From NCBI GenBank assembly GCA_041690135.1, contig JAWLHY010000003.1, positions 128,001-192,000 on the forward strand: 64,000 nt of DNA. Reading direction: 5' to 3'. The notes under the pieces were generated by a model that ran no database searches, was not told the DNA's origin, and saw nothing but the letters and a program-made list of their open reading frames with translations. This document shows positions 1-64,000 of the stretch, piece after piece. The stretch is from Armatimonadota bacterium. Lineage in GTDB: Bacteria > Armatimonadota > SYMT01. A program made the position numbers and the translations under genes. Within the stretch, counting starts at the first letter, position 1. Each line of letters opens with the position of its first letter.

Positions 1-1482
1 GAACCCGACCGTCTGGCCGAGGGCATCCGTCGCCGTCCCTCCGGGGAAGAGGTACTCCAGCACATTGGCACTACAGCCGGAGAAGGTGGAGTGCCCTGAG
101 GTGTACGAAGGGAAGGGCGGCGTTACCACCGGCGTGAGGAAGGCCGGATCATAGAACGGCTGGTCCGAGAGCGTGCGGATCAGCGTGATGGGACGGGGTA
201 CCCAGAAGGCGTACTTCGAGTCCCAACAACAGATGGCGCTGTCCGCTACCCCCACGCCGAGCATCGCCAGGGCGCGCGCCGCGCGAGGCGCGCTCCACTT
301 CGAATTCGCCAGGTGCTGCCGGGCGATTTCCATCCAGTGCCCCGGCGGCGTTACGGTGCCAGCCCCGTCGGCCCAAAACTGGGCGATGGTGAGGTAGTGC
401 GGGTTCTGCGGGATGGCATCCACGAAGTCCTTAACCTCCTGGGTCTGCGCCAGGATGGCGGCGTTCGGAAACTCTCCCTGCATAATCTCAGGCAGGCCCG
501 GTCGGAACTGGTCGCCGGAGGCCATGAGCCAGGGTTTCCAGTAACCGGCCAGGGGGTGGAGTGGGGGGAAGGCGTTGGCGGGCGGGGTGGGTACCCAGTA
601 CTCCGGCCCCACCAGGCGACCGGGCTGGTTGACGGAGTCCCACACCGCGCTGGAGCCATCGGAAAGACCGCGCTGGACCGCCAGCAAGCCGATTGCCTGG
701 CCCATCTGGAAGGCGGCGACCAGGTCGCTGCGGTAGTTCGCGCCGGCCCACAGCCGGGATTCGGCCGCTTCGGTGGCCAGCGAGTCCCAGGTGCGAGCTT
801 CCCCGCCCAGCACCACGGTGCCCGTCGGATAGAGATAATTCAATACCGTCGCCGCCGCCGCCGCCACCGCCGCGTGCTCCGAGGGATAGCTGTAAAGGGT
901 GCGGTCCACGCTCGACAGCGAACGAATCCGCCGGTCCTGGCGCATGGGGGCGAGGCGGCGGTAGCGGAACTTGGCGTCCCATACGGCAATGGTGGCATCG
1001 GCCATCGCCGTGTGGAACAGGGCGAGGGCGCGAGCGGTCAGGACGGGGTCGGTCTTGGCCTGCTTGACCTTCTCCAACAGGATCTGGTTCCAGGCCGGCA
1101 CCCCTCCCTGGGCATCCCAGAACTGGACGATGGCGTTCGTGGCGTCGCTGCGCTGGCGCTGGAGCGTGATCAGTTCCTTGATCTCCCGGCCGACCGGCAG
1201 ACCGCGGGGATAGATCGGGGGGCGCAGCGCCGCGACCGAAGGCGCCAGCCACGTCTGCCAGGTACCCGCGTCTCGATCGAGTGGATCCCGCTTCCGGCGC
1301 TTGCGCCGGAGCGCGAGGACCTCCTGCGCGCCCGCCGGGCCGGCGGCGGCCAGTGCCAGGGGCGAAACCGCGGCCACGCGCAGCAGGGTGCGGCGACTGA
1401 TCTCGGGAGAGTTGGAGAGCTGAACAGGGATGGAATCTGGAGAATTGCCGGGATCACCAGCGGGGAGCTCATGCTTGTTCAT
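1..1482 (-). CDS. Tat-exported vanadium-dependent haloperoxidase/PAP2-superfamily protein with two tandem PAP2-like domains; 3' end beyond left edge
   Basis: Translated by hand (absent from ORF track because no stop in window). ATG at 1482, Tat signal SRRTLLRVAAVSPLALAAAGPAGAQE. Domain 2 has KYAFWVPRP (Kx6RP) and TPPFPSYTSGHSTFS; domain 1 has KFRYRRLAP, YPSEH, SRLWAGANYRSD. Confidence 0.88.
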   Translation of the reverse strand, partial: MNKHELPAGDPGNSPDSIPVQLSNSPEISRRTLLRVAAVSPLALAAAGPAGAQEVLALRRKRRKRDPLDRDAGTWQTWLAPSVAALRPPIYPRGLPVGREIKELITLQRQRSDATNAIVQFWDAQGGVPAWNQILLEKVKQAKTDPVLTARALALFHTAMADATIAVWDAKFRYRRLAPMRQDRRIRSLSSVDRTLYSYPSEHAAVAAAAATVLNYLYPTGTVVLGGEARTWDSLATEAAESRLWAGANYRSDLVAAFQMGQAIGLLAVQRGLSDGSSAVWDSVNQPGRLVGPEYWVPTPPANAFPPLHPLAGYWKPWLMASGDQFRPGLPEIMQGEFPNAAILAQTQEVKDFVDAIPQNPHYLTIAQFWADGAGTVTPPGHWMEIARQHLANSKWSAPRAARALAMLGVGVADSAICCWDSKYAFWVPRPITLIRTLSDQPFYDPAFLTPVVTPPFPSYTSGHSTFSGCSANVLEYLFPGGTATDALGQTVGF

Positions 1483-1702
1483 GATGGAGGCTCTAAATGA
1501 TTTCTCGCACGGAGTGCGGATAAGGATGAGCGAGGGGGCAGCGCCTGATAGTCAGGGACAGGTAGCGGCCGCCGGGTAGCTCACTGATAACCATACCATG
1601 CAAATTGCGCGAGTAGCCGTTAAGGTTTGTTAAGCTGCTGTCGGTCGAGGAAGCAAGCATGGAAAGGAGCAGCAAAGTGGAGCGAGGGCGAGGGTTCTGA
1701 CT

Positions 1703-2098
1703 CTACCGACAGTAACCCCTAACCACCTCTACCAGGATCTTCAGGTCCACCGGCTTCCGGAGGTATCCGTCCACATCCAGGTAGGTTACCTGGTGATGGA
1801 CGTCGTCCACGCCGGACAGCACCACGATGGGGATATCGCAGACCTCCGGAATCCGCTTCATCGCGGGGCGGACGTCCCAGCCGCTCATCACCGGCATCAT
1901 CAGGTCGAGGAGAACCAGACGGGGTCGGTGGTCGAGGGCCATCCGGATTCCCTCTTCTCCATTCGCGGCGGTGGCGGTAGAAAAGCCGTGGTCGGCCAGG
2001 ACTTCGGCCAGCGACTCACGGGTGTCCCGATCGTCATCGATGATCAGGATCGTACTGGTGAGGGGGGGTGATGCGGGCATGGGGCTGTTCCATCGCAT
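1703..2098 (-). CDS. Single-domain response regulator (receiver)
   Basis: ILIIDDD, LVLLDLMMPVMSG, YLRKPVD receiver motifs; start may be 2080. Confidence 0.9.
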   Translation of the reverse strand: MRWNSPMPASPPLTSTILIIDDDRDTRESLAEVLADHGFSTATAANGEEGIRMALDHRPRLVLLDLMMPVMSGWDVRPAMKRIPEVCDIPIVVLSGVDDVHHQVTYLDVDGYLRKPVDLKILVEVVRGYCR

Positions 2099-2304
2099 TC
2101 GGCCGGGGTACTGCCCGGCACGGGATTATCTTTGTCAGGGCGGCTATTATTCACCTCCAGAGAATCCTTGCAAGATTCGTGCCGATTTGAGGCAGGTGTC
2201 GGCCGCCGACAGCCGCGAAACTAACATCCAAAGTCCGCCTGCGCAGACAGGCTGTCCAGGGGAGGGGGCTGCCCGGTATTCCACCTCACCCCAGGGAAAA
2301 TGCG

Positions 2305-2814
2305 ATGGTCCCCCTGTTGTTCCTGTTTCTGGCCGCCCAGATTCCGGGTGTGCCGCGTTCCCAGCCACTCCCACGGCCCAAGGCACCGCCCCGGCCGCCG
2401 ACCAGCATTGCGCTGGTGATCAAAGCCGGCGGCAGGGAGGTCCGCACGACGGTGTTGCCCAGGCAACCTCCACCGGCCCGGCGGAGCACCGCCCAGGCAG
2501 TCGCCGGCGAGACGCCGCAGGTGCGCTGGATGGTCCAGAATGAGGGCCAGAAGACCCCTCTTCGCAGCGTTGTGGTGCACTTTTTGATTCACCGGATCGA
2601 GGAGCCGAACCAGCCACTCGCCGAGGAGCCGCAGAAGGGCTCCTTCGCGGACCAGGTGCTGGGGACGGACCTGAAGCCCCGGGGCAAGACCACCGGAAAC
2701 TACAACACTCCGATCTACACGCCGGGGGTTTACCTGGTGGAATTGGAGCTTCTGGACCCCACGGGCACGCGCCTGCAGTATGCCGCCCTCGATCTCACCG
2801 TCACCGAACGTTAG
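2305..2814 (+). CDS. Secreted hypothetical protein, probable Ig-like beta-sandwich; paralogue of next gene
   Basis: Hydrophobic N-terminus, Pro-rich linker, PGVYLVELE motif, ends AALDLTV. Confidence 0.7.
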   Translation: MVPLLFLFLAAQIPGVPRSQPLPRPKAPPRPPTSIALVIKAGGREVRTTVLPRQPPPARRSTAQAVAGETPQVRWMVQNEGQKTPLRSVVVHFLIHRIEEPNQPLAEEPQKGSFADQVLGTDLKPRGKTTGNYNTPIYTPGVYLVELELLDPTGTRLQYAALDLTVTER

Positions 2815-2880
2815 AAACTCCCGCGGGGACAAGTGAAGACGAGGGGAAGCCGGAAAACAATAGGGAACGAAGGGAAAGCG

Positions 2881-3393
2881 ATGCGACTGCGGATGATTTT
2901 GCTGGCGGTGGGTGCGCTCGGCACGGCGGCAGCGTGGACGGGATGGAGTGCCCGCCCCGCCGGGGCAGAGCACTTCGACATTGGCTTACTGGTTCAGACG
3001 TCCCAGGGCCGTGCTGAATCCAGTTGGGATACGCATCCGCCGGAGGGAGGTCTCAATCCCCGGCCCTCCGTGGAGGCGAAGGTGGGAGAAGACATTCCCA
3101 TTGAGTGGCGGATGGAAAGCGAGTTCCCGCATGGGGTGATGAAGGATGTGGTGATCCGCCTGTTTATCGTGCGGGAGAAAGAGATCGGGCAAAAGGAATT
3201 GCCGCCGGCCACCGAACCGCGGCTGCTGGACAACAGCTTCCGGGCCGACTTCCTCCCGCACCACCGCGCGCGAGGACACGTATACTTCCGGCCGAAGGAA
3301 CCGGGGAATTACCTGATCCGGCTGGACAGCGAATTCACCTTCAAAGAACACGGCCACGAGCACTTCGGAGCCGTGGACCTGAAAGTGGAGTAA
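2881..3393 (+). CDS. Secreted hypothetical protein, probable Ig-like beta-sandwich with His-rich C-terminus
   Basis: Signal peptide MRLRMILLAVGALGTAAA; PGNYLIRLD; ends EHGHEHFGAVDLKVE. Confidence 0.75.
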   Translation: MRLRMILLAVGALGTAAAWTGWSARPAGAEHFDIGLLVQTSQGRAESSWDTHPPEGGLNPRPSVEAKVGEDIPIEWRMESEFPHGVMKDVVIRLFIVREKEIGQKELPPATEPRLLDNSFRADFLPHHRARGHVYFRPKEPGNYLIRLDSEFTFKEHGHEHFGAVDLKVE

Positions 3394-3417
3394 GAGCTTT
3401 GCAATAGTTAGGTTGGC

Positions 3418-3510
3418 AGCCCCGGAGGGGCGAAAGACAATAGCCGGGGGTGAGCGTAGCGCTGCCCCCGGACAGCTTCCGGGCACCCCGAGCCCTAGAG
3501 GGGCGGCAGA
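3418..3510. repeat. REP-like palindromic doublet
   Basis: AGCCCCGGAGGGGCGAAAGA (3418-3437) and AGCCCTAGAGGGGCGGCAGA (3491-3510) flank a CCGGGGG...CCCCCGG hairpin (3444-3471), between convergent genes. Confidence 0.65.
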
Positions 3511-3550
3511 GGAGCGCCGCCCCGCGAGCCGAAGTGCTGGGATACAGGAT

Positions 3551-3760
3551 TTAGCGCCGCGGCTGCGAGGTGTAGAAGATCAGCCCGACAAGCGCCAGGA
3601 GGCCGACCGCCTGGAGGGCGGGATGACGGAAGAGGAATACTCCCGTCATCGCCGCCAGGGCGGCCGCCAGGACGGCCGCACCCGGAAACTTACGCCCCGC
3701 GCGCCAGACGAACAACACGCTCATCAACAGCACGATCACCAGCAGGGCGCGAACAGCCAT
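3551..3760 (-). CDS. Small membrane protein (2-3 TM)
   Basis: 69 aa, strongly hydrophobic, starts 5 nt after the ligase-like gene stop. Confidence 0.65.
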   Translation of the reverse strand: MAVRALLVIVLLMSVLFVWRAGRKFPGAAVLAAALAAMTGVFLFRHPALQAVGLLALVGLIFYTSQPRR

Positions 3761-3765
3761 AGGAC

Positions 3766-4809
3766 TTACCGGGCTCCTGTCGCCACCAGGTCTTCAGGGA
3801 GGCGGCAGGTGTCGGCGGCACCCTCCCCTACGAGGCCCACGAAGGTGGCCGACCGCATCACTCCGTTCTCGGCCCACCCCTGGTGCCGAACCCGACACAC
3901 CAGCTTGGGTAGCACCCAGTTCGGCAGCCCCTTTGCTTCAGGCATCTCGTGGAACGGACACGCCCGCTGCTTCCAGCGCAGCAGGTCCTGATGCAGGGTG
4001 CGGAGCGTTTGCGCGTCCATCCCGGTACCGGTATGCCCGATATACACCAACTGGTCGCCGCGGTAGAGGCCGAGCAGCAGCGTTCCGATCGACCCGGCGC
4101 GTGCGCCGCGCCCCTCGGTCCAGCCGCAGATCACGGCGTCCACCACTTCCATCGGCTTGATATTCAGCCAGTCTCGCGTTTTCTCTCCGGCGTAATAACG
4201 GCCCCGCAAGCGTTTGGCCATCACGGCCTCCAGGTCCTGCTCCTTGGAGCGGCGTAGTGCCGCGGCGCCATCGGTAAAGACCGGAGAAAGGCGCACGCGC
4301 GGCGTCGCTTTCAGGTCGACCGCTCGCGTCAGGATGTCGCGGCGCTCGTCCCAGTTGACGTCGAGCAACCAGCTATCCCCGATGCGCAGGATATCGTAGA
4401 TCACATAGGTAACCGGCATCTCCTCGATCAACTGCGCCAGAACCTCCGGCTGGGTGGTGGTAATGCGGCGTCGCAGGGCCGTGGGCGAAGGACGCTCCCC
4501 TTCCATTACTACCAGCTCGCCGTCGAGCAGCACCCACTCCGGCATGGCGGCCTTGCGGAGGGCGGCGAGTTCCGGAAACCAATCGCTGCTCTCCTGGCCC
4601 GTGCCGGAACGCAGGGAAAGCTGCGTGCCTTCCAGCCCCGCCAGTACCCGGAGCCCATCCCACCGGATTTCGTAAGCGTGTTCGTCGCTGTCCAACGGCC
4701 CGGCGGCGCTGGTGGGCAGCATGGGGAGGAATCCTTCGGGTAGGATTCGATGTGTGTTCCAGGCAGAACCGGGAACGTAGGCGCGTTTTAGATCGACAAT
4801 TTCCGACAT
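3766..4809 (-). CDS. ATP-dependent DNA ligase (LigD/LigC ligase + OB domain) homologue with substituted active site
   Basis: YEIRWDGLR (motif I), LLDGELV (III), YVIYDIL (IIIa), EAVMAK (IV), WLNIK (V), OB domain YIGHTGTG. Confidence 0.85.
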   Translation of the reverse strand: MSEIVDLKRAYVPGSAWNTHRILPEGFLPMLPTSAAGPLDSDEHAYEIRWDGLRVLAGLEGTQLSLRSGTGQESSDWFPELAALRKAAMPEWVLLDGELVVMEGERPSPTALRRRITTTQPEVLAQLIEEMPVTYVIYDILRIGDSWLLDVNWDERRDILTRAVDLKATPRVRLSPVFTDGAAALRRSKEQDLEAVMAKRLRGRYYAGEKTRDWLNIKPMEVVDAVICGWTEGRGARAGSIGTLLLGLYRGDQLVYIGHTGTGMDAQTLRTLHQDLLRWKQRACPFHEMPEAKGLPNWVLPKLVCRVRHQGWAENGVMRSATFVGLVGEGAADTCRLPEDLVATGAR

Positions 4810-5177
4810 GGTTACAGCAAATCCATCCGGAGGAAGAGAGGGTATAGTAGGCGCTCTTCGCGTCTGCTCATGATACGAGAATTTCCCACTTTTATCCGGA
4901 ATATGTTGGTCTTAAATGATGGTGAGAGTGGCTTTCAATGGAGCAATCGCCGCCCCGTAAGGATGCTCTCCAGGGGCCTGCTTCGCCGCTTACCCGTCCG
5001 GTGTCCGGACTGTTTATTCGTCAGCACAGAGCAATTAACGGGTTCCACAGACATCAGAGTTCCCGCTTCGGCCGGCCGCTATTACCCCGAGGGTTTATCA
5101 CGTGGAACACCGAATAGGGTAGAAGCCGCAGCCTCGTCGGGAGGCGGAGTTCCACGATTCTATAGAGGAGAGGGGAG

Positions 5178-6296
5178 ATGGCGGAAAAGAGCTATCGCGC
5201 GGCCGTTATCGGGCGCACCGGGCAGGGCGATTACGGGCACGGCCTGGACGTCGTCTACAACGGTATGACAAATGTCAAGGTGGCGGCCGTTGCCGATCCC
5301 GATGAGCAGGGACGGGCCCGCTGCGCCGCCCGAACAGGGGCCACGGAGCAGTTCGCCGACTACCGGCAGATGCTGGAGAAGGTGAGGCCGGATCTCGTTT
5401 CCATCGGACCGCGGTGGATCGATTGTCACCATGAAATGGTACTGGCTTGCTGCGCCGCCGGTGTCAAGGGCATCTACTGCGAGAAGCCGTTCGCGCGCTC
5501 GCTGGCGGAAGCCGATGAGATGGTTGCGGCTTGCAAGAAGGCGGGGACCTATCTCGCCGTAGCGCATCAAAACCGCGCGATTCCGTACCTGCCGCACGTC
5601 AAGCGGTTGATCGAGAGTGGTGCGATCGGCAAGTTGATGCGGGTGCGGGGAAAGGGCAAAGACGACGCGCGCGGCGGAGCGCAGGACCTGATCGTGCTGG
5701 GAACGCATGTGCTCGATATCATGCGCGCCGTGGCAGGAGATCCGGTATGGGCGTTCGGCCATATCCGCCAGGATGGTCGCGATCTGACCCGCGCGGAGGT
5801 GCGCGAGGGCGGAGAGCGGTTGGGACCGCTGGGCGGAAACAACCTTACGGGTTATTACGCGTTTCCTCACGGCGTGGCCGGTTCTTTTGAATCGTATGTC
5901 AGCAAGGGGAGTGGTCGCTTCATGGGCGTCTGGTTTGAAGGCACGGAGGGGACCCTCACCTTCCATGGCGGCTTCGACAAGCAGGTCTACCTCTGCAAGA
6001 CGCCGCAATGGACTCCGGAATTGGGCGGCGGAGCCTGGGAGCGTATCCGTCTGCCGGGCTGGGACAACGGTCCGGATGGACACGCCCGCTCCGGCGCCGA
6101 GATGCTGGTGCTCGCCAACCAGCGGATGGTGCAGGGCCTGATCGACTGCATCGAGAAGGGGGGAACCCACTTCTCCAGCGGCGAGGATGCTCGCTGGGCG
6201 ATGGAAATGTATTTCGGGATCCCCGAGAGCCAGCGCACCGGAGGCCGTGTCAAGCTTCCGATGGAGAACCGCCGGAACCCGTGGTCGCTACTGTAG
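5178..6296 (+). CDS. Gfo/Idh/MocA family oxidoreductase
   Basis: N-terminal Rossmann fold, IYCEKPF, GTHVLD; SD GAGGAG upstream. Confidence 0.9.
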   Translation: MAEKSYRAAVIGRTGQGDYGHGLDVVYNGMTNVKVAAVADPDEQGRARCAARTGATEQFADYRQMLEKVRPDLVSIGPRWIDCHHEMVLACCAAGVKGIYCEKPFARSLAEADEMVAACKKAGTYLAVAHQNRAIPYLPHVKRLIESGAIGKLMRVRGKGKDDARGGAQDLIVLGTHVLDIMRAVAGDPVWAFGHIRQDGRDLTRAEVREGGERLGPLGGNNLTGYYAFPHGVAGSFESYVSKGSGRFMGVWFEGTEGTLTFHGGFDKQVYLCKTPQWTPELGGGAWERIRLPGWDNGPDGHARSGAEMLVLANQRMVQGLIDCIEKGGTHFSSGEDARWAMEMYFGIPESQRTGGRVKLPMENRRNPWSLL

Positions 6297-6355
6297 TCAC
6301 CGGCTGTTCATGCACAGGGACATGTGAGATGGAGTCAGGAGAGAAGAAGTTGAGG

Positions 6356-7558
6356 ATGTCAGGGGTTCGGTTTGCGCTGCTGCTGGCCGTGGGAGCCATG
6401 GGGATGCCTTTAGGACTGGGATCGACGACGGCCGCGGCGACGCAGGCCGGGGCTGCAGCGGACCTCGCGCTCCAGGCGCCGCGGGTCATTACCGCGCCGG
6501 GTCCGGAGTACGGCCCGGCGACCCGCGTATTCCAGGGGATTCCGGGGTTGGAGCGGGCCGCGAACGGCCGCCTTTGGGCCACCTGGTACGGCGGCGGACC
6601 GGACGAAGGCCCCGACAACTACGTGATGCTCGCTACCAGCGCCGATGAAGGAAAGAGCTGGTCCGGCGTGCGGCTGGTGGTCGATCCCGAGGGACCGATC
6701 CGCGCTTTCGATCCGTGTCTTTGGGTCGACCCGCGCGGCCGCCTCTGGCTCTTCTGGGCGCAAGCCCACTCCTGGTGGGACGGCCGCGCCGGTGTGTGGG
6801 CGATCCGCACGGACGAGCCGGGGAAAGAGAACCCCACCTGGACCCGCCCGCGGCGCCTCTGCAACGGCATCATGATGAATAAGCCGACGGTCCTCAAGAA
6901 TGGGGAGTGGCTGCTTCCCACCTCCGTGTGGGACGTGCCCACCACCCGCGTGACCGAGCCCTCCGCCCGGCACGACCTGGGAGCGGAGATCGGCGCGAAC
7001 GTGGTCGTCTCCACGGATGCCGGCAAGACCTGGGCCCGCCGAGGTGGGGTGCGCTTTCCGGAGTGCATCTTCGACGAGCACATGCTGGTCGAGCGTCGAG
7101 ACGGCAACCTCTGGATGCTCGCCCGTACCCGCTACGGGATCGGCCACAGCACCTCCACCGACGGCGGTCGCACCTGGAGCCCGGGCGGCCCTTCCGGAAT
7201 CCCCCACATCAACGCCCGCTTCTTCATCCGGCGCCTCCGGTCCGGACGGCTGTTGCTGGTCCGCCACAACCCGCCGGGAGACAGCAAGCAGCGCTCGCAC
7301 CTGACCGCCTTCCTCTCGGACGACGACGGCAAGACGTGGAAGGGCGGCCTGCTTCTGGATGAACGAGCCGGCGTTTCTTATCCCGACGGCGTGGAGGCTC
7401 CCGACGGAACGCTCTCAGTGATCTACGACTACTCCCGCAAGGGTGACAAGCAGATCCTGATGGCGACCTTCACCGAAGAAGACGTGTTGGGCAGCCGCGG
7501 CGTCTCCCCCCGCTTCCGCCAGCGGGTAGTGGTAAACCAGGCTACCGGAGGCCGGTAG
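6356..7558 (+). CDS. Secreted sialidase-like BNR/Asp-box protein
   Basis: Asp-boxes SADEGKSW, STDAGKTW, STDGGRTW, SDDDGKTW; FQGIP and VSYPD motifs; signal peptide; start approximate. Confidence 0.85.
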   Translation: MSGVRFALLLAVGAMGMPLGLGSTTAAATQAGAAADLALQAPRVITAPGPEYGPATRVFQGIPGLERAANGRLWATWYGGGPDEGPDNYVMLATSADEGKSWSGVRLVVDPEGPIRAFDPCLWVDPRGRLWLFWAQAHSWWDGRAGVWAIRTDEPGKENPTWTRPRRLCNGIMMNKPTVLKNGEWLLPTSVWDVPTTRVTEPSARHDLGAEIGANVVVSTDAGKTWARRGGVRFPECIFDEHMLVERRDGNLWMLARTRYGIGHSTSTDGGRTWSPGGPSGIPHINARFFIRRLRSGRLLLVRHNPPGDSKQRSHLTAFLSDDDGKTWKGGLLLDERAGVSYPDGVEAPDGTLSVIYDYSRKGDKQILMATFTEEDVLGSRGVSPRFRQRVVVNQATGGR

Positions 7559-7567
7559 GAGTGGTGA

Positions 7568-7686
7568 TCCGCGAATTACGCGAATAGGACGAATGGGAAC
7601 GTTGGCGAGGGGTGAGGGGTGGGAGTGGTGAGTAGTGGAGTGGGGCGGGCGTCTCGCCCGTCCCGGTTCGATCACGATCACGAACG
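7568..7686. repeat. Intergenic mosaic of short repeats and a REP-like hairpin
   Basis: CGCGAATTA-CGCGAATAG nonamers, GTGGGGCGGGCGTCTCGCCCGTCC palindrome, CGATCA hexamer run. Confidence 0.5.
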
Positions 7687-7741
7687 GTGGAGGGGGGAGG
7701 ACGGTCGGAATCGAACGGGAGAGCAGAAAGGGACCCACTCC

Positions 7742-9187
7742 GTGAAAGCACTCCGCCCTCTCCTGATCATCCCTCTCCTTGTGGCCGGTACGCTGGCGGC
7801 CGGGAGTAGCCGCGCGGACGATCCGAAGCCGCGCCCCAACATCCTCTGGATCCTGGCGGAGGATTTCAGCCCTCACCTCGGCTGCTACGGGACGAAGGAA
7901 GTCCACACCCCCCACATCGACCGGCTGGCCGCGGAAGGGGTCCGCTATACCCGGGCATTTGCCACGGCCCCTGTCTGCTCGGCGAGCCGTTCGGCGTTCA
8001 TGACGGGGATGTACCAGACGACCATCGGGGCGCACAACCACCGCTCCCACCGCGACGACGGCTACCGGCTGCCCGACGGCGTGCGGGTGCTCACCGACTG
8101 GCTGCGCGACGCGGGTTACTTCACCGGAAACATCCGGACCTTTCCGCCGGACGTCAATCTGCGGGGGACCGGGAAGACGGATTGGAACTTCACCTATTTC
8201 GGCAAGCCGTTCGACACGGACCGCTGGGCCGATCTGAAGGGGAAGCAGCCGTTCTACGCCCAGGTGAACTTTCCGGAGACCCACCGGAAGTTCAACTCCC
8301 CCCGCCACGCGGACCCGGCGAAGGTGGAGATCCCACCCTACTACCCGGATCATCCCGTGGTACGGGAGGACTGGGCGCAGTACCTGGACGCCGCAACCGG
8401 ACTGGACGTGAAGGTCGGCAAGATGCTGAAGCAGCTCGAAGCGGACGGCCTGGCGGACAATACGGTGGTGGTCTTCATGGGCGACCATGGCCAGGCGCAT
8501 GTCCGCGGCAAGCAGTTCTGCTACGACAGCGGGCTGCAGATCCCCCTGATCATCCGGTGGCCGAAGAAGTTGCCCGCGCCCAGGCACTACCGGGCCGGCA
8601 CCGTGGACGACCGCCTCATCGCCGCCATCGACCTCGCCCCGACGATGCTGGGGTTTGCCGGGGTAGAGAAACCGGCCAAGATGCAAGGGGAGAAGTTCCT
8701 GGGGGAGCATTCCGTCAAGCGCATGTTTGTCTATGGGGCCCGCGACCGGTGCGACGAGACCGTCGCCCGGTTCCGGACGGTGCGGGACTCGCGCTATCGC
8801 TACATCCGCAACTTCATGCCGGAGCGTCCGCTCCTCCAGGCCAACGCCTATAAGGAGCGCTCCTACCCCGTCTGGAACCTCCTCAAGGAGCTCCACGCGC
8901 AGGGCAAGCTGAACCCGGTGCAGCAGTTCCTGGTCCAGCCCCGCATGCCGGAAGAGGAGCTCTACGACCTGGAGACCGATCCGCACGAGACGCGCAACCT
9001 GGCCGGGTCGACGAAACCCGAGCACCAGGCGGTGCGAGAACGCCTGAGCGTCGCCCTGGTGCACTGGATCGAGGAATCCGGCGACCAGGGCCGCACGCCC
9101 GAGCCGGCCGAGGTGGCCGGGGCCTCCGGCGCCACGAAGCCGGGTTCCAACCCGAATGCGCAGGCGATCCGGCCCGCCGCGCAGTAG
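7742..9187 (+). CDS. Secreted sulfatase (formylglycine-dependent)
   Basis: RPNILWILAED, CSASRSAFMTG, GDHG, EELYDLETDPHE; GTG start plus signal peptide. Confidence 0.92.
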   Translation: MKALRPLLIIPLLVAGTLAAGSSRADDPKPRPNILWILAEDFSPHLGCYGTKEVHTPHIDRLAAEGVRYTRAFATAPVCSASRSAFMTGMYQTTIGAHNHRSHRDDGYRLPDGVRVLTDWLRDAGYFTGNIRTFPPDVNLRGTGKTDWNFTYFGKPFDTDRWADLKGKQPFYAQVNFPETHRKFNSPRHADPAKVEIPPYYPDHPVVREDWAQYLDAATGLDVKVGKMLKQLEADGLADNTVVVFMGDHGQAHVRGKQFCYDSGLQIPLIIRWPKKLPAPRHYRAGTVDDRLIAAIDLAPTMLGFAGVEKPAKMQGEKFLGEHSVKRMFVYGARDRCDETVARFRTVRDSRYRYIRNFMPERPLLQANAYKERSYPVWNLLKELHAQGKLNPVQQFLVQPRMPEEELYDLETDPHETRNLAGSTKPEHQAVRERLSVALVHWIEESGDQGRTPEPAEVAGASGATKPGSNPNAQAIRPAAQ

Positions 9188-9189
9188 GA

Positions 9190-9280
9190 AGGTATGGAAG
9201 TAGTGGGGTGTGGTAGTAGGAACTTCGAATTCCGATGTCCCGCTACCGTTCTACCCCCACACTTCCATACTCCCATACTC
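9190..9280. repeat. Inverted short tandem repeats (CCCATACT-type) between convergent genes
   Basis: GGTATGGAAGTAGTGGGGTGTGG versus CCCCACACTTCCATACTCCCATACTC. Confidence 0.5.
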
Positions 9281-9285
9281 AGCGG

Positions 9286-10614
9286 CTAAACGACTTCGTA
9301 GCCCTTGCGCTGCTCTCTGGCCTGCCAGGTGTTCGCCTCGGCGTCGCCCACGATCTGCTCCTTCGCCGGGTCCCAGGTCAGCTTGCGGCCGAGGCGGATG
9401 GCGATGTTGGCCAGATGGCAGGTGGTGAGGGCGCGGTGGTGGCTGTAGACGTCCGAGACGGGCTGGGAGCGGTCGCGCACGCACTCAAAGAAGTTGGCCA
9501 TGTGGCCGCCGAGCTTCTTGCCTTTGCGCAGGTGCACGAACATTGCCTCGGAGATGGGGTTGTTCTTCAGCGCGTCCACGGCAGGGCCATTCAGGGCGCC
9601 GCGGCTCACGAAGATCGTGCCCTTTTCGCCCTCGAAAGTGATGCCGTTCTCCGTGTCGTGGCGGATCACCATCTCCACGTCGTTCGGGAAGAGGCAGCGG
9701 ACCAGGAAGTCGGTCGCCGCATTGTAGCGGTTGTCCGCCATCGGGTGCCCATTGCGGTACTCGACCGGGTGCTTCACCAGGCCCGGCTCAATGGTCGTGG
9801 GGCCGCTGCGGTCCATCTCGATCGCCCACTGGGCGATGTCGACGTGGTGCGCGCCCCAGTCGGTCATCTTGCCGCCGGAGTACTCGTACCACCAGCGGAA
9901 GTTCGCATGGGCGCGCTCCTTGATGTAATCCACCTTGGGGCACTGGCCGAGCCACATGTCCCAGTTCAGCTCCGGCGGTGAGGAGGTCTTCTGGAACGGA
10001 CCGCCCGCGGGGGCTCCACCGATGGCACAGGTGACCCGGCGGATCTTGCCCAGGCGACCTTCCCGGACCATGGCCACGGCCGTGAGGAAACGGTTGCCCA
10101 TCTCGCTGCGCTGCTGCGTGCCGACCTGCAGCACGCGGCCCGTCTCGTAGACGGCCTGGCAGAGCTGCTTGCCCTCGTCGATGGTGAGGGTGAGCGGCTT
10201 CTCGCAGTAGACGTCCTTGCCGGCGCGGAGCGCGTCGATGCACTGCTTGGTGTGCCAGTGGTCGGGCGAACCGATGGTGACGACATCGATGTCCTTGCGC
10301 TCCAGCAGCTTGCGGTAGTCCTCGTAGACCTCCGCCTTGCCCGCGCCGATCTTCGGGTCCGCCTTGGCCCGTGCTGCATGGTTGCGGTCCACGTCGCACA
10401 CCGCCACGATGTCGCCGTAATTGGAGGCGTCCCGCGCGATGCCGCTGCCGCGCCCGCCCACACCGATGGCGCCCACCCGCGGCCGGGAGTTCGGGGACTT
10501 GCTCTCCTGCGCCATCGCGTCGCGCGGGAAGAGCACCTCGTACGGCAGTCCCGCCGCCGCGGCCACTCCGGCCGCGACCTTCAAGAACCCGCGCCGGTCC
10601 GTTCTCTGACTCAT
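9286..10614 (-). CDS. Tat-exported Gfo/Idh/MocA family oxidoreductase
   Basis: DRRGFLKVAAG Tat motif, GVGGRG, YCEKPL, DWGAHHVD; SD GGAGGAG before ATG 10614. Confidence 0.92.
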   Translation of the reverse strand: MSQRTDRRGFLKVAAGVAAAAGLPYEVLFPRDAMAQESKSPNSRPRVGAIGVGGRGSGIARDASNYGDIVAVCDVDRNHAARAKADPKIGAGKAEVYEDYRKLLERKDIDVVTIGSPDHWHTKQCIDALRAGKDVYCEKPLTLTIDEGKQLCQAVYETGRVLQVGTQQRSEMGNRFLTAVAMVREGRLGKIRRVTCAIGGAPAGGPFQKTSSPPELNWDMWLGQCPKVDYIKERAHANFRWWYEYSGGKMTDWGAHHVDIAQWAIEMDRSGPTTIEPGLVKHPVEYRNGHPMADNRYNAATDFLVRCLFPNDVEMVIRHDTENGITFEGEKGTIFVSRGALNGPAVDALKNNPISEAMFVHLRKGKKLGGHMANFFECVRDRSQPVSDVYSHHRALTTCHLANIAIRLGRKLTWDPAKEQIVGDAEANTWQAREQRKGYEVV

Positions 10615-10714
10615 GCTTCTCCTCCGATCCGTACTACGCTGTCGATCGTGCTGAAACGTTTGCGATAGGGCTAGGGTTCGACTTGAAGAGGGTGGGTTCC
10701 TCGCGGGAATGTGA

Positions 10715-12634
10715 TCAGAAGGTGAGGCCAATTCCGAACACGTGGGTGGCGTAGAAGTAGAGCTCGGCGTCGAGGGCGCGCTTGATGTTCTCGGCTTTGC
10801 GGAAACCGTGCTGCTCCCCCTGAAAGAGGAGGTAACCCACGGGGATTCCCCGGCGGCGGAGGGCTTCCACCATCATTTCCGTCTGGTTCGGCGGCACGAC
10901 CTCGTCTTCGGATCCCTGGAAGAAGGTGACCGGCACCTGCACGAGATCGGCGTGATGGACGGGGGAGCGCTGCTCGTAGAGAGCCTTCTCCTGGGGGTAG
11001 GGGCCGATGAGCCAATCGAGATAGCGGGACTCGAACTTGTGCGTATCGCGTGCGAGGGCTTCCAGGTCGCTGACTCCGAAGTGGCTGGCGCCGCCCCGGA
11101 ACACGTCCCGGAAAGCGAGGCAGGCCAGGGTGGTGTAGCCGCCCGCACTGCCCCCGGTGATGACCATCCGGTCGCCGTCCACCCGGCCCTGGCCCGCGAG
11201 GTACCGGGCTCCGTGGACGCAATCATCCACGTCCACGATCCCCCACTGTCCCTGCAGACGATCCCGATATTCTCGGCCGTAGCCGGTACTGCCACCGTAA
11301 TCCACATCGAAGACGGCGATCCCGCGGCTGGTCCAGTATTGAATCCCCAGGCTCAGTGCGCTCCCGGTGGCCGCGGTGGGACCGCCGTGGCACATCACCA
11401 CCAGGGGCGGCTGCTCTCCTTCCGGGGCCTGGTAGTCGGGGTGGTGCGGCGGATAGAACATCCCGAACGCCGTTTTGCCCCCGGCGGTGGGAAACTCCAC
11501 TGACTCCGGCTCGGAGAAGCAGCGCCGGATCTCCGGACGTTCGGCCAGGGTGTGGCTGACCTGCAGCTCCTGGGGCTCACCGCTCTCCAGGTCCAGGAGG
11601 ACGACGGCCCGCGGCCGGAGCGGAGAGGCTCCCAGGAACGCAACCTGTGAGCCCGCGGCGCGCACGTAGCCGAACTCCGTGTAGGGAAGATCCAGCGGGG
11701 TGAGCGTGCCGGTGCCGGGATTGAGAACCGCCAACCGGCCGAGGCCGTGGGAGTGGTAGGCACACACTATCCGGTCCGGCCCGGCAAAGGCGTAGGTGGA
11801 CATCCCCAGGCCCCACTGCGGCTCCCCGAACTCCGCTTCCAGCGGGCAGAGCGGCTGCGCGGCTCCGTCTTCATGCCGGTAGAGGTTCCACCAGCCGGTC
11901 CGGTCGGAGATGAAGTGCAGCCGTCCCTCGGGCGACCACTCCGGCTGGAAGATCGACTCGCCTCCCCCGCCGGCCACCCGCACGGGCGTTTGCAGGCTCC
12001 CGTCGGGGTTCCACTCGGCCAGCCAGAGCTCCGTGCTCACCCAGGGCATGTCCGGGTGGTTCCACGTGAGCCAGGCGAGGCGGAGGCCATCCGGGCTCAG
12101 CCGAGGGGAGGAGTAGAAGTCGGCGCCGGAGACCAGGATTTCCCCCGGACCGCCCTGCTCCAGGTCGATGGCCAACAATGTGTTGACGGGCTCGTCGCCG
12201 GTATCGCGGTGATCCTCCCGCACGCCGATCCAACGCTTGCGGAAGGGGTCGATCAGCCCGTCGCCGTAGCGCAGACCGGCGCGGACCGGAGGGTTCGGTG
12301 TGAGCGGGACCGGCTCCTCTCCCGGTGCTTGCCGGTAGAGCCGTTGGTCCGCGAAATGGGAGTAGTAGGCCGTGCCCGCCGCCACCAGGGCCGCGCCGCC
12401 GCCGTACTCATGGACCCGGGTCCGCACGTTGAAGGGGGCGGGGTTGATGTCGGTGACCTCGCCGGTGGCGGAGCGGCGCACCAGGACCGTCCGGCCGCCC
12501 TCGCGGGGGCGGCGCTCGAGCCAGTAGACGTCGCCGCCGTCCAGGAGAACGTCGGTGAGGCCGATGGTCTCCGCCACGATCAGGTCGGAGGTGATGGGAG
12601 AGGGCCAGGAGCCGTAGGGGCGCGTTTCGGGCAT
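10715..12634 (-). CDS. S9 family (prolyl oligopeptidase-like) peptidase
   Basis: YGSWPSPI N-terminus, HGGPT, GGSAGG nucleophile, DEVV, EQHGF. Confidence 0.93.
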   Translation of the reverse strand: MPETRPYGSWPSPITSDLIVAETIGLTDVLLDGGDVYWLERRPREGGRTVLVRRSATGEVTDINPAPFNVRTRVHEYGGGAALVAAGTAYYSHFADQRLYRQAPGEEPVPLTPNPPVRAGLRYGDGLIDPFRKRWIGVREDHRDTGDEPVNTLLAIDLEQGGPGEILVSGADFYSSPRLSPDGLRLAWLTWNHPDMPWVSTELWLAEWNPDGSLQTPVRVAGGGGESIFQPEWSPEGRLHFISDRTGWWNLYRHEDGAAQPLCPLEAEFGEPQWGLGMSTYAFAGPDRIVCAYHSHGLGRLAVLNPGTGTLTPLDLPYTEFGYVRAAGSQVAFLGASPLRPRAVVLLDLESGEPQELQVSHTLAERPEIRRCFSEPESVEFPTAGGKTAFGMFYPPHHPDYQAPEGEQPPLVVMCHGGPTAATGSALSLGIQYWTSRGIAVFDVDYGGSTGYGREYRDRLQGQWGIVDVDDCVHGARYLAGQGRVDGDRMVITGGSAGGYTTLACLAFRDVFRGGASHFGVSDLEALARDTHKFESRYLDWLIGPYPQEKALYEQRSPVHHADLVQVPVTFFQGSEDEVVPPNQTEMMVEALRRRGIPVGYLLFQGEQHGFRKAENIKRALDAELYFYATHVFGIGLTF

Positions 12635-12718
12635 TAGCACAGTTCCCGGTGGTTAATCTAGGTGCGCAGTTCGGCAGGATAAGTTGATCCATTAACCGCC
12701 CATCCGCACGGTTCACTC

Positions 12719-12796
12719 CTCGACCCTAAACGGTCGAGCTTCGGTACAGCACGCTGCCCACACCCCCTCGGGGCGCAAGCCTCCGTGGGCGCCCGG
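12719..12796. repeat. Structured dispersed element, copy 1 (copy 2 at 36124-36268)
   Basis: 37 bp identical to 36232-36268; hairpin CTCGACC-CTAAAC-GGTCGAG. Confidence 0.8.
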
Positions 12797-12936
12797 AAGT
12801 ATTCCAATGGGGCGGTTGGTACGCCAGAGAATGTGCATTTCCAGGGAGCTAGTTCGGGTCGCTCATCGCATCAAAATCCGGGGCTGGCGGGCCGAAGTCC
12901 GTCCTACAGCTTCGCTTATGCCGATCCGGCTCTCGC

Positions 12937-15078
12937 CTATGGGGTCCACGCTGAATTCAGTTCGTACAGATCCACTTCGTGGATCTTGGCGGTGCCGCCG
13001 AGGGCGTAGAGCTGGAGGGAGTGGTCGTCGTCTTTTGGGAGGACGCCCATCGGCATGTAGGTGCGGCCGTCGTTGGCGAAGATCTCTAGGGAGGCGCGGT
13101 CCACCAGGAGCTGCAGCTTGACGCGGCCGTTGACGGGCTTGACGGGGGCCGTTTTCCCCTGGCAGAACAGGGTGTCGGTCTTGGCGTTGTAGAGCACCTG
13201 GATGCCGCGGACACGCAGGCTAACGGCCTCGGCGGTGCCGGGCTCGAATTCCAGACGGAGGTCCCATAGATCGCCCTGGAACGAGGCGAGTGGGTTCTGG
13301 TCCGGCGGGAGGGCCTGAGCACCCAGGTGGTGGTGCTTCCGGTGGAGCTTCGCCAGCTCACGGACGGGGTTGGCAAAGAGGCGCAGCCCCTCTTCGGTGG
13401 TCTGCAGCGACAGCTCGACCGGGAACGTCATCATCTGGTTGAACGGCATGGTCGGCAGGTTCACCTGGCCCCAGGCCACGCGGATCTTGCGACCATCGGC
13501 CGCGGGGAGATCGTTGTAGACCTGGGCGGCGTAGAAGCAGTTGCCCCAGTTGGTTCGGTGCTTCTCTCCTTCCGGCGTGAACTTCTTGCCGTCGAAGCGC
13601 CCGACGGCCGTGGCGCCGTCCGCGCCGAAGAGCGCCCAGCGAGTGTTCCGCGGGTCGCCGTCCACCGGAAGCTCCACCAGCTCCGGGCATTCGAAGTAGC
13701 CCTCGATCCAGTCCTGCGGCTCCCACTGCTTGAGGTCCTTCGAAGTGAGGAACAGGAGGCCGTTCTTCTGGTCCCGGACGCTGTAGAGCACGATGACCCA
13801 GTGCTTGCCGGGAGCGTACCAGAAGATCTTGGGATCGCGGCCCTCGTGCTTGAATACGGGGTTGCCCTCGAATTCCTGGAAGGTGCGCCCGCGGTCCGTG
13901 CTGTATACCAGGCACTCCCCGCGCCCCGTGCTGGTGTAGGCCGCCACCAGTGGAGGCTCCGTGCCCCGGCCGAACCCGGTGGTATTGTGCCGGTCCACCG
14001 CGGCGCTGCCGGAGAACGCCCAATCCCCAAATTTCCGGGGATAGAGGGCGATCGGCAGCTCCTTCCAGTGGACCATGTCGGTGCTGACGGCGTGCCCCCA
14101 GTGCATGTTCCCCCAGGCCCAGCCGTAGGGGTTGTGCTGGTAGTAGAGGTGGTACTCCCCCTCGTGGAACACCAGCCCATTGGGATCGTTGTTCCAGCCG
14201 CGGCGGGAGGTGAAGTGGAACTGCGGTCGCAGGCGCTCCCGGTAGAGGTTTTCCGTTCCCAGGATCGTGTCGGCCTGGACCACCGCCTCCAGGGCCTTCG
14301 TTCCCTCAGGCATGCGGTCCACCCGGAGCACCCCTTCCCGGCCCCGGAAAGCGGAGATGTCGAGGAAGACCCAGAAGTCCGGCTCCGCCTCCGCCAGCTC
14401 CATCTCGAACTCACGGATCGTCTCGGCGTCCACGGCCAGCGACACGCGGCGCTTCGGGGCTCCGTTCTTCACCGGCAGGTTGAGGTACTGCTTCTCCAGG
14501 AGGAGCGCGCGCCGCTGCTCGACCAGGGGCACGGCCTTGCGCATGTCACTCTGCACGATCTGGTCCACGTTGATGTGCCCCCAACCGCCGGTGGCGCGAT
14601 CCACGATTTCGATCCGCACGCTCTTGCCGGCCAGCTCCGCCACGTCCCAGGTGTGCCACTCCAGCCGCTCCGTGCCCGCGAACTGGTCGTTGGGTCCGGT
14701 GGCGGTGCGCACCACCTTTCCGTCCAGGAGCAAGTTGATGCAGGTCTCCCCAGGGTGGCCGCCGCCGCCCACCAGGAAATTCACGTACTTGCGGTCGATC
14801 TTGAGAACCGGCGAGAGCAGGCGGCCGGTGGACTTATCGCCCTCATAGAAGGAGTTCACCAGTCCCGCGCCCTGGAAGCCGCTCACCCCCATCTGATTGG
14901 GAAGGCTGCCGCGGGCGGGCCCGGGCCCGAAGGCGGTGCCCTCCACCTGCCAATCACCGTAGGTGGGAGCCTCGAAGTCGGCGATCAGGAGATCCTGCCG
15001 GCCTTCCGCCAGCGCCCAGGAAGCGGTGAGAAGACCGGTGAGGCTTACGGCGATTGCAAGGGTAGAAAGCGGCTTCAT
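12937..15078 (-). CDS. Secreted GH32 levanase/beta-fructofuranosidase with N-terminal accessory domains
   Basis: WNNDPNG, WGHAVS, FSGS, RDP, ECP motifs; signal peptide MKPLSTLAIAV. Confidence 0.93.
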   Translation of the reverse strand: MKPLSTLAIAVSLTGLLTASWALAEGRQDLLIADFEAPTYGDWQVEGTAFGPGPARGSLPNQMGVSGFQGAGLVNSFYEGDKSTGRLLSPVLKIDRKYVNFLVGGGGHPGETCINLLLDGKVVRTATGPNDQFAGTERLEWHTWDVAELAGKSVRIEIVDRATGGWGHINVDQIVQSDMRKAVPLVEQRRALLLEKQYLNLPVKNGAPKRRVSLAVDAETIREFEMELAEAEPDFWVFLDISAFRGREGVLRVDRMPEGTKALEAVVQADTILGTENLYRERLRPQFHFTSRRGWNNDPNGLVFHEGEYHLYYQHNPYGWAWGNMHWGHAVSTDMVHWKELPIALYPRKFGDWAFSGSAAVDRHNTTGFGRGTEPPLVAAYTSTGRGECLVYSTDRGRTFQEFEGNPVFKHEGRDPKIFWYAPGKHWVIVLYSVRDQKNGLLFLTSKDLKQWEPQDWIEGYFECPELVELPVDGDPRNTRWALFGADGATAVGRFDGKKFTPEGEKHRTNWGNCFYAAQVYNDLPAADGRKIRVAWGQVNLPTMPFNQMMTFPVELSLQTTEEGLRLFANPVRELAKLHRKHHHLGAQALPPDQNPLASFQGDLWDLRLEFEPGTAEAVSLRVRGIQVLYNAKTDTLFCQGKTAPVKPVNGRVKLQLLVDRASLEIFANDGRTYMPMGVLPKDDDHSLQLYALGGTAKIHEVDLYELNSAWTP

Positions 15079-15400
15079 GGGATAGAGTTGGGTTCTCTTC
15101 GACACAGAGGGGCACAGAAGGGAAAAGAAGGGACACAGAGCTTCGCTTGCCTGTGGTCGAGCGGGATCATCCGGTCGTGCTGCCGGGGTCCGGTGCGTCT
15201 ACCAGTTCGTTTCGTAATTTCTGCGTTTCCTGCATTCCGGCTGATTTCGACGAAGTTGTTGAAGCCCGCTGCAGGTTTGCATCCATGAGGCCTGACAGCC
15301 GCATCCTTCCTTTTCCTCAATGATAATCCTCATCCGCGAAGCCCACCAGGAAGGGGGTCTCGGGCCGGGTCCCTAACTTCTCTGCGATAGGGAGTAGGCA

Positions 15401-16306
15401 TTGAGAAGTCATTTGATCGGGATCGATATTGGCGGCACCGGCGCAAAGCTGGGGTTCGTGGACGCAGAGGGGACGGTACTGGCGCGGGCACGGGTACCGA
15501 CCGGGTACGACGTGACGGGCGACCAGTTGGTGGAAGCCCTGATGCGCGCCGTGCAGGGGCTGCGGGCGCAACTGGACGCTACTTCGCTGGGGGTGGCGGC
15601 GCCGGGGATGCGGCGGCCGGACGGCGAAGGGGTGGTGAACGTGACCAACCTGCCGCACATCGACGGCTACCCCCTGCGGGAGGCACTGGAGAACGCCACC
15701 GGCCTGCCGACGGTCCTGGACAACGACGCCAACGCGGCAGCGCTGGGAGAGTACCGCTTTGGGGCGGGGCAGGGAATCTCGCGCCTGCTGGTGATGACCG
15801 TGGGGACCGGGATCGGCGGCGGGATGGTGGTGGACGGGGCGATTCACCGGATCGCCTGCCAGGGGCTGGGGGACCCGGGGCACGTGATCGTGAGCCCCGG
15901 CGGTCCCCGCTGCGGCTGCGGGGGGCGGGGCTGCGTGGAGACGCTGGCGGCGGTCCCGGCGATCCTGCGGCGCGCGGAGACCCTACGGGGTTCCGCGTTC
16001 GGCTCGCTGGGGGAGGTGGTCGCCGCCGCTCGCGCGGGAGATCCCGCGGCGGGCACGGCGCTGCGCGAGGCCGGCTCGCTGCTGGGAACCGCGCTGGCGA
16101 CCCTGACCCATCTCCTGGCGCCGGAACGGATCCTCCTGGGAGGAGGCGGGATCGATGCCGCCGAGGAACTGCTGATCGAGCCGATCCGCGCTTCCCTGTT
16201 CGATCACGTACAGCCTTACCTGGGGGAGCGCCTGAGCCTGCGGCGCGCGGCGCTCGGCAATGATGCCGGGTTGATTGGGGCTGCGGCGCTGGCGCCTTCG
16301 AATTGA
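15401..16306 (+). CDS. ROK family sugar kinase
   Basis: GIDIGGT, DNDANAAALGE, GTGIGGG, GH...CGCGGRGCVE; TTG start. Confidence 0.9.
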   Translation: MRSHLIGIDIGGTGAKLGFVDAEGTVLARARVPTGYDVTGDQLVEALMRAVQGLRAQLDATSLGVAAPGMRRPDGEGVVNVTNLPHIDGYPLREALENATGLPTVLDNDANAAALGEYRFGAGQGISRLLVMTVGTGIGGGMVVDGAIHRIACQGLGDPGHVIVSPGGPRCGCGGRGCVETLAAVPAILRRAETLRGSAFGSLGEVVAAARAGDPAAGTALREAGSLLGTALATLTHLLAPERILLGGGGIDAAEELLIEPIRASLFDHVQPYLGERLSLRRAALGNDAGLIGAAALAPSN

Positions 16307-16321
16307 GAAGAGGTTGAACCC

Positions 16322-17932
16322 ATGCCCGGAATGATCGCGGCGCCGCAGCCGCTGGCGGTGGAAGAAGGGGCCAAGATCCTGACCGCCGGGGGGAACGCCT
16401 TCGACGCGGCCCTCGCCTGCGCATTCGTCCAGTTCGTGGTGGATCCACACTCCTGCGGGGTGGGCGGCTACTCGATCCTCACCTGCCACACCGCCGAGGG
16501 CGGGCCGCAGCCGATCCTCGACGCTCCCGCGGTGGCGGGTTCGCGGGTGACGCCGGAGATGTGGGAGGACCGGGTCATCGGTCCCAACCCCAGCGGATGG
16601 GGGTACTTCCTGGAGGGGAAGGTCAACGAGGACGGCTATCTCTCCGTCTGCACGCCGGGGGTGGTGCGGGGCCTGGAGGCGATGCACCGGCGCTGGTGCA
16701 CCCGGAGCTGGGGCGAGTTGATTGCTCCGGCCGCCCGGATCGCGGAGGAGGGGTTTACCGTGGGAGCGCACCTCGCCTACCGTTGGAAGGACCGGCCGAA
16801 CTTCTACGAGGGCTCCTCCCTCTTCCAGAAGCTGCATGTTACCCCGGACGCGCGGCGGATCTATCTGCAGGCCGACGGCACCGCGTACGACCTGGGAGAT
16901 ACGCTGCGCAATCCGGACCATGCCCGCACCCTCCGGCGGCTGGCGGAAGACGGCCCCGAGGATTTCTATACCGGGGACCTGGCGCGGGAGATGTCGACCG
17001 ACCTGGCGGCGAACGGTAGCTGGGTGACGGCCGACGATTTCGCGATGTATGCCGTGCGCGACGAAGAGGCGGTCCGGACCACCTACCGGGGTTATGAGAT
17101 CGTCACCTCGCAGCCGCCCCATGGCGGCCCCACGCTGGCCGCCATCCTGAACATCCTGGAAGGTTACGACCTGGCGGCCATGGACCCGAACTCCCCGGAG
17201 TACCTCTACCTGGTCTCCATGGCGATGAAGGCGGCGTTCGCGGATCGGAACCGGCACCTCGGCGATCCCCGGTTCGTGGACGTGCCGCTGGGGTGGATGG
17301 CCTCCAAACGACGCGCCGCCGAGTGGCGAGACTTGATCGCGGCAGGCGAGCCGATCCGGTGCGACCGGGTCCAGCCCGGCACGCCGGATACCACCCAGGT
17401 GACGGTGCTCGACCGCTGGGGGAACTGCGTATCGCTCACCCACTCCCTGGGCTCCTCCTCGGGCGCCATCACCCCCGGATTGGGGTTCATGTACAACAAC
17501 TCGATGGTGAACTTCCATCCCTATACGGGGCACCCGAACAGCATCGCGCCGCGGAAGGGGCGGACCACGGGGATGGCGCCGACGCTGGTCTACCGGGACG
17601 GGCGCCTGGTGCTCGCCCTGGGGGCGCCGGGCGCGACCCGAATCCTGACCTCCGTGCTGCAGGTGATCCTCAACCGGATCGACTTCGGGATGAGCATCAT
17701 GGAGGCGGTCGCGGCGCCTCGTTTCGACTGCCAGGGCGACATGATCGAGTGCCAGGCCCGGATCCCCGAATTTGTGTGTGCCGAGGTACGGAAGCACCAT
17801 CCGATCCGCCGGATTCCCCGCAGCCATGGGGGCTTCGGGCTGGTCCATGCCATCGCCATCGACGAACGGACGGGCCAGGTCACCGGTGCAGCCGATCCCG
17901 GCGCCGATGGGATGGCGCTCCGGGTGGAGTAA
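16322..17932 (+). CDS. ggt: Gamma-glutamyltransferase family protein
   Basis: GGNAFDAA, catalytic Thr in DTTQVTVLD, GAPGA..I motif. Confidence 0.92.
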   Translation: MPGMIAAPQPLAVEEGAKILTAGGNAFDAALACAFVQFVVDPHSCGVGGYSILTCHTAEGGPQPILDAPAVAGSRVTPEMWEDRVIGPNPSGWGYFLEGKVNEDGYLSVCTPGVVRGLEAMHRRWCTRSWGELIAPAARIAEEGFTVGAHLAYRWKDRPNFYEGSSLFQKLHVTPDARRIYLQADGTAYDLGDTLRNPDHARTLRRLAEDGPEDFYTGDLAREMSTDLAANGSWVTADDFAMYAVRDEEAVRTTYRGYEIVTSQPPHGGPTLAAILNILEGYDLAAMDPNSPEYLYLVSMAMKAAFADRNRHLGDPRFVDVPLGWMASKRRAAEWRDLIAAGEPIRCDRVQPGTPDTTQVTVLDRWGNCVSLTHSLGSSSGAITPGLGFMYNNSMVNFHPYTGHPNSIAPRKGRTTGMAPTLVYRDGRLVLALGAPGATRILTSVLQVILNRIDFGMSIMEAVAAPRFDCQGDMIECQARIPEFVCAEVRKHHPIRRIPRSHGGFGLVHAIAIDERTGQVTGAADPGADGMALRVE

Positions 17933-17937
17933 CGAGG

Positions 17938-18648
17938 ATGTCCGAAAACGAAGAGGGGCCGTGGACGGAAGCGCAGTGGGAGCGCTTCATGGAGGAGAGC
18001 GACATGCGCTCCGCGCGCTTCGGCGAACTGCTGGAGACGTTCATGGAGGACCCCGACCGGGACCGCATTGTGGCGCGGGAGATGGGCTGGACCTGGCTGG
18101 GGGAAGCCCTGGACGAGGAAGAACGCCTGGAGGAGCACCTGGAAGCGGTAGGAGAGCCGCTGCCCGCCCGGGACGAGCGCGTCGCGGCGTGCCCGTTTCC
18201 GGAGATCGCGGACCCGCCGGGCATGGACCCGGAGATCGACGCACGTCTCCAGCAGCAGGAGGAAGACCTGCAGCAGATGCCGGCCTACCGCCGCTCCTTC
18301 GACTTCGGCCTCCGCGCGCACGACGCATTGCAGCCCTACGTTACGGAGCAACACTTGCCGGGAGACACGATCCTGGAAGCGGTGACGAACTCCATGATCG
18401 TGGCGACCAAGATCGCCGGCGGGCACGCGATGGGATACCACCCGGATTCGCTGTGCGGCAATATCGTGCGATGTCGCCGGGGCCTGGAAGCGGCGGAGAA
18501 GTGCCTGGCCGCCATGCACACCCTCCGGGAGAACGGGGACATCCCCGCGGAGATCCTCGAACCGCTCATCGCGGAGTGCGAGGAGGTGCGGACGACCGTG
18601 GAGCATCACATCGCCCGGATGCGCAGCCAGGTGTGGTGGGACCGCTAA
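17938..18648 (+). CDS. Acidic, predicted helical hypothetical protein
   Basis: MSENEEGPW... starts 5 nt after ggt stop; coding-like codon usage. Confidence 0.75.
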   Translation: MSENEEGPWTEAQWERFMEESDMRSARFGELLETFMEDPDRDRIVAREMGWTWLGEALDEEERLEEHLEAVGEPLPARDERVAACPFPEIADPPGMDPEIDARLQQQEEDLQQMPAYRRSFDFGLRAHDALQPYVTEQHLPGDTILEAVTNSMIVATKIAGGHAMGYHPDSLCGNIVRCRRGLEAAEKCLAAMHTLRENGDIPAEILEPLIAECEEVRTTVEHHIARMRSQVWWDR

Positions 18649-18752
18649 GGTGGCTAAACAAAACCGCGGAATTAGGGAACCGTCTATGCCCGCGGACCAC
18701 ACGGAAAAACGCCGAAGGGGGACGCAGGCGATGCCCGACGCATGCGCCGGGA

Positions 18753-20054
18753 CTAACGATGCAACCGTCCCGGAACTGAATCAACCTGCTCCACCACAAG
18801 ATCGCCGGCGTCTCGGCGGGTGGGCATAGATATGTGGCGCGGGGAGGTTTCCTTGGGAAAGGGCTTTCCGTTTTCGTCGAGCCCGTTGGGGCCTACGCTG
18901 TAGAGGAGATAGACCCCACCCCGCCGACGGTACCGGTAGGGGTCCCCGGTGAAGGGATCGGTAGGGAGCACCGCCAGGATCTCGGGGGCGAGCGCCGCCA
19001 GGTCCGCCGGGTAGCGGCCGCGGCGGAGACGGTATTCGTGGAGCGCCAACTGGAGGCGCAACAGCTCCAGGCGCGCCCGGTTCAACTCGGGCATCTCATC
19101 CGTGGGCATTCCGTTCTGGAGCCGGTAAGGGAACCACCCCCGCGGATAGCTGCGATACCGCCGGCGCGGGAAGGGCTGCGCCGCCTCCTCCCGGACCTCT
19201 GCGTACCAGCGTTCCAGCTCCTCGTAACCGGAAGCGCGGGGATAGAGCGACAACAGCGCCCGATCCCGGAGGGCGCCCCAGGGGGTATCGCCTTCTTCCA
19301 GATTTAAAACCTGGCCGAAGCGGTGGGAATCCGTCAAAGCGTGCCGGGCCTGCAGGAGCGTTTCCAACCGGAGCTGCTCCACGCAGTCCTTCCACTCGGG
19401 AAAACGCGGGAGGATCTCTTCCAGGCGCCGCCCGACGGTGCGAGCTTCCACCGCCGTCAGGTAGGGAAGATAAGTGCGCGCGGCCTCTTCCCCCGAACGG
19501 GTCCAGAAGAAGCCGAAACGGTAGTCGACCTCCCGGCCCACCACTGCACTCAAGGCGACAGCGTCCAACGCGGTTTCGAATGCCTTCCCGGCGTGGCCGG
19601 ACTCTCGCTCGAGACGGCTTTGGGCCGTCAGCAGGAGGAGGGCCTCATGGCACCGGGGTAGGGGGAAGTCCGCGAGGTGGGGCCGAACGATCGCTCCGCC
19701 CAGCAAACGGCGCAGTTCGGTCAGGTCTTCCCGGTCGGCCTCCACCGCTTCCCGCAGGACGGGGAGCGGCGCCTCCATGGGCCGGCGGAGGGGTGTCACC
19801 CGCGGCAGGGGCGAGATCCGGTTCAGGGTTTCCACCAGCCGAACGTAACCGTTGTCCGTCGGGAGTGCGCGCTGGGGATAACGGAGCGGCGGGAGTGGCC
19901 GGTTGGACCAGCCCACGTAGCCCATCCCGCCCGCGAACAACAGTACGCCCAACACGAGGAGCGAGGCGCGGGCACTCCACCGGGCGCGCGCCTTTGCGGA
20001 TGGTAGGGGGAAGTGATCTTCGGAGTGCATCGGAGGGACCGTCTCCATTTCCAT
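18753..20054 (-). CDS. Membrane-anchored hypothetical protein with C-terminal GspG-like motif
   Basis: N-terminal TM; LHEYRLRRGRYPADL...LPTDPFTGDPYRY...LYSVGPNGLDENG; start uncertain. Confidence 0.7.
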   Translation of the reverse strand: MEMETVPPMHSEDHFPLPSAKARARWSARASLLVLGVLLFAGGMGYVGWSNRPLPPLRYPQRALPTDNGYVRLVETLNRISPLPRVTPLRRPMEAPLPVLREAVEADREDLTELRRLLGGAIVRPHLADFPLPRCHEALLLLTAQSRLERESGHAGKAFETALDAVALSAVVGREVDYRFGFFWTRSGEEAARTYLPYLTAVEARTVGRRLEEILPRFPEWKDCVEQLRLETLLQARHALTDSHRFGQVLNLEEGDTPWGALRDRALLSLYPRASGYEELERWYAEVREEAAQPFPRRRYRSYPRGWFPYRLQNGMPTDEMPELNRARLELLRLQLALHEYRLRRGRYPADLAALAPEILAVLPTDPFTGDPYRYRRRGGVYLLYSVGPNGLDENGKPFPKETSPRHISMPTRRDAGDLVVEQVDSVPGRLHR

Positions 20055-20439
20055 CCCTGGGAAGTCACGCTGACGAAGAAGACGGCGGAAGCACGTCAAG
20101 CGTTTCGCATCCCTCTACCCAAAGAGGCCTCTCCCGGCATCTGTCGTGCGACAGTATGGCTCTGTAGACTCGTCTTCTCTTGTGCGATCGGTCCCGGCTG
20201 CCGAATCCGGTATTAGCACGAACGCTATTGCACCGGTAGCCTTTCAATTGGTGGCTAAAGTCGCAGGCGGGAACGGCACAAAACCTCCACCACACCCACA
20301 AGTGGGGGTCGAATGGACGGCCGTGGGCTCGCTGCTCACCATTCACTCCCGTGGCAAAAGCAGTTTCCACGCACGCAAGCAGTAACTCGTTGTTGTCATT
20401 GCCAGCAGTCTACACCCTTCTCCGTCTCCGAAAGCCCTC

Positions 20440-21330
20440 ATGCCCTCCCGCATCTGCCCTCCTTCGGTAAGCAATCGTTTTCATTGGTTGCTTCCCCTGT
20501 TGGCGATCTCGTGGACGGGAGGATCCGCCGGTGCCGCACCGGAAGTCCCCTCTCCGCCGCCAGCACCATTGGCATCAACGCTCCTGGCGCCGGAGTACTT
20601 GTCTCCGGACTTTTCGGCACCGCCGGCCCCGGTAGCGGCAGCGGAGGAGGAAGCCTCGGAGCCGCCGGTCACCGGCGGGATGGAAGTGGACTATGTATCC
20701 CGCTATATGTGGCGCGGGCAGCGGTGGAGCCGCGGGCCGGTGCTGCAGCCGAGCGGCTGGATCTCCGCGCGCGATTTCACCTTCAGCGTCTGGAGCAACT
20801 TCGTCCTGGGGGAGGAGCTGCAACAGGGCAAATTCAACGAGGTGGACTTCTATCTTTCCTATGCGGGCCACTGGGGAAAGCTGACGATCGAGCCTACCTT
20901 TCAGCACTACGTCTACCCGGGCCAGAACCACTCACCGCCGACGGGCGAGGTGGCGCTCAAGCTGGCATACCCCCTGGTGGGAGGGACCGCGTTCTTCGCC
21001 ACCCAGACCTGGGACGTGCTGGAGTACGGCGGCTCCTACTTCCTGGAAACGGGCCTGGAATGGGAGCGGGAAGTGGATGCCCGGACTACGGCGGAAGCGG
21101 CCTTCACGTTGGGCATCGGCTCGGGACGATTCAACGAGGTGTACATCGGTCCGCACGTCACGGCGCTGAACGCCGTGGTCTTCGAGGCGGCCGTGACCCA
21201 CTACCTCACCGACAAACTCTATATCAAGCCGCACCTGGGGATCAGCACCATCCTGGATGGGCACCTCCGCGACCAACTTCGCGGTCCGGACACCGTCTAT
21301 GCAGGTATTCTGGTCGGCAGCGATCTGTAG
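20440..21330 (+). CDS. Putative outer-membrane beta-barrel (TIGR02001/TorF-like)
   Basis: Signal peptide, VSRYMWRG...PVLQP, EVDFYLSY, alternating aromatic strands. Confidence 0.65.
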   Translation: MPSRICPPSVSNRFHWLLPLLAISWTGGSAGAAPEVPSPPPAPLASTLLAPEYLSPDFSAPPAPVAAAEEEASEPPVTGGMEVDYVSRYMWRGQRWSRGPVLQPSGWISARDFTFSVWSNFVLGEELQQGKFNEVDFYLSYAGHWGKLTIEPTFQHYVYPGQNHSPPTGEVALKLAYPLVGGTAFFATQTWDVLEYGGSYFLETGLEWEREVDARTTAEAAFTLGIGSGRFNEVYIGPHVTALNAVVFEAAVTHYLTDKLYIKPHLGISTILDGHLRDQLRGPDTVYAGILVGSDL

Positions 21331-21342
21331 CGAGCAATTACC

Positions 21343-24300
21343 GTGACCCTGCGCAAGAAAACCCTCTTCCTCTTCAGCCTCATCCTGCTGGGATTGGTCC
21401 TTTCCCTGTCGCTGGTGAACCGGGCCATCCTGTTCAGCGGATTCCGGCAGGTGGAACAGCGCCTGGTCCGTCGGAACATGACGCGCGCCCGGGCCATGCT
21501 GGAGGACTCCGCCGCGAAACTGGCTACGACGACGCAGGACTGGGCGTACTGGGACGATACGTACCGTTATGTGATCGGAGAGAACCGGTCCTACATTTCG
21601 GATAATTGCCAGAATGCCAGCCTCGCGACCCTCGGCCTGAGCCTCTTCCTGGTACAGGACCGCTCCGGCAAGCGCGTCTGGGGCACCGGGTTCGACCCAG
21701 GTAGGGGCGTAAAGACCGCGCTTTCCCCCGACATCCAGAAGTGGTTCACCGCCGGGCGTCTGGAGAAACTGCGCGGCCGGTTCGGCCGGGAGATCGCCGG
21801 TTTATTGCTCCTGGAAGACGGCCCCATGCTGGTAGCCGCCCGCCCGATCCTGCGCAGCAGTCAGGAAGGACCGGCCGTGGGCACGCTCATCTTCGGCCAG
21901 AAGCTCGACGAAGCGGCGTTTAGCAAGCTGTCTAAATTGACCCAGCTCAAACTGGGGTTCGAGCGCATCGGGGAAGGCAGCGCCTGGCAGACGGCTCTTC
22001 CGCACGCCGAACTCGGGCGGGATGAGGTAGTGGATCGCCCTCTCGATGAAAGCCGGATTGCCGGGTACACTGCGCTGCGGGATCTCTTCGACGCCCCGGT
22101 GCTGGTGCTGCGCGCGGAGATGCCGCGTGAAGCCTACCGGGAAGGAAAAGAGAGTGTCCGTCTCCTCGTCCTGTCCATCCTGGTGGCCGGTTTTGTGTTC
22201 GGGGTCGCAGCCCTCCTACTGATCGAGCGCTCCGTGCTCGGGCGCCTGGCAAGCCTCGACCGGGCTGTCAGCGAAGTGAGCGCCAGCGGCAGCCTGGAAC
22301 AGCGGGTCAAACTGGCCGGAAAGGACGAACTGGCTCGGCTCGCGGCCTCGATCAACCGGATGCTCGAGGCACTCCAGGGGTCGCAGGCCCGACAACGGAA
22401 GAGCGAGGCGGAGTACCGGCGGATCCTGGACACGGCCTATGAGGGGGTGCTGACCCTCGACTCCGCCGGGGTAATCACCTACGCCAACACCCGGATGGCG
22501 GAGATGTTGGGCGGCTCACCGGAGAAACTGGTCGGGCGACCGCTCCTGGACTGCATGCCGCCCGGAGACCTCGTGGCGGGTGGGGAACTCCTCGACCGGC
22601 TGCGGGCCGGCGCGAAAGAGCAGGTGGAACTGCGCCTGCGGTCCGAAGGAGGAGCAATGCTCTGGGTCCTGGCCTCGGTCAATCCGATTCATACCGAGTG
22701 CGGTGAGCCGGCCGGCGCCCTGGGAATGTTCACGGACGTTACCGAGCGGAAGCGGACGGAGCGGGCGTTGCACGAGGCCAAGGAAGCAGCCGAGGCGGCG
22801 ACCCGCGCCAAGAGCGAGTTCCTGGCGAACATGAGTCACGAGATCCGCACGCCCATGAACGGCATCATCGGGATGACGGAGCTAGCCCTGGAAACCGACC
22901 TGACCTCGGAGCAGCGCGAGTACCTGGAGATGGTCCGCACCTCCGCCGACTCGCTCCTTACGGTCATCAACGACATCCTCGACTTTTCGAAGATCGAAAC
23001 GGGCAAACTCCAGTTCGAGCGCGTGCCGTTCAGCATCGAAGAGTGCGTCGCCCATGCGGTCAAGTCCCTGGCAGTGCGGGCCGATCAGAAGCAGCTCGAG
23101 CTGGCCTACCATCTCCATCCGGAGTTGCCGGAAGCGGTGCTGGGCGATCCCGACCGCCTGCGCCAGGTGCTGATGAACCTGATCGGCAACGCCATCAAAT
23201 TCACGGACACGGGCGAAGTGGTGCTGGAGGTGGGCCCCGAGCCCCCCAGTTCGACCTGCTCCGCCACGCCGGGCGGGAGCCGAGAGGCTGTGCGGCTCCA
23301 CTTCTCCGTGCGGGATACGGGCATCGGCATTCCCGTCGATAAGCAGCGTTCGATCTTTGAGGCCTTTACCCAGGCGGATAGCTCCACCACGCGCCGTTAC
23401 GGAGGGACGGGCCTCGGACTCTCGATCTCCAAGCGCCTGGTAGGGCTGATGGGCGGTGCGATCTGGGTGGAGAGCGAGCCGGATCAGGGAAGCACGTTTC
23501 ACTTCACCGCGCGCTTCGCTCCCACGCAGGCTCCACCGAGAACTGTCCCCCGGGCCGACCTGGCCGACCTGCACGGCATGCCCGTCCTGGTGGTGGACGA
23601 CAACGCCACCAACCGCCGCATCCTGCAGGAGTTGCTGTTCCACTGGGGCCTCAACCCCACCCTGGTGCCGAGCGGCCGAGCCGCGCTGGAGGCGCTGCGC
23701 CGGTCCGCGGAGGCGGGGCAGCCCTACTCGCTGGCTCTGCTGGACGCGATGATGCCGGAGATGGACGGCTTTACCCTGGCAGAGACGATCCGCCGCGACT
23801 CCCGCCTGGCCCAAACCGTGCTGGTGATGCTCTCCTCCGCCGGACATCCCGAGCACGTGGTGCGGGCCGGAGAGATCGGTCTCGATGCCTACCTGTCAAA
23901 ACCGGTCCGGCCTTCGGAGTTGTTCGACCGGATCGCCCAGATCTTCCACGGCCACAGCCTGCTGCATCCCTCCGCGGATCTGGCGGCGGGGGCCGGAAAG
24001 ACCTCCGCCCAACCCGCTTCTGCCGAACACCCCCTCCGGATCCTGCTGGCGGAGGACAACCTGGTCAACCAGCGGCTGGCGGTACGGCTGCTCGCGCGAC
24101 ATGGTCACACCGTGATCCTGGCAAACAACGGCGAGGAGGCGGTGGCCCAGTGGGAACGACAGCCGGTCGATGTGGTGCTGATGGACATCCAGATGCCGGT
24201 GTGCAACGGGTTTGAGGCTGCACAGACGATCCGGCGCAGAGAGCAAGAAGGGCACTTGACCGCGGAGGGAACTAATGGCCGTCACACACCCATTGTCGCA

Positions 24301-24837
24301 CTGACGGCCCTGGCGATGGCGGGGGACCGGGAGCGCTGCCTCGCCGCCGGGATGGACGGCTACGTCTCCAAGCCGCTGCGCGCGGAAGAGCTTTTCCGTG
24401 TGCTAGAAGAGGTGACTCCGGAAAGCGCCGCAAGTTTGACAGAATGCCCCGCGATCACCGAGGCCGATGCTCCGCTCCCGCCGCTCGATATCGCATCGCT
24501 GGCGGAGCGCTTCTCGGACGATCCGGACCTCCTGCGAGAGTTGGCAGGTCTCTTCCTTCAGGAGACCCCGGCGCTGCTCACCTCCGCCCAGGAGGCGTTA
24601 TCCCGCGGCGATAGCTCCGCACTTGCGTTCTCCGGGCATACGCTCAAGGGAATGGCGAGTTCCCTGTGCGCGCCGGCGGTGGTGGAAGCGGCCCGGCGCC
24701 TGGAGCACGCCGGGCGGGACCAGCAACTGAACGCGGCGGCCCCGGCACTACGGGAGTTGGATCAAGCCCTGAAGGAACTGCTGGGGTCTATGCAAAAGCT
24801 GGCAGTAGATGGATCCCTTTCGCACGGGGGCGACTGA
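21343..24837 (+). CDS. Hybrid sensor histidine kinase CHASE4-HAMP-PAS-HisKA-HATPase-REC-REC-Hpt
   Basis: DWAYWDDTY (CHASE4), FLANMSHEIRTPMN, NAIKFT, GGTGLGL, two receivers, HTLKG Hpt. Confidence 0.95.
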   Translation: MTLRKKTLFLFSLILLGLVLSLSLVNRAILFSGFRQVEQRLVRRNMTRARAMLEDSAAKLATTTQDWAYWDDTYRYVIGENRSYISDNCQNASLATLGLSLFLVQDRSGKRVWGTGFDPGRGVKTALSPDIQKWFTAGRLEKLRGRFGREIAGLLLLEDGPMLVAARPILRSSQEGPAVGTLIFGQKLDEAAFSKLSKLTQLKLGFERIGEGSAWQTALPHAELGRDEVVDRPLDESRIAGYTALRDLFDAPVLVLRAEMPREAYREGKESVRLLVLSILVAGFVFGVAALLLIERSVLGRLASLDRAVSEVSASGSLEQRVKLAGKDELARLAASINRMLEALQGSQARQRKSEAEYRRILDTAYEGVLTLDSAGVITYANTRMAEMLGGSPEKLVGRPLLDCMPPGDLVAGGELLDRLRAGAKEQVELRLRSEGGAMLWVLASVNPIHTECGEPAGALGMFTDVTERKRTERALHEAKEAAEAATRAKSEFLANMSHEIRTPMNGIIGMTELALETDLTSEQREYLEMVRTSADSLLTVINDILDFSKIETGKLQFERVPFSIEECVAHAVKSLAVRADQKQLELAYHLHPELPEAVLGDPDRLRQVLMNLIGNAIKFTDTGEVVLEVGPEPPSSTCSATPGGSREAVRLHFSVRDTGIGIPVDKQRSIFEAFTQADSSTTRRYGGTGLGLSISKRLVGLMGGAIWVESEPDQGSTFHFTARFAPTQAPPRTVPRADLADLHGMPVLVVDDNATNRRILQELLFHWGLNPTLVPSGRAALEALRRSAEAGQPYSLALLDAMMPEMDGFTLAETIRRDSRLAQTVLVMLSSAGHPEHVVRAGEIGLDAYLSKPVRPSELFDRIAQIFHGHSLLHPSADLAAGAGKTSAQPASAEHPLRILLAEDNLVNQRLAVRLLARHGHTVILANNGEEAVAQWERQPVDVVLMDIQMPVCNGFEAAQTIRRREQEGHLTAEGTNGRHTPIVALTALAMAGDRERCLAAGMDGYVSKPLRAEELFRVLEEVTPESAASLTECPAITEADAPLPPLDIASLAERFSDDPDLLRELAGLFLQETPALLTSAQEALSRGDSSALAFSGHTLKGMASSLCAPAVVEAARRLEHAGRDQQLNAAAPALRELDQALKELLGSMQKLAVDGSLSHGGD

Positions 24838-24959
24838 AGTCGCGTGCTGGAACGGCACGAAGTCCGCCTGCGCGGACTAGGGAGCCTCGGGATCTTCGAT
24901 CTATGTCCCAAAATTCGTAAGTCCTGGTTGAAAGGTCCCGAAGCAGGAAGAGGTGGACC

Positions 24960-25349
24960 ATGCGATGTTCCAAGTGCGGTTCGGAGGCGGCTGAGGTCAA
25001 GAAGTTCTGCGCCGAGTGCGGGGCGCCGTTCGTGGCCCGGGAAGAGGCGGTGCCGGTCCCCGGTGAGGCCGGGGCGTATTACTGCCACCGCCACAAAAAG
25101 GAACCGACCCGGGTGACGTGTGGCCGCTGCGAAGCACCGGTTTGCACGCGCTGCGCGGTCCACGGCCCCGTCGGCGTGCGGTGCCGGGAATGCGCGAAGA
25201 ACCGGGTCCCCCTCCGGCCGATGGGGGTCCTCCACAGCGCGGGCAAGACGATGGATTCCCCCGCCGGCCGGACAGTGTGGTACCTCGCGATCTGGTACTT
25301 CGTGGTGAATACTTTCACCAACCTTTTCGGAGGCGGGGGAGACTCCTAA
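24960..25349 (+). CDS. Zinc-ribbon plus B-box-type zinc-finger protein with C-terminal hydrophobic helix
   Basis: CSKC..CAEC; CHRH..CGRC..CTRC..CREC; SD GAGGTG upstream. Confidence 0.78.
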   Translation: MRCSKCGSEAAEVKKFCAECGAPFVAREEAVPVPGEAGAYYCHRHKKEPTRVTCGRCEAPVCTRCAVHGPVGVRCRECAKNRVPLRPMGVLHSAGKTMDSPAGRTVWYLAIWYFVVNTFTNLFGGGGDS

Positions 25350-26452
25350 TCCAATTGCCCAAAGGGTAGGTCTTGCGGTATCGGGGCGGGGCGCTCGTAA
25401 TCGAGGGCGGGGTTGACCGTGCGGCCCTCTTGCGACGACTCGAGGAAACCCTGCATCAGGTCGAGGACCACGAAGGCCTGCTCTCCGCTGGCGCGGTGGG
25501 GTCGCCCCGTGCGGACGGCATGGGCCAAATCGGCGAGGCCCACGGCCCGGCCGTAGCCGGTGGGGAAGGTGTGCGGTACTTCCCGCCACTCTTCTTCGCC
25601 TTCCTTGCGCAGGAGGACCGGCCCGTCGAAGTGGTTCGGGTCGGGGACCTTCATCGCCCCCTCGGTGCCATAGATCACGATCGGATGCTTCCGGTCGTAG
25701 TCGGCGTGCATGATGGCGAAGCTGGTGACCAGGGTGCCCACCGCCCCACAGAGGAACTCCAGCATGCCGCTGATGTGGTCGGGGGTCTCCACCTGAACCT
25801 TTTTGCCGTGCTTGGGCTGGCTGGTGATGGTCCGTTCCGGGATGGCGATGGAGGTCATGCCGCTGATCCGGCGCACCGGCCCGAGCAGGTTCAAGAGCGC
25901 GGTGAGGTAATAGGGACCCATGTCGAACATCGGGCCGCCCCCAACCTCGTAGTAGAACTCCGGGCTGGGGTGCCACGACTCGGGTCCCCGCCCCATCATG
26001 AAAGCGGTGAAGGAGACGGGGCAGCCGATGGCGCCCTGGTCCAGCAACCGGCGGGCGGTCTGGATGCCGGCGCCGAGGAAGGTATCCGGAGCGCAGCCGA
26101 CCCGCAGGTTACGGTCGCGCGCGGCGTCGAGGACCGCCTCCCCTTCCTCGCGACTGATACCGAGCGGCTTCTCCGCATAGGTGTGCTTGCCGGCCGCCAG
26201 CGTCTGGAGCGCCACGGACGCGTGCGCCTTGGGGACGGTGAGGTTCAACACCACCTCGATGGAGGGATCGGCCAGCAACTCCTCGACGGTGAGGACCTGG
26301 GGCACGCCGAACTCTTCCGCGCGAGCGCGGGCCTTCTCCGGATCGAGGTCGGAGAGCGCGGCCACCTCCAGGATCGGAAAGTTGGGGGCCATCTTCAGGT
26401 AGGCCGCGCTGATGGCGCCGCAGCCGATGAAACCAACACGAACTCTTTCCAT
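25346..26452 (-). CDS. Gfo/Idh/MocA family oxidoreductase
   Basis: GCGAIS, YAEKPL, DMGPYY. Confidence 0.92.
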   Translation of the reverse strand: MERVRVGFIGCGAISAAYLKMAPNFPILEVAALSDLDPEKARARAEEFGVPQVLTVEELLADPSIEVVLNLTVPKAHASVALQTLAAGKHTYAEKPLGISREEGEAVLDAARDRNLRVGCAPDTFLGAGIQTARRLLDQGAIGCPVSFTAFMMGRGPESWHPSPEFYYEVGGGPMFDMGPYYLTALLNLLGPVRRISGMTSIAIPERTITSQPKHGKKVQVETPDHISGMLEFLCGAVGTLVTSFAIMHADYDRKHPIVIYGTEGAMKVPDPNHFDGPVLLRKEGEEEWREVPHTFPTGYGRAVGLADLAHAVRTGRPHRASGEQAFVVLDLMQGFLESSQEGRTVNPALDYERPAPIPQDLPFGQLD

Positions 26453-26468
26453 AACCCGCTGTAGCCCT

Positions 26469-27359
26469 CTATTTCTTCTGCAAGTGCTGGTCGAACCACT
26501 CCGCCAGGGTGTAGATATCGGTGGCCAGCTCCGGCCAGCCGTGAGCCTTGCCCTTTTTCACGACGAGACGTCCGGGCACGCCGGCTGCCTCGATCTTCTT
26601 AATAACGACCTCGGCCTGCTGGATCGGGACGAGCTTGTCCTGGTCCCCGTGGATGATCAGGGTCGGCGGCATCCGGGGGGTGACGTAGGTGATGGGTGAG
26701 ATCGCCCGGGCCACGGACTCCAGTTCGGACGGCTCCTCCGATTTCGCGCCGAACGCCGCCCGGAACCGCTTCAACTCTTCCACCGTCAGGGCATTCCGGT
26801 CCGGCTGGCCGTAGTTCAGGAAATCGGTGGGGGGATAGAAACACGCCACTGCCTGCACCCGGCTGCTTTCGCGGTCGACCGGGTCCTTCGCCTGGGGATT
26901 GCCTTCTTTACCTCGCGCACCTTGCATGAGCGAGAGGTGGCCGCCCGCGCTGCCGCCGGAGATGCCGAGCCGATTCGGGTCCACGCCGTACTCTTGGGCA
27001 TGGTGGCGCACGAAGCGCACGGCCCGGTCGATATCCTCCACGATCTCGGGGATCGCGTACTTCGGCTGGCTGCCGTGTACCACGGCGAAAACGGTGTACC
27101 CGCGGTCCGTGAATGGTTTCGCGAAGCCGGGATTGATCGCCTCGTGAGAGGAGAACCAGCCCCCGCTCACCATGAACAGCACGCCGGCTCCGTTGGGCTT
27201 GGCAGGCTTGAAGATATCCATGGTCAGGGCCACGCCGTGCTTCTTCCGGTAGATCACGTCCCGGATGCGGGCGGAATCCTGGGCCCGAACCGGGCCGCGG
27301 AAGCCGAGGCCGGTCAATAACAGCGTGCCTGTGGCGATCAATAAACTCCGGCGATGCAT
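26469..27359 (-). CDS. Secreted alpha/beta hydrolase (esterase/lipase)
   Basis: SGGW oxyanion motif, GGSAGGHL, HGDQDKLV, HGW; signal MHRRSLL. Confidence 0.9.
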   Translation of the reverse strand: MHRRSLLIATGTLLLTGLGFRGPVRAQDSARIRDVIYRKKHGVALTMDIFKPAKPNGAGVLFMVSGGWFSSHEAINPGFAKPFTDRGYTVFAVVHGSQPKYAIPEIVEDIDRAVRFVRHHAQEYGVDPNRLGISGGSAGGHLSLMQGARGKEGNPQAKDPVDRESSRVQAVACFYPPTDFLNYGQPDRNALTVEELKRFRAAFGAKSEEPSELESVARAISPITYVTPRMPPTLIIHGDQDKLVPIQQAEVVIKKIEAAGVPGRLVVKKGKAHGWPELATDIYTLAEWFDQHLQKK

Positions 27360-27550
27360 CGTTGCCCCCCAGCTGCGCGGATTACGATAAGGATAAGGAT
27401 GGCCGGAACCCAAGCCTGGCTAGAGACGGCCCTGGACGCCGCCTAACACCTATGCCCCCCAAACTCGCTTGTATGAGGAGTAAGCTCGGCACCTTAGATC
27501 GCGGGCAAGGGCTCGGGTCTCCGCCAGTTAGCTTCCGAACGGGTCGCCGT

Positions 27551-28660
27551 TTACCCTTCTGAATCTTCGACATGGGCACCGTAGCCATAGGCCGACTGGC
27601 GCATGAGGTGGTCGGCGAGGACGAGGGCGACCATGGCCTCGACTCCGGGTACGGCGCGGGGGAGGACGCACGGGTCGTGGCGGCCGCGCGCTTTGTAGGT
27701 GACCTCTTCGCCCGTGAGGGTGACGGTCTGCTGCTCCTGCATGATGGTGGCGGTCGGCTTGAAGGCGACGCGCAGGATCAGGTCTTCCCCGTTGGAGATG
27801 CCGCCCTGGATGCCGCCGGAGTGGTTGGTGAGGGTGCGGACCCGCCCTTCGCGGATGACGAACGGGTCGTTGTGGGTGGAGCCGCGCATCAGGATGCTGC
27901 CGAAGCCCTCGCCTACTTCGAAGCCGCGCGCCGCCGGCAGCGACATCAACGCCTTGGCCAGGTCGCCGGTTAGCTTGTCGAAGACCGGCTCGCCGAGGCC
28001 GGGCGGTACGTTCCGGGCCACGACCTCGACGATACCGCCGAGGGAGTCGCCGTCGCTGCGGGCCTGGATGATGGCGGCCTCCATACGGGCCGCCGCCTCA
28101 GGATCCGGGCAGCGGACGTCGTTGCTGTCGACCTGCGAGCGGGTCACGGTGGAGGGGTCGACCTCGCCGCGGAGGTCGCTGACCTGGAGCACGTAGCCGA
28201 CGATGTCGATCCCGCACCGGTGCGCCAGCAGTTGGCGCGCCACGGCGCCGCCGGCTACCCGGCCGATGGCCTCCCGGTAAGAGGCGCGGCCGCCGCCGCG
28301 GTAGTCGCGGATCCCGTGCTTCGCGTGATAGGTGTAGTCCGCGTGGCTCGGCCGCACCTTCGTCTGGAGCTCGCTGTAATCTTTAGAGCGCGCGTCCGCA
28401 TTGCGGACCACCATTCCCAGCGGCGTGCCGGTGGTGACCCCTTCGAACAGGCCGGACTGGATCTCGACCTCGTCCTCTTCCTTGCGCTGGGTGGTGATGC
28501 GACTCTGCCCGGGGCGGCGACGGTCCAGCTCTTCCTGGACCATCTCCCGTGTGAGCGGAAGGCCCGCCGGGCATCCATCCACCACGCAGCCGACCGCGGG
28601 GCCGTGCGATTCGCCCCACGTGGTGACTCTGAAAACCTTACCGAATGTACTGCCTGCCAT
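27551..28660 (-). CDS. aroC: Chorismate synthase
   Basis: [40 protein letters not shown]. Confidence 0.97.
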
Positions 28661-28861
28661 AGGTGAAGTGTATCCGCTCCATCGGGGGTAGACATGGGTG
28701 CTATACTGGCATCAACGCCGGATTTATCGCGTATCGACGAGAACTATCGGGTGACCGCATCGGACCGGGTGGCGGTTGATCGCGCAACTGCAGGCGGGAC
28801 TAGGCGGTGGGCGGAGATTGAGAGTTAAGCAGCACCGGCACGGTCGGTGGTGTGCGGCTGG

Positions 28862-28908
28862 GCGAGTAAACTCGCGACTACAAACGGCAAAGCCTGCCTC
28901 CGCAGGCT
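28862..28908. repeat. REP-like double hairpin
   Basis: GCGAGT-AA-ACTCGC, CTAC (GTAG on minus strand), AGCCTGC-CTCC-GCAGGCT. Confidence 0.6.
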
Positions 28909-28922
28909 GTGGAGATCCATGA

Positions 28923-30350
28923 ATGGGCGAATTTCGCATCAGATTCGAGCAACGGTTCGCGTTTGCAGTCCGGCTTTCCCACGTGTTTGAAAGAGACCGC
29001 CGCCGGACTAACTGCCGACTACCCCGATTGGCCGGCGTAGGTCTGCTGGCGGGTACCGCCGTGGGCGGGTTGTTCCTGGTGGGGTGCGCGGCGCAGGCGC
29101 AGGGCGGCCCTGTCATCATCGGACAACTCCTGACCGGAAAGGCCGCGTTAGGGGACTGGACGACCGACGCGCCCGGCGTGCGGCGCAAGATCACGTCGGC
29201 GGACCTGCCGCCGCCCTACGACACCCTGGCCGTGGACAACGGTCCCAAGATCATCCCACGCCCGGCCAATGCCTGGCCGCAAGTTCCCGCGGGGTTCAAG
29301 GCCGAGGAATTTGCCACCGGCCTGACCAACCCGCGGGTGGTGGTGACCGCGCCCAACGGCGACCTGTTCATTGCCGAGAGCCAGGCCAACCGGATCCGCG
29401 TACTGCGCGACGCGGACGGGGACGGCAAGCCGGAGGTCAACCGCATCTACGCGCAGGGGCTCACCCTACCGTTTGGGATCGCCTTCTACCCGCCGGGCAA
29501 TAACCCCCGGTACCTCTATGTCGGCAATACGAACTCGGTGGTTCGTTTCCCGTACCGCGGCGGCGACCTGCAGGCTCCCGGCGCGCCGGAGATGATCGTG
29601 CCGGACATCCCGGGCCACGGCCGGCTCCGCGGCGGCGGGCACTGGACTCGCGACCTCGCCTTCAGCCGCGATGGGAAGCGGTTGTTCGTCTCCGTCGGCT
29701 CCCTCTCCAACGTGACCGACGACGCGAAGGAAGAGCGGCGGGCCTCCATCCTCTCCTATAACCCGGACGGCACCGGCTACAAGCTGTACGCCTCCGGCAT
29801 TCGCAACCCCGTGGGGCTGGCGATCCATCCGCAGACCGGCGACCTCTGGACCTCCGTTAACGAGCGAGACGGCCTGGGCGACCACCTGGTGCCGGATTAC
29901 GTGACGCGGGTGAAGGAAGGCGGCTTCTACGGCTGGCCGTGGTACTACATTGGGCCCAACCAGGACCCGCGCCACGCCGGCAAGCGACCGGAGCTGCGCG
30001 ACCAGGTGATCGTGCCGGACGTGCTGCTGCAGTCCCACTCCGCCTCGCTCGACATGACCTTTTACACGGGCAACCAGTTCCCGGCCGAGTACCGCAACCA
30101 CGCCTTCGCCGCGGAGCACGGCTCCTGGAACCGGGCTCGCCGCACCGGCTATAAGGTGGTCCGCATCCCGGTGGAGAAGGGCAAGGCGACCGGCGAGTAT
30201 GAGGACTTCATGACCGGGTTCGTCACCCGCGAGGGGAACGTGTGGGGCCGGCCGGTCGGCGTGGCGGTCGCAAAGGACGGCTCGCTGATGGTGACCGACG
30301 ACGGTTCCGGCACGGTGTGGCGGGTGAGCTACACGCGCAAGGGACGATAA
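28923..30350 (+). CDS. Glucose/sorbosone dehydrogenase family beta-propeller
   Basis: GLTNPR, GHWTR, SVGS, GIRNPVG, NERDGLGD, HGSWNR, GRPVGV; start uncertain. Confidence 0.9.
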   Translation: MGEFRIRFEQRFAFAVRLSHVFERDRRRTNCRLPRLAGVGLLAGTAVGGLFLVGCAAQAQGGPVIIGQLLTGKAALGDWTTDAPGVRRKITSADLPPPYDTLAVDNGPKIIPRPANAWPQVPAGFKAEEFATGLTNPRVVVTAPNGDLFIAESQANRIRVLRDADGDGKPEVNRIYAQGLTLPFGIAFYPPGNNPRYLYVGNTNSVVRFPYRGGDLQAPGAPEMIVPDIPGHGRLRGGGHWTRDLAFSRDGKRLFVSVGSLSNVTDDAKEERRASILSYNPDGTGYKLYASGIRNPVGLAIHPQTGDLWTSVNERDGLGDHLVPDYVTRVKEGGFYGWPWYYIGPNQDPRHAGKRPELRDQVIVPDVLLQSHSASLDMTFYTGNQFPAEYRNHAFAAEHGSWNRARRTGYKVVRIPVEKGKATGEYEDFMTGFVTREGNVWGRPVGVAVAKDGSLMVTDDGSGTVWRVSYTRKGR

Positions 30351-30624
30351 ATCTCCCGCCCCTGAACGAGCCTCCGCCACCGGCTGAAACCCGGGTGCGT
30401 GCTCCGTGGGCGCTAGGTCCGTGTTCATAGCGGCGTTAGAGCAATCCGGACCTGTGCCTGGGCATTGCGTGGGCCGTTGGATACCCCCGGCGCATCGACG
30501 GTATCTGTGGAAGATGGTGCCCGCCGCCTGGGAAAGTGAGCAACTGCGGTCTTCGGGGAAACCGAGGTGTGCTGCCGCTGTGTTCCGATTCTTGCCTGCC
30601 TGTATGACGAGTGAGAGGGCAACA

Positions 30625-31410
30625 ATGCGCAAGGGAATCTGCTGGGGGAGCTTGCCGGGGGACTGGAGCGTCGAGGAGAAGCTGGAGCTGGCGGCGCGGG
30701 CCGGCTACCACGGGGTGGAGGTCTGCACGATCGAAGACCCCTCGGAGCGGGAGCGGGTCCGCGCGGCGGCGGGGCAGTTGGGGCTGGAGCTGCCGAGTGT
30801 GATGGCAACCGGTCACTGGAAGTACCCGCTCTCCAGCGGCGACGAGGCGACCCGGCAGGAGGGCCTCCGCAACATCCGCGAGAGCGTGGACACGGCGGTG
30901 GCGGTGGGGGCTTCGGTGGTCCTGGTGGTGCCGGCCGTGATCACCGAGACGCAGCCCTACGATGCGGCCTACGCGCTGAGCCTGAAGAGCCTGCGGGAAC
31001 TGGCCCCCTACGCGGCGGAACGGAATATCCGTCTGGGGGTGGAGAACGTGTGGAACCGGTTCCTGCTCACCCCGCGCGAGATGCGGCTTTATCTGGAAGA
31101 ACTCGACGCACCCAACGTGGGGCTCTACTTCGACTGCGGCAACATCCTCAACTACGGCTCCCCCCAGGCGTGGATCCGCGCCCTGGGGGACCGGATCCTC
31201 AAGGTCCACGTGAAAGACTTCGACCTGCCGACCCGCCAGTGGCGGTACCTGCTACAGGGCAGCGTGAACTGGCCGGAGATCCGCGCCGCCCTCCGCGAAG
31301 TGGGCTATGACGACTACCTCACCGTGGAACTGCCGCTCTACCCCACCTACCCGGACCAGATGGTCCTCGACAGCAGCCGCCACCTGGACCGCATCATCGC
31401 GGGAGTGTGA
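30625..31410 (+). CDS. Sugar-phosphate isomerase/epimerase (TIM barrel)
   Basis: GVENVWN, YFDCGN, HVKDF, TVE metal ligands. Confidence 0.88.
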   Translation: MRKGICWGSLPGDWSVEEKLELAARAGYHGVEVCTIEDPSERERVRAAAGQLGLELPSVMATGHWKYPLSSGDEATRQEGLRNIRESVDTAVAVGASVVLVVPAVITETQPYDAAYALSLKSLRELAPYAAERNIRLGVENVWNRFLLTPREMRLYLEELDAPNVGLYFDCGNILNYGSPQAWIRALGDRILKVHVKDFDLPTRQWRYLLQGSVNWPEIRAALREVGYDDYLTVELPLYPTYPDQMVLDSSRHLDRIIAGV

Positions 31411-31507
31411 ACGGGGGTGCATCTTCGGGGCTTCCCAGCCAATATCTGGGTTCGGGGGCCGTGCCGGCTCGGACCGCGAGCGACCCTGCTTCCCCCACCC
31501 TCGACTG

Positions 31508-33499
31508 ATGAAAACCCATCGCACTCCCTATACTCTCGTCGCCCTCCTCACCCTGCTGGGGGGTTCCTTGCTTTCGACCGCCGGCGCCGCGGCGGCCGGG
31601 TTGGCCGGCCCAATGTGGACGGCCCGCCACAGCGCCCCGGCCGGCCTGAACGACGGCTTCGACGTGGTGGTCGATGCCGCGGGCAACTGCTTTGCCGTCG
31701 GGCGGGCCGCGACCAACCGTCAGACGGGCGAGACCGATATGGTCATCGTCAAATACAGCCCGACCGGCCAGCGGTTGTGGTCCCGCGTGTACGACACGCC
31801 GGGCGACTCGCTGGCGGATATCCACGCCGCACTGCACGGCAGCAGCCAACTGGCGGTGACCGCCTCATTCCGGACAGACCTTACCAGCCGCGACATCCTG
31901 GTCGCGCGGTTCGACGCGTCCGGAAGGCTGGTATGGGAGGCGACCTATAATGGCCAGAACAACGGCAACGAGATCCCCACGGCCCTGGCCGTGGATGCCT
32001 CGGGCAGCGTCTACGTCGCCAGTACCGCGGAGACGCTCGGGGTGTTTTCGACCGACATCCTCACCCTGAAGTTGGCGGCGAACACCGGGGAATTGCTGTG
32101 GCAGACCCGCTTCGTCGGGGTCCCCGCGGATAGCCACGAGGCCACGGCGATCGCCGTCAGCCCCACGGGTGGCGTTTTCGTGACGGGCCGGACCTTCTTC
32201 GAAGAGGAGCCGGGTGACTACCTGACGCTCCGGTACGCCGCGGCGAGCGGGGCTGAGGTGTGGTCCGCCACCTACAACGGTCCCGGGGACGGGCGGGACG
32301 GCGCCACCGCTCTCGTCCTCACACCCACGGGCAATGTGTGCGTGACGGGGAGCTCCGTAGGGGCGGACGATACGGCCGACTACGCGACCCTGCTCTACAG
32401 CCCGGCCGGTGGCGACCCGCTGTGGGTGTCCCGGTACAGCGGACCCGCGCGGGGAAACGATGATGCGATCGCGGTCGCCGTCGACAGTCAGGGCAACGTC
32501 TACGTTACCGGGGCCTCTGCCGGGAACCTGGGCCAGGCACGCGACTTTGCCACCGTGAAGTATGCCGCCGGCAACGGCGCCCACCTTTGGGCCGCGCGAT
32601 ACGACGGTCCCGGCGGCGAGGATGAAGCGAACGGGATCTTCGACCGGCCGGTGGCGATCCGCGTGGATGCGGACGGCAACGCCACCGTGACCGGGAGTGT
32701 CGTTACCGGGAGCCTGCGCCACGACATCGGCACGGCCCGGTACAGCGCTACCGGGCAGCGGCAGTGGCTGCACCTGTTCGACACCCGCAACCTGGAGGAC
32801 GTCGCCGCGGCACTGCGGTTAGACGGCGCGGGCAACGCGCTGGTAGTCGGCACCTCCGCCGCCAGCAACTTCTCCGGCGACCGCACCCTCCTCACCCTCA
32901 AGTACCACCCGACCGGCTTCCGTTCCGGCGAGCCGCCCGCACCGACCCTGGTCTTCACCGAAAGCAGCAGCGACCGCCTGCTCCGCCGCCGGGACCAGGG
33001 GACGGTGATCTACGAGGAAGTGACGACCCACACGTTCCGGATCAGTTCCGGAGCCACCCTGTCGGAAGCGGAGATCGCCGGCTTCAACACCGCCACTCCC
33101 TTCTCGCTCTCCGTGGCCGGCTTCCAGTTCGACGGCCTGCTGGGCGACGACCCGCGCTACCGGCCGGGGAAAACGAGCGCCACGTTCACGGAGAGTGCAC
33201 CGGACGGCAGCGGCCGCACGCGCAAGACGCTGACGGTCACCGTCAACTGGGCCCAGGGCAAGCTCAAGATCACGATCACGGGCACGCCCGTGTATGCCGG
33301 CGACCTGCTGGCTTCCGGCTACCAGGACACTCCCACCGGCCGGATCACCGACAGCACCCCTGCTACCGTGTCCCTGGGAGATTACACCCAGGAGTTTGAG
33401 GTGGCCGTGACCGGTAAAGTGACCACCCGAGAAGTCCGCGATGGGGAGTTCTCGCTCTCTACCGTGAAGCTTTCGGGGAAGGGAACGGCGGTGGAGTAG
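31508..33499 (+). CDS. Secreted beta-propeller (SBBP-type repeat) protein with unknown C-terminal beta domain
   Basis: Signal peptide; repeated AVAVDxxGNVYVTG...D(Y/F)ATVKY...G..LW units. Confidence 0.82.
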   Translation: MKTHRTPYTLVALLTLLGGSLLSTAGAAAAGLAGPMWTARHSAPAGLNDGFDVVVDAAGNCFAVGRAATNRQTGETDMVIVKYSPTGQRLWSRVYDTPGDSLADIHAALHGSSQLAVTASFRTDLTSRDILVARFDASGRLVWEATYNGQNNGNEIPTALAVDASGSVYVASTAETLGVFSTDILTLKLAANTGELLWQTRFVGVPADSHEATAIAVSPTGGVFVTGRTFFEEEPGDYLTLRYAAASGAEVWSATYNGPGDGRDGATALVLTPTGNVCVTGSSVGADDTADYATLLYSPAGGDPLWVSRYSGPARGNDDAIAVAVDSQGNVYVTGASAGNLGQARDFATVKYAAGNGAHLWAARYDGPGGEDEANGIFDRPVAIRVDADGNATVTGSVVTGSLRHDIGTARYSATGQRQWLHLFDTRNLEDVAAALRLDGAGNALVVGTSAASNFSGDRTLLTLKYHPTGFRSGEPPAPTLVFTESSSDRLLRRRDQGTVIYEEVTTHTFRISSGATLSEAEIAGFNTATPFSLSVAGFQFDGLLGDDPRYRPGKTSATFTESAPDGSGRTRKTLTVTVNWAQGKLKITITGTPVYAGDLLASGYQDTPTGRITDSTPATVSLGDYTQEFEVAVTGKVTTREVRDGEFSLSTVKLSGKGTAVE

Positions 33500-33504
33500 G
33501 CAGG

Positions 33505-33532
33505 AGGCAGTGGGCAGTGGGCAGTGGGCAGT
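33505..33532. repeat. GGCAGTG heptamer tandem repeat
   Basis: GGCAGTG-GGCAGTG-GGCAGTG-GGCAGTG directly after the CDS stop. Confidence 0.7.
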
Positions 33533-33545
33533 GCTGCCGCGGGGG

Positions 33546-33583
33546 AAAAGGCGCGGGAGGGGCAACTCTCCCGCGCCTTTTTT
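33546..33583. terminator. Bidirectional intrinsic terminator
   Basis: AAAAGGCGCGGGAG-loop-CTCCCGCGCCTTTTTT between convergent genes. Confidence 0.88.
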
Positions 33584-33590
33584 CGTGGGA

Positions 33591-34004
33591 TCAGGCCGTT
33601 GCTTCGGCGGCATCCTTCATGGTCCCGGCGAGAACGCCGTAGACGACCACCCAGGCTTCTTCCACCTCTGGCGTGAAGGCATCGCCCAGACCCTGGCCCA
33701 GGGTCCAGAGCAGCGCGGCGCCGACGGTGTCGTAATCCTCGTTCTTCACGCCGTACGCCACGTGCCGCTTCCCCAACGCCTGCACGGCGGGCACCACCTC
33801 GTCCAGCTTGTCGAGACTGCGCACAGCGAACGTAATGGTGTTCATCAGCACCTTCCGCTGTTCCGCCATGTCGGGCTTGAAGAGGGGCCGGAGCTTGGGG
33901 TCCAACTCGAACAGCTTCTCGTAGAACAGTTTGGCGGCGGTATCGGCAATGGGAACGACCTGTTCCCAGGTGGTCTGTACCAGGGTCTTCTGGGTGGGAG
34001 TCAT
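33591..34004 (-). CDS. Single-domain globin (flavohemoglobin-like globin domain)
   Basis: FYEKLFELDP..RPLF (B10 Tyr, CD1 Phe), EQRK, LGKRHVAYGV (proximal His), YDTVGAALL. Confidence 0.93.
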   Translation of the reverse strand: MTPTQKTLVQTTWEQVVPIADTAAKLFYEKLFELDPKLRPLFKPDMAEQRKVLMNTITFAVRSLDKLDEVVPAVQALGKRHVAYGVKNEDYDTVGAALLWTLGQGLGDAFTPEVEEAWVVVYGVLAGTMKDAAEATA

Positions 34005-34217
34005 AGTTTACTTCAGATTCGTGGGTCGGGGACCGATTTGCGGTCCGGATCGATCGGCCGGGGGCCTGAGGAGATTATCGGGAGAGCCGGCTATCCGCCA
34101 AGAGGACTGCGGATCACCACGCCACCCATCCCGTCGCCCCACTGGCAGTCGGTGCGGAGACTGTCCCGAAGCCCATTCTGACAGGTAACACACGCGGGCG
34201 CAAGCGCCTCGACTGGT

Positions 34218-35894
34218 TCAGAACTTCTGGGTTACTTCGAGGTAACCGAGCAGCCCCGTGCTGCCGCCGCCATAAATGCGGTCGATAACGTCGCCGCCCC
34301 AGGCATACCCGAGGTAGCCGGAGAAGGTCGTGTTCTTACGCCACTGGTAATCCGCGCTCAGATCCACCAGCGTTGCCAGGCTGCGCTTGCCGCGGGAAGG
34401 TCGACCGCCGTAGCCGAAGGTGGGCCGCTGGAATGCCCCGCCGCCGAGGTACCAGAGATCGCTGTCGTCCGCGAGCCAGAGGCCGTGCACGTCACCGCGC
34501 AGCGTCAGCTTGGGGTGCGGCTTGACGATCACCTGGGCGAAAGCGTCGTTCAGGTTGGCGAGCGTGAAGAAGGGGAACCGGGCATAGATGCGCGGCGTGG
34601 GGAGGATCGGGAAGAACGTCTCATGCGAGCCGTCTCCCGGATCCTTATCGCCGCTGGCGTGGAAGAACCCGGCGCGGATCCACGGGTTCCAAACCGTGCC
34701 CTTCGGCTGGAACCCTAACTCCGCGGCGCCCGAGAAGGCGCTGTGGGAGAGGGAGCCGAAACCACCCACCTGCCCCGCAGCCCAGAGCAGGGCGTCCACC
34801 TTCCCCGTGGGCATCTCCCACAGGCCGATTGCGTGGCCCCCAAAGGTGCCGATGCTCACCTCCTGGGTATCGGCACGGCGCTCCGGCAGGGGACGGTTGT
34901 CCGTCTTCACCACGCCCTCCCGGTCGTCCAGGTAGTAGATTCCGAAGAGCCGTCCCTCCCCCTGGAACCCCTTCCACCGGTAGGCACGGGTGACGGAGGC
35001 GTAGCCCACCTTGATGTCGTCGAGCGTGGTCCCGCCATCGAGGTCGAACACCCCTTCCGTGGGCATGCCCGCGAACAGCGTAACGTTTTGATCGGGGGAG
35101 GTGTGCACGTACTGCCCGCCGTCGAAGCTCCGGCCCACGTGCGTGAACCCGAAGGTGCCGATCAGCCGGTGCGCGATGCGTTCTCGCTTTAGCCAGGCGA
35201 GGGAGGGGTCCTTCGGCATCACCTCTGCACCCTCGACGAACTCGAAGCGCCCGAGCCGCGCGTTGCTGCCGGGACCGGTGACCCCCTTCACCCGCCAGTA
35301 GGCCTGCTTTACGAAAAGGCTGGCTTCCTGGGACGTGTTGGCATCCCGGTAGGAGGGTCCCTGTCCCAACTGACCGAGGGGTCCCGGAAGAGTTGCGTCC
35401 GTGGGCAGGTTCAGAAGGGTCGGCTGCGCCAGTTCCAGGGCCAACTCGTGTTTCGGCGTGAGGTAAGTGGCGCCCACCCGGAGCAGCGAGCCAGTGTACG
35501 TGTAACGGCCCTCCGGCTGCGGGCCGAACCAGTCCCAGTACTCCTGGCGGACCCGCAGGCTGCCGCCCAGGATCAGTTGACGCTTCGGCGGGGGAGCCGG
35601 AGCCGGGGCGGTCGTGCGGGCCGCCGTGGGCGGCGCGCCGGCGGCAAGCATTCCCGGAGCGGTGGACGCCGGTGTGGTGGCTGTTTGCGCGACGGCTGCC
35701 GGTGCGGCGGGATCCGGCGAGGTGGCCGCCGGCGCCGCGGGAGGCATGCTGTCGGCCGCGCCGGCCGTGCTGGGGTGCAAACCCACCACGGCCAGCAGCA
35801 GGGCCGCGGCTCCGCGCCAGCTAATCGCCCCATGGTCCGGAATTGCAAGGTCCGTACACACGTCCCTACCGGCTCGATCGTTGCCTGAGTTCAT
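34218..35894 (-). CDS. Alginate-export-family outer-membrane beta-barrel
   Basis: Signal plus Ala/Pro linker, RLIGTFGFTHVGRSFDG, ASGDKDP.DG..ETFF, C-terminal YLEVTQKF; start approximate. Confidence 0.8.
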   Translation of the reverse strand: MNSGNDRAGRDVCTDLAIPDHGAISWRGAAALLLAVVGLHPSTAGAADSMPPAAPAATSPDPAAPAAVAQTATTPASTAPGMLAAGAPPTAARTTAPAPAPPPKRQLILGGSLRVRQEYWDWFGPQPEGRYTYTGSLLRVGATYLTPKHELALELAQPTLLNLPTDATLPGPLGQLGQGPSYRDANTSQEASLFVKQAYWRVKGVTGPGSNARLGRFEFVEGAEVMPKDPSLAWLKRERIAHRLIGTFGFTHVGRSFDGGQYVHTSPDQNVTLFAGMPTEGVFDLDGGTTLDDIKVGYASVTRAYRWKGFQGEGRLFGIYYLDDREGVVKTDNRPLPERRADTQEVSIGTFGGHAIGLWEMPTGKVDALLWAAGQVGGFGSLSHSAFSGAAELGFQPKGTVWNPWIRAGFFHASGDKDPGDGSHETFFPILPTPRIYARFPFFTLANLNDAFAQVIVKPHPKLTLRGDVHGLWLADDSDLWYLGGGAFQRPTFGYGGRPSRGKRSLATLVDLSADYQWRKNTTFSGYLGYAWGGDVIDRIYGGGSTGLLGYLEVTQKF

Positions 35895-35929
35895 TGGGTT
35901 CCTCTTTTTCCGGTCCTTGGCGCTGAGAC

Positions 35930-35974
35930 AAAAGAGGGGCCGCGGGCACGCGCTGTGCGCTGCCGCCGCCCCTC
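35930..35974 (-). terminator. Intrinsic terminator-like hairpin in the 5' leader of the barrel gene
   Basis: Minus strand GAGGGGCGGCGGCAGCGC-ACA-GCGCGTGCCCGCGGCCCCTC-TTTT, about 35 nt upstream of ATG 35894. Confidence 0.55.
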
Positions 35975-36123
35975 CACCCTCGGAAGGAATTCTCTGTTCA
36001 GTTCGTTTGCCGGCTTCCCTGCCGAGCGCGCCGGAGCAGCCCGGCAAGTGAAGGGTAACCTGGGAGTATTACCGGAGAGTATCCTGAAGATGAAGAGTGT
36101 GTTACGGCCCTTTTTACAATAAG

Positions 36124-36268
36124 GCGCGACCCTGAACGGTCTCGCTCTGGAACAACACGCTGCCCACACCCACACCCGCAAGCGCCACCACACCCACTCC
36201 GTGGGTACCCGGGTGCCCGGCCCGAGCGTAAACACCCCCTCGGGGCGCAAGCCTCCGTGGGCGCCCGG
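36124..36268. repeat. Structured dispersed element, copy 2, with internal partial duplication
   Basis: Aligns to 12719-12796 with an insertion of about 66 bp. Confidence 0.8.
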
Positions 36269-36406
36269 TTTGGGTTCCAAGTGGCGGCCCATGTCACCTA
36301 ACCCGGACCCGCCACTTTCCCTCTCCCTCCATTCCTCCGCTCTCGCGGCTATATTCCATGCGGCAGGGGCCGACCGGTACGAGGACCGCTACAGGAGAGA
36401 AGAAGG

Positions 36407-36760
36407 ATGTATTTCACGCCGCGCATGCTTCAAGGCGTCTTTCCCTTCGAAGGGCAGGGGCTCGACCGCCCCCAGCCGCTGGCCGACCGCATGAGTTACG
36501 TGGTGCCCGAGGGAAGCCGGACCCAGTTGGTCTACTTCCGCGCCGGGAATTCCGCTCCGGAGTTGGTTTGCGCCACCCTGCTGCGCGACGGGGAGCCGAT
36601 GCGCCTGTTTCCGGTGGGCGCCCGGAACGACTGCCATATCTCCCTGGCGGTGATCGAGGACCTCCTCCCGGGAACCCGGCTGGAAGTGGTGCTCGCGGCC
36701 CCCGCAGGGGTACGCGGCGAGTTCGTGGTGGATGTGGGCCTGGTCGAGACGATGGACTGA
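36407..36760 (+). CDS. Small protein of the family often labelled 'molybdopterin oxidoreductase' and found beside assimilatory nitrate reductase genes
   Basis: LQGVFPFEGQGL...YFRAGNS..EL...RDGEPMRLFPVGA...LAVIEDL...VDVGLVE; family recognised from memory; SD upstream. Confidence 0.7.
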   Translation: MYFTPRMLQGVFPFEGQGLDRPQPLADRMSYVVPEGSRTQLVYFRAGNSAPELVCATLLRDGEPMRLFPVGARNDCHISLAVIEDLLPGTRLEVVLAAPAGVRGEFVVDVGLVETMD

Positions 36761-36770
36761 AGCAGCGATC

Positions 36771-38159
36771 GTGGATCCCGACTTTCGCCTGATGCTGGAA
36801 ACCCTGGCCGACGCCGTGGTCGCCGCCGACCGCGCCGGTCGCATCGTGTACGCCAACCCCGCGGCGGAGAAGCTGCTCGATTGGCCGCGCGGGGCGCTGG
36901 CCGGGCAACCGGTGACGGCGATCATCCCGGCCCATCTGCGCGCGCGCCACACCGCCGGTTTCAACCGGTACCGCGCCACCTGGGCGCCTCGGGTGCTGGG
37001 ACGGGCAATCCGGGTGGCCGCGGCGCGGAAAGGTGGGGCGGAACTGCGGATTGAGCTGACCCTGACCGCATACCGGGGCGGCGGGGGAAATGAGCTTTAC
37101 CTGGCCTCTCTCCGCCCCCTATCCCGCCAGCCTCAGACCGAAAGCCATCCCACCCCCACGCGCCCGCTGGGCGAGGATCCGCTCGGGGCGCTGTTGCCCC
37201 TCCTGAAGGAAGCCTTCGAGCCGGAGCACGTAGCGCGCCGGACGGTGGAAGCGCTGGCCGTGCATTTCCAGGCCACCTGCGCCCAGTTGTGGCTGCTGGA
37301 CCCGGAGACCGGAGACCTGCGGCTGCTGCGCCCTTCACTCGAGCTCGCCGGGCTGGAACGCCCGCCGGCGGCGATCTCCGTGGAAGGCGACCCGGGGCTC
37401 CTGGCCGAAGCCGCACGCACTCGCCAGCCGCAGCTCCGGCGGGAAAACCTGGCGGCGCTCACCCTCTGGGCCGGGCAGTGCGGCGTACCGGGATTGGAAG
37501 CGGTGCAAGCACTCCCCCTGGTCCAGGGAGGCGCGTTGCTGGGGGTGCTGGTGCACGGAGGGGCGGCACCGCTCCCAGAGGACCTCGTGCGCTCGCTGGC
37601 GGTTTACGCTTCCCTGGTGGCAGGAGCGCTTCAGGCGCTCCACAGCGCTGCCTTGACCACGCGGCAACAAACCGCCCTCGCGCAGGTAGAGGCTCTCCGG
37701 GAATGCAATCGTGCCATCGCCATGGGTGCGGCCGGCCCTCCCCTGCTGCAAGACCTGGTTCGCCGGGCGGTGGAGCTCACCGGGATGGATGGTAGCCTGC
37801 TGTTCCGCCCCGAGGATCAGGGATGGACGGTCGCGGCGAGCTGGGGGTACCGGCCCCCGTTGGAAGGGATGCCGGTCCCCGACGACGAGGCGATCCTGGC
37901 GGCTGTCCTGACCGGCCGCCGGCCCTGGCGTAGCGAGGCCTACGCGTCCGCGGCGGGAGCGCTTCCGGCGCTGCGCCAGCGTGGCATCCGCGCTGTAGTG
38001 GCGGCACCTTGCATCGTGCGGGGCATGATTGCCGGTGTGCTGGCGCTCGAGTCGCGGAAGGCGGGCCGCCACCTTATGGAAGAGGACGAGACTCGCGCGA
38101 CGGCCTTTGCGGAACAGATCGCCGTGGTACTGGAAATCGAACGGCTACGCGCATCCTGA
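36771..38159 (+). CDS. PAS-GAF-GAF protein without output domain
   Basis: FixL-like PAS (YANPAAEKL...IIPAHLRARH...RK.G...IELTL), two GAF-like segments, ends ERLRAS*. Confidence 0.75.
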   Translation: MDPDFRLMLETLADAVVAADRAGRIVYANPAAEKLLDWPRGALAGQPVTAIIPAHLRARHTAGFNRYRATWAPRVLGRAIRVAAARKGGAELRIELTLTAYRGGGGNELYLASLRPLSRQPQTESHPTPTRPLGEDPLGALLPLLKEAFEPEHVARRTVEALAVHFQATCAQLWLLDPETGDLRLLRPSLELAGLERPPAAISVEGDPGLLAEAARTRQPQLRRENLAALTLWAGQCGVPGLEAVQALPLVQGGALLGVLVHGGAAPLPEDLVRSLAVYASLVAGALQALHSAALTTRQQTALAQVEALRECNRAIAMGAAGPPLLQDLVRRAVELTGMDGSLLFRPEDQGWTVAASWGYRPPLEGMPVPDDEAILAAVLTGRRPWRSEAYASAAGALPALRQRGIRAVVAAPCIVRGMIAGVLALESRKAGRHLMEEDETRATAFAEQIAVVLEIERLRAS

Positions 38160-38263
38160 ACCCGGTGGAGTACGCCTGCTCCCATGAGAAGGCGAATAGC
38201 CCCTCCCGGACGAGGTATTTACTAGCAAACGGACTTTAGATCTTGCAGGGATTACCTAAAATA

Positions 38264-38341
38264 GTACAGGGAACAAATTCCCTGTACGGAGGTCGAAGCC
38301 TCGTCCGGTGTCTCGCGGGACATCCGGGCGGGGCCTTTTTT
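38264..38341 (+). ncRNA. Candidate small RNA (two hairpins plus U-tract)
   Basis: TTTAGA-16-TAAAAT promoter-like motif (38235-38262), perfect 10-bp hairpin 38264-38287, terminator 38298-38341, in a convergent gap. Confidence 0.4.
38298..38341 (+). terminator. Intrinsic terminator
   Basis: GCCTCGTCCGGTGTC...GACATCCGGGCGGGGC followed by T6. Confidence 0.75.
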
Positions 38342-38356
38342 ATGGGGTGACCCGGG

Positions 38357-40591
38357 CTACCCTTCGCCGTGCGCCGCCGCCCGTACCGGCCTCTCCCCGC
38401 TCGGGGACGTCGCCATCGGGAGGCGCACGGTAAACGTGCTGCCCTGGCCGGGTCCCGTGCTTGCGACCGTAACGGAACCTCCGTGCATCTCGACCAGGCG
38501 CTTCACCAGCGTCAATCCGATCCCCAGGCCCCCGTCGGACCGCGCGAGCGAGCGTTGCCCCTGGGTAAACAGGTCGAACACTTGCGGCAACAGGTCCGGA
38601 GCGATCCCGATCCCGGTATCCCGGACCGTCAGGACGGCCTCGCCGGCGCCTGATTCGTTGCCGAGTGGGGAGAGTGTGCCGGTTGCCGTCCGTCCGTTAG
38701 CGCCGGCCGGATCGAGGGAAGACGGGCGCACGTCCACCTCCACCCAGATCCGCCCGCCGTCCGGGGTGTACTTGGCGGCGTTGTGAAGGAGATTGGAAAC
38801 GACCTGCGCTACCCGGGCGGGATCGGCCAGCAACGGTACGGGCTCCGGCGTGAGCCGAACCTCCACGCGGTGGCCACGACTCTCCAGTTGGGGCTGGGCC
38901 GCCTCCACTGCGTGTTCCACGATCGTGCGGAGGTTGATCGGCTCGCGGCGCAGTTCGATCTTGTTGCGGGTGATCCGGGAGACGTCGAGCAGGTCGTCCA
39001 GGAGGCGGGCCATATGCCGGGCCTGTCGCTCGATAATGTCGCGCTGGCGCCGGGCCGCGGGCAGCTCGAGCGCGCAAAGCTTGAGGACCTCGGTGGCGCT
39101 GAGGATGGGGGAAAGGGGGTTCCGCAGCTCGTGCGCCAGCATGGCCAGGAACTCGTCCTTGCGCCGGTCGGCCTCTGCCAGGGCAGCCTGGCTGGCCTGC
39201 GCCGCCTCCAGAGCTTCCTGGGCTTCCCGGTAGAGGCGTGCATTCTCGATGGCGGTGGCGGCGCGATACGCCAGGTCTTCCACCAGTGGGAGATCCTCCG
39301 GACCGTAGCGACGCCCGGATTCGGCCGCAAACAGCGACATCGCTCCCAGGGTGCGCCCCTGGCTGCGCAGGGGGAGGATCATACAGGAAGTCAGGCCGAC
39401 ACTGCGCAGGACCTCCAGTTGCTCGGCGTCGCGCGCCCCAGCGACCAGCATTTCGTCGGTGATTTCCGAATAGATCTCGACTTCGGCGGTCCGGATAACC
39501 CGCGGGACCCCGCTGGGGGCGTCCGGGTCGTACGCCCAGCGTTTCTCCAACTGCCGCGCCCAGGCGACTTTCGCCTCGTCCATGTGCGCGACGGCGACCT
39601 GCGAAACGCTCCCATCCGCCTGGACCACGTGGACGGTACACCAGTCCGCCAGGTAAGGGACCAGAAGATGCGCCAGATGCTGCAGCGTGGTTTCGTAATC
39701 CAGGGAGGCAGCCAGGATGCGGCTCGCGTCGGCGATAAAGAGCTGGGCCTCTTCGTTTCGCTTGCGCTCCGTGATGTCCACGCAGCTTCCCACGTAGCCG
39801 GCGAAAGCACCGTCTTCGGCGAACCGCGGCACGCCCGTATCGAGCATCCAGCGGTACTCGCCGGTGGCGCTGCGCAGCCGGAAGCGCGTGGTAAAGGGTC
39901 GCCTCTCCTGAAAGGCCTCCGCACAGGTGGCGAGATAGACCTGGTCGTCGGGGTGGACCCCGGTGGTCCAGCCGTCGCCCAGTTCCTCTTCCAGGGTCCT
40001 GCCGGTAAACTCCAGCCAGACCCGGTTGAAGTACACCCCCCGCTTTTGGGCATCGGACATCCAGATGAGTACCGGCGCGCTGTCGGCCAGATTCCGGAAG
40101 AGGACTTCGCTCTCGCGGAGCGCCTGCTCCGCTCGCAACAATTCTTCCGTATGGGCCGCCAGGGAGCGCTGCTCGTCTCGCTGCCGCCGCAGCACCTCTC
40201 GGGCCGCGTGAAGCTCGGTGACGTCCTGGAACACGTTGACCGCACCGACGAGCCGGCCGTCCGCATCGCGGATCGGATCGATATTCACCAGGGCCGTGAA
40301 GCGCGAGCCATCCGGCCGCTCGACCACCGCCTCCTGGTTGCGCACGGCTTCGCCCGTACGGAGGACCGCCGCCATCGGCGTTTCGTCGCGGGCGACCGAT
40401 CGTCCATCTAGCGTCAGCACGCGGAAACTGGCGCAGAACCGTTCGTCCGGATCGCCCAGGCACGGCTCGCGCCCCCAGAGCTCCACCGCTCGGCGGTTGC
40501 ACTGAAGGATAACGCCGGAGGGCGCCTCGCAGACGTAAACGGCCGCGGGGAGCAGGTCGAGCAGTTGAAGGTCGAGTTGCTGGAAGTCCAT
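38357..40591 (-). CDS. Cytoplasmic PAS-PAS-GAF histidine kinase
   Basis: Two PAS/PAC domains, GAF (LADWC...), FLAMLAHELRNPL, NAAKYT, GGLGIGL; start may be 40612. Confidence 0.93.
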   Translation of the reverse strand: MDFQQLDLQLLDLLPAAVYVCEAPSGVILQCNRRAVELWGREPCLGDPDERFCASFRVLTLDGRSVARDETPMAAVLRTGEAVRNQEAVVERPDGSRFTALVNIDPIRDADGRLVGAVNVFQDVTELHAAREVLRRQRDEQRSLAAHTEELLRAEQALRESEVLFRNLADSAPVLIWMSDAQKRGVYFNRVWLEFTGRTLEEELGDGWTTGVHPDDQVYLATCAEAFQERRPFTTRFRLRSATGEYRWMLDTGVPRFAEDGAFAGYVGSCVDITERKRNEEAQLFIADASRILAASLDYETTLQHLAHLLVPYLADWCTVHVVQADGSVSQVAVAHMDEAKVAWARQLEKRWAYDPDAPSGVPRVIRTAEVEIYSEITDEMLVAGARDAEQLEVLRSVGLTSCMILPLRSQGRTLGAMSLFAAESGRRYGPEDLPLVEDLAYRAATAIENARLYREAQEALEAAQASQAALAEADRRKDEFLAMLAHELRNPLSPILSATEVLKLCALELPAARRQRDIIERQARHMARLLDDLLDVSRITRNKIELRREPINLRTIVEHAVEAAQPQLESRGHRVEVRLTPEPVPLLADPARVAQVVSNLLHNAAKYTPDGGRIWVEVDVRPSSLDPAGANGRTATGTLSPLGNESGAGEAVLTVRDTGIGIAPDLLPQVFDLFTQGQRSLARSDGGLGIGLTLVKRLVEMHGGSVTVASTGPGQGSTFTVRLPMATSPSGERPVRAAAHGEG

Positions 40592-40776
40592 AGCGTCGAC
40601 GGGGCGGAACAACTACTTCCCAGTTCGCTGGTGACGGAAAGTTTCCTTTCCGTCCGTTCGCACGGCCGGCAGCGAAGTTCACCCTAAAGGGAAACGAGCA
40701 AACAGCCAAATCCTGCTTGAGCCGGCAATACCGGCGGTCGAAGAGAGAGTATCTCGTCTACTCCCCGGAATGAATT

Positions 40777-42807
40777 ATGTCTCCCGCGATCCGGTCCGGA
40801 GCGCCTACCGGTTCCACGCGCGCGCTCCTTGCCGAGTTGCAGCGTTCTCTGCCGGCGCAGGAAATCCCTTTGAAAGCACCCGTGGCCGGTGGCCCCGGCG
40901 AGCACCGAGCCGACGAGCATTTGCGCCACGTGATGGAAACCCTGCCGGAAGGCGTGTGGTCGATCGGTTTGCCGGGCCTCGAACTCCTCTGCGCTAATGC
41001 CGCGATCGAGCGTATTTTCGGATACTCGCGCGCCGAGTTCTACCGGAATCCTCACCTGTGGCTGGAGACGATCCACCCCGAGGACCGGAAGAATCTGGGG
41101 ACGAGCTTTCGAGAGCTGCTTCGCGACGGTCAGGGCGAGTTCGAGTTTCTTGGAATCCGCGCCGACGGCGAACTCCGCCGCTTACGATCCCGGACCTGGT
41201 GTGTTCGGGACGAGCACGGCCGGCTCCTCCGGATCGATGGTATCACCACGGAAGTTCGCACTCCCGGGCCGGGTGAACCGGGGCTCCGGAACAGCGCCCG
41301 CCAGCTTCGCCGGCTGATCGACCACGCCGCCGATACCCTTTTCATTCACGACCGCGAGGGACGCATCTTCGACGTCAACGAGCAGGCATGCCGCAGTCTC
41401 GGCTACACGCGAGTGGAACTCCTGAGCCTGCATGTCGAACAGATCGAAGTGGGGACCGGAGCGGACGAACTCCACCGTCTCTGGCGAACCGCCGGCCGGG
41501 ATATCCCCATGACCTTGCAGGGAACCCACCGGCGCAAAGACGGAACGACCTTTCCGGTAGAGGTCCGCCTGAGCCGCCTGAATGCGGAGGACGACACCTT
41601 TTTCGTGGTCGTGGCTCGCGATGTTTCGGAGCGCCGGCACCTGGAGGAGCAGTTGCGGCAGTCCCAGAAGATGGAGGCGGTGGGGCGGCTGGCCGGGGGC
41701 GTGGCGCACGACTTCAACAACATGCTGGCCGTGATCAACGGCTACAGTCATCTGCTACTCCAGATGCCGGAGACTCCCGAAACGGTCCGGCAGCACGTCG
41801 CACAGATCGCCCAGGCCGGCGAGCGGGCGGCCTCGCTCACCCGGCAACTCCTGGCGTTCAGCCGCCGCCAGGTTGTGAATCCTCGCCCCCTCGATCTGAT
41901 CGAGACGGTGCAGAACCTCCGACGCATGCTCGACCGGCTGATCGGGGAGGACGTGCGCCTGGCCGTCGAATGCGTGCCCGAGACGGGCCGGATCCTGGCG
42001 GACCCGAGCCAGATCGAGCAGGTGTTGATGAACCTGGTCGTGAACGGGCGGGATGCCATGCCCCAAGGGGGCAGCATCACGATTCGCACCCGGAATGTGC
42101 CGGCGGGCGAAGGACCCTCCGTGGCGCGGGAAGCGGCCGCGGGATGGGTGGCGCTCTCGGTGGCGGATTCCGGAGTCGGCATGGATCCGGAAACCGTCAC
42201 CCGCATCTTCGAACCGTTCTTCACGACGAAACCGGCGGGCCAGGGTACGGGGCTCGGTCTCGCGACTGTGTACGGCATCGTGTGCCAGAACGGGGGCGAG
42301 ATCGAAGTTGCCACGGACGTGGGAAAGGGGACGACGTTCACGATCTACCTTCCCAGGCTGGCGGGGGGCGGTGAGGCGAGCGAAGCGGCGGATCCCACCG
42401 CGGATAGTCACCGGGGAGCCGAGACCGTGCTGGTCGTGGAGGACGATCCCCTGGTGTGTCGCATCGCGGAAAGCGCCCTGCGAAGCGCCGGTTACGCCGT
42501 GCTGTCGGTGGGATCGGGACCCGAGGCTCTGGAGCTACTCTCCACATTCTCCTGCGATCCGGACCTGGTACTCACCGACGTGGTGATGCCGGAAATGAGC
42601 GGAGGCGAGCTGGCGGAGGAACTGGCCCGGCGGCGGCCCGACCTCCCCATCCTGTTCATGTCCGGGTACAACGAAGACTTCATCCTGGCCCAGGGGCTGC
42701 GCGCCGGCCAGGTGGAACTCCTGTCCAAGCCGTTCACCCCGCTGGAACTGGCCCGGAAGGTACGGGCCATGCTCGACCGGCGGCACCATGCGCGGTCCGT
42801 TGCGTAA
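40777..42807 (+). CDS. PAS-PAS hybrid histidine kinase/receiver (CckA-like architecture)
   Basis: QKMEAVGRLAGGVAHDFNN, NGRDAM, FEPFFTTK, GTGLGL, receiver DVVMP/KPF; start uncertain. Confidence 0.93.
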   Translation: MSPAIRSGAPTGSTRALLAELQRSLPAQEIPLKAPVAGGPGEHRADEHLRHVMETLPEGVWSIGLPGLELLCANAAIERIFGYSRAEFYRNPHLWLETIHPEDRKNLGTSFRELLRDGQGEFEFLGIRADGELRRLRSRTWCVRDEHGRLLRIDGITTEVRTPGPGEPGLRNSARQLRRLIDHAADTLFIHDREGRIFDVNEQACRSLGYTRVELLSLHVEQIEVGTGADELHRLWRTAGRDIPMTLQGTHRRKDGTTFPVEVRLSRLNAEDDTFFVVVARDVSERRHLEEQLRQSQKMEAVGRLAGGVAHDFNNMLAVINGYSHLLLQMPETPETVRQHVAQIAQAGERAASLTRQLLAFSRRQVVNPRPLDLIETVQNLRRMLDRLIGEDVRLAVECVPETGRILADPSQIEQVLMNLVVNGRDAMPQGGSITIRTRNVPAGEGPSVAREAAAGWVALSVADSGVGMDPETVTRIFEPFFTTKPAGQGTGLGLATVYGIVCQNGGEIEVATDVGKGTTFTIYLPRLAGGGEASEAADPTADSHRGAETVLVVEDDPLVCRIAESALRSAGYAVLSVGSGPEALELLSTFSCDPDLVLTDVVMPEMSGGELAEELARRRPDLPILFMSGYNEDFILAQGLRAGQVELLSKPFTPLELARKVRAMLDRRHHARSVA

Positions 42808-42929
42808 GTTTGTTCTTCAGAATCCGTCGCCAACGGTCGAACGGGTGGGTGTCGCGGCCGGAGAAAGTAGCGGAAACGCCGCGGCTTCGGACGGTCCGGC
42901 GGCTAGCACTGCCCCGTGAGGAAACTCGA

Positions 42930-43376
42930 ATGGATCCCTGGGACCTGATCATCCTTAGAAACGAGCGGCTGGACACGCTGCAGGAGACGGTCCGCGCACG
43001 CTGCGGTGAGGGCTGGCGCCTGATGTGTCTGGTCGCGCGGGTCCACAGCCGCACCGGCTCTTCCCCGGAGTGCGGCCAGGTGGGCCCCCCCTTCGTGGCC
43101 GTCCTCCAGAAGGGCGCGGAGGGCGGGCCCGGGATCGCGCCTCCGCTCCAGGTACTCCGAGATCCTGCGCCCGGCAGCGACGCCGAAGTGGAGTGCATCA
43201 GCCGGGAGGCGGAACGCCTGGCGCGAGAAGGCCAGTTCGCCCGGGGTTACACGCTGTTGCTGCAGGGCTTGGACGTGGCCAGATTCGAGTGCGGCGAGGG
43301 CGATTCGGCCACGGTCTCCCTCTGGCAAGCGGCGCTCGAAGACTTCTGCCGCCGCCATGCCGGCTGGCTCACGTAA
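42930..43376 (+). CDS. Hypothetical protein
   Basis: SD GAGGA before ATG 42930; MDPWDLIILRNE...; helical C-terminus. Confidence 0.6.
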   Translation: MDPWDLIILRNERLDTLQETVRARCGEGWRLMCLVARVHSRTGSSPECGQVGPPFVAVLQKGAEGGPGIAPPLQVLRDPAPGSDAEVECISREAERLAREGQFARGYTLLLQGLDVARFECGEGDSATVSLWQAALEDFCRRHAGWLT

Positions 43377-43396
43377 CGCGAGCTAATTTCTGTAGA

Positions 43397-43429
43397 AACA
43401 GTTTACACGTGAATTATTCGGCGTATAAT
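43397..43429 (+). promoter_or_regulatory. Sigma70-type promoter overlapped by palindromic operator 1
   Basis: TTTACA (43402)-16-TATAAT (43424); operator AACAGTTTAC-AC-GTGAATTATT at 43397-43418. Confidence 0.75.
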
Positions 43430-43435
43430 AGAGAC

Positions 43436-43879
43436 GTGAGCAAGAGTTATGACTACCGGGGCAGCCGGACCATGCAGTTACTCCGGTCGCTGGTCGAAGC
43501 GCACCGCAGCGTCATCGAGGCGGACGACGCGCAGATCGAGAGCTATGGGCTCTCTTCCTGTGAGTTCGACTGCCTGGTGACCCTGGGAGTGGCACAGCCG
43601 CTGCGGATGTGCGACCTGGCCAGTCAGTCGCTGATGACGAAAAGCCATACCACCCAGGTAATGAAAGCATTGGAACGACGGGGTTTGGTACGGCGGGAGC
43701 GGAGCCCGGAGAGCGACCGGGAGGTACTGGCTTCGCTAACGGCGGAAGGGGAGACCTTGTTCGAACGGATCTATCCGCTCCACTACCACTGGCTTACGGC
43801 GCTTTTTGGAGAACGCCTTTCCGACGAGGAACAACAGGAGCTAACCGGCCTTTTGCGCAAACTGGCGGATGGCGGGTAG
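43436..43879 (+). CDS. MarR family transcriptional regulator
   Basis: YGLSSCEFDCL, LERRGLVRRERSPESDREVLASLTAEG; GTG 43436 (or ATG 43472). Confidence 0.9.
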   Translation: MSKSYDYRGSRTMQLLRSLVEAHRSVIEADDAQIESYGLSSCEFDCLVTLGVAQPLRMCDLASQSLMTKSHTTQVMKALERRGLVRRERSPESDREVLASLTAEGETLFERIYPLHYHWLTALFGERLSDEEQQELTGLLRKLADGG

Positions 43880-43896
43880 CGCTTTTCTTTTGGGAC

Positions 43897-43918
43897 AACA
43901 GTTCACCAGTGAATTGTT
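43897..43918. promoter_or_regulatory. Palindromic operator 2 upstream of DoxX gene
   Basis: AACAGTTCAC-CA-GTGAATTGTT; near-perfect palindrome matching operator 1. Confidence 0.75.
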
Positions 43919-43942
43919 CTTGATTGAACTAGGAGAAGACCG

Positions 43943-44470
43943 ATGACTGCGGAACGAACGACAGGATGGGAAACGGCTCGGGATCTGGGTTACCTGGCCT
44001 TGCGTGCTACCCTGGGGGTAATCTTTATGGCCCACGGGGCGCAGAAGCTGTTCGGCTGGTTCGGGGGCTACGGCTGGAACGCCACGCTCGATTACTTCGC
44101 GACCCAGATGGGCGTGCCGGCGCCGCTGGGCGCGCTGGCCATTCTGACAGAGTTTTTCGGAGGCGCGGCGGTGCTGTTGGGCGTCTTCAGCCGGCTGGCT
44201 GCGTTGGGGCTGGCGGTCACGATGGTGGTCGCGGCTGCGAAGGCGCACCTGGCCAACGGCTTCTTTATCAACTGGACCAACGCGGCGGGCCAGGGCCACG
44301 GCATCGAAATGAACCTGGCGCTGTTCGGAATGGCCCTGCTGGTGCTTCTCGCCGGTCCGGGCCGATGGGCCGTAGCCGGCGACACGGAACGGGTCCTGGC
44401 GGATCGCCTGGGTAGTCAACCCGAAGCGGGTGACCCGAAGCCGGCCGTCGCAGGCGGCGCCACTGCCTGA
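43943..44470 (+). CDS. DoxX family membrane protein
   Basis: LRATLGVIFMAHGAQKLFGWFGG, EFFGG, GIEMNL, GPGRWA. Confidence 0.92.
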   Translation: MTAERTTGWETARDLGYLALRATLGVIFMAHGAQKLFGWFGGYGWNATLDYFATQMGVPAPLGALAILTEFFGGAAVLLGVFSRLAALGLAVTMVVAAAKAHLANGFFINWTNAAGQGHGIEMNLALFGMALLVLLAGPGRWAVAGDTERVLADRLGSQPEAGDPKPAVAGGATA

Positions 44471-44550
44471 CGTCCCGGAGTTCCGGTCCCCAGGGCGGGC
44501 CCTGACCAGCAGGTGCCCGCCCTGGGCTGCGTACCTGGCCCCGGAAACTT

Positions 44551-45168
44551 TCAGTAGCGGTAGGGGGGATAGGGATATCCCGCTTCCGCGGGCGTGCGCA
44601 GCTCATTCAGGTCCGCGAGCCACTCTCCCAGCACCCGCGCGAGCTCGGCATTCCCCCGGACCTCCCACCGCTCGTCCCGCACCGGGCGCTCCCCCAGGGC
44701 CGTTCCCAGGCCGTCCGGGTGTTCCAGGTGCCACGGGGCCAACTCGATGTAGCGCAGGTGATAAGTCCGCGCCGAGGTCTCCCCGGCCCCTCCCGCCTGC
44801 CGCATCTCCTGCCAGCCCTCCAGGAGCTGCTCCAGGCCCTGGTGCGTCCATACCACCGGCTCGACGTAGATCCAGGCGGTGGGGAAGTGATGCGTGTTGC
44901 GTAATGCGTAATGGGAACCGGCTGGGGCAGGAGTGAGTTCGGTGTTCGGGTGTTCGGTGTTCGGGTGTTTGGTGTTCGGGTGTTTGGTGTTCAGGCCCTC
45001 AGTTGGGTGTAGAGCCTGGGCAAGGGGCGGTGGGAGTTGGGAGGCTGTGGCGGTGGGGGTTGCCGCCGGCACAGGGGAGGCGGCAGCCGGTGACAGCTTA
45101 CCGGAGACCCGGGCGGCGACCGCCCCTCCCAGCCGAAGACGGTTAGTGACCTTGAGAGGCAGGGTCAT
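44551..45168 (-). CDS. Hypothetical protein carrying in-frame repeat insertions
   Basis: Starts 15 nt after the NHL gene stop; globular-looking C-terminal half; middle encodes NTKHP/NTEHP repeats. Confidence 0.55.
   Translation of the reverse strand: MTLPLKVTNRLRLGGAVAARVSGKLSPAAASPVPAATPTATASQLPPPLAQALHPTEGLNTKHPNTKHPNTEHPNTELTPAPAGSHYALRNTHHFPTAWIYVEPVVWTHQGLEQLLEGWQEMRQAGGAGETSARTYHLRYIELAPWHLEHPDGLGTALGERPVRDERWEVRGNAELARVLGEWLADLNELRTPAEAGYPYPPYRY
44941..44995. repeat. 15-bp tandem repeat GGTGTTCGGGTGTT(C/T), about 3.7 copies
   Basis: Read directly from the sequence. Confidence 0.85.
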
Positions 45169-45183
45169 GATCCGTAATTGGAC

Positions 45184-46269
45184 CTATCGAACCGGATTCA
45201 CGCGAATCCGGTGGTTGTTGGTGTCGCCGGTGTAGAGGTTGCCCTTCGCATCGACCCAGCACCCGTGCGGCCGGCCCATGCCCGCCTGGGTGGCGGGACC
45301 GCCGTCGCCGTCCGAGCCCGCGTGGCCGCCCGCGACCGTGGTGATGACGTTGCTTTGGGTATCGATCCGCCGCACGCACTGGTTCTCGGTATCCACGATG
45401 TAGACGTGATTGTCCGGCCCGACATGGATCCACTTGGGACCGTTGAACGTCGCGGCTGCCGCCGGGCCCCCGTCTCCCGTGTAACCCTTCTTCCCGTTAC
45501 CGGCGATGGTCCGGATGATGTGCGTCTTCGGATCGACCCGGCGGATGCGATTGCCCTCGCGCTCGCAGATGTACATGGTGCCGTCCCTGGCGAAGGCCAC
45601 GCCGCGGGCGCCCTGGATGCCGGCCTCCCCCACCGGTCCGCCATCCCCGGTGAACTCGCGCTTTCCGGTTCCCGCCACCGTGTTGATAATCCCCGTCTTC
45701 GCATCCACCTTGCGGATCCGGTTATCGGTCACGTCGGCGATGTAGAGGTTCCCGTCGGGATCGAAGTCGAGCGCGTTCGGCTCCTTCATCATTGCCTGGG
45801 TGGCCGGACCCCCGTCTCCGCCGTAGCCTTTCTGGCCGTTTCCGGCATACGTGCTCATGGTGCCGGTCTTCGCGTCCACGCGCCGGATCACCTGGTTCAG
45901 GCGGTCGACGATGAACAGGTTCCCATCCCGGTCCGGCAGCACCCCGTAGGGTTCATTCATCGTGGCCCGGGTGGCGGGACCGCCGTCGCCGGAGTACCCC
46001 TTCTGGCCGTTGCCGGCGACCGTGGTGATGACGCCGGTCTTGCCGTCCACCTTGCGGATGCAATGGTTGAAGGTGTCCGCAATGTAGAGGTGGCCGTGCC
46101 GGTCCATGCTGCAGTGGAACGGCTGGTTCAACGTGGCCTGGGTCGCGGGCCCGCCGTCCCCCGAATACCCCTGCGCCCCCGTTCCCGCATAGGCCCGGAT
46201 GATCCCCGGGCTCTGGGCCGCCGCGCTCGTCGCGAGTAATGCCCCCAGTAGAGCTGCCGCCTTCCGCAT
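45184..46269 (-). CDS. Secreted NHL-repeat beta-propeller
   Basis: Six repeats of AGxGxxGYxGDGGPATxA.xxxP...GNLYIAD..N..IR. Confidence 0.92.
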   Translation of the reverse strand: MRKAAALLGALLATSAAAQSPGIIRAYAGTGAQGYSGDGGPATQATLNQPFHCSMDRHGHLYIADTFNHCIRKVDGKTGVITTVAGNGQKGYSGDGGPATRATMNEPYGVLPDRDGNLFIVDRLNQVIRRVDAKTGTMSTYAGNGQKGYGGDGGPATQAMMKEPNALDFDPDGNLYIADVTDNRIRKVDAKTGIINTVAGTGKREFTGDGGPVGEAGIQGARGVAFARDGTMYICEREGNRIRRVDPKTHIIRTIAGNGKKGYTGDGGPAAAATFNGPKWIHVGPDNHVYIVDTENQCVRRIDTQSNVITTVAGGHAGSDGDGGPATQAGMGRPHGCWVDAKGNLYTGDTNNHRIRVNPVR

Positions 46270-46349
46270 GACCGATCTTCTCCTCCCAACCGTTCGATAA
46301 CGCATTCCGGGCTTTCGTTCGCCGCGTGCACCGCAGGTGCCTCCGCGTT

Positions 46350-46405
46350 AGCAGAAGGCAGTGGGCAGAAGGCAGTCGGCAGATGGCGGTAGGCAGAAGG
46401 CAGAA
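46350..46405. repeat. GGCAG(AA/TG/TC) heptamer tandem repeat
   Basis: GCAGAAGGCAGTGGGCAGAAGGCAGTCGGCAGATGGCGGTAGGCAGAAGGCAGAA. Confidence 0.7.
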
Positions 46406-46463
46406 GTAGGGCGGAGGCTCCGTCCCCGCCTGCCTTTGGACTTGCACCGGTGCTGCCGTGTGG
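46400..46463 (+). repeat. 64-bp GTAG-type dispersed repeat, copy A (copy B at 50244-50307)
   Basis: 56/64 identity with copy B by manual alignment. Confidence 0.8.
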
Positions 46464-46677
46464 GACCCCACGTACGCAGATGGAATGCGGACCCGCAAGG
46501 CATACAACTCACTGGTGCGTTCCAGGTGCGCCGGCGCCAACCCTCCGCCTCGCGTGGCCCATCCATTCGCCCAATTCGCCCAATTCGCGGATCGTTCCAT
46601 TCGCGGACCCGGGTTTCACTTCCGGCTCCTGCCAGAATAACCATCCTGGGATGGCTCCCCGAGACGCCTGCGAAACC

Positions 46678-47193
46678 ATGACTGCATCCAACCGCGAAAG
46701 CCTTCGGCCCGTACAGGGAGCGGACCGCTCCCTTCGCCGGCGGCTGACGCTGAAAGACGAGTTGCTGCTGGCCGTGTTACCGACGGTGACGATCCTGCTG
46801 GTGCTCGCCATGGTCGAGGTGCTGACGGAGCAGCGCTTGCTTTTCGCTTCCCTGGCTTCCAGCGCGTTTCTCATCTACCTCGACCCACAGCACGGCACCA
46901 ACTCCGTGCGGACCCTGGTCCTTTCGCAGATGAGCGCTGCCGTCATCGGCCTGCTGGCCTACGTCATCCTGGGCCCCGGCTACGCTTCCGGCGGGTTGGC
47001 CATGGTGGTCACGATCGTCCTGCTCATCGTCCTCGACGCCGTGCACCCGCCCGCCATCTCCACGGCCCTCGGCTTCGCCTTCCGCGCCGGCGATCAGAGC
47101 AACCTGGTCCTGTTCAGCCTCGCCGTGGCGATCACGGCCGCGCTGGTGCTGATGGAGCAAGCCGCTCTCTGGCTCCTCGCCCGTCGCTCCTGA
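46678..47193 (+). CDS. HPP family membrane protein
   Basis: LFASLASSAFLIY, AVHPPAISTAL, 4-5 TM. Confidence 0.88.
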   Translation: MTASNRESLRPVQGADRSLRRRLTLKDELLLAVLPTVTILLVLAMVEVLTEQRLLFASLASSAFLIYLDPQHGTNSVRTLVLSQMSAAVIGLLAYVILGPGYASGGLAMVVTIVLLIVLDAVHPPAISTALGFAFRAGDQSNLVLFSLAVAITAALVLMEQAALWLLARRS

Positions 47194-47194
47194 C

Positions 47195-48883
47195 CTAATC
47201 CGCCATGCGCGGTTGGGCGCGGGGCTTGTTGAAGTTGCTGTCGGCGTTCCAGGTGGGGAGCCCCGGCTGGTTGGCGACGTGCAAGCCTAGAAGGAAGGCG
47301 ACCTGGGTGTGACGCCGCATCCCTTCCCAGCTCCAGGTAGGGTCGAAGCCGTCTTCCACCTGGTGGTAGATGGTGCGGAGCTTCTCCTGGTGGACCTTCT
47401 TCACCCGGGCCGGCTCGATGTCCTCATACTCGTTCCCCCACCGGAGGAAAAGGGAAGGCACACCGGCCTGGACGAAGCTGAACTGGTCGGAGCGGACGAA
47501 GGTCCCCAGTTCGGGGGTCGGGTCGGGGCCCACCTTCATCCCCAGCTCGCGGGCCACCACCTCGGCGGTCCGCTGTAGCGAGCTGTGCTCCACCCCCAGG
47601 GCGTTGAAGTCCTTGGGCACCCCGAAGATCTCCGTCATGTCCAGGTTGATGTTCGCGGCCGTCTGGGCGATCGGGAAGGCGGGGTCGGCAACGTAATGGC
47701 GGGAGCCCAGGAGACCATGTTCCTCGCCTGTTACCAGCAGGAAAAGGACGGAGCGCTTGGGGCGGGCTTCCTTCGGCAAGTTGCTGAAGGTGCGCGCCAC
47801 CTCCAGCACGCCGGCCGTGCCGCTGGCGTTGTCCCAGGCGCCATTGAAGATCTTGTCTTCCTTGTCTCCCCCGGTGCCCACGTGGTCGTAGTGCGCGGAA
47901 TAGACGACGACCTGCTTCTTCAACTCCGGATCGCTGCCTTCCAGGTAACCGGCCACGTTGGGCGCCCGGAACGGCTCCCGGTGTACGCTCACCTCCACCC
48001 GCAACTTACCGGGCAGGGGGAAGCCCTTGACGGCTCCCTTTTCGGCTTGCTCGTCCACCTGCGGGAACGAGAGCGGCGCTCCCTGGAAAAGCTTCTCCGC
48101 GCCGTCCGCGCGCATCAACAGGGTGGGAAAACCGTTCACCCGTGCGCGGGCCAGGGTGATGACGGACCGCACCTGGCCGGCCCGGGCCCGATCCCAGCTG
48201 AACTTCGGAGCACGACTCGACGTCAACAGGGTGACGACGCCCACCGCGCCTCGCTCGCGCGCCTGCTGGATCTTATACGATCCGAGCGCGTACTTCGTGT
48301 CCTTGTCTCCGTCAAAGAACGCGGGATCGCTGGAAGGCGGCTCTCCGGAGAGCAAAACAACGAGCTTCCCTTTTGCGTCTAAACCATTGTAGTCATCGTG
48401 CTTGAACTCGGGGGCGGTGATGCCGTAGCCGGCGAAGACCAGCGGCGCCTCCAGTTGTGCATCGGTGGTGGCGAAGCCGTTCAGGATGAAGTCGGTGCCG
48501 TAGGACAGGGTTTGGGACTGGCCGTCGCGACTTAGAAGGAGCTTTGAACGGTCCGCATCCTGACGGGAGCGCTCGAACGGCACCGGACGCAGGAAAGAAT
48601 CTCCTTCGCCGGCCGGTTTCAGGCGCATCGTTCGGAATTCTTTGGCGATATACTGAGCGGCCAGCTCACCGCCCGCCGTGCCGGTGTCTCGTCCCTGGAG
48701 TCGATCGTCCGCTAGATAACGGACATGCTCCCGGAGGCGATCGATGCTGACTTTATCCAGCGAGCGGCGGATGGCCGGAGTTACCAGCACCGGCTCCCCA
48801 GGTTGAGGGAACGCCTGGCGAGCCCCGAGGGTCAATCCGAGAGAAAGCGGCAGCAGAATTAAGCAGCGAGTGCGTCTGAACAT
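47195..48883 (-). CDS. Secreted M28 peptidase with PA domain
   Basis: SAHYDH, NGAWDNASG, TGEEHGLLGS, NLDM, RSDQFSF, YHQVED. Confidence 0.92.
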   Translation of the reverse strand: MFRRTRCLILLPLSLGLTLGARQAFPQPGEPVLVTPAIRRSLDKVSIDRLREHVRYLADDRLQGRDTGTAGGELAAQYIAKEFRTMRLKPAGEGDSFLRPVPFERSRQDADRSKLLLSRDGQSQTLSYGTDFILNGFATTDAQLEAPLVFAGYGITAPEFKHDDYNGLDAKGKLVVLLSGEPPSSDPAFFDGDKDTKYALGSYKIQQARERGAVGVVTLLTSSRAPKFSWDRARAGQVRSVITLARARVNGFPTLLMRADGAEKLFQGAPLSFPQVDEQAEKGAVKGFPLPGKLRVEVSVHREPFRAPNVAGYLEGSDPELKKQVVVYSAHYDHVGTGGDKEDKIFNGAWDNASGTAGVLEVARTFSNLPKEARPKRSVLFLLVTGEEHGLLGSRHYVADPAFPIAQTAANINLDMTEIFGVPKDFNALGVEHSSLQRTAEVVARELGMKVGPDPTPELGTFVRSDQFSFVQAGVPSLFLRWGNEYEDIEPARVKKVHQEKLRTIYHQVEDGFDPTWSWEGMRRHTQVAFLLGLHVANQPGLPTWNADSNFNKPRAQPRMAD

Positions 48884-49070
48884 GGTATGGGAGTGTATGC
48901 GGGCGATCCGGGAATACTCAATGTCAGCGGATAATCCAACAGCTATGCGAGGAAGTATCCCGGGGAAGTTCCGCCGCTTTCGCCGTTTTTCCTGGATTCT
49001 ATCCCGGCGGGCCGGTCTTGAGAACCGGGTCCTGCGACCCGACAATGGGAACGGCAAGGAGGACGCGCCG

Positions 49071-50084
49071 ATGGACCGGCACACGTCGCCACAACCTGGG
49101 ATCCGCGGCGGGACCTTTCTCCTGCTGCTGGGTCTGGCCACTCTCACCCTGCCGGTGCCCGAAGCGCGGGCCGCGGCGCCTGCCCGGGAGACGGTGACCC
49201 GGCTGGCCCAGAAGTCTCGCTTCCGCCGTCCCTCTCCGGATGAGTTCCGGCAGATCTACGCCGCCCTGGCTGAAAAGGGATGGTCTTCAGCGATCCTAGC
49301 TCGGGTCCCCACCAGTTACACCGCCGGCGAGAGTGGGGTGCAGGTCGGCGATTACCAGGAAGCGGTCCTCCAGGGCAACGTGGATGAGGACGACCAGCCC
49401 GAATGGGTGTTGGGCCTTTACTTCCCCCTGCGCATGCCCGGAATGCCGGAAGCGGAAGAGACGCCCTTCAGCATGATGGCGCGGATGGACCCGGCGCGCG
49501 CGGCGCACGACGACCGCGCCAGTATCGTGGTCCTCAAGAAGGATACCTCCGGCCAACTGAAAGTTTCCTGGCGCAGCCCGGGCCTGGGCTTTGAGTTCGG
49601 CGCTCCCCGCTTCAATATGCGCGAGGTCGATCTCGGAATTGAGCCGCTCCGGAACCTCCGGACCGCCCTGGCGCTGGTGGACGTGGATGGGGACCGCCGC
49701 CTGGAGATCCAGTACAGCTGTTGGAGCCAGACCAGCAGCGTGGGACTGCTGCCAGGGGTCTACCGCTGGGACCGCAGCCGGTGGGTGAGCGTGGCGCCGC
49801 AGGCGGACCGCTTCTGTCTGCTGGATCTCAACCGGGATGGGAAACTGGAATTGGTGACCGGCTCCCGTCACATCGGTTACGGCATGGGCGACGACGACGT
49901 CCCGCGGGTGTGGCGGTGGAAAGACGGCCAGTACCAGGAAGCCAGTACGGAATTCCCCCGTTACTACGGAGCCCTGGCGCGTCGTTACCAGGATTACGTG
50001 CGCCGGTCGACCGAGCGTGGGGAGAAGGTTGACACGGCCGTGTGGGAGCGGGCCATCCAGAAGGCTACCAGTCTCTCTGGGTAG
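49071..50084 (+). CDS. Secreted hypothetical protein with FG-GAP/VCBS-like Ca-binding motifs
   Basis: Signal peptide; NVDEDDQPE, DVDGDRRLEI, DLNRDGKLEL. Confidence 0.7.
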   Translation: MDRHTSPQPGIRGGTFLLLLGLATLTLPVPEARAAAPARETVTRLAQKSRFRRPSPDEFRQIYAALAEKGWSSAILARVPTSYTAGESGVQVGDYQEAVLQGNVDEDDQPEWVLGLYFPLRMPGMPEAEETPFSMMARMDPARAAHDDRASIVVLKKDTSGQLKVSWRSPGLGFEFGAPRFNMREVDLGIEPLRNLRTALALVDVDGDRRLEIQYSCWSQTSSVGLLPGVYRWDRSRWVSVAPQADRFCLLDLNRDGKLELVTGSRHIGYGMGDDDVPRVWRWKDGQYQEASTEFPRYYGALARRYQDYVRRSTERGEKVDTAVWERAIQKATSLSG

Positions 50085-50243
50085 GCTGTGGCCTCTGATT
50101 CCAATAGGCGTAATCTCTGCAGCTACCGTGCGCTGGGTAACCTCCCCGAAAGTCTCCGGGGCAAGCCCCGCGCCCTACCCACGCCCGCGATGCGCAACGG
50201 GATGGGGCTCTTGGTGAGCGGAGCGTGTTCTGTCCTTGCACTC

Positions 50244-50307
50244 GCAGAAGTAGGGTGGGATCTCCGTCCCCGCCTGGCTGTGGACTTGCACCGGTCATGC
50301 CGTGTGG
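50244..50307 (+). repeat. 64-bp GTAG-type dispersed repeat, copy B
   Basis: See copy A at 46400-46463. Confidence 0.8.
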
Positions 50308-50409
50308 AAGGGGGCTCCGGCACCCCGCGACGACAACCATGAACCTGCGACGGAATTGGTCCACAAGCGCACCGCCCTGACCCCTAATCCCCGGCCCCCA
50401 ACCCCCACC

Positions 50410-52197
50410 ATGCTTCGTTTCGAAACTTTCCTGCAAGTCAAGTCGGCGACGGGCGGCGTGTTCTCGCCGGATGGCCGGACTCTGGCTTATCTCTCGAACC
50501 TCACCGGGGTGGCGCAGCTCTACTGCCTGGATGCGCCGGGCGCGGATCCGCGGCAGTTGACCGACACCGGCGAGATCGTGCGGGCCGTGCACTGGTCGCC
50601 CGACGGCAGCCGGCTGCTCTACACGATGGACCGCGGCGGAAACGAGCACGAGCAGCTCTACCTGCTCTCCTCCGATGGTGCTGAAGGCCGGGCGCTCACC
50701 GATGTGCCCGCGGCGATCCACACCTTCGGTGGGTGGTCGCGCGACTCTCGCTCCGTGGCCTTTGCCGCCAACCGCCGGAACGCCGCCCACTTCGACGTGT
50801 ACGTGCTCGACGTGCAGACGGGAGAGGAACGGTGCGTGCTGCAGCGCGACGCCTACTTCACCGTTGCGGACTGGTCGCCGGACGGTCGCCACCTGGTGGT
50901 CCGGCAGCACCACGCCAGCTTTAACCAGGATCTGCACCTGCTCGATCTGGAGACCGGCGACCTCCGGCTGCTGACACCTCACGACGGGAATGCCCGCTAT
51001 CCGGCGGCGCGGTTCCTTCCGGACGGGCGCCACCTGCTCCTGCTGACGGACCAGGACCGGGACTTCGTGGCGCTGGAGCGACTGGATGTCCCCACGTCCC
51101 GGCGGAAGGCCCTGTTGGAGAAGCCCGGCGACGTAGAGAGCCTGGACCTCTGCGCGGACGGCAACCGCGTGGTGATGCTGCTGAACCGGGAGGGCTGGTC
51201 CGAGGTCCTCACCGCCCGGCTGACGGAACGGGGCCTCGCCAACCTGGCCCAGATGCCCCTGCCCGGCGTTGCCGCAAGTGCCCGGATCTCGGGAGACGGC
51301 ACCCGGATCGCTCTGTCGCTCAACGGCCCGACCCGCAACTTCAACGTCTGGAGCCTGGACGCGGACGGTGTCTCGCGCACCCCGTGGACCCGCGTGGACC
51401 TGGGCGAACTCGACCCTGCGAGCTTAGTGGAACCGCAGTTGATCCGCTACCCCACGCACGACGGTCGCGAGATCCCCGCCTGGCTCTACCTGCCGCGCGA
51501 ACGTGCGGGGCCGCATGCGGTGATCGTGCACGTCCACGGAGGCCCCGAAGGCCAGGACCGGCCCAACTTCTCGCCCGTGTACCAGTACCTGGTCCACCGG
51601 GGCTACGCCGTGCTGGCCCCCAATGTGCGTGGCAGCAGCGGTTACGGCAACACCTACTGCCACCTGGACGACCGAGAGAAGCGCTACGACGCCCTGCGGG
51701 ACGTGGAGTTCGCCTACCACTGGCTCGTGTCCAGCAACACCGGCGAGCCCCGCCGCATTGCGATCATGGGAGCCAGCTACGGCGGCTTCACCGTGCTCTA
51801 CTGCCTCACCCGCCAGCCGGAGCTCTGGGCGGCGGGCGTGGACATCGTGGGCATCGCCAACTTCGAGACCTTCTTCCAGCACACCGGCCCGTACCGCCGC
51901 CACCTCCGGGCCAGCGAGTACGGAGACCCGGAGCGCGACCGGGAACTTCTGTGGGACCTCTCCCCGATCCACCGCGTCAACCAGATCCGCGCACCGTTGA
52001 TGGTGGTCCAGGGCGCCAACGACCCGCGTGTGCCGCAGGAAGAGTCGGACCAGAGGGTCGAATCGCTAAGGGCTCGCCGCCACCCGGTGGTGTACCTTCT
52101 CTTCCCGGACGAGGGCCACGGGATCGTCAAGCTCCCGAACCGGGTGCGGGCCTACACCGCCATCGGGGAGTTTCTCGACCGGCACCTGGAGATCTGA
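50410..52197 (+). CDS. S9 family peptidase (PD40 propeller plus catalytic domain)
   Basis: WSPDG repeats, HGGPE, GASYGG, NDPRV, DEGHG. Confidence 0.93.
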   Translation: MLRFETFLQVKSATGGVFSPDGRTLAYLSNLTGVAQLYCLDAPGADPRQLTDTGEIVRAVHWSPDGSRLLYTMDRGGNEHEQLYLLSSDGAEGRALTDVPAAIHTFGGWSRDSRSVAFAANRRNAAHFDVYVLDVQTGEERCVLQRDAYFTVADWSPDGRHLVVRQHHASFNQDLHLLDLETGDLRLLTPHDGNARYPAARFLPDGRHLLLLTDQDRDFVALERLDVPTSRRKALLEKPGDVESLDLCADGNRVVMLLNREGWSEVLTARLTERGLANLAQMPLPGVAASARISGDGTRIALSLNGPTRNFNVWSLDADGVSRTPWTRVDLGELDPASLVEPQLIRYPTHDGREIPAWLYLPRERAGPHAVIVHVHGGPEGQDRPNFSPVYQYLVHRGYAVLAPNVRGSSGYGNTYCHLDDREKRYDALRDVEFAYHWLVSSNTGEPRRIAIMGASYGGFTVLYCLTRQPELWAAGVDIVGIANFETFFQHTGPYRRHLRASEYGDPERDRELLWDLSPIHRVNQIRAPLMVVQGANDPRVPQEESDQRVESLRARRHPVVYLLFPDEGHGIVKLPNRVRAYTAIGEFLDRHLEI

Positions 52198-52202
52198 AAA
52201 CC

Positions 52203-53021
52203 ATGCGCTACCTGCCCTGCCTGAACACCAGCACCCTCCGGCCCGCTTCCGTGCCGGATAAGATCGACGCCGCCGCCGCGGCCGGGTTCCGGGCCGTGGA
52301 GCTGTGGAACACGGAGGTCACCGACTACCTCGCGAGCGGCGCCGGAACCCTTCAGGACGTGAAGGACCGCCTCGCCGGGCATGGCCTCGCGGTGCCGAGC
52401 ATGATCGCGGTTATGGGGTTCGTGGGGAACGAGAGCCCCGGCCGGGCGGAACGGGTGGGGGAGGCCCGCCGGCGCATGGAACAGGCCCGGGAGCTGGGCG
52501 CCCCGTTCATCGTCGCCTCGCCGCCGATGGGCCGCGCCGACCTCGCCCGCTGCGGCGACGACTACGCGGAGCTCCTGGCGATGGGCCGGGAGATCGGGAT
52601 CCGGCCGGCCATGGAGTTCCTCGGCTTCGTGGAGCATGTGAACTCGATCCCCGTGGCGCGGGAGATCATGGAGCGGTCCGGCGACCCCACCGCCACGATT
52701 GTCATCGACTGGTTCCACATGGTCCGCGGCGACGGCCGGGAGACGATGTTCGACGACCTGCGCGCGCTGAAGGCGGAGCAGATCGCCATCGTTCACCTCG
52801 ACGATGTGCCGTACCGGAAACCGTTCGCGGAGATGACGGACGGCGACCGCGTCTACCCCGGCGACGGCGATATCCCCATCGACCAGCTGTTCGCGGTGCT
52901 GGAAGAGACCGGCTACCAGGGTCCCGTGAGCCTGGAACTGTTCAGCGAGGAGCTCTGGGCGCAGGACCCGTATCAGGTGGCCAGGACGGGGTTCGAGAAA
53001 AGCCGGAACTGGTTCCAGTGA
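52203..53021 (+). CDS. Sugar-phosphate isomerase/epimerase (TIM barrel)
   Basis: LNTSTL, AMEFLG, DWFH, VHLDD, RVYPGDG, SLELF. Confidence 0.88.
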   Translation: MRYLPCLNTSTLRPASVPDKIDAAAAAGFRAVELWNTEVTDYLASGAGTLQDVKDRLAGHGLAVPSMIAVMGFVGNESPGRAERVGEARRRMEQARELGAPFIVASPPMGRADLARCGDDYAELLAMGREIGIRPAMEFLGFVEHVNSIPVAREIMERSGDPTATIVIDWFHMVRGDGRETMFDDLRALKAEQIAIVHLDDVPYRKPFAEMTDGDRVYPGDGDIPIDQLFAVLEETGYQGPVSLELFSEELWAQDPYQVARTGFEKSRNWFQ

Positions 53022-53110
53022 TGCGTATTGCGTGAGCCTACGTGCGAGGTGACTGCGATGACGGAAAAGCTACCTCGGGATCGATGCGGACGTAATGCGT
53101 GAAACGTGAA
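53019..53110 (+). repeat. CGTGC-N27-CCTCG module with heptamer flanks (unit 1)
   Basis: Core 53041-53077, flanked by GCGT(A/G)AT and ACGTGAA heptamers. Confidence 0.6.
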
Positions 53111-53300
53111 GGTCCGGACGAGGGCAGGATCACCCCACACCGCCTGAGCCGTTAAGACTCTCGCTTGAGTAACCTAACCGGTTTTGATGGCGACTCCCAA
53201 CGCTGCGCGGGCCAACGCGAAATCACGACGCCCAGAGGGCACCCGACGAAATTCGCGAAAAGGGTAAGGCTTCGTCCCAGGTGCTCCCAGCAGTCTCCAT

Positions 53301-53358
53301 ACAGCTTCCTTGCCTGGAGAGAGGGATTCTGGCGCTTCTCTCCAGGCAAGGAAGCTGT
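53301..53358. terminator. 22-bp perfect-stem hairpin just downstream of the BNR gene stop
   Basis: ACAGCTTCCTTGCCTGGAGAGA-14nt-TCTCTCCAGGCAAGGAAGCTGT; no U-tract. Confidence 0.55.
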
Positions 53359-53363
53359 CGTAG

Positions 53364-54767
53364 TTACACGGGTTCCGGAGTGGCGAAGTCGCCCGTCATC
53401 GTTGCGGGGAGGCGCCACACGCGGTCGCAGGCGCGGTTGGTGAAGTAGAGGTGGGAGGGAGACGGCTGCTTCGCGTGGCCGTCCGCCCACAAGGCATAGA
53501 AGTCCGGGTGCGCGTCGACCGGTCGCCGCGGGTAAGTGTGATTGAAAGGGCTGTCGCGTGTGAGCACCCGTTCCCGCTTCCAGGTGCGACCCTGGTCCCG
53601 GCTTTCCCAGACGGCGATCTCCCCGCCGGTGCAGTAGGGCTGCGGTCCGGGTTCCGTGGCCCCGATGATCCGCCAGCGGCCATCCGGTTCGATGTACAGC
53701 GAACCGAAGTCGTAGTTGTGGTCCGAGGTGGTAACGGGGCGGAAGGCCCAATCGGTGCCGGTCCAGCACGCCAGCATCCAGGCGCGCGGACCGTTCTTCG
53801 GGCCGGATTCGTAGCCGTGGCTCGTCAGGTAGAGGATCACCGGGTTTCCGGCCGCGTCAAACGTCAGGTCCTTCAGGTAGACCAGCAGCCCTCCACTCTC
53901 ATATTCCCGGACCAGGGCCGGGTTGCGGATCTCGGTGAGCGGGGTGCGCACCACCTCTCCCGCGATCGTGCGCCAGGTAGCGCCGCCGTCGCGGGTCTCC
54001 AGGTAATAGAGGTTGGTGCGCGCATTCAAGCCGCCCTTCTCCGGATGGTAGTTGAATGCTGTCGCCAGCCGGTCCCCGTTCCGCCAGCTTACCTGGTAGT
54101 GACCCTGGGCGATCCGTGCCAGGGGCCGCGGCTCGTTCCAGCTACGACCGTCACGGCTGGTCATCCAGTGCAGGCCGCGCCCGGAGGCGTAGCGGGTGTG
54201 CAGGAATAGAAAGCCCCGGTCCGGCAGATACCACGGTTGGCCGTAGGAGAAGTTGGTCGTCACCACGCGCTCGAAGGTGTCGATGGAGTACGGCTTGGTG
54301 CTGCGGTGGATGTAGGAGGGCCGGGAGGTGCCGTGGGCGTTGGAGAAGATCCAGAGATGGCCTTCGGCGTCCAGCGTGAGCACGGGATTGTCGTGCGCGT
54401 CGTCGGTCTTCTTGTTCAGCAGGATCCGCGGGCACGGCACCTTCCCCGTGGCGTGGTCGAAGTAGGAGACCATGTGCAAGAGCTCGTTCTTCTCCCGAAG
54501 TGCGCCGCCGTAGACAAAGAAGGTCTTGTTCGCCGCGCGGGAATAGTGCGCGATGGGTAGGTGCTGCTGGGGGTAGGTCGCAAACCCGCCGGAGTACTTG
54601 TAGACGTACTCGTCTTTGGAAGGCTGGTTGAAGTACCAGATTCCCCGGTACCCGTCATCCGCGGGCAGCACCTGTTCCTCGGCACGGCCGTTCGTGGCGA
54701 GGGAGGCCCCGGCTGTTCCCAGGGCCAGGGCGGCGGTATTCTTGAGGAGGTCGCGGCGGTTGGGCAT
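53364..54767 (-). CDS. Tat-exported BNR-4-type repeat protein
   Basis: NRRDLLK Tat motif; DAHDNP, SRDGRSW, TRDGGATW, SRDQGRTW. Confidence 0.85.
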   Translation of the reverse strand: MPNRRDLLKNTAALALGTAGASLATNGRAEEQVLPADDGYRGIWYFNQPSKDEYVYKYSGGFATYPQQHLPIAHYSRAANKTFFVYGGALREKNELLHMVSYFDHATGKVPCPRILLNKKTDDAHDNPVLTLDAEGHLWIFSNAHGTSRPSYIHRSTKPYSIDTFERVVTTNFSYGQPWYLPDRGFLFLHTRYASGRGLHWMTSRDGRSWNEPRPLARIAQGHYQVSWRNGDRLATAFNYHPEKGGLNARTNLYYLETRDGGATWRTIAGEVVRTPLTEIRNPALVREYESGGLLVYLKDLTFDAAGNPVILYLTSHGYESGPKNGPRAWMLACWTGTDWAFRPVTTSDHNYDFGSLYIEPDGRWRIIGATEPGPQPYCTGGEIAVWESRDQGRTWKRERVLTRDSPFNHTYPRRPVDAHPDFYALWADGHAKQPSPSHLYFTNRACDRVWRLPATMTGDFATPEPV

Positions 54768-54774
54768 GGGTTTG

Positions 54775-54885
54775 TATTGCGTTTTGCGTAAGGGACCGTG
54801 CTGGGTGTGAGCGCGGCAACCGGGTGGCTGCCTCGCACGGTGCCCGTGAAACGTGAAGCGTAAAACGTGAAGTCTGGGGCGGGAC
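54775..54885 (+). repeat. CGTGC-N29-CCTCG module with heptamer flanks (unit 2)
   Basis: Core 54797-54835, followed by CGTGAAACGTGAAGCGTAAAACGTGAA. Confidence 0.6.
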
Positions 54886-55429
54886 GGCAAACGGTTGGCA
54901 GGGGTCGGTGTGCCGGCTTCCGCCCGTGGCCGCCCCAGAGACAATGCCGGCCGGTACCGCAGCCGCCAGTCAACTTTCCCAAATGGAATCTACCGGATGC
55001 CGCGAACCTCGTCAGGTGATTCGGTCCGGGTTGGTCAGCCGCCGGAGTATACCCGAAGGAGCACAAGGGCATAGGGCCGTCCCCAGCCAGGATCATGCCC
55101 CCGCACCCGGAGTGCAGGATGGTGGTCGCTACGTAGGGTCGGCTCGCTGTCGCCGACCAGGGCTCCTGCCCCCGCACCCGGCGTGCACCGCGTAACGCCA
55201 TCGTGGGGCCCAACCGGATTCGCCGCATCGGTGCTGATCCCGTCGTGCGTCACGGTACGCCGTCCCATCGCAGACCAGGAGCGCTGCACGGTTGGTCGAC
55301 GGGAGCAAGATCACGATCTGGGGAAGGGACTGCGACCATTCCCCTACCGCCACCGTGACGACTTCACAGTTGGCCAGCAGGTCATCCACAGGCCACGGCC
55401 CGCGGAAACCCATTCAACTACCGCGACCG

Positions 55430-56473
55430 TCAACGCAACCAACGCGTGAAACGTTCCAACCACGTTGGCTCGGAGGTTGCCGACATCTCCGAATCCGCGT
55501 CGCCGGGGAGCGGAAGTTGGCCCGCGTTGGCGGTAGCCGGGCCGGCGGGAAGAGGCAGATCATCCGCTGGATCGGGTTTTCCTTCCGCAGGAAGCGGGAG
55601 GTCGGCCAGGTTCTGCGTGGCCCGGTGGATCGCCTCTCTGGCGGCTTCGTAGCATTCCTTTTCGGCCGCATTCCAGGTCCGTGCGAGGCGCGCCAGGACC
55701 GGCAGTGCTTCCCGGAGGCGGCGGTCGCGCAGCCGCCCGGCCATCTTCCCGAGTGCATAGGCAGCTTGCATGCGAATCCCCGGCTGATCCGTCTCCAACA
55801 TCCGCAGGAGGGGACCCATTGCCGGCTTCCCGATCTGTCCCAGGGCCCCGATCACTGCCTGATCGAGATCCCGATGGATGTCCAGGGCCCGGCAAAGAGG
55901 TTCCACGGCACGTGGGTCCCCAAGGGTTCCCAGGGCCGTGGCCGCCGTTCTCCGAACACGCGGATGGTGATCTCGCAGGGCGGCGCAAAGATCGAGCACC
56001 GCCCTGCGGTCCCCGATTCGTGCGAGCGCCTTCGCCGCGGCTTCACGCACACGCCGGTGTGGATCCCGCAAGCCGTGGGAGAGATCCCCGAGAACCGTGG
56101 GGTCCCCAATTTCGCCCAGACCTTCCGCCGCGTGCGCCCGCACCGGCCCATCCGGATGTCGTTCTAGTGCGGCGCGCAGCGGCCAGATCGTACCCGCGGC
56201 GCCCATTCGCACGAGCCCCCGCACCGCTTGCAGGCGCACCCAGCAGTTGTGATCATCCAGAAGCTCCGCCAGTGCCTCCACCGCCGCGGCGTCGTTCAGT
56301 CCGCCGAGACCCGCGGCAGCGAAACCGCGCACGCGCGCATCCGAATCGCGGCGGGCGGCATGCAAGAGATCGGCCGTCTCCGGGCCGGGGCGCGTGCTCA
56401 GAGCGCGGACCGCCTCGCGACGGACGATCTCCCGCTCATCGCGGAGGGCCTCGGTGAGCGCATCGATGTCAAA
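55430..56473 (-). CDS. HEAT-repeat (PBS-lyase-like) protein; start codon unresolved
   Basis: About 7 L.D....VR..AA.ALG repeats; C-terminal DLPLPA repeats; SD points to a TTT codon at 56473. Confidence 0.8.
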   Translation of the reverse strand, partial: FDIDALTEALRDEREIVRREAVRALSTRPGPETADLLHAARRDSDARVRGFAAAGLGGLNDAAAVEALAELLDDHNCWVRLQAVRGLVRMGAAGTIWPLRAALERHPDGPVRAHAAEGLGEIGDPTVLGDLSHGLRDPHRRVREAAAKALARIGDRRAVLDLCAALRDHHPRVRRTAATALGTLGDPRAVEPLCRALDIHRDLDQAVIGALGQIGKPAMGPLLRMLETDQPGIRMQAAYALGKMAGRLRDRRLREALPVLARLARTWNAAEKECYEAAREAIHRATQNLADLPLPAEGKPDPADDLPLPAGPATANAGQLPLPGDADSEMSATSEPTWLERFTRWLR

Positions 56474-56530
56474 GGCCGGGGCTCCTTCTACATCGGGTTG
56501 TGCGTTGTGTGGCAAGGTGGGTGGGAATTG

Positions 56531-57239
56531 CGTGATGCGTAAGTCTCGTGCGCGGCAGGTGCGGAAGCAAGGATAGGACCTCGCACAATGCTGTATTGCG
56601 TGATGCGTATTGCATAAGGGCTCGTGCGGGGGCGAGTGCGGAGGCAAGCGTGGTGCCTCGAACAGGGCTGTACTGCGTGACTCTCGTGCCGGAGTGGGTG
56701 GGTGGCGGGGATGCAGCCTCGTTCGTAGCCGTGAAACGTGAAACGTCCGCCCACGGGGCACCCGGTGACGGTCCGGGACGGGGTGCGGCAAAAATGCCCT
56801 TTCTACCAACCAGAACTACATTGCCGCTGCACGACCCGGTTGTTGCAGAGGGTGAGGTCAACGGCCCAACCTGTGTAGGTTTCAACAAGCTGAACCTGTG
56901 TGCCTCTGTGCGGCCGGCATCCACCCCAAAAGAAAGGGCAGGAAACCCGGAACCCCACGTGTGACGGAGTATTAACCGGCACGCCTGATCCGGCCCCGGG
57001 AACACGCATAGGCAAAACAACGCCAATCCTGCCCCAGACTCTCACTGGGTGCCCCGTGGGCGGACGTTCGCGGACCGCGCGACGAGGCCACACCTTTCCC
57101 CGCACCGCCCACGCACGTGAGGCAGCCCTTACGCATTACGCATCACGCATTACGAAGCTCACGCATCACGCACTACGAGCCGCGGACGAGGCTCTACCCT
57201 TGCCTCCGCACCTGCCGCGCACGAAAACGACGCATCACG
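56531..57239. repeat. Large imperfect inverted repeat (arms about 56531-56787 and 57026-57239) built from CGTGC-N-CCTCG modules
   Basis: 56531-56583 vs revcomp 57187-57239 = 45/53; 56742-56768 vs revcomp 57042-57068 = 26/27. Confidence 0.85.
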
Positions 57240-57249
57240 GACCAAACCC

Positions 57250-58632
57250 ATGTCACTCACCCGACGCAACCTGTTGAAATCCACCGCGGCCGCTACCGGG
57301 CTCGGCACCCTGGCGACCGGCGCCCTCACTACGGAAGCGAAGACGGCACCAACTGCTGGGGCCGCCGGGGGCGGTAACAGCGGTCCCATTCCCGTACCGG
57401 CCCCCCGGATCGCCCGCTTCGAGCGCATGGCCTTCGGGATGTTCGTCCACTGGGGCCTCTACTCGCAGATCGGCCGCGGCGAGTGGGCCAAGAACAACCA
57501 GAAGATCCCTACCGACGAATACATGAAGCTGATGAAGACCTTCACCGCGAAGGACTTCAGCGGACGGGAGTTCGCACGGATGGCGAAGCGGGCGGGGATG
57601 AAGTATATCACCCTCACCAGCCGCCACCACGACGGTTTCAGCCTGTACGATACGCGGGGCCTCTCGAAGTACGACGTAATGCACACTCCGGCCAAGCGGG
57701 ACCTCATCCGCAACTTCGTCGAGGGCTGCCGCGCGGAGGGCATCACCCCGATGCTCTACTGCACCACCCTCGACTGGACCGAGCCGCGCTTCGAGGCCGA
57801 TTTCCCCGCCTACCTGCAGTACCTGCGGGACAGCATTGAGCTGCTCTGCACCCGGTACGGCCCCATCGGCGGCTTCTGGTTCGACGGCAACTGGAGCAAG
57901 CCCAAGGCGGACTGGCAGGAAGATAAGCTGTACGCCGTCATCCGGAAGCACCAGCCGGAAGCGCTGATCATCAACAACACCGGCATCGGCTCCGGCGGCA
58001 AGCTGGGGAACCCGGAGATCGACAGCGTCACCTTCGAGCGCGGCCGGCCGAAACCACTCGACCGCCGCGGGCACCCCAAGTACGTGGCCGCCGAGATGTG
58101 CCACACGATGAACTTCCACTGGGGTATCGCGAACCAGGACTTCAACATGCTCTCGCCCGCCCACGTGATCGAGGAACTCTGCCTCTCCCGACGGGCCGGC
58201 GCCAATCTCTTGATGAATCTCGGTCCGGAAGCTCAGGGGAAACTCCCTGCCTATGAGTCCGCGGCGTTTGCCCGCGTGGGCGATTGGATCCAGATACACG
58301 GCGGCGACTCCGGCCCCATCTACCAGGGACGCCCCACCATGATCTCCGGGGATGGCGAGGACTTCGCCCTGGAGTTGAACGGCGACCTCTATCTGTTTGT
58401 CTTCGGCCTTACGCCCACGGCGAACACCCAGGCTCACGGCAGCGGCGGGAAGGGTCCGGGCAAGCGGCTGTTCAAAGGGGTGGAAAAGGCCTATCGCACG
58501 GCCCAGTGGATGGACAACGGCGAAGACCTGAAGTTGGAGTATGACGTTACCGGTAAGCAGCTCACACTCCACGCCACGCGCTACCCCTACGGGACGAACA
58601 CCGTGGTAAGGGTGGCGCGCGTTCGGGCCTAA
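57250..58632 (+). CDS. Tat-exported GH29 alpha-L-fucosidase family protein
   Basis: TRRNLLK Tat motif; FGMFVHWGLYS, TSRHHDGF, FWFDG, LMNLGP. Confidence 0.93.
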   Translation: MSLTRRNLLKSTAAATGLGTLATGALTTEAKTAPTAGAAGGGNSGPIPVPAPRIARFERMAFGMFVHWGLYSQIGRGEWAKNNQKIPTDEYMKLMKTFTAKDFSGREFARMAKRAGMKYITLTSRHHDGFSLYDTRGLSKYDVMHTPAKRDLIRNFVEGCRAEGITPMLYCTTLDWTEPRFEADFPAYLQYLRDSIELLCTRYGPIGGFWFDGNWSKPKADWQEDKLYAVIRKHQPEALIINNTGIGSGGKLGNPEIDSVTFERGRPKPLDRRGHPKYVAAEMCHTMNFHWGIANQDFNMLSPAHVIEELCLSRRAGANLLMNLGPEAQGKLPAYESAAFARVGDWIQIHGGDSGPIYQGRPTMISGDGEDFALELNGDLYLFVFGLTPTANTQAHGSGGKGPGKRLFKGVEKAYRTAQWMDNGEDLKLEYDVTGKQLTLHATRYPYGTNTVVRVARVRA

Positions 58633-58641
58633 CGGGGCTCT

Positions 58642-58720
58642 GTTAACCGCCAAGACGCCAAGAGCGCCAAGACAAGAGCGTTCTTCCCCTCGTGGCGTCC
58701 TTGGCGTCTTGGCGGTTAAC
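58642..58720. repeat. Palindromic CGCCAAG(A)-unit element with 21-bp perfect terminal inverted repeats
   Basis: GTTAACCGCCAAGACGCCAAG (58642-58662) and its reverse complement (58700-58720), between convergent genes. Confidence 0.85.
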
Positions 58721-58726
58721 TCTCCA

Positions 58727-59848
58727 TCAGTCCGGGATGAGCCGCACGGTCTCCCCAAACGGGAACCGGTCGAGATCCAGGCCCCCGGCGGTGACGACCC
58801 AGAGGACCGGGAGGCGCGGGGCGGCCTCGGGGAAGGCGCCGTAGCCGTCCGTCAGGTAGAGGCAGACGCCTTCCACTTCGGCCTGGGTCTCGCGCTCCAC
58901 CGCCGCGAAGAACGGGCGGAAGTCGGTGCCTCCTCCGCCTTGCGGTGGGGGTAGAGCGGCGCCCGAGCCGAGGCGATAAGGGCCGTAGGCAGCCGCATCC
59001 ACGTAGTAAAGGTCGCAGAGGAGGTCCGGGTAGGCGGAGAGGATGCCATGGACCTCCCCCAGGAACTGCGCCAACTCGCGCTCGCTGATGGAACCGCTGG
59101 TGTCGATGCCGACGTGCACGCGCACCGTCTCCGTCTCCAGCCCTTCCAGGTAGAGACCGCGACCGATGAAGCGGCGGTCGAAGCCGGAGAAATCGGTGGG
59201 GGTGCGCACCATGTAGCGCCACAGGTGCGAACGCCAGTCGAGACGGGAAGGTTCCAGGCAACCCAACTCGCGAGTTAGGCCGGCGGGTAGGGAGCCCTGG
59301 CCCAGGCTGCGCACCAGGACCGCTGCCTGCGTCCGCGCCTGCCGCCACTGGTTCTCCAACTCCACCGCGGTGGCTCCGGTTGGGAGGTCCAGCAGGTCAC
59401 GGAACCGGCAGAGGACTTCGCCCAGCCCGCCGCCCCGTTGGAGCAGCTCGTACACTTCCTCCACGGAGAGCTTCTCCATCTCCTTGTCGCGGAGGGTGTC
59501 CTTCGGCAGGGAGAACCCCGGCAACGGAGCGATGATCCCGTTGACCACGATATCGGCCGCGATATTCCACAACTCCGGGTCGCGGGTGCCCCGGCGGGGA
59601 ACGTGCAGCAGTGCGGCGTGCAATACCTCATGCAACATCACGCCGTCCAGCTCCGCCTGGCCCAGGGAGAGGAGAAACTCCGGGTTCCAGAAGAGGTCCC
59701 GCCCATCCGTGGCTGCCGTCGGGCAGGTTTCGGTGAGGACGATGCGTGCAAAGAGGGCCAGGGTCGCGAAGAACGGGGCGCGCGACCGCAGCCGCAGCAT
59801 CGAAGCGCTGATCCGGCGCTGGGCTCGTTCGAGGTGGGGATCACTCAC
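58727..59848 (-). CDS. DUF2201-type protein: HExxH putative metallopeptidase plus vWA domain
   Basis: TAATDG, LHEVLH..LH, WNIAADIVVN; MIDAS DTSGS, GGGTDF, LTDGYG; GTG start overlaps the ATPase stop (GTGA). Confidence 0.88.
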   Translation of the reverse strand: MSDPHLERAQRRISASMLRLRSRAPFFATLALFARIVLTETCPTAATDGRDLFWNPEFLLSLGQAELDGVMLHEVLHAALLHVPRRGTRDPELWNIAADIVVNGIIAPLPGFSLPKDTLRDKEMEKLSVEEVYELLQRGGGLGEVLCRFRDLLDLPTGATAVELENQWRQARTQAAVLVRSLGQGSLPAGLTRELGCLEPSRLDWRSHLWRYMVRTPTDFSGFDRRFIGRGLYLEGLETETVRVHVGIDTSGSISERELAQFLGEVHGILSAYPDLLCDLYYVDAAAYGPYRLGSGAALPPPQGGGGTDFRPFFAAVERETQAEVEGVCLYLTDGYGAFPEAAPRLPVLWVVTAGGLDLDRFPFGETVRLIPD

Positions 59849-60846
59849 TGGCGCAGCAACTCCGCGTACTCTTGCAGGAACCGCTGCAGCCGGGCGTCCC
59901 GCTGGACGATCTGTGCCAGGACTCCCATCTGCCCGCGTTCCCGCAGGAGCCGGAAGAGGTCCTGGGCAAAGAGCTGCACCCACTCCGCGGGGGCGCGGTC
60001 CGCCAGCCAGCGGAAGGCATGGAACGCTTTGCCCGCGTCCGTGGCACGCGTGGTGAGACCGATGGCAACGGCGTAACGCACGGAGGGGGCCTCCGGAAAG
60101 GAGATCCGCTCGCCCCGACCTTCCAGGATGGCGGCCAGGTCCGGCAGGGACCCGTAGACCTCCAGGTAAGCCATGAACTCCGCGGCGGCCCCCTCCCCCA
60201 CCACCGGTGCCACGTCCAGGCCCACGGCGTGCAGGCTGCCGGCCATGGTCCAGGAGCGCGGAGAAGGCCACGCCACCTGCTGCGGGTCATGCTTGTGCAA
60301 GAGGGAGGGTCGGAACGCAAGGAACGCCAGCACCTGCTCGTGCAGCCCGCTGGCCAGCGAGTGGGTCTTGAAGCTGTCGAAGTCCGGGCTCACATCCAGG
60401 TGTAGGAACCGGTTCGCGAGCGGGGCCGGCATCTCGAAAACGGAGGCACGGTCCTCCTTCCGATTGCCGGCCGCCCAGATAAACCAGCCTTCCGGCACCG
60501 TATACGAGCCGACGCGACGGTCCAGGATCAACTGCTGGGCGATTCCCTGCATGGCCGGCGGCGCCATGTTCAGCTCATCCAGGAAGAGGACGCCCCGGCC
60601 CCCGTCCGGCAGGAACTCCGGCGGGTACCAGCGCGAGCGCCCCCCTTCCGGAACGGGGAGCCCGCGGAGATCCGTCGGCGCCAACTGGGAAAGGCGCACG
60701 TCCACGAACTCCAGCCCGTGCGCCGCCGCGACCTGCGCCACGATGTTCGATTTCCCGATGCCGGGCGGCCCCCAGATCATGGTGCTGAGCATCATCCGGT
60801 GCTCGACCAGCTTCTGGAGATAGTTCTTCAGCGCCTGCGGAGTCAC
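59845..60846 (-). CDS. MoxR-like AAA+ ATPase
   Basis: Walker A GPPGIGKS, Walker B LFLDELN, AAGN, LANRF Arg finger, PSPRSW sensor 2. Confidence 0.92.
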   Translation of the reverse strand: MTPQALKNYLQKLVEHRMMLSTMIWGPPGIGKSNIVAQVAAAHGLEFVDVRLSQLAPTDLRGLPVPEGGRSRWYPPEFLPDGGRGVLFLDELNMAPPAMQGIAQQLILDRRVGSYTVPEGWFIWAAGNRKEDRASVFEMPAPLANRFLHLDVSPDFDSFKTHSLASGLHEQVLAFLAFRPSLLHKHDPQQVAWPSPRSWTMAGSLHAVGLDVAPVVGEGAAAEFMAYLEVYGSLPDLAAILEGRGERISFPEAPSVRYAVAIGLTTRATDAGKAFHAFRWLADRAPAEWVQLFAQDLFRLLRERGQMGVLAQIVQRDARLQRFLQEYAELLRQ

Positions 60847-60870
60847 GAATACCCGTCCTTTCCTATCTGC

Positions 60871-62508
60871 TTACTCCCTGGTCCGTTCCGCATTCCCACT
60901 CGAAACGAACGAACCCGGGTCCGTAGTTCGAAGTCCACCTTCCCTCACCGAATCCGGCAGCGGAACCTTTAAACGGGCCCGGACCGCGGCCCGGACGAAC
61001 CGGTTGCCGTCGTCCAGCAAAGGCGCGAGATCACCTTCCGGCGTGGCGGGATGGAGCGCTGCAGCGAGACGATCCACCCAGTGGCAGGAGGCCAGGTAGG
61101 GCTCCGCCTGGAGGGCCGCCGCCTCCAGGTGAAGTATCCCCACGAACCGGCAAACCGGATGGAACTCACTTACTGCGTGGACGCGAGCCTGATGGCGTAG
61201 TCGCACCAGTGTGTGGACGGAGAGATCCGGGCGGCGAGCGAGCCGGAGACGCGCCGGCACTTCCGAGTGTCTCACGAGCTTCAACTGGAGATCTATCGGG
61301 GTGAGCGGATGGCCGGCCACGAAGCAGCGGTCATCCGCACTTCCGGAAAAGACCAGCGTGAGCAGGTGATCCCGGATATCCGCCAGCTTCTCCGGGGGGA
61401 GCGTGTTCCCGAGCGCACGCAGCACAGGACGGGGGTACCGAGCAAGAATCTCGATGGGTGCATCGGGGTTGCAGGCACCCAGTGTGGGGATCCCGCGGTC
61501 GGCCTTTGGGCTCGACATCTCTAAAGTAATGTCCTCTTCGGGCCGGCGTTTCTTCGCCAGGGAAGCGCTTCGCCGGACGCAGGGATCGCGGTCGTCGGCC
61601 AGCCGCACGCGAATCTCATCCGGGGTGGACGGGTTGCGGGCAACGCGAACTCGCACGGGGCGGAGCGCATCGCCCGCCAGACGGACCAGGTCTTCACGCG
61701 GAGTGTTCGGATGCCGCGCCGCGACGATGCGGGCCCAGGCCCCACCGCGAGCAAGCTGCGCCAGCGCCCGGGACGGAAGCGTAGGATCCGGCCGCGCCAG
61801 CCGGCCGGCCCGCCGAGAACCCGCGGCCCGCTCCAGGAGACCGGCCAGTCCTTCGCACTCCGCGCTGCGGGCCATCCCCGCCACCACCGCCCGTAGCGCC
61901 GCGAACTCGCCGGATGCGGCGGCCGCTTCCATCACCAGGGCCGGAGCCAGTCCGAGCTCCACGATCTCCAATAAGCGATCGTATACCGGAGTGCACGCCT
62001 CAGCGAACGCCCCACTCAACTCGCGGGCCCAACCGGGCCCCACCTCCCCGGACAGTCCCACGTGATGCCGGGCAGCCATGGCCACCTCATGCTCCGGATG
62101 ATCGGTAAGAGACGCCAGTAGCGGGCGGGATACCTGGGAGCGTCGCAGCAGTTCCTGGCAGAGAATACCGGGTAGGGCTCTCCACACGTCGGGACGCTCC
62201 AGAACGGCGAGATCGAGCGCGGGATTACGAACCACCAATTGGGGATGGAACAGCAGGAGATCTCGCAGGACGTCCGGAGGGGTGTTGGGGTTCAGCGCCA
62301 CCGCCTCTCGTAGCCACGACTCCAGGCCGGCCATTCCCGACCACTCCGCGATTTGCCGCAGCCGGTCGGCGGGAGTTTGGGGGTCCAGCGCATCGGAAGC
62401 CAGTTGCGCCAGTTCGTGCGGATACGGCGGGATCGTTCCATACCGGGGTCGGTCGAGCCGAAGCCTCGCCAGGTTGAGCACCACGTAGGAAGTCAACATC
62501 AACGGCAT
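60871..62508 (-). CDS. Leucine-rich-variant (LRV)/HEAT-like repeat protein
   Basis: VALNPNTP, ARHPNTP, ARNPSTP, ALHPATP...DDGNRFVRAAV repeats; start approximate. Confidence 0.8.
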   Translation of the reverse strand: MPLMLTSYVVLNLARLRLDRPRYGTIPPYPHELAQLASDALDPQTPADRLRQIAEWSGMAGLESWLREAVALNPNTPPDVLRDLLLFHPQLVVRNPALDLAVLERPDVWRALPGILCQELLRRSQVSRPLLASLTDHPEHEVAMAARHHVGLSGEVGPGWARELSGAFAEACTPVYDRLLEIVELGLAPALVMEAAAASGEFAALRAVVAGMARSAECEGLAGLLERAAGSRRAGRLARPDPTLPSRALAQLARGGAWARIVAARHPNTPREDLVRLAGDALRPVRVRVARNPSTPDEIRVRLADDRDPCVRRSASLAKKRRPEEDITLEMSSPKADRGIPTLGACNPDAPIEILARYPRPVLRALGNTLPPEKLADIRDHLLTLVFSGSADDRCFVAGHPLTPIDLQLKLVRHSEVPARLRLARRPDLSVHTLVRLRHQARVHAVSEFHPVCRFVGILHLEAAALQAEPYLASCHWVDRLAAALHPATPEGDLAPLLDDGNRFVRAAVRARLKVPLPDSVREGGLRTTDPGSFVSSGNAERTRE

Positions 62509-62624
62509 ACCGTCGCCCTCACCCCGATCCCCCTTTCCCAAGCAGACGCGGGCGGGCAGCCGGATGTTCCCCGGTAACCGCGTCGAGGGACGGCGGTGCC
62601 GGACGCGGTGAGAGCAGCCGGCTA

Positions 62625-64000
62625 TCAGCCGACGCCCCACAGGCACTCGGGTGGCGGGTTCCCCGTCAGGCGCCAGCGGGCGGCGGCGCGAACCAGGCGG
62701 TTACCGTCCCGCGCCAGCTTCTCCAGGAGGTCGTACGGAGGAGTGGGGTGGAGGGTGACTCCCAGGCGCACCTGCCAGCGGTGGCTCCGGCTCGCGGTGC
62801 GCAAGTGCTTTTCCGGTAGGGCCGGATGGGACAGGCCGAGGATCGCCGGCAGCGGTTCGTGACAGCCGCCGCAAGCCGCCAGGACCTTCTCCCGCAGCAT
62901 CTCCCCGGCCTCCACGGGTAGGTGACGGTTCCGCCAAAGGCTCCGACGGACTTGCACGCTGGGGTCTTCCGCCAGGCGGACGAGGGCCTCGGGAGACCGC
63001 ACGCGCCACGCAGCGCCGGCGGCGTATTTCTCAATCAGCTCCGCCGGAGCCACCGGGTTGCGGAGCACGGCCCGCGTGATTTCCGCGCTCCATCCACGCG
63101 CCAACCCGGACAGCGTCTTTGCCGGGGTATTGCGATTCCGGGCCACTCGCAGACGGATCGCGTCGTACCGGCTGGTGGCCAGCCGCTCCAGGGCCAACGG
63201 CGGGGTCGCGGGGTTCCCGGCCACAGCCAAGCGAATGTCGCGCTCGCGGTCGCTTGCCAGTCGCATCAGCAGGTCCGGCGGCTGCGCGCGGTCCCGAGCC
63301 AGGGCGAGGCGCACCGGGATGGCCAGCCCCGCCACCCACTCCTTCAGCGACACCTCCGCAGGCGGCTCCGGCAGGGGAAGCCGGATTGTCTCAAGAGGTT
63401 CCGTGGGCTGGAGTCTCCCGCATCCGGCACACGCGGGTTCCGGAGTTGCGATCGGGCGCAACGCCCGCTCCGCCGAGTTCCGCACGCGGGTGTCGGGGTC
63501 GCAGGCCAGGTCCTCCGCGACTCCCATCGGGATAGCCGGATGCCGGGCCACCGCGGCGCGGACTCGAGCCTCCGGGTCCCGGGCGAGGCGGCACAACAAC
63601 TCCGCGGGTGCGCTTTCATTCCGGGCCACGGCGAGACGCTCCCGCAGGCGTGGGGAGGCGGCCAGCGTTTCTAGAGCCTCCACCGGAGTGGCCGGATGCC
63701 GCGCTACCGCGCGCCGGACCGCCACCTCCGGATCGGCGGCCAGGCACTCCAGGAGTTCCGGCGGCGTGTTCGGGTGCCGAGCCGCCAGCCTGCGGAGCCA
63801 GGTCCCTCCGGCTGCCAGGCAGGCGAGCTCTTCCGGTGCGGCAGGCACGTCCGGGCGAACGGGACCGCTGAGGTCCCAGGTGCCCGTGAGCCGCCGCAAC
63901 AGGTCGAAGAGAGGCTGATAGCCGGAGTTGCGGCGGGCTCCCCAGCAGAAAGAGACGCGTTCCCACCGACGGAGTTGCTCTCCCAGCAGCCGCTCCGCCA
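62625..64000 (-). CDS. LRV/HEAT-like repeat protein, paralogue of the downstream gene; 5' end beyond right edge
   Basis: Frame stays open from 63899 to 64000; VRxAVA(R/G)(H/N)PxTP repeats; C-terminal RDGNRLVRAAA. Confidence 0.85.
   Translation of the reverse strand, partial: AERLLGEQLRRWERVSFCWGARRNSGYQPLFDLLRRLTGTWDLSGPVRPDVPAAPEELACLAAGGTWLRRLAARHPNTPPELLECLAADPEVAVRRAVARHPATPVEALETLAASPRLRERLAVARNESAPAELLCRLARDPEARVRAAVARHPAIPMGVAEDLACDPDTRVRNSAERALRPIATPEPACAGCGRLQPTEPLETIRLPLPEPPAEVSLKEWVAGLAIPVRLALARDRAQPPDLLMRLASDRERDIRLAVAGNPATPPLALERLATSRYDAIRLRVARNRNTPAKTLSGLARGWSAEITRAVLRNPVAPAELIEKYAAGAAWRVRSPEALVRLAEDPSVQVRRSLWRNRHLPVEAGEMLREKVLAACGGCHEPLPAILGLSHPALPEKHLRTASRSHRWQVRLGVTLHPTPPYDLLEKLARDGNRLVRAAARWRLTGNPPPECLWGVG

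Follow-up and report, generated by a model that had tools for sequence, protein, structure and literature searches.

Polynucleotide ligases are defined by a lysyl-AMP intermediate. On the minus strand of the 64,000-nucleotide stretch of Armatimonadota contig JAWLHY010000003.1 analysed here (the window), an intact ligase-like gene encodes Arg where the adenylylated Lys is expected. This raises the question of whether its product is still a ligase, a copy on its way to being lost, or a protein with another task. Our analyses favour the last of these: the window gene probably stems from a ligase that was put to a new use, and is probably neither an active ligase nor a degenerating copy.

Architecture of the ligase-like protein

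The gene and its domains are arranged as follows:

3766..4809, minus strand: ligase-like ORF, 347 aa, a stand-alone LigD-type nucleotidyltransferase plus OB domain and member of a non-canonical clade
4723..4809, minus strand: N-terminal extension, residues 1-29, with W17, P24, F27 and P29 conserved in the clade and its columns nearly invariant (alignment A2)
4156..4722, minus strand: nucleotidyltransferase domain, residues 30-218 (PF01068 match 41-218), aligned to 1vs0
3832..4149, minus strand: OB-fold domain, residues 221-326 (PF04679 match 237-326; model strands 221-326)

The original prediction had described an intact frame in which motifs III and IIIa and the OB fold are preserved, and both the Pfam matches and a confident AlphaFold2 model (pLDDT 92.1, pTM 0.82) with the nucleotidyltransferase and OB folds bear this out. 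DNA_ligase_A_M (PF01068) matched with 72.6 bits (cut-off 26.2) and DNA_ligase_A_C (PF04679) with 72.7 bits (cut-off 27.5), which places the protein in the superfamily. The top Foldseek matches of the model were ATP-dependent ligases (E 1e-27 to 1e-24), with a probability of 1.00 to 3rr5, 1vs0, 6nhz and human Lig1. By HMMER, the best solved relative was the Mycobacterium tuberculosis (Mtb) LigD ligase domain (1vs0, E 1.9e-30).

The narrower family models did not reach their cut-offs, neither TIGR02779 for the NHEJ ligase LigD (199.8 bits versus 227.75) nor TIGR02776 for LigD (155.8 versus 373.2). The 347 residues form two domains only, with no fused or adjacent Prim-Pol or phosphoesterase domain. 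In this respect, and in their length of about 350 aa, the stand-alone LigC-type ligases (NF006078) are alike, being a ligase domain with no fused polymerase or phosphoesterase, yet the match of the window protein to their model is much weaker (133.2 bits versus a cut-off of 296). LigC enzymes typically keep the canonical motifs. The ESM Atlas returned generic LigD-like clusters only, and a promoter and terminator scan of 3300-5250 gave nothing useful on the minus strand.

Active-site residues

The positions at which the window protein departs from Mtb LigD are distributed over the active site:

4663..4665, minus strand: Arg49 (codon CGG), aligned with the adenylylated Lys K481 of Mtb LigD; motif I (EIRWDG) begins with residue 47
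4603..4605, minus strand: Gly69, in the column of Mtb LigD Arg501
4213..4230, minus strand: motif IV EAVMAK, E194-K199, with Glu and Lys kept and Gly changed to Ala (A195)
4156..4164, minus strand: motif V N216-I-K218, with N in place of the first Lys (Mtb K635) and a basic residue at the second (K637)
3820..3858, minus strand: motif VI remnant, residues 318-330, with MR.(A)TF kept and R-x-D-K changed to V-G-E-G

Residue numbers were mapped on Mtb LigD via a review whose available part names K481 as the adenylylated Lys and Arg501 as a contact of the ATP gamma-phosphate (PMC8656161). HMMER aligned R49 to the Lys of EGKWDG in 1vs0, in agreement with the original prediction for EIRWDG, and the AMP-accepting Lys of KxDG is hence not found at the K481 column. 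The predicted changes in motifs IV and V are likewise seen in this alignment, where EAVMAKR falls on EGVIAKR (EG to EA) and WLNIK on WVKDK (KxK to NIK). Less remarkable is the change from LRHP to MRSA in the OB domain. MRSA is indeed present at 318-321, but M and R are normal in relatives (3/10 and 10/10 canonical outgroups, respectively), and P321A, shared by 6/48 clade members, is the only unusual residue. As read from the sequence, the real motif VI loss is further down, at V327, E329 and G330, where R-x-D-K was not found.

A lineage-restricted clade

The window protein falls into a clade whose 48 members have 42-80% identity to it and 30 invariant columns; all 48 ORFs are intact. Among 401 sampled genomes of the phylum, scores for the clade were confined to the bacterial family of the window; when length limits were lifted, no representative longer than 348 aa was found. 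The branch that splits the clade from canonical LigD ligase domains has an SH-aLRT support of 100 and a length of 0.47-0.8. L028 duplicates L007 and was counted once, and the fragments P0047, P0049 and P0051 were excluded from trees. The N-terminal extension is a feature of the clade, with W17 present in 44/48 members and a gap there in 208/209 other LigD-like sequences. In the database gene call P0001 (318 aa), which starts only at M30, residues 1-29 are missing.

At the motif I column (Lys481), 27 of the 48 members have Lys and 21 Arg. Because K and R alternate in the clade, R49 is not its defining change. The changes that mark the whole clade are the loss of the first motif V Lys, of the Arg501 equivalent, of the motif IV Gly (5/48 keep it) and of the motif VI RxDK. 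No member has Lys at the Lys635 position (0/48), and the second motif V position (Lys637) is K in 26 and R in 22. Arg occupies the Arg501 column in 0/48 members (G 33, A 8, S 5, V 1, P 1) versus 14/14 canonical sequences. The motif IV Gly is lost in 43/48 (G 5, A 24, S 19). In motif VI, column 327 holds R in 0/48 members versus 9/10 outgroups and column 330 holds K in 0/48 versus 6/10, while the Asp of RxDK survives in 8/48. As a control, 210 other LigD-like proteins were inspected: K481 is present in 195/204 aligned, K635 in 202/210 and the motif IV Gly in 209/210.

Other parts of the pocket are kept. Glu479, Arg486, Glu530 and the motif III Asp are found in 48/48 members, and the Lys618 column of motif IV holds K in 45 and R in 3; together these residues make the adenosine, ribose and metal contacts. 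The Glu613 column of motif IV is E in 38 and D in 8, and the Arg629 column is R in 31, K in 15 and Q in 2. At 22 positions, including W17, W77, W92, W147 and W153, at least 90% of the clade share a residue seldom found in canonical sequences. A nearly invariant Arg67 lies on the same strand, two residues before the Arg501 column. No alternative nucleophile emerged, as the clade has no invariant or nearly invariant Lys column except K199 of motif IV, which is also present in canonical ligases. Two relatives with a nucleotidyltransferase domain only carry His or Ala at the motif I site.

The distribution of K and R at motif I requires 7 changes by parsimony. Forcing all 21 R rows together made the tree 93.7 lnL units worse and a single origin of R was rejected (AU p=0.010, with the test group defined from the alignment after the first tree was seen). 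In sister pairs of one K and one R sequence the branches are equally long, as in P0029 (K, 0.29) and P0030 (R, 0.27). An ancestral R was suggested by the first tree; we do not make this claim because the second tree has a basal polytomy.

NG86 estimates of dN/dS were 0.12 for L023-L030, 0.24-0.28 for the R-R pairs window-L004 and L007-L027, and 0.28 for window-L023, the ratios that involve the window being rough because dS is near saturation (1.0-1.2) in those pairs. Other pairs reach 0.58. The clade is under purifying selection and does not represent a lone decaying copy, and a catalytic residue is missing while the fold is kept, as in pseudoenzymes. An early pseudogene would, according to the original prediction, have shown KWDG in its closest orthologues together with relaxed selection. 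P0002, at 80% identity, has Arg, as 21/48 members do, and dN/dS is well below 1 in the pairs cited. An intact ligase homologue has thus been kept without the adenylylated Lys, as was originally suggested, and this holds at family level.

Genome context

No Ku gene lies in the window, as had been noted before, and none was found in the whole 9.1-Mb assembly (G000, 97% complete; PF02735). Among eight genomes of the order, Ku was found in one (G006); its ku gene has a canonical paralogue 1 nt downstream, and this paralogue is the sister of the clade (support 97). The nearest canonical relative is a ku-adjacent stand-alone ligase domain from the same bacterial family. The window genome also encodes LigA and two canonical ATP ligases. 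A stand-alone Prim-Pol is present elsewhere in the genome, on contig C8, and the phosphoesterase PF13298 gave no match. Pfam searches on 29 flanking ORFs from 8 loci revealed no DNA-repair theme. The sole recurring neighbour was a divergently transcribed Gfo/Idh/MocA oxidoreductase, at 3/6 full-length loci examined (window, L005, L026), which we take as lineage synteny.

Proposed function and alternatives

We propose, with a probability of about 0.62, that the window protein is a ligase derivative that would be unable to self-adenylylate and would bind nicks or 5'-adenylylated ends, in a small, lineage-restricted family derived from LigD. This family may have originated by duplication and divergence of a stand-alone, Ku-associated LigD-type ligase domain. 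It has retained the two-domain ligase fold and the adenosine, ribose and catalytic-metal residues, and has given up those residues that handle the ATP triphosphate during self-adenylylation, i.e., the motif I nucleophile, Arg501, Lys635, the Gly of motif IV and the RxDK of motif VI. The motif I nucleophile is now interchangeably Lys or Arg, and the family persists in genomes where Ku was not found. We infer that the window protein cannot form ligase-AMP and acts on nucleic acid without ATP. It could be a non-catalytic factor that binds nicks or ends. Alternatively, it might bind the AMP of a 5'-adenylylated nick and either carry out the last ligation step only or sense or protect such ends.

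Compared with the LigD ligase domain of bacterial NHEJ (Mtb LigD, PDB 1VS0, 6NHZ; TIGR02779), the window protein has the same nucleotidyltransferase and OB architecture and length and shares motifs III and IIIa, the motif IV Glu and Lys and the motif I Gly and Arg. In contrast, it has Arg for the adenylylated Lys, has lost Arg501, Lys635, the motif IV Gly and the motif VI RxDK, carries the clade-specific N-terminal extension and 22 signature residues, and comes from a genome in which no Ku was found. Clade proteins are named 'bifunctional non-homologous end joining protein LigD' at JGI, and a LigD annotation would wrongly credit NHEJ capacity to genomes without detected Ku.

Engineered lysine-less ligases offer a closer analogy. 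Lys-to-Ala mutants of the Chlorella virus (K27A), M. thermautotrophicus (Mth K251A) and vaccinia (K231A) DNA ligases and of MthRnl (K97A) have no nucleophile and keep fold and pocket; according to the available part of PMC3514331, they still form a phosphodiester on pre-adenylylated substrates, performing step 3 only. Their activity therefore makes the proposed reading biochemically plausible, and the window protein may work in a similar way. Those mutants were made from active enzymes, whereas the change in the window protein is natural, comes with the loss of further step-1 residues and is selected in a clade.

Several observations stand against our proposal. The 27/48 members that keep the motif I Lys might be genuine ligases of low activity. 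Even without the first motif V Lys, MthRnl K246A self-adenylylates at high pH and high ATP, and one motif V Lys is naturally absent from archaeal RNA ligases (both from the available part of PMC3514331); loss of Lys635 alone is therefore no proof of inactivity. The motif VI argument is weakened because no direct contact between motif VI and ATP was seen in the Mtb LigD complex (PMC7470946). Arg67 might substitute for the Arg501 equivalent, and no conserved DNA-repair neighbour was found.

A possible, although less probable, explanation is that the protein has a purely structural role, binding DNA nicks or ends or acting as a scaffold, without any chemistry or nucleotide ligand. Yeast DNA ligase IV (Dnl4) is a eukaryotic, normally active enzyme that works with Lif1/XRCC4 and Ku. 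As a ligase polypeptide that aids end joining without its own adenylylation, it sets a precedent for a non-catalytic role (PMC3694833, in the part available), and retention of the fold and OB domain together with loss of the nucleophile would agree with such a role. In contrast to the Dnl4 setting, no Ku was detected in the window genome. However, a scaffold would have no obvious need for invariant Asp96, Glu98, Glu47 and Arg54 (48/48 each) and for Glu/Asp194 (46/48) at about 55% mean column identity.

In eukaryotes, aprataxin deals with 5'-adenylylated nicks from abortive ligation. We may speculate, rather tentatively, that the window protein is a natural ATP-independent enzyme for step 3 only, which recognises such nicks (AppDNA/AppRNA) and seals or resolves them. 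If so, it would be a bacterial answer to aprataxin's problem, derived from a LigD ligase domain shorn of its self-adenylylation residues, and could serve as an ATP-independent ligation reagent.

It seems improbable that the family is a working ATP-dependent ligase, of which the K members are active, albeit possibly slow or dependent on a different cofactor, and the R members are recent dead copies heading for loss. The Lys in 27/48 members would fit, as would the conservation of all metal and ribose contacts, and in MthRnl the loss of a motif V Lys is tolerated, at the cost of a higher Km for ATP (PMC3514331, available part). Yet members with K, like those with R, lack the equivalents of Arg501 and Lys635 as well as the RxDK Arg and Lys. 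The R lineages use CGG or CGC, two steps away from AAG, and hence are not recent. Moreover, the dN/dS of the R-R pairs (0.24-0.28), the equal branch lengths of R and K sisters and the intact ORFs of all members argue against dead copies.

A clade that freely swaps Lys for Arg falls outside the lysyl-AMP definition of ligases. Selection here keeps the AMP, ribose and metal pocket and builds a new conserved surface, with five new Trp. The clade would be a natural experiment in which nick and AMP recognition, and possibly step 3, are separated from self-adenylylation. In the open-access literature searched, no naturally occurring polynucleotide pseudo-ligase was found.

The downstream small membrane protein

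A second, small ORF lies directly downstream of the ligase-like gene:

3551..3760, minus strand: 69-aa hydrophobic ORF, predicted small membrane protein, no Pfam family over cut-off

A gap of 5 nt separates the TAA stop codon of the ligase ORF (3768-3766) from the ATG of this second ORF (3760), as stated originally. It would be tempting to regard both proteins as a unit, e.g., a membrane-tethered DNA-end factor, and a homologous hydrophobic ORF indeed follows the ligase-like gene at 6/12 loci (window plus five others); an alignment of the small protein (A3, 7 sequences) has 10 invariant columns. Nevertheless, we consider a functional unit quite improbable. The neighbour is absent downstream at L005, L006, L025 and L026, and the 300-400 nt of sequence that could be inspected at L007 and L027 did not contain it. 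In genome G004, the homologue (46% identity) is on another contig than the ligase-like gene, beside an unrelated 614-aa ORF, and where both genes are adjacent they are separated by anything from 5 to about 150 nt. Prediction of a complex between the ligase-like and the 69-aa protein (A2 plus A3) scored 0.00 versus a mark of 0.32, which weighs neither for nor against a unit.

The coupling initially claimed thus holds for a subclade and is not family-wide. Because it is confined to 6/12 loci and unlinked in G004, the membrane neighbour does not define the family. Of the markers originally put forward for a conserved clade, the loss of the first motif V Lys (48/48) stands, and R49 and the membrane neighbour do not. 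We infer that the membrane protein is an accessory of one subclade, outside the core function. A correlation between R and the membrane protein was also considered and rejected, as L023 has Lys together with the neighbour.

Support for the Arg49 codon

Two soil-metagenome runs that match the window hold 0.14 and 0.08 of the sampled words. Their contigs span 4485-4635 and 4675-4825, and the Arg49 codon (4665-4663) falls in the gap 4636-4674; the run search for the window sequence listed no RNA run. Although these contigs do not span the codon, the idea that Arg49 stems from faulty sequencing or assembly of an otherwise ordinary LigD-type ligase is effectively refuted, in line with the original prediction, since CGG is two substitutions from AAG or AAA, P0002 and 19 further members from other assemblies have Arg, and A195, N216, G69 and V327 are likewise common to the clade. 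In independent assemblies of relatives, the Arg codon at this column is CGG in L004, L024 and L027 and CGC in L007.

Fold and active site of the ligase-like protein

A DNA ligase gene with an altered active site, followed by a small membrane protein gene, had been proposed for this region. The features concerned are:

3766..4809 (-): ligase-like ORF, 347 aa
4665-4663 (-): CGG codon of Arg49, in EIRWDG starting at residue 47
3551..3760 (-): 69-aa hydrophobic ORF, with homologues downstream of the ligase-like gene at other loci

As predicted, 5 nt separate the stop of the ligase-like ORF from the next ATG. The protein scored 72.6 bits for Pfam DNA_ligase_A_M and 72.7 for DNA_ligase_A_C, far above the cut-offs, and its closest solved relative was the M. 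tuberculosis LigD ligase domain (1vs0, E 1.9e-30). No NCBIfam model reached its cut-off, the nearest being TIGR02779 with 199.8 vs 227.75 bits. The AlphaFold2 model (48 homologues) was confident (pLDDT 92.1, pTM 0.82), and its Foldseek neighbours were ATP-dependent ligases (3rr5, 1.2e-27; 1vs0_B, 1.9e-25), in agreement with the predicted preservation of the OB fold. In the 1vs0 alignment, Arg49 fell onto the Lys of EGKWDG, and EAVMAKR and WLNIK of the window protein were paired with EGVIAKR and WVKDK; the predicted exchanges in motif I, motif IV (EG to EA) and motif V (KxK to NIK) are thus all found. Reading LRHP to MRSA as a loss was overstated, since M or L and R are normal there; motif VI itself is lost 6–9 residues beyond. 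By fold and descent the protein is a LigD-type ligase domain; judged by the defining catalytic features, it does not qualify as one.

The public gene call P0001 (318 aa) begins at Met30 and leaves out a 29-residue stretch (4723-4809, -). Because residues 1–29 are conserved across the clade (W17, P24, F27, P29), the full-length ORF is the likely product.

A family of its own

A word-indexed search returned about 50 proteins with 44–80% identity and 255–631 bits, followed by ordinary LigD-like proteins, none of them above 196 bits. The same break appeared when 1.84 billion cluster representatives were searched exhaustively (416, 351, 255, 251, 241 and 222 bits, with scores running on continuously below 196), and as none of its top matches exceeded 348 aa, no fused form was seen among them. 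Among 401 sampled genomes of the phylum, matches of 492–561 bits occurred only in the window's bacterial family, in which NCBI names read Armatimonadota, Actinomycetes and Actinomycetota; the remaining matches scored at most 224 bits, mostly within 800–900-aa LigD frames. The alignment of 48 near-full-length members, window included, had 30 invariant columns and a mean column identity of 55%. As judged from these sequences, the motif I change belongs to a family and is not a private mutation. The conserved clade asked about at the outset hence exists, but neither motif I Arg (K 27, R 21) nor the membrane protein neighbour, a subclade feature, defines it.

Selective loss of catalytic residues

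Residue roles were taken from section 6 of a review (PMC8656161) and mapped to the clade columns.

Residues of M. tuberculosis LigD and their state in the 48 clade members
Adenine contact, Glu479: 48/48
Ribose contact, Arg486: 48/48
Ribose contact, Glu530: 48/48
Motif III Asp: 48/48
Adenine contact, Lys618: K 45, R 3
Catalytic metal, Glu613: E 38, D 8
Nucleophile, Lys481: K 27, R 21
Phosphate contact, Lys637: K 26, R 22
Phosphate contact, Arg629: R 31, K 15, Q 2
Gamma-phosphate, Arg501: R 0 (G 33, A 8, S 5, V 1, P 1)
Transition state/gamma-phosphate, Lys635: K 0 (S 27, N 10, T 5, A 3, H 2, Q 1)
Motif IV Gly: G 5/48
Motif I Asp: E 36, D 12
Motif VI R-x-D-K: R 0, D 8, K 0

The control consisted of 210 other LigD-like proteins, taken from both homologue searches and aligned to the clade profile. 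Here, Lys481 was present in 195 of 204 aligned sequences, Lys635 in 202/210 and the motif IV Gly in 209/210; the Arg501 column was occupied by Arg or Lys in 178/201. The loss pattern read from the alignment is selective: adenosine and catalytic-metal contacts are kept, and triphosphate and leaving-group residues of step 1, the self-adenylylation, are lost or relaxed. At 22 further positions, a residue shared by at least 90% of the clade is found in no more than 15% of the other sequences. Among them are W17, W77, W92, W147 and W153 as well as the block R142-I-G-D-S-W147; this points to new constraints and not to decay.

Phylogeny and selection

In a first tree of the 48 clade and ten canonical rows, the clade was split off by a branch with SH-aLRT 100. 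A second tree, in which the clade was joined by the protein P0050 and two truncated relatives and set against 14 canonical rows, placed all 51 rows without the first motif V Lys on one side (support 100, branch length 0.8); their sister was a canonical pair (support 97), within a group of support 98. Parsimony required seven changes between Lys and Arg at motif I, two of them forced by the starred branches alone. The best tree that kept the 21 Arg rows together fell short by 93.7 log-likelihood units (AU p=0.010), this group having been named from the alignment after the first tree was seen. Two sister pairs differ at motif I with equal terminal branches, P0029 (K, 0.29) with P0030 (R, 0.27) and P0012 (K, 0.39) with P0016 (R, 0.35). 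At the nine loci with DNA, Arg is encoded by CGG or CGC and Lys by AAG; since these codons are two steps apart, the Arg states are not recent.

Pairwise NG86 dN/dS was 0.12 for the closest pair (L023-L030; 198 codons, dS 0.88), 0.24 and 0.27 for the Arg-Arg pairs L007-L027 and window-L004, and 0.28 for the window against L023 and L030, the window values being rough because dS of 1.0–1.2 is near saturation. An early pseudogene, the alternative named at the outset, is not what these data describe, with Arg in 21/48 members and Arg-Arg ratios of 0.24–0.27.

Genome setting and origin

No Ku was found in the window's assembly (9.1 Mb, 97% complete), which extends the predicted absence to the genome; a LigD phosphoesterase was likewise not found there. 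The assembly encodes NAD-dependent LigA, a 575-aa canonical ATP ligase (EDKFDG, EGLMIK, WLKYKK) and, on contig C7 (L003 1192-2628), a 478-aa ORF whose compact ATP-ligase core has canonical motifs (SEKLDG, EGLMLR, LLKVK). The latter is extended by a Cys/His-rich segment at the N-terminus and by a tail at the C-terminus, putatively SWIM and WGR domains. A stand-alone LigD-type Prim-Pol on another contig of this assembly (PF21686, 280.8 bits; L062 6000-6995, C8:25044-25799) lacks an adjoining ligase, and its neighbours seem unrelated to repair.

Five of eight genomes of the order contain full-length clade members and two contain nucleotidyltransferase-only forms; neither was found in G003 (69% complete). 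Prim-Pol occurs in three of the eight and Ku in one, G006, where just 1 nt separates ku (286 aa) from a downstream 331-aa stand-alone ligase (L019 5133-6990, contig C26). This ligase is fully canonical (KWDG, EG, KIK, RPDK) and is the clade's sister and nearest canonical relative; the clade member of G006 lies on a different contig. In the simplest history, a Ku-associated stand-alone ligase gene would have duplicated in this lineage and one duplicate diverged into the clade member, which was probably retained when ku and the canonical copy were later lost in most genomes.

Likely function

This family retains the ligase fold with its pocket for adenosine and metal intact, has lost step-1 residues, is under purifying selection and persists in genomes in which Ku was not found. 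The ligase-AMP intermediate is formed by the motif I Lys (PMC8656161). Several DNA ligases and MthRnl, when this Lys is replaced by Ala, lose steps 1 and 2 and still join pre-adenylylated substrate (PMC3514331). We thus read the family as a selected LigD derivative that does not adenylylate itself, with a probability of about 0.6–0.7; for its Arg-bearing members our confidence is higher. The window protein would then be unable to charge itself with AMP and might act without ATP: it could bind nicks or ends, or it could seal, sense or protect 5'-adenylylated ends. That it is an enzyme of step 3 only, the joining of such ends, we consider rather unlikely.

Several points speak against the loss of self-adenylylation. 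Motif I Lys is kept by 27/48 members, MthRnl K246A retains adenylylation when pH and ATP are high (PMC3514331), a review notes that direct motif VI-ATP contact is lacking in M. tuberculosis LigD (PMC7470946), and Arg67, which is nearly invariant, may substitute for Arg501. Full-text searches of open-access papers and bioRxiv turned up no account of a natural polynucleotide pseudo-ligase, nor any of this clade.

Further relatives without the lysine

Two truncated clade relatives consist of the nucleotidyltransferase domain without OB (L008 5851-6660 in G005; L020 ~2586-3197 in G001). They have His (HWEG) and Ala (AWNG), respectively, at the nucleophile column, and the LRIG(D/N)SWLLD block is still present in both. 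Outside the clade, 8/203 aligned LigD-like proteins lack the Lys, with P0158 set aside as a truncated clade relative; they could represent separate lysine-less ligase lineages, or pseudogenes. Given such sporadic cases, natural Lys loss in LigD-like proteins may be more widespread. The eight (P0115, P0116, P0215, P0222, P0174, P0196, P0252, P0105) have Ala, Asn, Gln, Leu or Arg at motif I, and P0115 and P0116 also bear a LigD phosphoesterase domain.

Neighbouring genes

The hydrophobic ORF follows the ligase-like gene at the window, L004, L023, L024, L029 and L030, and seven small membrane proteins aligned with ten invariant columns. It is not downstream at L005, L006, L025 and L026, nor was it seen within the 300–400 nt available at L007 and L027, and in G004 a homologue (46% identity) and the ligase-like gene are on different contigs. 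The pairing is therefore a subclade feature, and the family does not depend on the small protein. At L023, it accompanies a motif I Lys.

No repair gene recurs near the ligase-like gene at the loci examined. A Gfo/Idh/MocA oxidoreductase lies divergent to it at three of six full-length loci examined, in the window at 5178-6296 (+) and as an orthologue in the same position at L005 and L026, where the ligase-like genes are just 52–56% identical to the window's. Convergent to the ligase-like operon, the window contains adjacent ORFs of 169 aa (2305-2814, +) and 186 aa (2833-3393, +); both are without a Pfam family and are distant paralogues of each other, with 27% identity over 112 residues (E 3e-07).
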